This document shows, in pieces, positions 1 to 34,811 of a stretch of DNA of 34,811 nucleotides. The first letter of the stretch is position 1, and every line of letters starts with the position of its first letter. Both the position numbers and the translations under genes were made by a program. The notes below the pieces were generated by a model. The model was not told where the DNA came from. It saw only the letters and a program-made list of their open reading frames with translations, and made no database searches. Source of the DNA: Octopus bimaculoides (lineage: Eukaryota); assembly GCF_001194135.2 (NCBI RefSeq), contig NC_068999.1, positions 55,095,214-55,130,024 on the forward strand, given 5' to 3'.

Positions 1-141
1 ATGTTGCCGTGGGCTCGAACTCTGCAAGAAGTTAAAAATTTTTTTTTTTACTAAAACACAACTGGAACCCTAAGTAAGGCATGTGTAAAATTTGAATGAA
101 ATTGGTTGCGTAGTTCTCGAGTTTTAGGGATTCACACACAC

Positions 142-192
<51 letters not shown>

Positions 193-219
193 CACATTCT
201 CATTTTTATATATATAGAT
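1..219 (+). mobile_element. 3' part of a microsatellite-bearing non-autonomous element (Helitron/Lep1-like architecture) containing (CAGA)n
   Basis: TGTAAAATTTGAATGAAATTGGTTGCGTAGTTCTCGAGTT is followed by (CA)n(CAGA)n and ends in TATATATATAGAT. I recognise this layout from CAGA-bearing Helitron-like repeats; the family assignment is by recollection only. Confidence 0.4.
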
Positions 220-493
220 GACATCTCTAACAGAGATTATAATGATACAATTTATGATAGCACAAAAGAGAGAAGAGCATGTAAATTGAGGTAATTTATG
301 AAAAAACAAACACAAGGATTGTGAAATATTAAATTAAAGTGTACACAATGCATATATACAAAAGAATATGAATCAAAATCAGTAAACCTAATACACAAAT
401 TCTTACAAATTGTATTTTTTCTAAAAAAGACAGCTGAAGCAGTAGTAGTAAATTTGAGTAGCCATCTTGTCACAGCTGTAGTAATATGATATA

Positions 494-1188
494 CTGGGTT
501 GTCCAGAAAGACCGTGCTGATTTTTAAAGGAAAGAAAAAGGTCAATAAATACTTGCCATTACATTTTTAATCAACCAAATATGAACCATTTTGTTGCACA
601 ATGCGTCTCCATCTTTCCTTTAACTTGAAAATACCCTCTTCCCAGAATTGAGGTGGTTTCGTGGCAAAGAATTCATCAAGGTATCTTTTTACGTCATCCA
701 AGGAATTGAAATTTTTACCATTAAGACTATTCTGTAGAGACCCGAATAAGTGGAAATCCGAAGGAGCAATATCTGGTGAATATGGAGGGTGGGGTAACAC
801 ATCCCAGCCTAGCTGCAGCAATTTTTGTCCGGTTCCCAAAGAAACGTGTGATCTTTCATTATCATGTTGGAAAACAACACCCTTCCTGTTGGCCAATTCT
901 GGACGTTTCTCTTGAATTGCTGCTTTTAACTCATCCAATTGTGTGCAATATTTCTCAGAATTAATTGTCTGGTTACATGGGAGAAGCTCATAGTACAGAA
1001 TTCCTTTCCAATCCCACCAGACACAAAGCAAGACTTTTTTAGGGTGAAGACCAGCTTTTGGGGTGGCTAAGGGTGGCTCATGTCACTTACTCCAGGATCG
1101 CTTTCTCTGAACATCTTGGTAGATAATCCATTTCTCGTTGCCTGTCACAATTTGCTTTAAAAAACGTGTGTTTTCATTCCGTTTATAA
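494..1188 (-). mobile_element. mariner (DD34D-type) DNA transposon, 3' half, degenerate transposase
   Basis: The translation contains FLKQIVTGNEKW (TGDEKW motif with D>N), KKVLLCVWW, HDNE (HDNA-like) and HPPYSPDIAPSDFHLF. A TIR-like end CTGGGTTGTCCAGAAAG follows TA at 492-493. A stop/frameshift lies near 1083. Confidence 0.93.
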
Positions 1189-2848
1189 CTTGTCAAGCCT
1201 GCTATGATAGCTTGTGCAAATGAGGTTCTGGGAAAAGAGGCTGCATCTCTGAGTACAATTCCACTTTCAAAGAACACAATTACAAGAGGACAGGATGAAA
1301 TGTTTAATTTTGTTGAGGAGAAGATTGTAGAAATTCTCCAAAAGACAAATTTTACCATCCAGGTTGATGATAGCACAATTCACAACTAAGCTATCCTTCT
1401 GGTCTATGTCAGATTCATCCATGAAGATGATATAAGGGAAGAAATGCTATTCATTAAAAGTTTGTCTGAAACTACTAATGGAGAAGATATATTCAATGAA
1501 GTAATGCAGTATTTTAATGATAAAAATATTCCATTGACTAATTTGATCAACATTACATCAGATGGAGCTGCAACTATGACTGGAAAAGTGAAAGGCTTTG
1601 TTTCTAGAATGAAATCAGTTGCACATTTTTTATATACATTGCATTATCCACAGACAGCATTTGGTTGCTAAGAATATTGGAGGACACGTAGAAGAAGCAC
1701 TCAACACTGCTATACATGCAATGAACTTTGTCGAATCAAACTCAGTAAATAATAGATACTTTTATACAATTCTGTGAAGATGAAGATTTTAAAACCTTAT
1801 TGCTTCACACAGAAGTAAGATGGTTGTCAAAAGGCCTGAGCCTTGAAAGACTAGTGAATTGGTGGGAACCATTAATCAACTTTCTCATGTTCAAGAGTCA
1901 GATGGCTCATTACAACTCCAAGAAGCAAGCTGATACAGCTAAGAAAAGTTTGGAAAGACTTTCTGAGTTTAAATAAAAAATATTCTACTTGAATGATTTT
2001 TTAAAACAGTGAATCTGCTAAAGTAGAAAATCAGATTTGGTCACCTGTTCTCAGAAGATAAAACGGTATATGGAGAAATTAAAATTTTGGAAAAAACAGT
2101 TGGAAAAAAAAAAAAAATTTGGCATCATTTCAAAATTTTAACACCACTGTTCCTACATCAGAATGCATTGCTGCATGCATTACCCATCTTGAAGGTCTTC
2201 ATGAAGACTTTGAGAGAAGATACAATGATTTATTAAAGATGGATTATCCACTGTGGTTTGTAGACCTAGATGAAAATGTGGTTTGTAGACCAGGAGATGA
2301 AAATTTTGAGTTGGTTGAAATGTTATTGGATTTGAAAGAGAATATGAAACTGAGAAGAAGAGTTGCAAAAGGTGTCTTTGCCTACATATCGATAAAGGAA
2401 TCACACCCAAATATTTTTCAACATGTAGAAGCGAGTAACATTTCTTTCCCTACCACATGGATGGGGAAATCTGCATTTTCAGCTGTTGTAGATATTTTAA
2501 GTAGAAAAAGAAATAAATTAGATGTCAACAGCAGAGGAACTATCAGACTAATGAGTTCATTAAAATTGATTATATCTTGTGTCAGAAACACCAATATCAA
2601 GCTAGTCACTAGCTGAATGGACTAAAAATGAACGACTTTATGAAAAATGATTTTGATATCCTGTGTTTATCTTTGTTTACTCAAATAAATTTTAAATTTT
2701 ATCTTTTGTTTGCTAAAATAAATTTTAAAGTGTAAATAGACTATTTTATCTTTTCATTAAGTATTTTAGTGTGAAAATAGAACAGCATAAAGTAAAAGTA
2801 GAGTTGGTCCCTTGAAACTTTTTCAAGTAAAAAATGGTCCCTGGGCTG
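1189..2848 (+). mobile_element. hAT (Buster/Charlie, ZBED5/SCAND3-like) transposase remnant with 3' subterminal sequence
   Basis: Frameshifted segments read IPLSKNTITR, IQVDDST, SDGAATMTG, HCIIHRQHL, HTEVRWLSKG and FPTTWMGKSAFSAV (dimerization-domain-like). Subterminal GGTCCC repeats lie at about 2806-2842. Confidence 0.9.
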
Positions 2849-2849
2849 G

Positions 2850-3950
2850 TAGTTGATAGTTTCTCTAAATGGCCAGAAATTTGTAAGTGTAAAAACCAAC
2901 CTCCTCAACTGTGACAAATTTTTTACATGAGCTGTTTGTGAGATTTGGCATCCCGGACACTATAGCATCTGACGATGGAACATAATTTGGGTCTTGAATT
3001 TAAAAAGTTCTGTAAAACATTCACTGTAGAATATGTAACTATGGCGCCATACCATCCCAGGTCTAAAAGACAAGCAGAACACTTTGTTGATATATTCAAG
3101 AAAGCCCTAAGAAAGTCAAATAAGGAAGTCACGGATGAGGTAGCTCTACAACAGTTCTTAAGAGTATACCGTCTGACATCAAATCCAAATGCACCTGCAA
3201 GTATGTTACCAGTGGAGCTGATATTTGTGAGGAAAATAAAATCAGTCTTTGACAAATTGCTACCTGGCAAGAAAAAAATTGCAATGGAAAATACAGCAAG
3301 ATTTTTCAAAATTGGTGAAAAGGTATTTGTGATGGCATATAAGAATGGAAAACAGAGTTGGGAAGATGGCGTGATGACCAAATGCATAGGAAAAATGCTA
3401 TACTTGGCAAAAAGTAGAAAAGCCATATACAAAAGATGCATTAACCAACTGAAAAAATGATTTGTTGAGAGCAAACCCAAAAGAATGGAAGAACCAATGG
3501 AATGATTATATGATACTTTTCAAGTATCAACGCCACTACAGTTGATTGAACCCAAGTGCACAAGTGTAAGAAAAAGAAAATGTATGGAATTCCTGGAAGT
3601 AGATGTCAAATGGAAAAAATATTATATGTGTAACAAAGGAAAAAAAAAACTCAAAAAAGGGAGGTGGGGTGATCTAAAACATATTGCTATTAAAAGAAAT
3701 AAAATGACTTTCCCTAAGAAAAAAGAACTTAAAAAAGGGGAGATGCTGTGGGGATGATAGTAATAATGGTATACCCCTCCCATATGACAAGTTGTATGTG
3801 ATAGTCACTATAAATAAGGTGATGTCGGTCAGTATAAAGAGAGAGTACAAAATAGATGGTCATAGATAGTTGTGGTCTTACTTGCCTTGCTAACTATACA
3901 ACTATACCAGAGTGGGTGTTATAACAATCCAGAGATTAAGGATTACAACA
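2850..3950 (+). mobile_element. Ty3/Gypsy LTR retrotransposon 3' fragment (integrase, PPT, 3' LTR)
   Basis: Integrase core FGIPDTIASDDG...APYHPRS..QAEHFV is present. The polypurine tract AAAAAAGGGGAGA (3731-3743) directly precedes TGCTGT at 3744. Confidence 0.88.
3744..3950 (+). repeat. 3' LTR of the Gypsy element (about 207 bp)
   Basis: It starts TGCTGT straight after the PPT and ends ACAACA at 3950 (TG...CA, imperfect 6-bp inverted termini). Confidence 0.7.
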
Positions 3951-4015
3951 GGTTTCAAACCTGAAAAGAGAAGGGAACCATATGCAAACCCCAGCCATTA
4001 ACAGGGTAGCATAAG

Positions 4016-4133
<118 letters not shown>

Positions 4134-4339
4134 GGGCTTTAAGTGTCACCTAACAGGCATAAAGTAGAATTATCCATATAGTCCAATACAAAATTTATGA
4201 GATGGGTTGGCAATGAAGGCTTTTCATACTGAGTTGAGAAATGAATGAGAAGTCAAAGTTCTTGTAGCTTTCTTGAAAAGTTTGGTTTGAATTCTCTTTT
4301 TGTCTTCATATATCTCTCAGTAATTACATATTACTTTTA

Positions 4340-4500
4340 TTTTTTACTTGTTCCACTCATTAGACTGTGGTCATGTTGGGACACCGTCTTGAAAGGTTTA
4401 GTCTAACAAATCAACCCCAGAACTTACTTATAAGTCTGATGCTTATTCTATCAGTCTCTTTTGCCAAACTGCTAAGTTGTCATTAGTGGCGTGGGATAGA
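4340..4500 (-). mobile_element. partial tRNA-derived SINE (3' body)
   Basis: It aligns by eye with the longer copy at 24345-24728 (TTTACTTGTT...CTTGAA.GGTTT...TTATTCTATCAGTCTCTTTT). Confidence 0.7.
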
Positions 4501-4883
4501 TACAAACACACACACACACACACACACCAACATGTATGTATGTATATATGCATGTATATATGCATGTATGTATGAATGTATGTATGTATATATGTATATA
4601 TTATGTGTGTATTTGTGTGTGTAATAAATTTTATCACCCAACATACTAAAAGTATCATACTATTTGCTGTTTGTTTATGACAGAGCTAACAGTATTTAAG
4701 AGGATTTTAAAATTTAAAGTATGACATCTGTTGTATTTGAATAGTTTATGCAGAGTGACTTCACCTGTTCTGTGAATATTGATAAAATGGCCCATCATAG
4801 AAGTACTAAGAAACCTGCTGCAAGTATATGTCTGCCATAAGAAAAGGTTATCTTCAGATCCAAGTTGGCCACCACCAAATATA

Positions 4884-5300
4884 TAAGATGGTATCAAAAA
4901 GTTCCTGGGCTAGTTATATTTAATGCAAAAATTACTTGTTTACCAAAGTTTTATCATCATCTCCTTGTGTAGCAATACACTGGTTCTAGCATTTCTACCA
5001 CTTTTGGAATCCAACCTGGAAGTCATTTTCTGTTAGCAAGCCAAGGATCTTCTGTGATTTGCTCTGGATCATAACAATGGTGTTAGACCAACAACAACCT
5101 TTGAGCTGCATTTTTGTCTTGTGGAAGAGGTGGAAGTCCACAGGTGCTAAATCTGGTGAATAAGGCAGGTGCAGAAGTGATACCATGTTGTTTTTAGTGA
5201 GATACTCATGAGTAAGGTGAGCTCAATGAAGAATCTAATTCATCGTGCTCCACAGATCTGGTTGCTTTTGCCAAATGTCCTCCCTCAAACGCTTCAATGA
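4884..5300 (-). mobile_element. second mariner transposon 3' remnant
   Basis: The translation shows LKRLREDIWQKQPDLW and PYSPDLAPVDFHLF. A TIR-like GGTATCAAAAAGTTCC end lies at about 4890. Confidence 0.85.
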
Positions 5301-5345
5301 AAAAGTACAAGGAGACAACAATCATCTGTGAAGATGAGCTCTTAC

Positions 5346-5456
5346 TATGTATGTATGTATGTATGTATGTATGTATGTATGGATGGATGGATGTATGTAT
5401 GGATGTATGTATGGATGTATGTATGTATGTATGGATGTATGTATGGATGTATGTAT
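5346..5456. repeat. (TATG)n/(GATG)n microsatellite
   Basis: Directly visible. Confidence 0.95.
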
Positions 5457-5697
5457 GCAGGCATGGATAGACTGTTAAATGAAAGTATCATTTCAGTCAC
5501 CTGTTCAGTTGTTTATATACAGAGTTTACAGGTTTATTCATGACTCACCTGTGCCTCATTCGTTACTTAAAAAGGAAATATTCATACACCATACCTCATG
5601 TTTTTAACAATATCCACATGTTGTGGTGAGAGTCATTGACACCATGGGGGATTGGAAGAATGGACTAGATGAACTCTTATAAAGAGTAGAGTATAGC

Positions 5698-6925
5698 TTT
5701 GTTAAGCTCTACCCAAACAAACTAGTAGAGACGAGAATACATTTATCAAAGGTTTATTACTTTGTTAAGCTAAATGCAAACAAACTAGTAGAGACGAGAA
5801 TACATTTATCAAAGGTTTATTACTTTGTTAAGCTAAATGCAAACAAACTAGTAGAGACGAGAATACGTTTATCAAAGGTTTATTACTTTGTTAAGCTCTA
5901 CGCAAACGAACTAGTAGAGACGAGAATACATTTATCAAAGGTTTATTACTTTGTTAAGCTATATGCAAACGAACTAGTAGAGACGAGANNNNNNNNNNNN
6001 NNNNNNNNNNNNNNNNNNNNNNNNNNNNNNNNNNNNNNNNNNNNNNNNNNNNNNNNNNNNNNNNNNNNNNNNNNNNNNNNNNNNNNNNNNNNNNNNNNNN
6101 NNNNNNNNNNNNNNNNNNNNNNNNNNNNNNNNNNNNNNNNNNNNNNNNNNNNNNNNNNNNNNNNNNNNNNNNNNNNNNNNNNNNNNNNNNNNNNNNNNNN
6201 NNNNNNNNNNNNNNNNNNNNNNNNNNNNNNNNNNNNNNNNNNNNNNNNNNNNNNNNNNNNNNNNNNNNNNNNNNNNNNNNNNNNNNNNNNNNNNNNNNNN
6301 NNNNNNNNNNNNNNNNNNNNNNNNNNNNNNNNNNNNNNNNNNNNNNNNNNNNNNNNNNNNNNNNNNNNNNNNNNNNNNNNNNNNNNNNNNNNNNNNNNNN
6401 NNNNNNNNNNNNNNNNNNNNNNNNNNNNNNNNNNNNNNNNNNNNNNNNNNNNNNNNNNNNNNNNNNNNNNNNNNNNNNNNNNNNNNNNNNNNNNNNNNNN
6501 NNNNNNNNNNNNNNNNNNNNNNNNNNNNNNNNNNNNNNNNNNNNNNNNNNNNNNNNNNNNNNNNNNNNNNNNNNNNNNNNNNNNNNNNNNNNNNNNNNNN
6601 NNNNNNNNNNNNNNNNNNNNNNNNNNNNNNNNNNNNNNNNNNNNNNNNNNNNNNNNNNNNNNNNNNNNNNNNNNNNNNNNNNNNNNNNNNNNNNNNNNNN
6701 NNNNNNNNNNNCATTTATCAAAGGTTTATTACTTTGTTAAGCTCTACGCAAACAAACTAGTAGAGACGAGAATACATTTATCAAAGGTTTATTACTTTGT
6801 TAAGCTCTACGCAAACAAACTAGTAGAGACGAGAATACATTTATCAAAGGTTTATTACTTTGTTAAGCTATATGCAAACAAACTAGTAGAGACGAGAATA
6901 CATTTATCAAAGGTTTATTACTTTA
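5698..6925. repeat. 63-bp minisatellite array spanning an assembly gap (N 5989-6711)
   Basis: The unit GTTAAGCTCTACGCAAACAAACTAGTAGAGACGAGAATACATTTATCAAAGGTTTATTACTTT starts at 5701, 5764, 5827, 5890, 5953 and at 6736, 6799, 6862. Confidence 0.97.
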
Positions 6926-8205
6926 TGTACATCAGGGCTTAAGTCACCAGTTATTTCTGTTTAGTTCATTCAGATTTGTTTCACACTCAATGTTGACATT
7001 CTTCTGTTTTTCTTCTAGCAGAAGTTCCTTTTCTGCTGCTGACCAACTTCCTTGCTAGCCCACAGCGAAGTTTCTGTCTAAGGTTCCTCTGTCATGAATT
7101 CTGCCCTACATAGCCCCACCCCAGAACTGTTGACTGTCATTGAAAACAGGAAGGTGTTTTAATTGTCCTGCCCATGCGTATAGTAATTCGATTCTTTAGT
7201 GACTGTTCTTTGTCAAGGGTTGGTGTGATCTGTCTAGGACGGCCCTGTTTGATGGCTGAGCCACTTGAACAGATGGGCCAGTTTCAATCTATCGATGGAG
7301 ACTGTGTCTTGTCGTCTGCCAATTAGGAGTTAGAATGATTTATCTCCCGGACGTATGACTTGATATGGACCATTGTAGGGTGACTGGAGAGGTTTTCGTC
7401 GTGTGTCACATTGAATGAACACAAAGTTAGCTGTGTGGAGGTCATTTGGTACAGATGATCTGGGTGTACTGTGTGTTGACATGAGAACAGGGCGCAACTG
7501 GCCCACACTGTCTCTCAGTTGAGCGAGGTACCTTTTGACATTTGGGTCTGACTTCATATTCGGAAGGAACTCTCCTGGCACTGTAAGAGGAGCACTGTAC
7601 ATAATTTCCATGAAGGAAGTGTTGAGAGTTTCTTTTGGAGTGGTGCGGATTCCCAGCATCACCCATGGGAATTGGTCAATCCAATTTCGCCTGTTAAGTC
7701 TGGTTGTCAGGGATTCCTTCAGGCGGTGGTCAAATCTCTCCACTAATCCATTAGCTTGTGAATGGTAGGCTGTTGTGTGGTTCATTGTGATTCCGAAAAG
7801 GTCACACATGTCATTCCACAGCTTTGAGGTGAATTGTGGACCCCAATTGGATGAGATGCTATCTGGAACACCAAAATGGGTGACCCAGTTTGTGATGAAG
7901 GCTCAGCTGACTTCTTGTGTTTCTGTACTGTGGAGAGGGATAGCTTCAGGCCAACGGGTGTAGCGGTCTACCAAGGTCAGTAGATACGAGCAACTCTGTG
8001 AAGGTGGTAGGGGGCCGACAAGGTCAATGTTAACATGGCTGAATCAGGTCTGAGGTGGTTCATAGTTGCCAAGGGGTGCTTTGGTGTGTTGATAGACCTT
8101 GGCTTGTTGACAGGGGATGCAGAACCTGGTCCAGTCCCCAATTTGCTTGGCCATACCATGCCAGATAAATTTGCTTGGCAGCAGCCACTGTGTAGCTTTA
8201 GTACC
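6926..8205 (-). mobile_element. Ty3/Gypsy LTR retrotransposon 3' fragment (integrase, PPT, 3' LTR 6926-7110)
   Basis: Integrase motifs include CIPCQQAK (Zn finger CC), IDLVGPLP, LTLVDRYTRWPEAIP, TTAYHSQANGLVERF and the GPY/F motif PLQSPYNGPYQV. PPT GGGGTGGGGC (7122-7113) precedes an LTR with TGTA...TACA termini. Confidence 0.92.
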
Positions 8206-8224
8206 TTTAGTGAAAATGACTGGC

Positions 8225-8283
8225 AGTCAAATTACCGGAAGTCAAAATATCAGGAGTCAAATTACCAGAAGTCAAATTACCCA
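8225..8283. repeat. 15-bp tandem repeat AGTCAAATTACCRGA x4
   Basis: Units start at 8225, 8240, 8255 and 8270. Confidence 0.9.
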
Positions 8284-8543
8284 CTACTGTATGTATGTAT
8301 GTATGTATGTATGCATGTATGTATGTATGTATATATAAATAGATGTGTGTATTTTTTCCCTTGTTAACAATTAACATGGAAAAAATAGATAAATAGTTAC
8401 TAGGGAAGCAAAAAATCACACAAGTAAAAAGGGTGTAACTCCTTGTTTTTAAAGGTAGAAACTCTGGGTTTATGTGAAATATTTTGTATAATATATATAA
8501 ATAAATAAATGGAGTTAAACGCAGGTGTTATTCAAATTCTTTT

Positions 8544-8632
8544 ACTTCCAACACATGTTTCGAAGATATCACTGGTATTATTCCAAAGGAATAAAATGGT
8601 GTAAAACAATGTAATCTTCTCTTCAGGGAAAT
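8544..8632 (-). ncRNA. minimal type I hammerhead ribozyme motif (Penelope-type)
   Basis: The minus strand reads AUUUCC-CUGAAGA-GAAGAU(46 nt)AUCUUC-GAAA-C-AUGU-G-UU-GGAAGU. It has the full catalytic core, a 6-bp stem I, a 6-bp stem II and a palindromic ACAUGU in stem/loop III. Confidence 0.75.
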
Positions 8633-8729
8633 GAAGAAATGAAACTTGTCAATAAGACATTTTAACAGAAAATGATGGAAATATATAGTGATTAACTGAA
8701 CGCTATTAAGTTTTTTTTAAAAAAAACAT

Positions 8730-9060
8730 TAGCATTTGGCTTGGTTTCTGATTTGGTCTGGTTTCCACAGCTGGATGCCCTTCCTAATGCCAACCACTTG
8801 ACAGTGGGTGCTGGGTGCTTTTGATCTGGCACTGGCACCAACACATGACTCTTGCAGGCCAATCCTCTTCAGCAGGGGATGTGGCATTAACGCTTCTGCT
8901 GTGCAGGACAGATCTTCTCGAGTACAGTAAAGTGCCAGGTATCTGAGTCCTTTGTCATCTCGTCTGAAAGGTTCAGCATTCTTTGTCCCATATCTTCCTG
9001 AGCTTTCCTCTTCCACTGAATGGCACTTCGTTAGGCATCTGTTGCAGCCATCCACATCAG
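8730..9060 (-). mobile_element. RTE-type LINE 3' end remnant
   Basis: It shares GGTTGGCATTAGGAAGGGCATCCAGCTG (minus strand) with 14490-14520, 26170-26195 and 28700-28740. The upstream part resembles the degenerate RT C-terminus. Confidence 0.75.
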
Positions 9061-10510
9061 AATTATCTAAATTTTTCCTTTAAAGAAGGAGCTTATTTCT
9101 AAGAAAGATACATGCAAAGCCCCATCAGACATGTATGTGCATATGTATGTATGTGGTGGTGGTGGTGGTGGTTGTGGTAAGGGTAGTGTTTTCTTTTTTC
9201 TCATGTGGTTGTACTACTAACCATCAATTTATTTCACTATGTGACACAAAGTAGCTGGCACCCACCTTTCAATTTACAAATTCTGGTACAAAATTTGTCT
9301 ATATTAATGAAAACATATATCATTTAATTTAATTTCTAACTTTTATAATATTTGCCTCATCTTCCTTAGTCAAGGGTTTTATATTTCTTTATAGTTTGTT
9401 AATCCCATAAATTATTTTGACATTAATTAGTGTATATGGCCTTTATAATTCATTGTGATTCTTATAAACTCTTTTAACATTTTCTTATTACCTCCAATAA
9501 TTTTGAATTATTTTAGAAGTGATTTAACTATCTGTTGAACCTATCTGATTTTAATTGGTTTGCTTTATTCTAAAAAATATCCCTGTGACAATATGGTTAA
9601 TAGAAATGTTTGGTTTCATGGCTTTTTTTTCCTTCTCTTTTATTCCTGGTCTTTCAGCTTGTAACTTCTTTGTAGCTACATAACTGATCTCTATAAATTT
9701 CAGTATTTAACTAACACAAATTCATAAACTTATATCTTTATGTTGACACAGATTACTGTGCCTAGGATGCACAGTTATTTGTTTATGCCAATAACATCTT
9801 CCTGTCAATGTGTTGACCACTTTCTGTATTTGATTTATCCTATTCTGTGTCTATTTAAGTATTCACAGGATATCATTGCTAGTACTGTAATTATGGCTAT
9901 CTCTAAATATAAATTACTTCTTTCCCTTTTCCTTCCCTCTCATCTGAAATTTCACTAATCTGCAGTAAAATTAGCTCTTTAAGGTTTGGCGATCTCAACT
10001 CTTATTAGAAAGTAATTTCTTTATTAAAAAAACCTTCAGAATAAATTGGGTATCTTGGTCCCCGTTGATAAAATAGGAACCCTTTATCAACAGGATTTTA
10101 ACCTCTAGCATGATATGATTCTGAAAGAATTACACTGGAACTATAAAGTTACTCCTCGATGTAATCTGGATAACATCAACTCTGATGCTTATAAAATAGC
10201 TTATAAACTGAAGTTAGAGGACTGCAACTGAACACCAGGACTAAGGAACCAAGGATCAACTTAAAAAACCACAAGGAAACTTCATGGATAACCCTCCTCA
10301 TAACCGTCATCTTGAAGATATCGAAAAGAAGTCAACTAAATGTCGTTTGTAATATTGAATTCAAAAGGAATATTTATAAAAGGAATAATTATCTCTGTAA
10401 ATTGAAAGATCAAAACTATTCCTTAGTTTAATGTTTATATCTTCAGTTGTCTGTTCCCTATTGAATTTATCTATATTTTATTTTACTTCGTTGTTTATAC
10501 ATATTTCTAA

Positions 10511-10730
10511 CCCTGTAGCATTCAGATTATTCTGTCAAATGCAACACTTCTTTATTCACGTTCTTTTGAGTCCATCCTGCATTATTTCATAGCTTCAAGA
10601 TTTTGATGATGTGATTGTTTATTTTAACAACAACATTGTCAAATAGGTGTGAAAGGCTGGATCTGACTAGTTTGAACATAAAAGAAGTAGAAGATTTTGG
10701 CTGGATATGATTGGTTTTAATGCTAAAGAG
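10511..10730. mobile_element. piggyBac-type MITE
   Basis: TIRs CCCTGTAGCATT / AATGCTAAAGAG are flanked by CTAA (10507-10510) and TTAA (10731-10734), consistent with a mutated TTAA target duplication. Confidence 0.75.
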
Positions 10731-11453
10731 TTAAACACTCTCAATATATATATATTTTTTATTTAATCAAACTACTTTCCTTCTTCTCTTATCCCTTTCT
10801 TATATTTTGCTTACATTAAAGATGATTGAGTCCTTAGACTTAGATCCAACATCTTAATTGATAACATACACATTTATTTATTATTTACATTTATTCTTTA
10901 ATGGCAATACCAATCTAATTTTATTAATTGTCAGTCTTCCATACATTGTATATATAAAGGATGATATTGTATGTATATGCTGGATTGAAGCATTGGTGTA
11001 ACCATGATGGTTTTGCAATCTAAAGAGCTAACCTTCCATATCTAAATTGATTTGTAATTGTAATTGTGCAACTGTACTGTGCAACATATAGGATGCATAT
11101 TGATGCAGATATTTTAAAAAATGTATTATATACTGAAATTATTATTACACGATGAAGACTGTGAAATGGTTGTAGTCCTACAGATATCAAGCAGTTAAAT
11201 AAATATATTCACCTCTCATACCGCCTGACTTTTTATGGTCTATGCACTCTTCATGACATAATTTCATAGAGTGGATCTCCTGGATTTCAGCTGCATAGAA
11301 CTCTACATTATACTCTTTTGTGTTGGAATAGTATGTGGTATGGTAGCCAGGTCCAATAGAGGAGCTTTTCTATGATTGCCACACGATTGTAAGAATCCAT
11401 ATATTGCACTAAAATTTTATATACATAAACACGCATGCACATAAACACACACA

Positions 11454-11627
11454 AGCTAGCAGAATTGTTAGCACACCAGGCAAAATGCTTAGGGGTATTT
11501 GGTATATCAACTGTTCTTACATTCTGAGTTCAAATTCCGCCAAGATTGATTTTACCTTTCATCCTTTTGGGGTCAATAAAATAAGTATCAGTTGAGCACT
11601 GGGATTAGTGTAATCGACTTTACTCCC
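11454..11627 (+). mobile_element. tRNA-derived SINE
   Basis: A-box-like GCAGAATTGTTAGCA and B-box-like GAGTTCAAATTCC are followed by a CORE-like TTTCATCCTTTTGGGGTCAATAAAATAAGTA segment. Confidence 0.65.
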
Positions 11628-12649
11628 AGGTAAGAGCATAAAAGCTTCACCCCTCTGCCAGACCATGTCAAGCCAGTGTGGCAGAGTTGGCTCATCAAAC
11701 TAGTATGATCTCAAGCTAAAATTCAGTCTCCACACCAGAACATGGCTGATGGAGGGAACATGCCAAGATCTTCGTCCTGCAGTGGACTGTACATAGGAAA
11801 AACAGTCCAATCTATATATTTGTAGCAATGACTCAACTGACACCCCCATTAGGCTTGTTTGGTGAGGAAGGTTGCAAGAAACCCAGTATAACTAAAAACA
11901 AGACATGTCAAAAGGACAGATGAACTCACCGTTGGTTCAATAGCTATCAAGCAATAGCATAGGCTCTCAAAAATTCCGGGTTGGTGTTTGGCATGCTGGT
12001 AGATCATTGGGAGAGAGGCACTCATCAGCTTTTGTTAAAGCATGTCTCTCTTGCAGAAGGTTACTCTGATATAAAATCAGATATGCATGGAATGGAGTTG
12101 AAAATTTTAGGGATCTTTTGCTTGTACATGAGATCATGGTGCTCCCACATTCCTGAGCCTGTGACCCACATTGGCATTAGATATCTTGCCTTGGCTAGTC
12201 TCTATATCATGTCAATAGAGTGGAGTAGGTCTACGAGGTGTCATGCAAGCTTTATTGAACCTAAAAGTTTTCACAAGTATTGACGACTATATTGCTGCTT
12301 AATTTTTTCCTTACTTTTACCTTTACATTTTTATTCTTTTTCTAATTCAAAAGTCTTGCAGCAATGGGAAAGTGGTGAAGCATGCAGACCTGATAGGTTA
12401 GAAGTGTATAGGCACTGACCTAAAGCAGGCAGCATGTGTCAGATATAAAATCACCTCCTTATTATCCAAGGTATCGATGGTATCCAGTTGTTTCATAGGT
12501 GTCTGAACAGCTCCATTTGGGGAGAGTACTGCTCATCCAGAGACTGAGGAGGTTCCAGAAAGGTGAACTAAAAATTGCCTGTCTTTTTCTATGTGGTCAG
12601 TTTAGTGCAATTTCACTAGAACAAAAAGAAAATAGTTATAAAATCTGGA

Positions 12650-13190
12650 TGGATTATGAATATTTCATATTGGGATGTGTGTACTCTGTTAGATAACATG
12701 AGTGAATATAGGCCTAAAAGACATGCTGCACGTGTTGCTCACAAACTGAATAGATCATAGATATAACTGTTATTCAGAGACTCATTTGGAAGGTGATATT
12801 GAGCTTGAGAAGGTTGAAGGTGGCTCCACCTTATGGAAGGGGAAACTGAAAGAGAAGTGCTGGGTGTTTGGTGTTGGTTTTGCAGTTTGATCTGAAATCC
12901 TCAAGATGGAAGAGCTGCCCATCCCCACAAAAGACCATTTGATGGCTCTGCATCTGCACTTGAGAGATGGGTGATTTGTTGCTCTGATAAGTGTACATGC
13001 TTCTACCCTGATCAGTTCTGATGAAGATAAAACATCTTTCCACACCCAGCTGAAAGAAATCCCCAAGTGAGACAAAGCCATTCTACTTGAGTGTTTTAGT
13101 GAGACAGAAAGGAATAGCGATAATCTCATGCTTCAAGAACTTTGTGGTGAATGTGGTTCTTACATTGCAAGTACTTTTACTTCTGCTATA
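12650..13190 (+). mobile_element. RTE/BovB-like LINE AP-endonuclease region, highly degenerate
   Basis: Broken frames give WDVCTLLDNMSEYRPKRHAARVAHKL (WNVRTLLD..RPERRTALVA-like), GVGFAV, ISVHASTL and a ..LCGECGSYIASTF ending. Confidence 0.7.
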
Positions 13191-13317
13191 TANNNNNNNN
13201 NNNNNNNNNNNNNNNNNNNNNNNNNNNNNNNNNNNNNNNNNNNNNNNNNNNNNNNNNNNNNNNNNNNNNNNNNNNNNNNNNNNNNNNNNNNNNNNNNNNN
13301 NNNATATATATATATAT

Positions 13318-13530
13318 AAATTTAAAGAAAACAGAAAATGGAGAAATACTGATGAACAACAATTGACTTACATCAACCATTATTAATTAATGCAATGAAA
13401 ATAGATTGCACCCCATCTAACAGCTGTTTCTGCTTCAAGTGTGGTATGGTATTGCCATTGAGATGCAAAAATATTTATCATATTTGGCAATAAAACATCA
13501 CTTCTCCATTTTCTGTTTTCTTTAAATTTG
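13318..13530. mobile_element. fold-back element with 28-bp terminal inverted repeats
   Basis: AAATTTAAAGAAAACAGAAAATGGAGAA at 13318 has its reverse complement ending at about 13530; the left end sits beside (TA)n. Confidence 0.75.
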
Positions 13531-13808
13531 GATTCTTAATAAACCCATGTTTATCCAAGTCTTTGCCTATAATTGATGAGCATAATATGTTTGCATATGT
13601 ATGCCCATGGTTTGACATAGGTAATATGCCAGTAGTGTAATGGATACTTCTATCCCTTAGAGGGTTATTTTAACCTCTAACTCAACTAACCTATATATTT
13701 ATATATAATCATTATTACATAAGCACAATATATATTTTTATGTGCTATTATTAAATAATATTTATCTCAAAAGATGGAGTACTTTTTTTTGTTGATCACG
13801 AAACAGTA

Positions 13809-13843
<35 letters not shown>

Positions 13844-13927
13844 GTGTATATAAATCCGTAGATACTCTGGAAGGATTCAATAACCTCCTGAACAATCTGC
13901 ACCCAACTCTCCAATTTACAAAGGAGA

Positions 13928-14640
13928 TGTGGTAGGAACCTGTGGAAGAGGTAGACCCAGGAAGACATGGGATGAGGTGGTGAAGCATGACCTTTGAACA
14001 TTGGGCCTCACAGAGGCAATGACAGGAGACCGAGACCTTTGGAGATATGCTGCGATTGAGAAGACCCAGCAACTAAAGTGAGATCACAGCCACACATGTC
14101 CGGCCCAGTTAAGAGTACCCCATGATGCATCATGTGATATATGCTTGAGAAGACCTGTTGAGTCAAGTAAAACCTGACTGGCTCCTGTGCTGGTGGCATG
14201 TAAACAGCACCATCAAAATGTGGTCAATGCCAGGTCCGCCTGACTGGCTCTTGTGCCAGTGACACATAAAAAGCACAATTTGAACGTGGCCGATTCCAGT
14301 ACCCCTTGACTGGCTCTCGTGCCTGTGGCATGTAAAAAGCACCAACCGGATGTGGCCGATGCCAGTACTCCCTGACTGGCCCCCATGCCAGTGGCATGTA
14401 AAAAGCCCTATCCAAATGTGATCGATGCCAGGCCTGCCCGACTGGCTCCAGTGCAGGTGGTACATAAAAAGTATGCACTACACTCTCGGAGTGGTTGGCA
14501 TTAGGAAGGGCATCCAGCTATAGAAACATTGCCAGATCAGATTGAAGCCTGGTGCAGCTGCTGGCTCTTGAAACCTCAGTCATAACATCCAACCCATGCC
14601 AGCATGGAAAATGGACATTAAATGATGATGATGATGATGA
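13928..14640 (+). mobile_element. 5'-truncated RTE LINE 3' end with (TGA)n tail
   Basis: The RT C-terminus CGRGRPRKTWDEVVKHDL is followed by a 3' UTR with 66-bp repeats and a TGA-repeat tail at 14622-14640. Confidence 0.88.
14176..14471 (+). repeat. 66-bp tandem repeat (about 4.5 units) in the RTE 3' UTR
   Basis: GACTGG unit starts at 14176, 14242, 14308, 14374 and 14440. Confidence 0.92.
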
Positions 14641-15160
14641 GTAGTACCAGATTACCATTTCTAGACATAATTGTAATTAAAAGTGACACCACCATTACCA
14701 TTGATATACATTAGAAACACACAGCATCCATCAATACCTGAACTTTAATCTGTGCCATGCAACACAAACAAAATGCAATATTCTATACTGCTTGCCAGAA
14801 AAATTTGCACCATTGTGGAAGACGTGACTACCAGAGACAAATGCCTAACAGAACTCAAAGAATTTCTACTCAAACAAAAATACCCATCTTTACTTATAGT
14901 GACACACATTCCATGTCGCCTAAGTATCTTTTGCTTTGGCAAAGCAAATTTGCCGATCATTGCTTAAAGCAATGAATTAAAGGATATAATTACAGATTGA
15001 GCTATGATTCTTAGTAAAAGACAGTTGATAAACTTAAAACATTTATTAACAAAGGCAAAGTTTGACCTATTCTATTATTATAATATTGTTAAATTGTAAA
15101 AATTGTAAATAATGAAATGTGAAAATCAGATTATGTTGGAATTTCATTGATCACTATATA

Positions 15161-15196
<36 letters not shown>

Positions 15197-15220
15197 TGTA
15201 TGTATGTACGTACGTATGTA

Positions 15221-15279
<59 letters not shown>

Positions 15280-15611
15280 TTGTTTAAAAGAGTTCCAACA
15301 CTGTCTGTTTTTTATGTTTTATTTATATTCCTGCAGAACCAATGTGGGGTATAGAATATGGAATATACAATATATAATATAAAATAAAATAAAATAAAAA
15401 TGGATGGCACCATGAAGTAAAGTATTGAATGTAGATGAAATATTGAGTGTTCAATATAAAGGATCAAATATATAAATATAAATATAAATATATAAAGGCG
15501 ACCCGAGTATCAGGGTTATTTCCCTTCGTCAGCGTCCGACAGCCACCGATCTGCAATATATATATATACACACACACACACATATATACATATATAGGCA
15601 CATATATATAT

Positions 15612-15763
15612 AGGCTGTGTGGTTAAGAAGCTTGCTTCCCAGCCACAGGGTTCCGGGTTCAGTCTCACTGCATGACACCTTGGGCAAGTGTCTTCTACTA
15701 TCACCTCAGGCTAACCAAAGCCCTGCAAATGGATTTGGTATACAGAAACTGAAAGAGACCTGT

Positions 15764-15765
<2 letters not shown>
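15612..15765 (+). mobile_element. tRNA-derived SINE, 5' part
   Basis: GGCTGTGTGGTTAAGAAGCTTGC...GGTTCCGGGTTCAGTC...CACCTTGGGCAAGTGTC is the same family as 24345-24728. Confidence 0.8.
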
Positions 15766-15817
<52 letters not shown>

Positions 15818-15899
15818 TTCAGATGAATAAGGTACTTAAGTTGAGGCACCAAAATTTAGTATGGTATTATCCATACAATTTCAAAATAAGGTGATTAAA

Positions 15900-16416
15900 A
15901 TCAAAATAAGCAACAAGGATATCGAGAGGTAATGCTGTACAATTGTTTCAAGCAACTCCATTTGATTGAAAAATGCAATCATTATATCAATTTAAAATGC
16001 AGAGCAATCCTTAGCTGCATAAAGACAGAATTTAATTAAATCAAAACAGATGAACACATTAGTATAATTTTACCTAAAATTTTACCTAAAGTAGCTTAGA
16101 AGCAACTAAGATATCAGGAAGAAAGATTTGTTACAAACAAAATCTGTAACAAATCTTTCTTCCTGATACCTTAGTAGCTTCTAAGCTGAAGTAAAGACCG
16201 CATGTTCTTTGTCTATCTCCTTACCTTCTTGGAGATTTCAGGTAAAATTATACTAATGTGTCCATCTGTTTTAATTTAATTAAATTCTATGTCCTTATGC
16301 AGCTGAGGATTGCTCTGTATTTAAATTGATGTAATGATTGCACTGTTCAATTAAATGGAGTTGCTTGAAACGATCGTACTGCATTACCTCTGAATATCCT
16401 TGTTGCTTATTTTGAT
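15900..16416. mobile_element. large fold-back (nested palindrome) element
   Basis: Outer arms 15900-16075 / 16240-16416 and inner arms 16093-16135 / 16145-16187 are reverse complements by eye. Confidence 0.9.
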
Positions 16417-16492
16417 ATATATACATATATATATGCTTATGAATTTGTTTTTCAAGATACCTGATGTAAAATTGTAAGTTGAAACAGATATT

Positions 16493-16984
16493 GTTATATT
16501 TTGGGATGGACATTATTATTTTTTTTTTTGCCAAATAAACACACACACACACACNNNNNNNNNNNNNNNNNNNNNNNNNNNNNNNNNNNNNNNNNNNNNN
16601 NNNNNNNNNNNNNNNNNNNNNNNNNNNNNNNNNNNNNNNNNNNNNNNNNNNNNNNNNNNNNNNNNNNNNNNNNNNNNNNNNNNNNNNNNNNNNNNNNNNN
16701 NNNNNNNNNNNNNNNNNNNNNNNNNNNNNNNNNNNNNNNNNNNNNNNNNNNNNNNNNNNNNNNNNNNNNNNNNNNNNNNNNNNNNNNNNNNNNNNNNNNN
16801 NNNNNNNNNNNNNNNNNNNNNNNNNNNNNNNNNNNNNNNNNNNNNNNNNNNNNNNNNNNNNNNNNNNNNNNNNNNNNNNNNNNNNNNNNNNNNNNNNNNN
16901 NNNNNNNNNNNNNNNNNNNNNNNNNNNNNNNNNNNNNNNNNNNNNNNNNNNNNNNNNNNNNNNNNNNNNNNNNNNNNNNNNNNN

Positions 16985-17039
<55 letters not shown>

Positions 17040-17289
17040 CTATATATTCATTCTTCACTTGTTTATTATTGTTCTTATTTTATTGTATGTCCATTGCCTG
17101 GAAATCTTTCATCACACAGCTGTGACCTCTTCAGCGACTTTTCCATCCCACGTATCTCCTGCTGATGAAAAATTTCCAGACAATGGACATAAAGATAAAG
17201 TAAGAACAATAATAAATGAGTGAAGAATGAATATATAGTGTGTGTGTTTATTTGGCAAAGAAAACAAAATGACCATCCCAAAATATAAC
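16493..17289. mobile_element. fold-back element spanning the gap 16555-16984
   Basis: 16493-16554 mirrors 17240-17289, and about 17033-17114 mirrors 17163-17247. Confidence 0.8.
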
Positions 17290-17544
17290 ACTATAACATA
17301 TATATATATATATGCACACACACATATACATACATGCATACATACATACATACATATATATGTATATATTATTTATTATTTTTTTAAAGGACACAATACA
17401 TGTCTTTAAGTGCTACTAGTAGTTTCATATGTTGAAAAATGTCTCTAACATATTCATCAGGTACAAATCACATATCATAATGAACTAAAAAAAATTTAAT
17501 ATGAGAAGAAACCAAAAATAACCAAAATAACTGAGAAGGCAGCA

Positions 17545-18315
17545 TATAGAAAATGCAAAGGTTAAAAAATAACAGAAAGTGGAAAAAACAGAAGACAAAA
17601 AACACAAAAACTAAAATGTAAAAAGTAAAAAGTAAAAAAAGTAAAAGAATTATCCTCTTTAAATCTTAAATTATAAGGCCGGCAAGATATCAACAAGTAA
17701 ATGAGGAGAGGTGGAATTTCCCAATTCTTCAAAATATATTTATACATATGCTTGCAACCGCTGTTGCAGATCTAGAGTTCAGTAGTGAGTTAGGGATCTT
17801 AGTTCTGAACAGGATCTGTGCCCTTTCAGCTAAACAAAGCCTACATTTATTCAATCCTTTAACATAGGGTAAGGATTTCTCAACTATTTTCCACTTAATC
17901 ACATGTGGTGCTTCGTTATCTTTTAAACTCCATGCGTAGCTAGCCAACTTAGTAGCTTTGCTTCTGTCCTTATGCTGGAAGGAGGCTATGTGATTGGCAT
18001 AGCAACTTTTAAACTCTCAACATAGGTCTTCTAATCTGTTCTATTACTATTTAGTGTTGCAGTATCCTCTGCCTCATATATGATAGATTTAATCATACAT
18101 CATTGGTCAAGTGGACAGGATCCTGGGTTGTGACAGTTACAACTGGTTTTAGGCTCTCGGTACTGACCATGTGTAATGATACTCTTCATTTTGGATCATA
18201 TAGAAAATGTGGAAGGTTTAAAAACAAAATGAAAACACAAAACCTAAAATGTAAAAAGTAAAAAGGTAAAAGAGTTTCCCCCTTAAGCCTTAAATCATAA
18301 GGGCTAGAAAGATAT
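17545..18315 (-). mobile_element. Penelope-like element 3' fragment (Cys motif plus GIY-YIG C-terminus) between direct repeats
   Basis: The translation shows MKSIITH..CNCHNPGSCPLD..CMIKSIIYEA, FKSCYANHIASF, YAWSLKD..IKWKIVEK and CRLCLAE..LLNSRS. Segments 17545-17700 and 18200-18315 are similar direct repeats (pseudo-LTR-like). Confidence 0.85.
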
Positions 18316-18655
18316 CTTGTTGAATTCTCTATCACTGAACAGTACATTATATATATTTAAATATATATGAATAATAACAATAAATGAAGCAATGTGTTTT
18401 GCTCTATTTATTGTTATTATTCATATCTACTCAAAATGCATCACTTTAACTTGGTATCTCTACCTATAAAACGGATGTGGTATCCTGGTTTTTTTGTGTG
18501 ATTTTTGCTACCCATGGTAACTATTAACATATTTACATTGTCAAGGTTTTCTTAAACTGAGATAATATTAATATGTATATATATATTTAAATATATATAT
18601 ACATAGACATATAGACATATATATACATATATATANNNNNNNNNNTAATATGCTT

Positions 18656-18775
18656 TATTTAAAAGCAGCAGAAATATAACAAAAGACTGTTACTCGGAGT
18701 AACTAAACTGTCCAATGAATGGGAACGTGAAATTCCAAGTAACAGTTTTTTGCTATATTTCTGCTGCTTTTAAAT
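18656..18775. mobile_element. short fold-back element with a degenerate hammerhead in the loop
   Basis: The arms are ATTTAAAAGCAGCAGAAATATAACAAAAGACTGTTACT and AGTAACAGTTTTTTGCTATATTTCTGCTGCTTTTAAAT. Confidence 0.75.
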
Positions 18776-18852
18776 ATACACACATATATATATATACATA
18801 CACATATATATACCTACACATATATATACATACACACATACACACACACATA

Positions 18853-20116
18853 CAGAGTGTGTAAAGTATTTGAGGACATATCTTTTTGGGGTCATTGCTG
18901 CATTTTTTACTAACTCTGTATAATCTTTATTTCAAAAAATAATAATGGCAGAGCCTCACTCAGTTTAGTCAAGAAATGAAGGGTCATGCTCTTATTGGGG
19001 TTATAAAGGCTGAACATAGTGATTTAGAAACATCTCGATTGTTAAAAGTTGCCAGATCTTTCTTCTACATAGTTTGTAAGGAGTTAGAGACTGAAGATGG
19101 AAACATATTACCAATATCAAAACATAAAAAGTATCCTAAATGCTGTGAAATCATCAGAACACCTGAATTTATCCAACAAGTTCAACAGACCATTGATTAC
19201 AATCCCAGAAAGTCTATGAGGTCAACTGCAAAAGATCTCCAGGTGTCAGAAGGAAAAGTCAGAAATGTTGTCCATGAAGATATCAGATATAAGTCTTATA
19301 TGATGAGGAAAGGTCAGTTTGTCAGAAAAAGCAAAAGAAAGCCACTACATCAGATCTAAAAGCTTCTTAAACAAACTGAAGAATGCAGCAGCAGATTTGA
19401 TTTGGTTTTTCTCAAACAAGAAAAACTTCGACCAAGATCAAAAAGTTAACAGAAGAAATGACAGATGGTTATGTGCAGACCCTTCTGAAGTTCCAAGTGT
19501 TATGCATACAAAATTTTCTGCAACTGTCATGGTTTTAGGGGTTGTCAGCAATGAAGGACATGTGATGCCTCCTTACTTCTTTCCACAAGGCCTTAGAGTT
19601 AACTCTGTCACCTATATTGAGGTCCTGGAAACAATTGTTAAACTCTAGATAGAGCGTGTATGCAATGGAAGGCCATATGTGTTTCAGTAAGACTCTGCAC
19701 TATCACACATGGCTTTAGTAACACAGGAATGGATGGCTGAAAATTTTCATGATCACATAACCCCTAACATTTGGTCTTCTAATTCCCAAGATCTCAATCC
19801 ATTGGACTATTACATGTGGAGCACTTTTGAGAGAGAAGTCAATGAACACGCTCATAACACCAAAGATTCTTTGAAAGCTGCCATAGTCAGAGTAATGTCC
19901 AAAATGAACCAGGGACCATTTGATTCAAGCATGTGGATGATTTAGATCTTGTATAGAAGCAGTTGTTGAAACTGAAGTTGGCTTTATTGAATGACATTAT
20001 AGAAAAGAAGGTTTATTTTTATCCTCATAACATTTTTTTTTATAAAGTTATTATGTGTTATTATATATCCCTTTTTTATAGCCATAAATTTGTTCTCAAA
20101 TATCTTACTCACCGTG
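18853..20116 (+). mobile_element. full-length, inactivated DD37D (maT) Tc1/mariner transposon
   Basis: Imperfect TIRs CAGAGTGTGTAAAGTATTTGAGGACA / TGTTCTCAAATATCTTACTCACCGTG carry TA on both sides (18851-52, 20117-18). The transposase has FSNKK (FSDEK-like), Q*DSA and SQDLNPLDY, with 37 residues between the last two aspartates, and is broken by stops and frameshifts. Confidence 0.92.
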
Positions 20117-20240
20117 TACATACACACGCGCGCGCGCGCACACACACACACACACATACATATATATTCATATACATATATATATACACATATATTCATA
20201 CATGTGTTTGTGTGTGTGTGTTTCAAATACTCTATATCTC

Positions 20241-20872
20241 TCAGACCAAATTTCCAAAGAATGTCCCAGCAAAAATAAATAGAAATGCTAACCCTACACC
20301 TTCTTTATAACTGAGCACTGATACTGGCGATTCATTGGAATGCTGTAACTCTATGAGTTTCTGGCAGCACACAAGAAAGTGGGCTAAATCAGGAATCATC
20401 AAACCAATGTTTCGTAGGTTTTGGAATGCTTTTCCTTGTACAAAAAAGACTTGAATAATAAACTGGTCAGCTCCATTAACCAAAATATGTATTGAGGAAA
20501 TGCATAGGATGAAAAATATCTTCTTGAAGGTGATAGGGTTGTGAGAATCACACATATTCAGAACAAAACCAGAAACAATTAATTCCGTAATTATGAAGTA
20601 GGTATGGTGGGTGAAGTATAAGTAGAAGCCCTCGTTGATGTAGCTGAATAAAGACCACCATGAATAATAATGAGGATAGATGTTTATGACAAACAAACTG
20701 AGCATCACCCAGCGGACATGCAATCGTGGAAATAGTAAGTTGCATATGTATTTTACACTTTCATATGATATTAACACAAAGAATAAGGTGATAATCCAAA
20801 CTGCATATGTCTGTAGGGTGGAATTGAAGTAGATGTGCTTGTATCTGATATTCTTGTGGTCTTCATAGCTAC
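20241..20872 (-). CDS. terminal coding exon of an uncharacterized multi-pass membrane protein
   Basis: A strong acceptor CCTTTTCTTTTCCCTCTCCTCTAG precedes 210 open codons (SYEDHKNIRYKHIYFNST...PHYYSWW...RNIGLMIPDLAH...GNLV*) with several hydrophobic helices. Confidence 0.9.
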
Positions 20873-21095
20873 CTAGAGGAGAGGGAAAAGAAAAGGAATT
20901 AATAATAAAGATGAAGATTAAAGAAATATTTTAATTCCATTTATCAGCAATATTTAGTTAAACATGTACAATGAGGAAGGCACAAAATACTCACATTGTA
21001 TATTCTACTGATATTGGGAAAATGAAGGGAAGAAAGACAGTAGAAAATGAAAGAAGGAAGAGGACGAATAAGTAAAAAAACATTGATGTACATAC

Positions 21096-21185
21096 CACGG
21101 AAGACAGTATCAAAACAGGAACAAGTGCAGGTAGAACGGTTAACAGGAATTTTGTTTGGTACCCAGATTAATTTGTGGTAAATGG
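21096..21185 (-). CDS. internal coding exon (90 nt, phase 1-1)
   Basis: Acceptor TTAATATTCCACAG and donor G|GTATGT flank AIYHKLIWVPNKIPVNRSTCTCSCFDTVFRG, which is in frame with the next exon. Confidence 0.85.
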
Positions 21186-21474
21186 CTGTGGAATATTAAG
21201 GTAGTTAAGATGGTGAATGATTCAGTTGTGTTGCATGGAAGAATGGCAAAAATGGTTCTTGGTATACTAAAATTATCACCTCTAAAAGAGATATCAGAAT
21301 TACCAAATGGCTTTTAAGACCAGCTCCATATGAGACAGGGATAATCTTAAGAATCAAGAATTTTCCAAAGTTGACATGTCATTAGGAAAAAAGACAAACT
21401 CATTGTCAGGATATAAAAGGACAATGGTAGAAATGTGTTTCTGCCTCAATATGCCTCATCAGCACAACAGTTAC

Positions 21475-21513
21475 CATAATCTGTCTCCAGCAGCCAAGGG
21501 ACATTGACATATA
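21475..21513 (-). CDS. candidate 39-nt internal coding exon (phase 1-1)
   Basis: Acceptor TGTGTTCTATTCTTTAG and donor G|GTAACT flank VYVNVPWLLETDY, which keeps the frame. Confidence 0.65.
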
Positions 21514-21899
21514 CTAAAGAATAGAACACATTTATGGCTTAGGCAATTTGCCGTAAAACCAGGACATATTTAAAACCATAGTAACTGTAGGACATACGTA
21601 AAAATATCAAGGAAAATTGTAACACAAACTTTCATTTAACAGACATAGCATCAGATTTTGTAAAATGTCAGAAAAGATTGTAACACTATGTGTGATGTAA
21701 CATCAAAAAATTTGCAGCACCATGTCTCACGTCACATCAGGTCATATGCAATGGTATAGTATAATAGTAACACCAAGGTACATTTAAAACAACAGGACTT
21801 GGAAAATACTAAAACTAAGTTAACAGCAGGCCTTGTGCAAGACTGAGACAAACGAAGCACCATTTGTGTATATGATTAAGACATGTAAAACATGAGTTA

Positions 21900-22280
21900 A
21901 GTTAAAGATCTTCTCCCAGTCGACTGTGGTACTGTGGTTTATTCTTAGCTAAGTATGTCTCCTGCAGTTGTCTCACTAGGAGGAGGGCATTGACGATATT
22001 GTTTCCATGCACAAACGAACTCAAACTGCATTCCATTTTGCCTGTTTTTCTCCCTAATAAGTTGTACTGTAACTCTTCCAGTAACTTTTGAATCATTATA
22101 TAATGCCTCTGTAACTTCTGCTCTGGAGATGCATTTTCTTTGCCCTTTTGGTGGTCGTTAATGATACTGCTACCCTTTCTCTGTATTACCCAACTAACGA
22201 TGCATATGATTATTGTGTAATCTGCCTGGCCAGTATTTTCAGTGTCTTAGTGACTCTACTCGACAGTCCAACTGTTGCAT
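21900..22280 (-). mobile_element. RTE reverse transcriptase remnant in the intron
   Basis: Degenerate KGK..SYRGII and ALLLVRQLQETYLAKNKP resemble RTE RT motifs. Confidence 0.7.
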
Positions 22281-23490
22281 GGAAATCAATTGTAAACAAG
22301 GAATGGTGGAAATATCTAGTACAGAACATCAATGATTTAATCAGAAATACAAATGAAGAAAAGAGAAAATTGATCAAACTAATGGCATGTTTTAGTCTTT
22401 CTCAGTTAAGCTTACACTACACTGTACTTGCAAAAATAACGTACAGAGAATCAATAAGTAGGATTACAGTATTGTAATGTGTGTAATGTTTAAACAAATT
22501 TGTTCAAACTAGTGGGACCCGTGAATATTTCATGGAATTAATAGTAAACTTATTGGGTTATTTCTGAAAACTTTATCCAAAAAACCTGAAAACATATCCT
22601 GTGTTGTGTCTGTATCAAAAGATAGTCGTTCATCTGCTAATCATTGGAAAGTGAAGGCAATTGGATGATTATTTAATGCACTTTATATGTACACTATATA
22701 TATTTATACACAATTTTATAGACTTAATACACAGCACTCGCCCTCTTTCTCTCTCACTCTTCGCCTTACCCTCTTTTTCTCTCTCCTTTTTCTTTCGCTT
22801 TTTGCCTTTCCCTTCAACTAATCATGTGGAAGTGTTATGGACAGGCTAAGTTATGGAGGAACTAGCAGGATTGTTGCGAAATGTTGCTTAAGGTCAACAT
22901 TTGAATAAAGAAAAAGAAAATCAATAGGTAAGGAAACACATGTTAAATATGGTGAAATTGATACAGTTGTAAGACTTGAACTTATGACCATGTGATGTGT
23001 AGTCCAGCACTTTAACTTTACAGCCATTGTCTCTCATGCCAAACAAATAAATTAGTAAATGAACCGATGAGAAATGTCTCTATGTGATCATTTGACCTGT
23101 TGGGTATAATAATCAAATCTCCCTCAAATCAAACCTTATACATACATCAAATATTATACATACATGTCTATCAGTCAGTATGTATGTATGTATAAATGAG
23201 CAAATCAAAACCTCAACAGCCAGAAGCAGAAATTTTTCTCATATCACACCCTTATATCTTAAATATACACATACATATATGCTAGAGCTAAATTGCTAGG
23301 TCCTATCACTACACAGGAGATAACCTAATATAAATAGCAGCCAAATTCCCAGCCGCTGCCACCACTACCACCACTACCACCACCAAATCATTTCCTAACA
23401 TGTTAAAAGAAAGAGAAAAGAATCCATTGGACATGATTATGACAGGAACATTTTAGGTCCTACATCTGTTGAATCAAGGTTGAACTAGAG

Positions 23491-23832
23491 CAGTGACTCT
23501 CAACCGGGGTCCGTATGGTCCCTGAGGGTCCATATAAGATTTTTAAGGTACACACAACAAATTGAAGATCCACAATAGTATTTTAAGAGCCCCTAAAAAA
23601 GTTTTGCATTAGATGTATTTATTGGTATGTAATTTCAAGAAACAGCTAGGTTTCTCTCACTAACATTTAACATAATTCAACACACACATGTTAATGTGCA
23701 AAATACAAATTAGGAATTTTGAAAGAAGTTTCTATAAAACTAGTTTATAAACCTCATATGGTTATGGGGGTCCACCAGAATCAAATAGTAATCAAAGGGT
23801 TCCATAGATAAAAGAATGGTTGCGAATCCCTA
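23491..23832. mobile_element. hAT (Charlie-type) MITE, 342 bp, with an 8-bp target-site duplication
   Basis: TIRs CAGTGACTCTCAACC / GGTTGCGAATCCCTA are flanked by identical AACTAGAG at 23483-23490 and 23833-23840. Confidence 0.92.
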
Positions 23833-23926
23833 AACTAGAGGTTATATGGATAAAAAAAAAAATTATAATGATAAAAGCATGTAAATGAATGTACACAAAA
23901 AACATATTTGCTTTGAAGTGACTTAC

Positions 23927-24071
23927 CGATTTGTATAAAAGGTAATAGTGCCAGAAATATTAATGCACTTATAAAAGGAAAAGTTTTCTTTCGTACTTCA
24001 GTTATGGAACAATCTATGAAGAGATATTTCACATAAACTTGGAGTCGTTGGTTTAAATACCAGGTATACAT
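23927..24071 (-). CDS. probable first coding exon of the membrane-protein gene
   Basis: Acceptor TTTAAATTTCAG (AG at 24085-24084) is followed by 12 nt, then ATG at 24071. It encodes MYTWY...RKKTFPFISALIFLALLPFIQI and ends at a strong donor G|GTAAGT in phase 1. Confidence 0.75.
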
Positions 24072-24168
24072 CTTCTTGTACTTCTGAAATTTAAAGCATG
24101 TAAATGTATACATAATATGAATGTAAGACATAAAAGGAAATGAGTCTGGTATGAACATATAAGTTCAA

Positions 24169-24335
24169 AGCATTTATAAAAGGAAGAGTCTTCTTTTGTG
24201 CTTCAGCTATAGAATAATATAGAGTTGTTTCACAACAATATGAAACAACAATCTAGAGTTTTTTCACAAAGACTTGGAGGCATTTGCTTAAAAACCTGAT
24301 ATACATCTCTTGTACTTCTGAAACTTAAAGTATGA
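24169..24335 (-). pseudogene. degenerate tandem duplicate of the first coding exon
   Basis: It has the same acceptor and ATG layout (ATG at 24306), reads MYIRFLSKCLQVFVKKL* and lacks the donor. Confidence 0.7.
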
Positions 24336-24344
24336 GAATTTTTC

Positions 24345-24728
24345 TTTTACTTGTTTCAGGCATTTGACTGCAGCCATGCTGGAGCACTGCCTTGAAGGGT
24401 TTTAGTTGAACAAATTGACCCGAGGACTTATATTTAAGTCTAATGCTTATTCTATCAGTCTCTTTTTCCAAGCCTCTAGGTTATGGGGATGTAAACACAC
24501 CAACACTGGTTGTCAAGTGGTGGTAAGGGACAAGTACAGACACAATGATACACACACATAAATATATATATCTATATATGATGGGCTTCTTTCAGTTTCT
24601 GTCTACCAAATCCACTCATAAGTCTTTAGGCACCTCAAGGCTACAATCGAAAACACTTGCCCAAGGTGACACACGGTGAACCCATAACCACATGGTTGGG
24701 AAGGAAACTTTTTTCCACACAGCCACAC
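24345..24728 (-). mobile_element. near full-length tRNA-derived SINE
   Basis: It carries the reverse complement of the GGCTGTGTGG...CACCTTGGGCAAGTG head seen at 15612, an internal CA/TA tract and the 3' body shared with 4340-4500. Confidence 0.85.
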
Positions 24729-24799
24729 CAAAGGACATAATAATTAGTAAATAAGTCTGGTATGAGCCTACAAGCTCATTAGACTAGAGATTATCTCAG

Positions 24800-24980
24800 T
24801 TTCCACAACATATCAGCAATGAAGAGTGTCCAGTACTCTCCCACTATTGATTAACCTCCAGCTACCACTTGTATTCATTTTTTGCTGCATGATGTGTTTT
24901 TACCCAAGAACAAAATGCACTGCCCAGTCTGAGAATTGAAACTACAAACTTATGAATGTGGGTCCAACACTCCAAACTGT
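24800..24980 (-). mobile_element. diverged SINE (second family)
   Basis: CCCAAGAACA..ATGCAC...GAATTGAAACTAC is shared with 26395-26595. Confidence 0.55.
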
Positions 24981-25929
24981 AACACTCTGTGTGAAATGCA
25001 TGTTAACATGTATGAAATGTATATATCCAAACAGTATGTGAATGTGTGTCAATGCAATTGTCCTTAAGTCAAAGAAATTGTTTATTAGACATTGTACCTG
25101 AAATAATAAATTTACAGAGAAATACATTGAATCTCATTCAAGAAATTGGCTGTCAACTGAGTGCTTCATTTCCCAGGCATTACCAGATATCATTTGAGTA
25201 AATTTTAAACTTCCAAATCAAGAAGAGAAAGCACTCACACAAACACACAGAACAAGGATTAATGAAAAAATTTAGCCAAAGATATAATGTAAGCAAGGCC
25301 GGATTTAAATCAGGGGTGGGGGCACTTCAAATTCAGTGGGCCTCCCTCATACATAAGAATTAAAATCTTGGAAAATTAGCAAATTTAAATCTCAAAACCC
25401 ATCTATAACAAATGAGTAAAAGAGAGAGAGGGAGACTGAAGCCTCAAAGGAGAGATAAAAAACTTTAATTCCAGTTGCAATGATAATACCAGAAAAATAT
25501 TATAGGTAAAAGTAGGAAGAAGATTGTCAAATATTTGACACCTTTCTCCACTGTTCTTACTAACCAGCTTATTTGTTTTCTTTATTTGTTTTTTTATTTG
25601 ATTTTTCTACTCTGTTCTTCCAGCTTCACCACCCATTTCAAATTATATCTCAAGCAAGTTAACTTGAGGTTCCTTAGCAACAATGTAACCTTCGTATAAT
25701 TAAGGTACCTTCGGCACGATGAGTAGTTAGCTGTGTACCCTTTGTTGAGTAATTATTACATCAGAAGATCCATTACCTAGGAAACATATGCAGCCTGAAT
25801 TTTACCTATTCCACTCCCTCATTTTCGAATTTTTATTCACATTCATAGTGACTCAATTTGCTAACTGTGAGCTACAAAAATGTTTTTCTCAGTTTATCAA
25901 ACTTCAATATATATATTGAAGGAAGACAG

Positions 25930-26313
25930 AGTAGTGACAAAGGATATTTGGATGCTGGGTCTCACAGAGGAAATAACAAGGGATCAGGAGATGTGGCAAT
26001 TGCTGTACTTGATAAGACATATCAAGCTAAGTAAAATCGCTATCTTCCACACATACAGGCTTCTCCTTTCAGGTGTTGGTACCACTTAAAAAGCACTCAC
26101 GCTGGTGCTGTGTGAATGCACCTGTACTGGTGGCATGTAAAAAGCACCTAGCATACTCTGTTAAGTGGTTGTCATTAGGAAGGGCATCCAGCCATAGAAA
26201 CCATGCCTCAACAAACAGTTGGAGTCTGGACAGCTCCCTGCTAGTCAGCTCCATGTCAAACCATGCCAGCATGGAGAGTGGACGTTAAACAGTGATGATG
26301 ATGATGATGATGA
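25930..26313 (+). mobile_element. RTE LINE 3' end with (TGA)n tail
   Basis: It is homologous to 13928-14640 (GGCATGTAAAAAGCAC, GGAAGGGCATCCAGC, CATGCCAGCATGG..GGACGTTAAAC, TGA tail). Confidence 0.8.
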
Positions 26314-26394
26314 TGGACACTCCCATCAAAGATGACGTATGAGCATTCTGCTTTCACCAAACAATCTGCACAAAGAATTTGTTTATAGTGATCA

Positions 26395-26595
26395 AATGTT
26401 CGTTCTGCACATTAGCTCACCCTCTCCATCAAATCGACGTTGTCTGAACAGGTGCACGGTGTGTCATGCATCAAGTGTCAAAATGATCACCGAACAGCAT
26501 GAAACGAAGAGCTTTTCTCAAGAACACAATGCACCCCTGGGTCTAGGAATTGAAACTACCTTCACTGGATTGTAAGTGCAACACCCTAACCATTG
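26395..26595 (-). mobile_element. tRNA-headed SINE (second family)
   Basis: The minus strand has A-box-like TGGTTAGGGTG and B-box-like GTTTCAATTCC, followed by TGCATTGTGTTCTTGAG. Confidence 0.6.
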
Positions 26596-26782
26596 TAGTA
26601 CAAAAAGAAAAGGAAAATAGAGCTTCTAACAACGCAAAAAATTTTACAACAGTTTCTCTCTCACTCTCTTACTGTCTCATTCTTTCTCTCTCTCTCTCTC
26701 TACACACACATATGTATATATTAAGAGAGAAAGGGAGGAGATAGAAAGGAAATGAGAGAGGGAGTGAGATAGATAGATAAAT

Positions 26783-26826
<44 letters not shown>

Positions 26827-28585
26827 CTATTCTACTGTTAGACAACAGAAATGTTATTGGTTAAAATAGTAGCAGTATTTTACAAAACTTACTTGTTGAA
26901 GTGTCCCAATAATAAATGTATGTATTTGTGCATAAAAGTGACCTAGTTGAATGACTAGTCAGATCAATAACTATGAAATAGATAACCAATGACAGCCTTC
27001 AGATATCACATTATATATGTGTAAGGGACGACCGTGCGAACTCATAAAAGGAGAAATGGTGACGAATGGAAAAACAGAGGACTCCTTTTATTTAAACGCG
27101 TCACACGGTCGAACACAAAATAATATATATCAATAATGATGATATACAAGATATGTTATGCGACGATAACATAGATGACCAGTAATGAAAGACCACAACC
27201 GTATTAGATGAATAACAGAGATATTTATTGTGGCGTTAAAGTGTATGTCTGTGTGAGAGTGTGAATGCGACATATAAGAACATAATCAAAGACAGGCCGT
27301 CGTACAAAGAAAAGTGTGTATGTGAGTGATACATGTGTGTATGAGTGTTTACAGCAAATAGAAAGAGTCAATAACACGTGAGCAATTATACCAGATCTTT
27401 ANNNNNNNNNNNNNNNNNNNNNNNNNNNNNNNNNNNNNNNNNNNNNNNNNNNNNNNNNNNNNNNNNNNNNNNNNNNNNNNNNNNNNNNNNNNNNNNNNNN
27501 NNNNNNNNNNNNNNNNNNNNNNNNNNNNNNNNNNNNNNNNNNNNNNNNNNNNNNNNNNNNNNNNNNNNNNNNNNNNNNNNNNNNNNNNNNNNNNNNNNNN
27601 NNNNNNNNNNNNNNNNNNNNNNNNNNNNNNNNNNNNNNNNNNNNNNNNNNNNNNNNNNNNNNNNNNNNNNNNNNNNNNNNNNNNNNNNNNNNNNNNNNNN
27701 NNNNNNNNNNNNNNNNNNNNNNNNNNNNNNNNNNNNNNNNNNNNNNNNNNNNNNNNNNNNNNNNNNNNNNNNNNNNNNNNNNNNNNNNNNNNNNNNNNNN
27801 NNNNNNNNNNNNNNNNNNNNNNNNNNNNNNNNNNNNNNNNNNNNNNNNNNNNNNNNNNNNNNNNNNNNNNNNNNNNNNNNNNNNNNNNNNNNNNNNNNNN
27901 NNNNNNNNNNNNNNNNNNNNNNNNNNNNNNNNNNNNNNNNNNNNNNNNNNNNNNNNNNNNNNNNNNNNNNNNNNNNNNNNNNNNNNNNNNNNNNNNNNNN
28001 NNNNNNNNNNNNNNNNNNNNNNNNNNNNNNNNNNNNNNNNNNNNNNNNNNNNNNNNNNNNNNNNNNNNNNNNNNNNNNNNNNNNNNNNNNNNNNNNNNNN
28101 NNNNNNNNNNNNNNNNNNNNNNNNNNNNNNNNNNNNNNNNNNNNNNNNNNNNNNNNNNNNNNNNNNNNNNNNNNNNNNNNNNNNNNNNNNNNNNNNNNNN
28201 NNNNNNNNNNNNNNNNNNNNNNNNNNNNNNNNNNNNNNNNNNNNNNNNNNNNNNNNNNNNNNNNNNNNNNNNNNNNNNNNNNNNNNNNNNNNNNNNNNNN
28301 NNNNNNNNNNNNNNNNNNNNNNNNNNNNNNNNNNNNNNNNNNNNNNNNNNNNNNNNNNNNNNNNNNNNNNNNNNNNNNNNNNNNNNNNNNNNCGATATAT
28401 CGAGTTTGAAGTCTCTGTCTCTTTTGAATATGAAAATTTAAAACTTTAAAAACCTTATAATATAAATATAAACTGTGAGAACGACCCTTAAGGAATCTAG
28501 TTAATGATCCCCTAAGGTAAGTTCTTATGCTATATTGGTAACGGTTGCTACATCCTCTGGAAAAATTATTATAATATATATATAT

Positions 28586-29057
28586 CATCATCATCATCAT
28601 CATCGTTTAACGTCCGCTTTCCATGCTAGCATGGGTTGGACGATTTGACTGAGGACTGGTGAAACCGGATGGCAACACCAGGCTCCAATCTAATTTGGCA
28701 GAGTTTCTACAGCTGGATGCCCTTCCTAACGCCAACCACTCAGAAAGTGTAGTGGGTGCTTTTACGTGTCGTATCATCATCATCATTATCATCATCATCA
28801 ACGTCATCATTTAACATCTTTTTCGATGCTGGCATGAGTTGAACTGTTTGAAAGGAGCTGGCCAGACAAAAGTCTGCACCAAGCTTTAGTGTCTGTTTTG
28901 GCAGGGTTTTTAAGTCTGGACGCCCTTCCAAATGCCAACAACTTTACAGTGTGAAATGGATGCTTTTTATGTGGCATCATTACTGGCAGGGTCAGCGAGT
29001 AACTTTCAAGAGAAAGATCCTTTGAGAGGGGAGGGGGTCTTGGGAGGATGTGATCTT
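28586..29057 (-). mobile_element. two head-to-tail RTE-type 3' ends (28586-28770 and about 28773-29057), each with a (TGA)n tail
   Basis: Each starts with (CAT)n on the plus strand, followed by TTTAAC.TC..TTT.C.ATGCT.GCATG and GGA.GCCCTTCC.AA.GCCAAC. Confidence 0.85.
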
Positions 29058-31525
29058 GTGCATCAACAGCCAAGGCATTCCTAGTCCACCCTTTAACGGT
29101 TTCTGGCAGCAAACAGAGCGCCTCACAAGTGGCGTTTTCCCTTTCCACAAAAAGCGGAACAGGATCCGTTCCATCGGTTAGGCGGTAGGTTATTACAGAG
29201 GCTATAAACACCTGTGCCACCTCCGCCCTTCCCAACAAGGATAACGTCCTCCCGGACCACTTCCGGGCTATGTCCGTCACCTTGTTCGCCACCTCGTGCA
29301 AGTTCTTCTCTACTTGGAGATCCAGTCCAAACCAGATCCTGAGCATTTTAACCGGGCCCTCCGTCCAACATCCGACGACGCTGTTGGGAAGCATCGACTT
29401 GCCCCTCCAGGTGCCGAGTTGCAAGCCGACAGACTTTTCCTGGTTAATTTTAGCTCCCGCCACCGTCTCGTATCCTTTGATGGCGTTTTCTACACAAGGT
29501 AGCTGCCCTTCGTCAGACACGATGATGGTGACATCATCCGCATATGCCGTAACACTCCTTCTGTAACATAGATCACGCGGGTCTGCCCCCAAGTTTCCCA
29601 GTCTCCGCAGCAGTGGCTCAATCGCCAATACATACAGTAACGGCGATAGGGGACAACCCTGGCGAACCGAACGCTCGATCGCGAATGGGTTCAAAAGAAA
29701 CCCATTCACCCGGACCACGGATTCGATATCAGTATACATTGCTTGAATCCAACCTCGGAAGGTCGGGCCCATACCTGCCGCCCGAAGGACCGCCGCCAAA
29801 TACTCATGGTCAACCCTATCAAAAGCCTTAGACTGGTCTAAATTCACCAGTGCCCCGCCTTTGCCAGGAATTTTACCAACCCGCTCTATGGTGTAGCGAA
29901 TGAGGTGAAGGTTGTCATGTATCGTCCTTCTTGGGATGACACATGTCTGTGCCTCTCCCACCAGGTCGCCTACGACAACCCTCACTCTCTTCGCTAGCAC
30001 CTTGGCCAAAATCTTTAACTCTGTGTTAAGCAGAGTTATGGGCCTGAAATTATTAATAATGTCCCCCTTGCTCGGGTCCTTCCTGATCAGCGTCACNNNN
30101 NNNNNNNNNNNNNNNNNNNNNNNNNNNNNNNNNNNNNNNNNNNNNNNNNNNNNNNNNNNNNNNNNNNNNNNNNNNNNNNNNNNNNNNNNNNNNNNNNNNN
30201 NNNNNNNNNNNNNNNNNNNNNNNNNNNNNNNNNNNNNNNNNNNNNNNNNNNNNNNNNNNNNNNNNNNNNNNNNNNNNNNNNNNNNNNNNNNNNNNNNNNN
30301 NNNNNNNNNNNNNNNNNNNNNNNNNNCCTCCCGAACAAAGTGACAAAGTGCTCGTGGAAGGCCTCACATATCTCCTCATGTCCTTGGATCTCCTGTCCAA
30401 GCTCATTTACCACAGACCTAATCGTGGCCTTCACACCACGACGGGTTTCTTCCGAGCGGGACCATCTGGCAACATTGATACCTTCACGACCCATTGCACG
30501 ACACTTAGCCCGAACTCTGCATCCTTCGTGTTTGGCATTGAGGTGTCGGTCTAGTGCCGATCTCGCCGCCGAAACTTGTGAAGCAGAGTCCATTCTCAAT
30601 GCCTCTTCTAGTGCCTCAATTAGATCCCGTTCTACTCTAGACTGTTCTAAACTTAGCTGTTTACTATATCTAATGACTCAAGTCGAATGGCTCTTTTGAG
30701 GGCACTCCACCACCGGTTGTTAATCACAGGGCCGGATAGTGCCCTCTTTACTAACACCTTAATCTGACTACGGTACGTTTCACAATTAAAGTCTTGTTCA
30801 GCTTCCAATAGCCAGATCCCTGACTATGGACCTTATCTATATGTACCGTACATGTCACTAATTTGTGATCCGTGTCGGGTACATAGGTAAATTGTGGACA
30901 GTTTAAACTATCCTTATCTCTATCACTTACAATAATCCTATCTATATACGATCTGATCGATCCGTCGTAATTTGTCCATGTCCACATTGACACGCTCGGA
31001 TTACTAGATCGAAATCGATCTACCAGCCTATATCGCTTCAGTAGATCTACGAGGCATGAGTCATTTTTCCTAGCGTTAGAGCCGACGCTATCCAGAATAG
31101 CGTTAAAATCACCTAACACAACTACTGTCTTAGATGTCACAAGAAAATTCTCCAGGCGTCGAAAGAAGCCATCTCGTTTGCTTGGTGTCCCAGGCGCGTA
31201 GATGCCAACCAACCTGAAGGCCACTAATTGTCAGATCCAGAACGACCGACTCGCCTTCTGGGTCCATGAAGATTGTACGTGTCTGCATGACCAGACTTTT
31301 CCGGAGCAAAATCACTACGCCTCTACTCCCTCCCTCCCGGCTAGGGGACATGATTTTGTCGTAGCCGTTTAGGAGGGGTGTGAAGTCCCGTAGTTTGTCC
31401 AGCCTGGTCTCTGTAGTGACCATAACATCAATTTTGTGTGCTCTGAGGTCGTCGAAGAGGCACACCTGCTTCTTCTTCGACCCCAGGCCACGGACATTCA
31501 AACAAGCAATACTTAGCATAGCCAT
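29058..31525 (-). pseudogene. ORF2 (AP endonuclease + reverse transcriptase), frameshifted
   Basis: The translation shows MAMLSIACLNVRGL, TETRL, VGIYAP, LGDFNA, IDRII, TDHKLV, FRPITLLNTELKILAK, LDQSKAFDRVDH, VRQGCPLSPLLY, AYADD and GGLGMP. Confidence 0.93.
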
Positions 31526-33057
31526 ATCGAAAAAGGAAAGAGGGTTGCACTTTCGTTCGTTTCGAGTGGATTTCCTTTTCGCCTTCTTCCATTTGGCCAC
31601 TGTCTTTGACGAAGGGTTCAACCGGCAGGTCAAACATCTCTGTAGGGTTTTGTACTATCCGAATATCTTCCGGATGACATTTCCTTAAATCGTAGTACAG
31701 TTTCTCTGGTACTTTGGCTGTTGTGATGGCCTTTTTGGTGTCGTTTACAAAGTACACATTTGACTCTAGACGGGGTTTAATAACCCCGTCTAGATATTTG
31801 TTCTTCGTTCTGTATTGTATCAAGATCTTTTTGTCTTTTTTTAAGTCTATTAATCCTTTATATGGGTTTGTTGATCTTTTTCTCTCCATTTTGTTTTTCG
31901 GGGCCTGCTCAGAGGTGGGGGGGGGCAGTCCTTCCTCTTACTTCTTCTTCTTGCCACCTCCTTGAACCCTCTCTCACTTGTTTCGCTTGCTGGCGTCTCT
32001 TTTGCTGAAGCTGCTTTCTTGTTCGTGGGTGCCTCCTCCACATTACTCTGAGGGGCATTGTTTTCAGAGGTTGTCGCCGACCTCGTGCCAGCCTCCGTGG
32101 CCAATGGTGCCACTTCTGTGATTGATGGCTGAATATAGGCCTCCTTGGCCTTCGATATTGTTGGCCTGTTGTTTGAGGTGGACGCCGGCTTCGTAACGAC
32201 CTCCATGGTTGTCGGCGCCGCCTCTATCGTTACTGGCTGGATCACTTGTTGGTTCTTGTTGGCTACTGTTTTTAGAACGGCCTCTGAGGCCATCGGTGCC
32301 TTCTCACTGGTGGTCGNNNNNNNNNNTCTATCGTTACTGGCTGGATCACTTGTTGGTTCTTGTTGGCTACTGTTTTTAGAACGGCCTCTGAGGCCATCGG
32401 TGCCTTCTCACTGGTGGTCGGTTGCATATTGGCCTCCCCTGCCGCTGTTGACACATGTTGGGTTATCGACCTCTTATTCTTAGAAGCGTCAGCCGCCGAC
32501 TGAGTGACTGTCACCTTGGCCGCCGATGCTGCCACTGTGGTCACTGGCTGTGTGCCTGCCTCTTCGACCTGTCGTTCCACTTCTATATTTAGTTCCTTCT
32601 ATTTCGGGCATTTGGACCTCAGGTGCCCCTTCTTTCCGCGATGGAAGCACCTGAGTTTACGTCCTTCAACGTGAATTGGGATGATTTTATCGTTAATATT
32701 TATGGTCTCGGGTAGTTCTTCTCGGTGGAGGCTGGAAGCCTGCACCAATATCTCAAGGGACTGCCCTTTCCAGTTCGTTGGGCCATCCCTCGTTACTTGG
32801 ATTATGTTTATTTTATCCTCTCTCTTGTATAGTAGTGTAGCCATAATACAGTCTACATCTACCTCTGGTGGTATATGTTGAATCTTTATCCTGGACGTCC
32901 TCCGTCCCAGATAAAGTGGTAACAACATTATTTTGCCACTTGTTACGGTTTGGGTTGAGAGATTCCTTGCTCTCTCGCTGGATTCGAACCTGGCTTCCAC
33001 TGTTGCGTATTTTTTGCCACGGGCCAAATACTTCACTTCATTCATAATATGCCCGAG
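31510..33057 (-). pseudogene. ORF1 (RRM-like region, CCHC knuckle, low-complexity Thr/Ala/Glu linker), frameshifted
   Basis: CFHRGKKGHLRSKCP is a CX2CX4HX4C knuckle with the second Cys changed to Arg, and it lies upstream of ORF2. The 5' part falls in the gap 33058-33441. Confidence 0.8.
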
Positions 33058-33610
33058 NNNNNNNNNNNNNNNNNNNNNNNNNNNNNNNNNNNNNNNNNNN
33101 NNNNNNNNNNNNNNNNNNNNNNNNNNNNNNNNNNNNNNNNNNNNNNNNNNNNNNNNNNNNNNNNNNNNNNNNNNNNNNNNNNNNNNNNNNNNNNNNNNNN
33201 NNNNNNNNNNNNNNNNNNNNNNNNNNNNNNNNNNNNNNNNNNNNNNNNNNNNNNNNNNNNNNNNNNNNNNNNNNNNNNNNNNNNNNNNNNNNNNNNNNNN
33301 NNNNNNNNNNNNNNNNNNNNNNNNNNNNNNNNNNNNNNNNNNNNNNNNNNNNNNNNNNNNNNNNNNNNNNNNNNNNNNNNNNNNNNNNNNNNNNNNNNNN
33401 NNNNNNNNNNNNNNNNNNNNNNNNNNNNNNNNNNNNNNNNNNGGGGGGGGGGGTCACAGTATACAACTAAATATCAGACAATATTTTTTAAAACAACGTT
33501 TCCCTTACGCGAAACCAACAAACGTAATGAACAACAATATCAATAGCACAACAAAAATTATAGTAGTCAACACAGATTAACTCACGCAAGACTGAGGTCT
33601 GGAAACAAAG

Positions 33611-33790
33611 TTTTTTTCTTTATTAACCATAAAGGTTATATATAGATGGGACAAAACAATGGACGTTGGACAGACATACACAAATCTTGCAAAACTTTGG
33701 TTTAAAAATTTACAATTATACACTTTTAAAGTTAAGAATTAAAATGAAAATGATTAAAATGAAATAGGTAAAAATGTTTTGTTAAAGACA
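33611..33790 (-). mobile_element. possible L1-like 3' end (T-rich UTR, AATAAA, oligo-A)
   Basis: The minus strand ends ...ACCTTTATGGTTAATAAAGAAAAAAA. Confidence 0.45.
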
Positions 33791-34811
33791 GATTTGTCAA
33801 AAATAATTTCGGTTACGAAAGATGACGCACGTAATAGGGAAGAGAGGAATGTCTATTTTGTAAAGCAATTTACAGAAGCTGTTGGTCATCCAGTTGTTTC
33901 TTTCTATTTTACACGAGGAAGTTCTGTGTGGAAAATAATGCTTCAAATATTTCGATGTAATGACATGTGACAAAGACGAAAATATTAATTTTTAACTGAA
34001 GTGAAAACCATTCACAGTGGTTTACTAATCAACAATAATGTGTGGTGGTTGGTTCTTGTCGAATATTTAAGTTATATGAAACTATTTATAGGCATGAAAA
34101 GCTTGAAGCATGATATTCTTCAGTTAAATTATTTTTCTTGGTTCAGTAAATTTAGGATTGTGAAAAATTCTCAGATCTAAATGATATAAAAACAAACAAG
34201 ACAAACAAAATAAGTAATTGCTGATAATGACTGCTAAAAAAGTATGTATGCATATATGTTTATGAATAAATTTATATCTATATTTACCTTTCATGTCTAC
34301 ATCCATGCATCCATCCATGAATCCATTCACTAAACCCCCTCTCTCTTTCTCTCTTTCTTTCTCTTTCTCATTTTCTCTCTCTCTCTCTCTCTCTCTTTCC
34401 CCTAATCATGTTATATTTTATGTTCTGTCTTACCCTTCTACTATTAGATTTTGAGCACAGTAGCTGTCTTATGCATCAGAGCTTTGCTTTCCACCAGCTT
34501 TCTCTTTAGTTGTTGGATGTAGGGTCAGCAATAAGAATGTCGGTGTTATGTTTCCCTCGGGTGACTCGTAGAGATAACATAACGAGTTATACAATTTAAT
34601 TATTACATTTATTGTTCAATTACATACAAAGGACGCACTCACCCAATGTTCGTTATGAATAAACAAAAGTCATGTCCGCCATATATATATCAATGACATT
34701 TTACTACGACAGTCCCACAAGACAACAACAATGAAACAATGAACTCAGACGAACCACATGACACACGGAACGTCAGACGAATTACATATCTAACAGTCCA
34801 TATAACAGTCG

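What the first reader, a model, noticed from the sequence alone, without database searches (positions are those of the whole stretch)
20241..24083. Hidden four-exon gene for a 301-aa multi-pass membrane protein
Seen: minus-strand segments 24071-23927, 21513-21475, 21185-21096 and 20872-20241 have canonical GT-AG boundaries, all phase 1. They total 906 nt and splice into one stop-free frame: MYTWYLNQRLQVYVKYLFIDCSITEVRKKTFPFISALIFLALLPFIQIVYVNVPWLLETDYAIYHKLIWVPNKIPVNRSTCTCSCFDTVFRGSYEDHKNIRYKHIYFNSTLQTYAVWIITLFFVLISYESVK...PHYYSWW...THHTYF...SSIHILVNGADQF...RNIGLMIPDLAHF...GNLV*. The two internal exons are absent from the ORF track. The protein has an N-terminal TM helix, a loop with CTCSC and two N-x-S/T sequons (NRS, NST), and about six further hydrophobic helices. 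Inference: the His/Asp/Ser residues inside the helices suggest a membrane enzyme or metal-binding protein (loosely CREST-superfamily-like) rather than a GPCR. I recall similar uncharacterized invertebrate proteins but cannot name a family.
Basis: partly seen in the sequence, partly recalled or inferred. Interest (0 to 1): 0.85.

Follow-up and report, generated by a model that had tools for sequence, protein, structure and literature searches.

The report
Annotated octopus gene, uncharacterised 7-helix membrane protein
The window holds a real octopus gene for a seven-helix membrane protein, but it is already annotated (LOC106879219, 288 aa, three coding exons, not four), and it belongs to a widespread eukaryotic family that nobody has characterised.

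Summary
They have AG/GT boundaries and join into a stop-free 301-codon frame. Three of them (24071-23927, 21185-21096, 20872-20241) are the complete coding sequence of the RefSeq model "uncharacterized protein LOC106879219 [Octopus bimaculoides]", 288 aa, matched at 100% identity. So the gene is real but not hidden.

The 39-nt "exon 2" (21513-21475) is absent from that model and from the O. sinensis orthologue model. None of about 60 aligned homologues has an insertion at that junction. An element like it is expected by chance in about half of shuffled introns. It is most likely a pseudo-exon. A rare alternative cassette cannot be excluded without RNA-seq.

AlphaFold2 predicts seven transmembrane helices (pLDDT 80, pTM 0.77). 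Loop charges favour an N-in/C-out topology. The CREST idea fails: all three defining motifs are missing and there is no fold match.

The family has 742 representatives at 50% identity. Named members come from molluscs, annelids, brachiopods, arthropods, amphioxus, a hemichordate, fungi and the heterolobosean Acrasis. It has no Pfam model, no PDB sequence match and no Foldseek match. Conserved residues point to an extracytoplasm-facing polar pocket, so an enzyme or an ion/metal binder is the best guess. Function remains inferred.

The parts
23927..24071 (-). Coding exon 1 (ATG at 24071; residues 1-48 plus the first base of codon 49). Encodes the N-terminal cytosolic segment and TM1. Donor is GTAAGT.
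   Evidence: the spliced CDS translates exactly to RefSeq protein P0001; the tblastn HSP reads 98% because it overruns the donor site. One search shows the same exon in O. sinensis L001 at 10001-10145.
21186..23926 (-). Intron 1 (2741 nt, GT...AG, phase 1). Roughly 23230-21650 has no counterpart in O. sinensis. It also contains the 39-nt candidate.
21475..21513 (-). Most likely an intronic pseudo-exon and not part of the annotated CDS. A minor alternative cassette is not excluded.
   Evidence: Absent from P0001 and P0002 and from all homologues. Chance expectation is 0.86 per shuffled intron. AG, GT and the open frame are kept in O. sinensis, but the whole flanking intron is 93-95% identical. 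No copy exists in the paralogue's intron.
21096..21185 (-). Coding exon 2 (90 nt; residues 49-78). Encodes the end of TM1 and the start of extracytoplasmic loop 1, including C68-x-C70-x-C72-F-D74-T.
   Evidence: O. sinensis L001 12017-12106, with AG/GT.
20873..21095 (-). Intron 2 (223 nt, GT...AG, phase 1). It is 94.6% identical to the O. sinensis intron.
20241..20872 (-). Coding exon 3 (632 nt including the TGA at 20243-20241; residues 79-288). Encodes YKHxYFN(S/T) and TM2-TM7, with YPHYYSWW, NE, HH, TE, H207, DQF, RN and PD.
   Evidence: (E = 5e-140).
24166..24345 (-). Degenerate partial tandem copy of exon 1 and its upstream TTTCAG. It has an in-frame stop (MYIRFLSKCLQVFVKKL*) and lacks the TM1 end and the donor. 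It is a relic, not an exon.
   Evidence: It is also present in O. sinensis.

Best explanation
Shown: the locus is the already annotated Octopus bimaculoides gene LOC106879219. It has three coding exons on the minus strand (24071-23927, 21185-21096, 20872-20241) and encodes a 288-aa polytopic membrane protein.

Shown: it is one of two head-to-head paralogues in Octopus. Its partner is the LOC115222212 type, which keeps the longer and better conserved N-terminus.

Shown: it belongs to a widespread eukaryotic family of about 270-320 aa. Named members include molluscs, annelid, nemertean, brachiopod, flatworm, crustaceans, hemipteroid insects, amphioxus, a hemichordate, Mucoromycota and Blastocladiomycota fungi, and the heterolobosean Acrasis. 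The family has no Pfam model, no solved relative and no published function.

Most likely: the 39-nt 'exon 2' is an intronic pseudo-exon.

Inferred mechanism (not shown):
- Seven TM helices with the N-terminus in the cytosol and the C-terminus outside.
- A roughly 45-residue extracytoplasmic loop 1 carries the invariant C-x-C-x-C-[FW]-D and Y-[KR]-x-x-[YF]-[FW]-N motifs. This loop caps a polar pocket that opens to the lumen or exterior.
- The pocket is lined by the outer ends of TM3-TM6 (Y156, N158, D/E159, H167, D214-Q215, R232). It reaches two buried acidic residues near mid-membrane (E175 in TM4, D240 in TM6).
- This layout fits an intramembrane enzyme acting on a lipid or glycan head-group from the luminal leaflet, or an ion/metal-binding transporter. 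It fits a receptor less well.
For: Gene model:
- The spliced translation was verified.
- The three-exon splice reproduces the RefSeq protein residue for residue, with tblastn hits at 98-100% identity, and the DNA is 100% identical to the GCA_001194135.2 assembly.
- The O. sinensis orthologue has the same three exons with AG/GT boundaries.
- The paralogue has the same exon plan and lies about 13 kb away on the opposite strand.
- dN/dS is 0.36, and every family-invariant residue is retained in both species.

Family:
- 56 hits at E <= 0.01 to the single sequence, the best non-cephalopod hits at about 1e-70 to 1e-88.
- 742 representatives at E <= 1e-3, and 133 at E <= 1e-30.
- Source names give the taxa, and all are labelled uncharacterised or hypothetical.

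No known family:
- Pfam returns nothing at E <= 1 for the protein, and no consistent family for 29 members.
- PDB sequence and profile searches return nothing.
- Foldseek returns no match at E <= 0.001 against PDB or BFVD for the octopus model, and none against PDB for the Acrasis model. The best TM-scores are 0.38 or less.

Structure and topology:
- AlphaFold2 gives pLDDT 80.4 and pTM 0.77 with helices at 23-56, 98-125, 133-159, 165-185, 194-221, 227-256 and 267-287.
- The Acrasis homologue gives the same seven-helix plan.
- Mean K+R in short loops is 7.4 on the proposed cytosolic side against 3.4 on the outer side, across 29 sequences.
- The N95-x-[ST] sequon in loop 1 is kept in all 33 metazoan sequences.

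Conserved residues.
Against: - No experiment or characterised homologue supports any activity.
- The pocket geometry is read from the positions of residues along predicted helices.
- Loop 1, which carries the Cys motif, is the least confident part of both models (pLDDT about 50).
- Three conserved Cys is an odd number for disulfides, so their role (metal, intermolecular disulfide or catalysis) is open.
- Topology rests only on the positive-inside rule and a sequon.
- For the pseudo-exon call, the 39-nt element keeps its AG, GT and open frame in O. sinensis. RefSeq models can miss rare microexon isoforms.
Confidence: 0.75

Rival explanations
1. One reading: a four-exon gene giving a 301-aa protein, with the 39-nt microexon included either constitutively or as a regulated alternative cassette.
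For: The element has a T-rich acceptor (TTCTATTCTTTAG), a GTAACT donor (5 of 6 consensus positions) and preserves the frame. Its AG, GT and open frame are kept in O. sinensis with only two substitutions, one W->R and one synonymous. It lies in an intron block that is 93-96% identical between the species. Flanks of real alternative exons can be this well conserved (established knowledge).
Against: It is not in the RefSeq models of either species, and no isoform with the insert is in the protein collection. No homologue has extra residues there. The paralogue's equivalent intron has no such element. The insert would fall inside the TM1 helix and split the conserved LP[FY]xH[IL]G motif. Its identity (37 of 39) is no higher than that of the surrounding intron, including intron 2. 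Chance gives 0.86 equally good candidates per shuffled intron.
Confidence: 0.12
2. It is a divergent member of the TLC (TRAM/LAG1/CLN8) and ELO/TMEM120 group of six-helix-barrel acyl-CoA enzymes. The His pair on TM4 (H167-H168) would act as the CerS His211/His212 pair does.
For: UniRef names the Macrostomum lignano family member P0118 'TLC domain-containing protein'. CerS6 has seven TMs, a six-helix barrel formed by TM2-TM7, HH on TM4 and Asp residues on TM5 (PMC11919693). The octopus protein has HH at the start of TM4 and H207/D214 on TM5.
Against: Pfam PF03798 is not hit by any of 29 members at E <= 1, including P0118. A family profile finds no CerS6, Lac1 or Lag1 chain in PDB at E <= 10. 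Foldseek with two models finds no CerS or ELOVL; TMEM120A appears only at E = 4.4 with TM 0.19. The second His is Gln in most of the family, and the first is Ser, Thr or Tyr in many members. The spacing differs from the Lag1p motif: HH then D-x-x-D about 27 residues later in CerS6, against HH then D214 46 residues later here. The predicted orientation (TM4 running outside-to-inside) is opposite to CerS6. An internal three-plus-three repeat was not detectable.
Confidence: 0.08
3. This copy is a decaying or functionally released duplicate. The conserved function resides in the neighbouring paralogue (LOC115222212 type).
For: Its N-terminus has lost the Q-x-Y-x-E-x-x-L-T-x-x-H segment that other family members keep. 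Between O. bimaculoides and O. sinensis the exons differ more (11.8%) than the aligned introns (7.9%, p = 0.003). The three codon positions differ almost equally, at 12.8, 9.7 and 12.8%. A dead partial copy of exon 1 lies just upstream, and the surroundings are rich in transposon debris.
Against: The 288-codon frame, the splice sites and every family-invariant residue are intact in both species. dN/dS is 0.36, which is below 1. Amino-acid changes avoid the conserved motifs.
Confidence: 0.1
4. It is a seven-TM receptor or ligand-gated channel with inverted (N-in) topology, like the insect OR/GR '7TMIC' proteins.
For: It has seven helices and a predicted N-in/C-out topology. The patchy distribution across eukaryotes recalls GR-like proteins (my own knowledge, not tested here).
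Against: No Pfam 7tm_6/7tm_7 match. Neither model gave a Foldseek match at E <= 0.001 and no Orco/OR/GR entry appears among the 50 best matches listed; whether those structures are in the library copy is assumed from general knowledge. At 288 aa the protein is much shorter. Its conserved residues are Cys, Asp, Glu and Asn in a loop and mid-membrane, rather than a TM7 pore motif.
Confidence: 0.04

Closest known systems
RefSeq LOC106879219 (O. bimaculoides), its orthologue LOC115222213 (O. sinensis), and the paralogue LOC115222212
   Same: Identical protein once the 39-nt segment is omitted. Same three coding exons. 81% amino-acid identity to the orthologue and about 60-63% to the paralogue.
CREST superfamily (alkaline ceramidase, PAQR/AdipoR, Per1/PGAP3, SID-1, TMEM8)
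   Same: Seven predicted TM helices, with polar and acidic residues inside the bundle.
   Different: SxxxH (end of TM2), Asp (start of TM3) and HxxxH (start of TM7) are all absent. There is no Pfam, PDB-sequence or Foldseek match.
TLC domain proteins (ceramide synthases, TRAM, CLN8, TLCD) and the related ELOVL/TMEM120A barrels
   Same: Seven TMs, with TM1 set apart from TM2-TM7 by a long loop. A His pair on TM4 in molluscan members. One flatworm member carries an automatic 'TLC domain' name.
   Different: No profile or fold match. The His pair is not conserved. The motif spacing differs and the predicted orientation is opposite.

Membership tests
Uncharacterised eukaryotic 7-TM family with the C-x-C-x-C-[FW]-D loop (no Pfam accession found) | Full-length sequence homology to the other members | tested here: met
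   E = 1e-148 to 4e-36 for 55 other proteins. A family profile finds 742 representatives at E <= 1e-3.
Uncharacterised eukaryotic 7-TM family with the C-x-C-x-C-[FW]-D loop (no Pfam accession found) | Conserved residues C68, C70, C72, D74, Y89, N95, Y156, N158, E175 and D240 are present in order | tested here: met
   All are present in the window's protein. C70, N158 and D240 are invariant and the others are >= 90% conserved in the 29-sequence deep alignment.
Uncharacterised eukaryotic 7-TM family with the C-x-C-x-C-[FW]-D loop (no Pfam accession found) | Seven TM helices with a long loop between TM1 and TM2 | tested here: met
   AlphaFold2 models of the octopus and Acrasis members.
CREST superfamily | SxxxH motif at the end of core TM2 (PMC3146951) | tested here: not met
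   TM2 (residues 98-125, LQTYAVWIITLFFVLISYESVKYICNLL) contains no His.
CREST superfamily | Conserved Asp at the start of core TM3 | tested here: not met
   TM3 starts VRWVMLSLF (helix from residue 133; H131-V-R precede it) and has no Asp. The family consensus there is R-x-x-M.
CREST superfamily | HxxxH motif at the start of core TM7 | tested here: not met
   TM7 (267-287, KEGVGLAFLFIFAGTFFGNLV) has no His.
CREST superfamily | Sequence or fold similarity to AdipoR, ACER3 or SID-1 | tested here: not met
   No Pfam hit. No PDB profile hit at E <= 10. No Foldseek hit at E <= 0.001 with two models.
TLC (TRAM/LAG1/CLN8) domain | Match to the TLC profile (Pfam PF03798) | tested here: not met
   None of 29 members matches at E <= 1, including the flatworm protein that UniRef names TLC. 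The PROSITE profile behind that name could not be run here.
TLC (TRAM/LAG1/CLN8) domain | Lag1p-type motif: a conserved HH on TM4 and D-x-x-D on TM5 (PMC11919693) | tested here: not met
   HH occurs only in molluscan members. Most of the family has HQ or [ST]Q, and there is no D-x-x-D at the corresponding spacing.
TLC (TRAM/LAG1/CLN8) domain | Six-helix barrel fold like CerS6, ELOVL7 or TMEM120A | tested here: inconclusive
GPCR / 7TM receptors | N-out/C-in topology and a rhodopsin-like helix arrangement | tested here: not met
   Positive-inside counts favour N-in. GPCR Foldseek hits score only E > 2 with TM 0.14-0.24.

The most novel reading that the evidence does not exclude
The protein represents an ancient eukaryotic 7-TM family, present from Heterolobosea and early fungi to amphioxus. 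No vertebrate turned up among the named members I sampled. Its fold would be unlike any solved structure, and its luminal C-x-C-x-C-[FW]-D loop and buried Glu/Asp pair would form a new kind of intramembrane catalytic or metal-binding site. The octopus copy in this window would be a fast-evolving, lineage-specific duplicate of it.
Probability: 0.35. Interest if true: 0.55.

Novelty: already known. Interest (0 to 1): 0.3.

Why it matters
For the genome scan, this is a correction. The "hidden gene" is an existing RefSeq model, and the extra microexon is probably a false splice prediction. This shows how readily frame-preserving AG...GT cassettes arise in long AT-rich introns: there are 137 in this one.

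The lasting point of interest is the family. It is well conserved and phylogenetically broad. It has no Pfam entry, no structural relative and no literature, and I saw no vertebrate or standard model organism among the named members I sampled, which may help explain why it is unstudied. Its invariant Cys triad and buried acidic residues make testable predictions for anyone working on orphan membrane enzymes or transporters.

Tried and rejected
- Pfam scans of the protein, of 29 family members and of the longer members (looking for domain fusions) gave nothing consistent.
- PDB sequence searches with the protein and with the family profile gave nothing.
- Foldseek of the octopus model against PDB and BFVD, and of an independent Acrasis-based model against PDB, gave only noise, with E >= 0.59.
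- The CREST reading was rejected on motifs and fold.
- The TLC lead, from one automatic UniRef name, was followed but not confirmed.
- An hhalign test for an internal TM2-4 / TM5-7 repeat was not significant (Prob 0.5%).
- Literature searches on six LOC identifiers and on "CXCXC motif" found nothing relevant.
- Rfam found nothing in the window that would explain the well-conserved introns.
- I looked for transcript-derived contigs across the exon 1/exon 2 junction. P0007 turned out to be a genomic contig covering only the last exon.
- tblastn found no paralogue inside the window.
Full report
**1. What is in the sequence**

Each internal boundary has AG upstream and GT downstream. The raw observation is therefore accurate.

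**2. Which parts are a gene**

A search of about 5.8 billion proteins returned, as best hit, NCBI "uncharacterized protein LOC106879219 [Octopus bimaculoides]" (E = 7e-184). That protein has 288 aa.

tblastn of that protein onto the window gives three blocks: 20873-20244 at 100% identity, and 24071-23925 and 21204-21088 at 98% and 87% only because those HSPs overrun the splice sites; the three spliced exons translate exactly to P0001. The locus is 100% identical over 4.3 kb to record CM046619.1 of assembly GCA_001194135.2, about 25 kb from the end of that 55.1-Mb record. So the window is O. bimaculoides, and the gene is already annotated with three coding exons.

The O. sinensis orthologue (LOC115222213, 288 aa, 81% identity) has the same three exons with AG/GT boundaries.

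**3. The 39-nt "exon 2"**

Evidence against it:
- It is absent from the gene models of both species. The two protein clusters each contain a single sequence, so no isoform with the insert is on record.
- In alignments of 33 close and 29 distant relatives, no sequence has extra residues between the equivalents of I48 and A49.
- That junction lies inside the long TM1 helix (residues 23-56 of the model). It also lies inside the conserved L-P-[FY]-x-H-[IL]-G motif.
- The paralogue has the same intron position but no similar element.
- Intron 1 (2741 nt) contains 137 AG...GT cassettes of 21-300 nt that keep phase 1 and have no stop. Shuffled introns average 85 such cassettes.
- Requiring splice signals as good as this candidate's leaves this one candidate. 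Shuffles then give a mean of 0.86, and 49% of shuffles give at least one.

Evidence for it:
- In O. sinensis the AG, the GT and the open frame are preserved, with two substitutions in 39 nt.
- However, the whole intron block around it is 93-96% identical, and so is intron 2 at 94.6%. This conservation is therefore not specific to the element.

I conclude that it is probably a pseudo-exon. A low-level lineage-specific cassette is the only surviving alternative, at about 0.12. RNA-seq would settle this, and I could not run it.

**4. The protein**

AlphaFold2 on the 33-sequence alignment gives mean pLDDT 80.4 and pTM 0.77. It predicts an N-terminal amphipathic helix (2-18) and seven long helices: 23-56, 98-125, 133-159 (kinked at Y144-P145), 165-185, 194-221, 227-256 and 267-287. 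An independent model of the Acrasis kona homologue has the same plan.

Across 29 family members, the short loops on the side of the N-terminus carry 7.4 Lys+Arg on average, against 3.4 on the other side. The N95-x-[ST] sequon in the long TM1-TM2 loop is kept in all 33 metazoan sequences. Both observations favour N-terminus in, loop 1 out and C-terminus out.

| Set | Conserved residues |
|---|---|
| Invariant or >= 90% across the deep alignment | C68, C70, C72, D74 (C-x-C-x-C-[FW]-D), Y89, N95, Y156, N158, E175, D240 |
| Additionally conserved among metazoans | P44, H47, K90-H91, Y115-E116, R132, Y144-P-H-Y-Y-S-W-W151, H167, T174, H207, D214-Q215, R232, P239, H243 |

Placed on the helices, these residues lie in loop 1, at the outer ends of TM3-TM6 and, for E175 and D240, near mid-membrane. 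This is inference from positions along the helices. I had no coordinates to measure distances.

**5. What it is related to**

- Pfam has no match at E <= 1 for this protein. It has no consistent match for 29 members or for eight further members, including longer ones that might have carried a fused domain.
- PDB sequences give no match to the protein or to the family profile at E <= 10.
- Foldseek gives no match at E <= 0.001 for the octopus model against PDB or BFVD, or for the Acrasis model against PDB. The best E-values are 0.6-2 and the TM-scores are 0.38 or below.
- An exhaustive profile search finds 742 cluster representatives at E <= 1e-3 and 133 at E <= 1e-30.
- Members that carry names are listed below, and all are called uncharacterised or hypothetical:
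  - cephalopods, bivalves and gastropods
  - the nemertean Tubulanus, the annelid Owenia, the brachiopod Lingula and the flatworm Macrostomum
  - isopod and crayfish crustaceans, a thrips and a planthopper
  - amphioxus (four Branchiostoma taxa) and the hemichordate Ptychodera
  - the fungi Jimgerdemannia and Paraphysoderma
  - the heterolobosean Acrasis
- I saw no vertebrate, Drosophila, nematode or yeast member among the names. Most representatives carry no name, so absence from those groups is not proven.
- Full-text searches for six locus identifiers found no paper.

**6. Tests of named families**

CREST is defined by SxxxH at the end of TM2, Asp at the start of TM3 and HxxxH at the start of TM7 (PMC3146951). 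All three are absent here: TM2 and TM7 have no His at all. There is also no fold match. Membership is rejected.

TLC: one automatic UniRef name on the Macrostomum member prompted a check.
- CerS6 has seven TMs, a TM2-TM7 barrel, His211/His212 on TM4 and Asp239/Asp242 on TM5 (PMC11919693).
- The octopus protein does have HH at the start of TM4.
- However, the pair is HQ or [ST]Q in most of the family.
- The spacing to the next acidic residues differs, and the predicted orientation is opposite.
- Neither Pfam PF03798, the PDB profile search nor Foldseek supports the link.
- I keep it as a weak rival (0.08), because Foldseek is not sensitive for helical membrane bundles.

**7. Evolution of this copy**

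In O. sinensis the two paralogues lie about 13 kb apart, head to head. In the window, the partner would lie beyond the 34.8-kb end.

The copy studied here has a shortened, divergent N-terminus. Against its O. sinensis orthologue, dN = 0.096, dS = 0.27 and dN/dS = 0.36. Replacements avoid all conserved motifs, so the gene is under purifying selection at its core.

One pattern is odd. The exons differ more than the aligned introns: 11.8% against 7.9% (p = 0.003), and against 5.9% for intron 2 plus the 3' part of intron 1 (p = 7e-5). The three codon positions differ almost equally. I have no tested explanation. Fast evolution of a released duplicate, or constraint on the introns, are both possible.

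**8. Verdict**

The gene is real and ordinary in structure. Its product belongs to a broadly distributed family with no known relative. The best functional guess is a luminal or extracellular-facing intramembrane enzyme or ion/metal-binding protein, and this remains an inference. Interest is modest, at 0.3.

Noticed in passing
window 20241-24071 compared with L001 10001-12964: Between O. bimaculoides and O. sinensis the coding exons differ more (102/864, 11.8%) than the aligned introns (106/1350, 7.9%). Intron 2 differs by only 5.4%. Codon positions 1, 2 and 3 differ by 12.8, 9.7 and 12.8%, while dN/dS is 0.36 and all family-invariant residues are kept. Unexplained.
   Followed up: partly
window 24166-24345 (-): A degenerate partial tandem copy of exon 1, together with its upstream TTTCAG/AAGTACAAG-AGATG context. 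It has a 22-nt insertion and an in-frame stop, and is truncated before the TM1 end and donor site. It is also present in O. sinensis, so it predates the species split.
   Followed up: partly
window 24072-24085 (-): The ATG at 24071 is preceded by TTTCAG|AAGTACAAGAAG, an acceptor-like site. The first coding exon may therefore be spliced to an unannotated upstream 5'UTR exon. This cannot be tested without transcripts.
   Followed up: no
window ~21650-23230 (-), inside intron 1: About 1.57 kb of intron 1 has no counterpart in the O. sinensis intron, so it is an insertion or deletion since the species split. It includes a GGT/GGTAGT microsatellite near 23350-23390.
   Followed up: no
L004 3001-9879 and L001 10001-12964 (O. 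sinensis CM016877.1): The paralogue LOC115222212 lies about 13 kb from the orthologue of this gene on the opposite strand, head to head. It has the same intron positions plus one extra 5' coding exon.
   Followed up: yes
window 567-1031 (-); 28807-30096 (-); 30751-31224 (-); 31130-33045 (-): Transposon remains flank the gene. There is a mariner-type Transposase_1 fragment (E = 2e-19). There is also a non-LTR retrotransposon with a reverse transcriptase (RVT_1, E = 3e-28) and an endonuclease (Exo_endo_phos, E = 2e-8), interrupted by N gaps. Integrase-like ORFs at 2975-3460 and 7330-7809 gave no Pfam hit.
   Followed up: partly
window 20110-20235: A long (CA)n/(TA)n/(CG)n microsatellite tract lies immediately downstream of the stop codon. 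Identity to O. sinensis drops to 65% there.
   Followed up: no
P0118 and its cluster (Macrostomum lignano): The flatworm has at least 10 near-identical copies of the family member, on several contigs. UniRef labels them 'TLC domain-containing protein', although Pfam's TLC model does not match them.
   Followed up: partly
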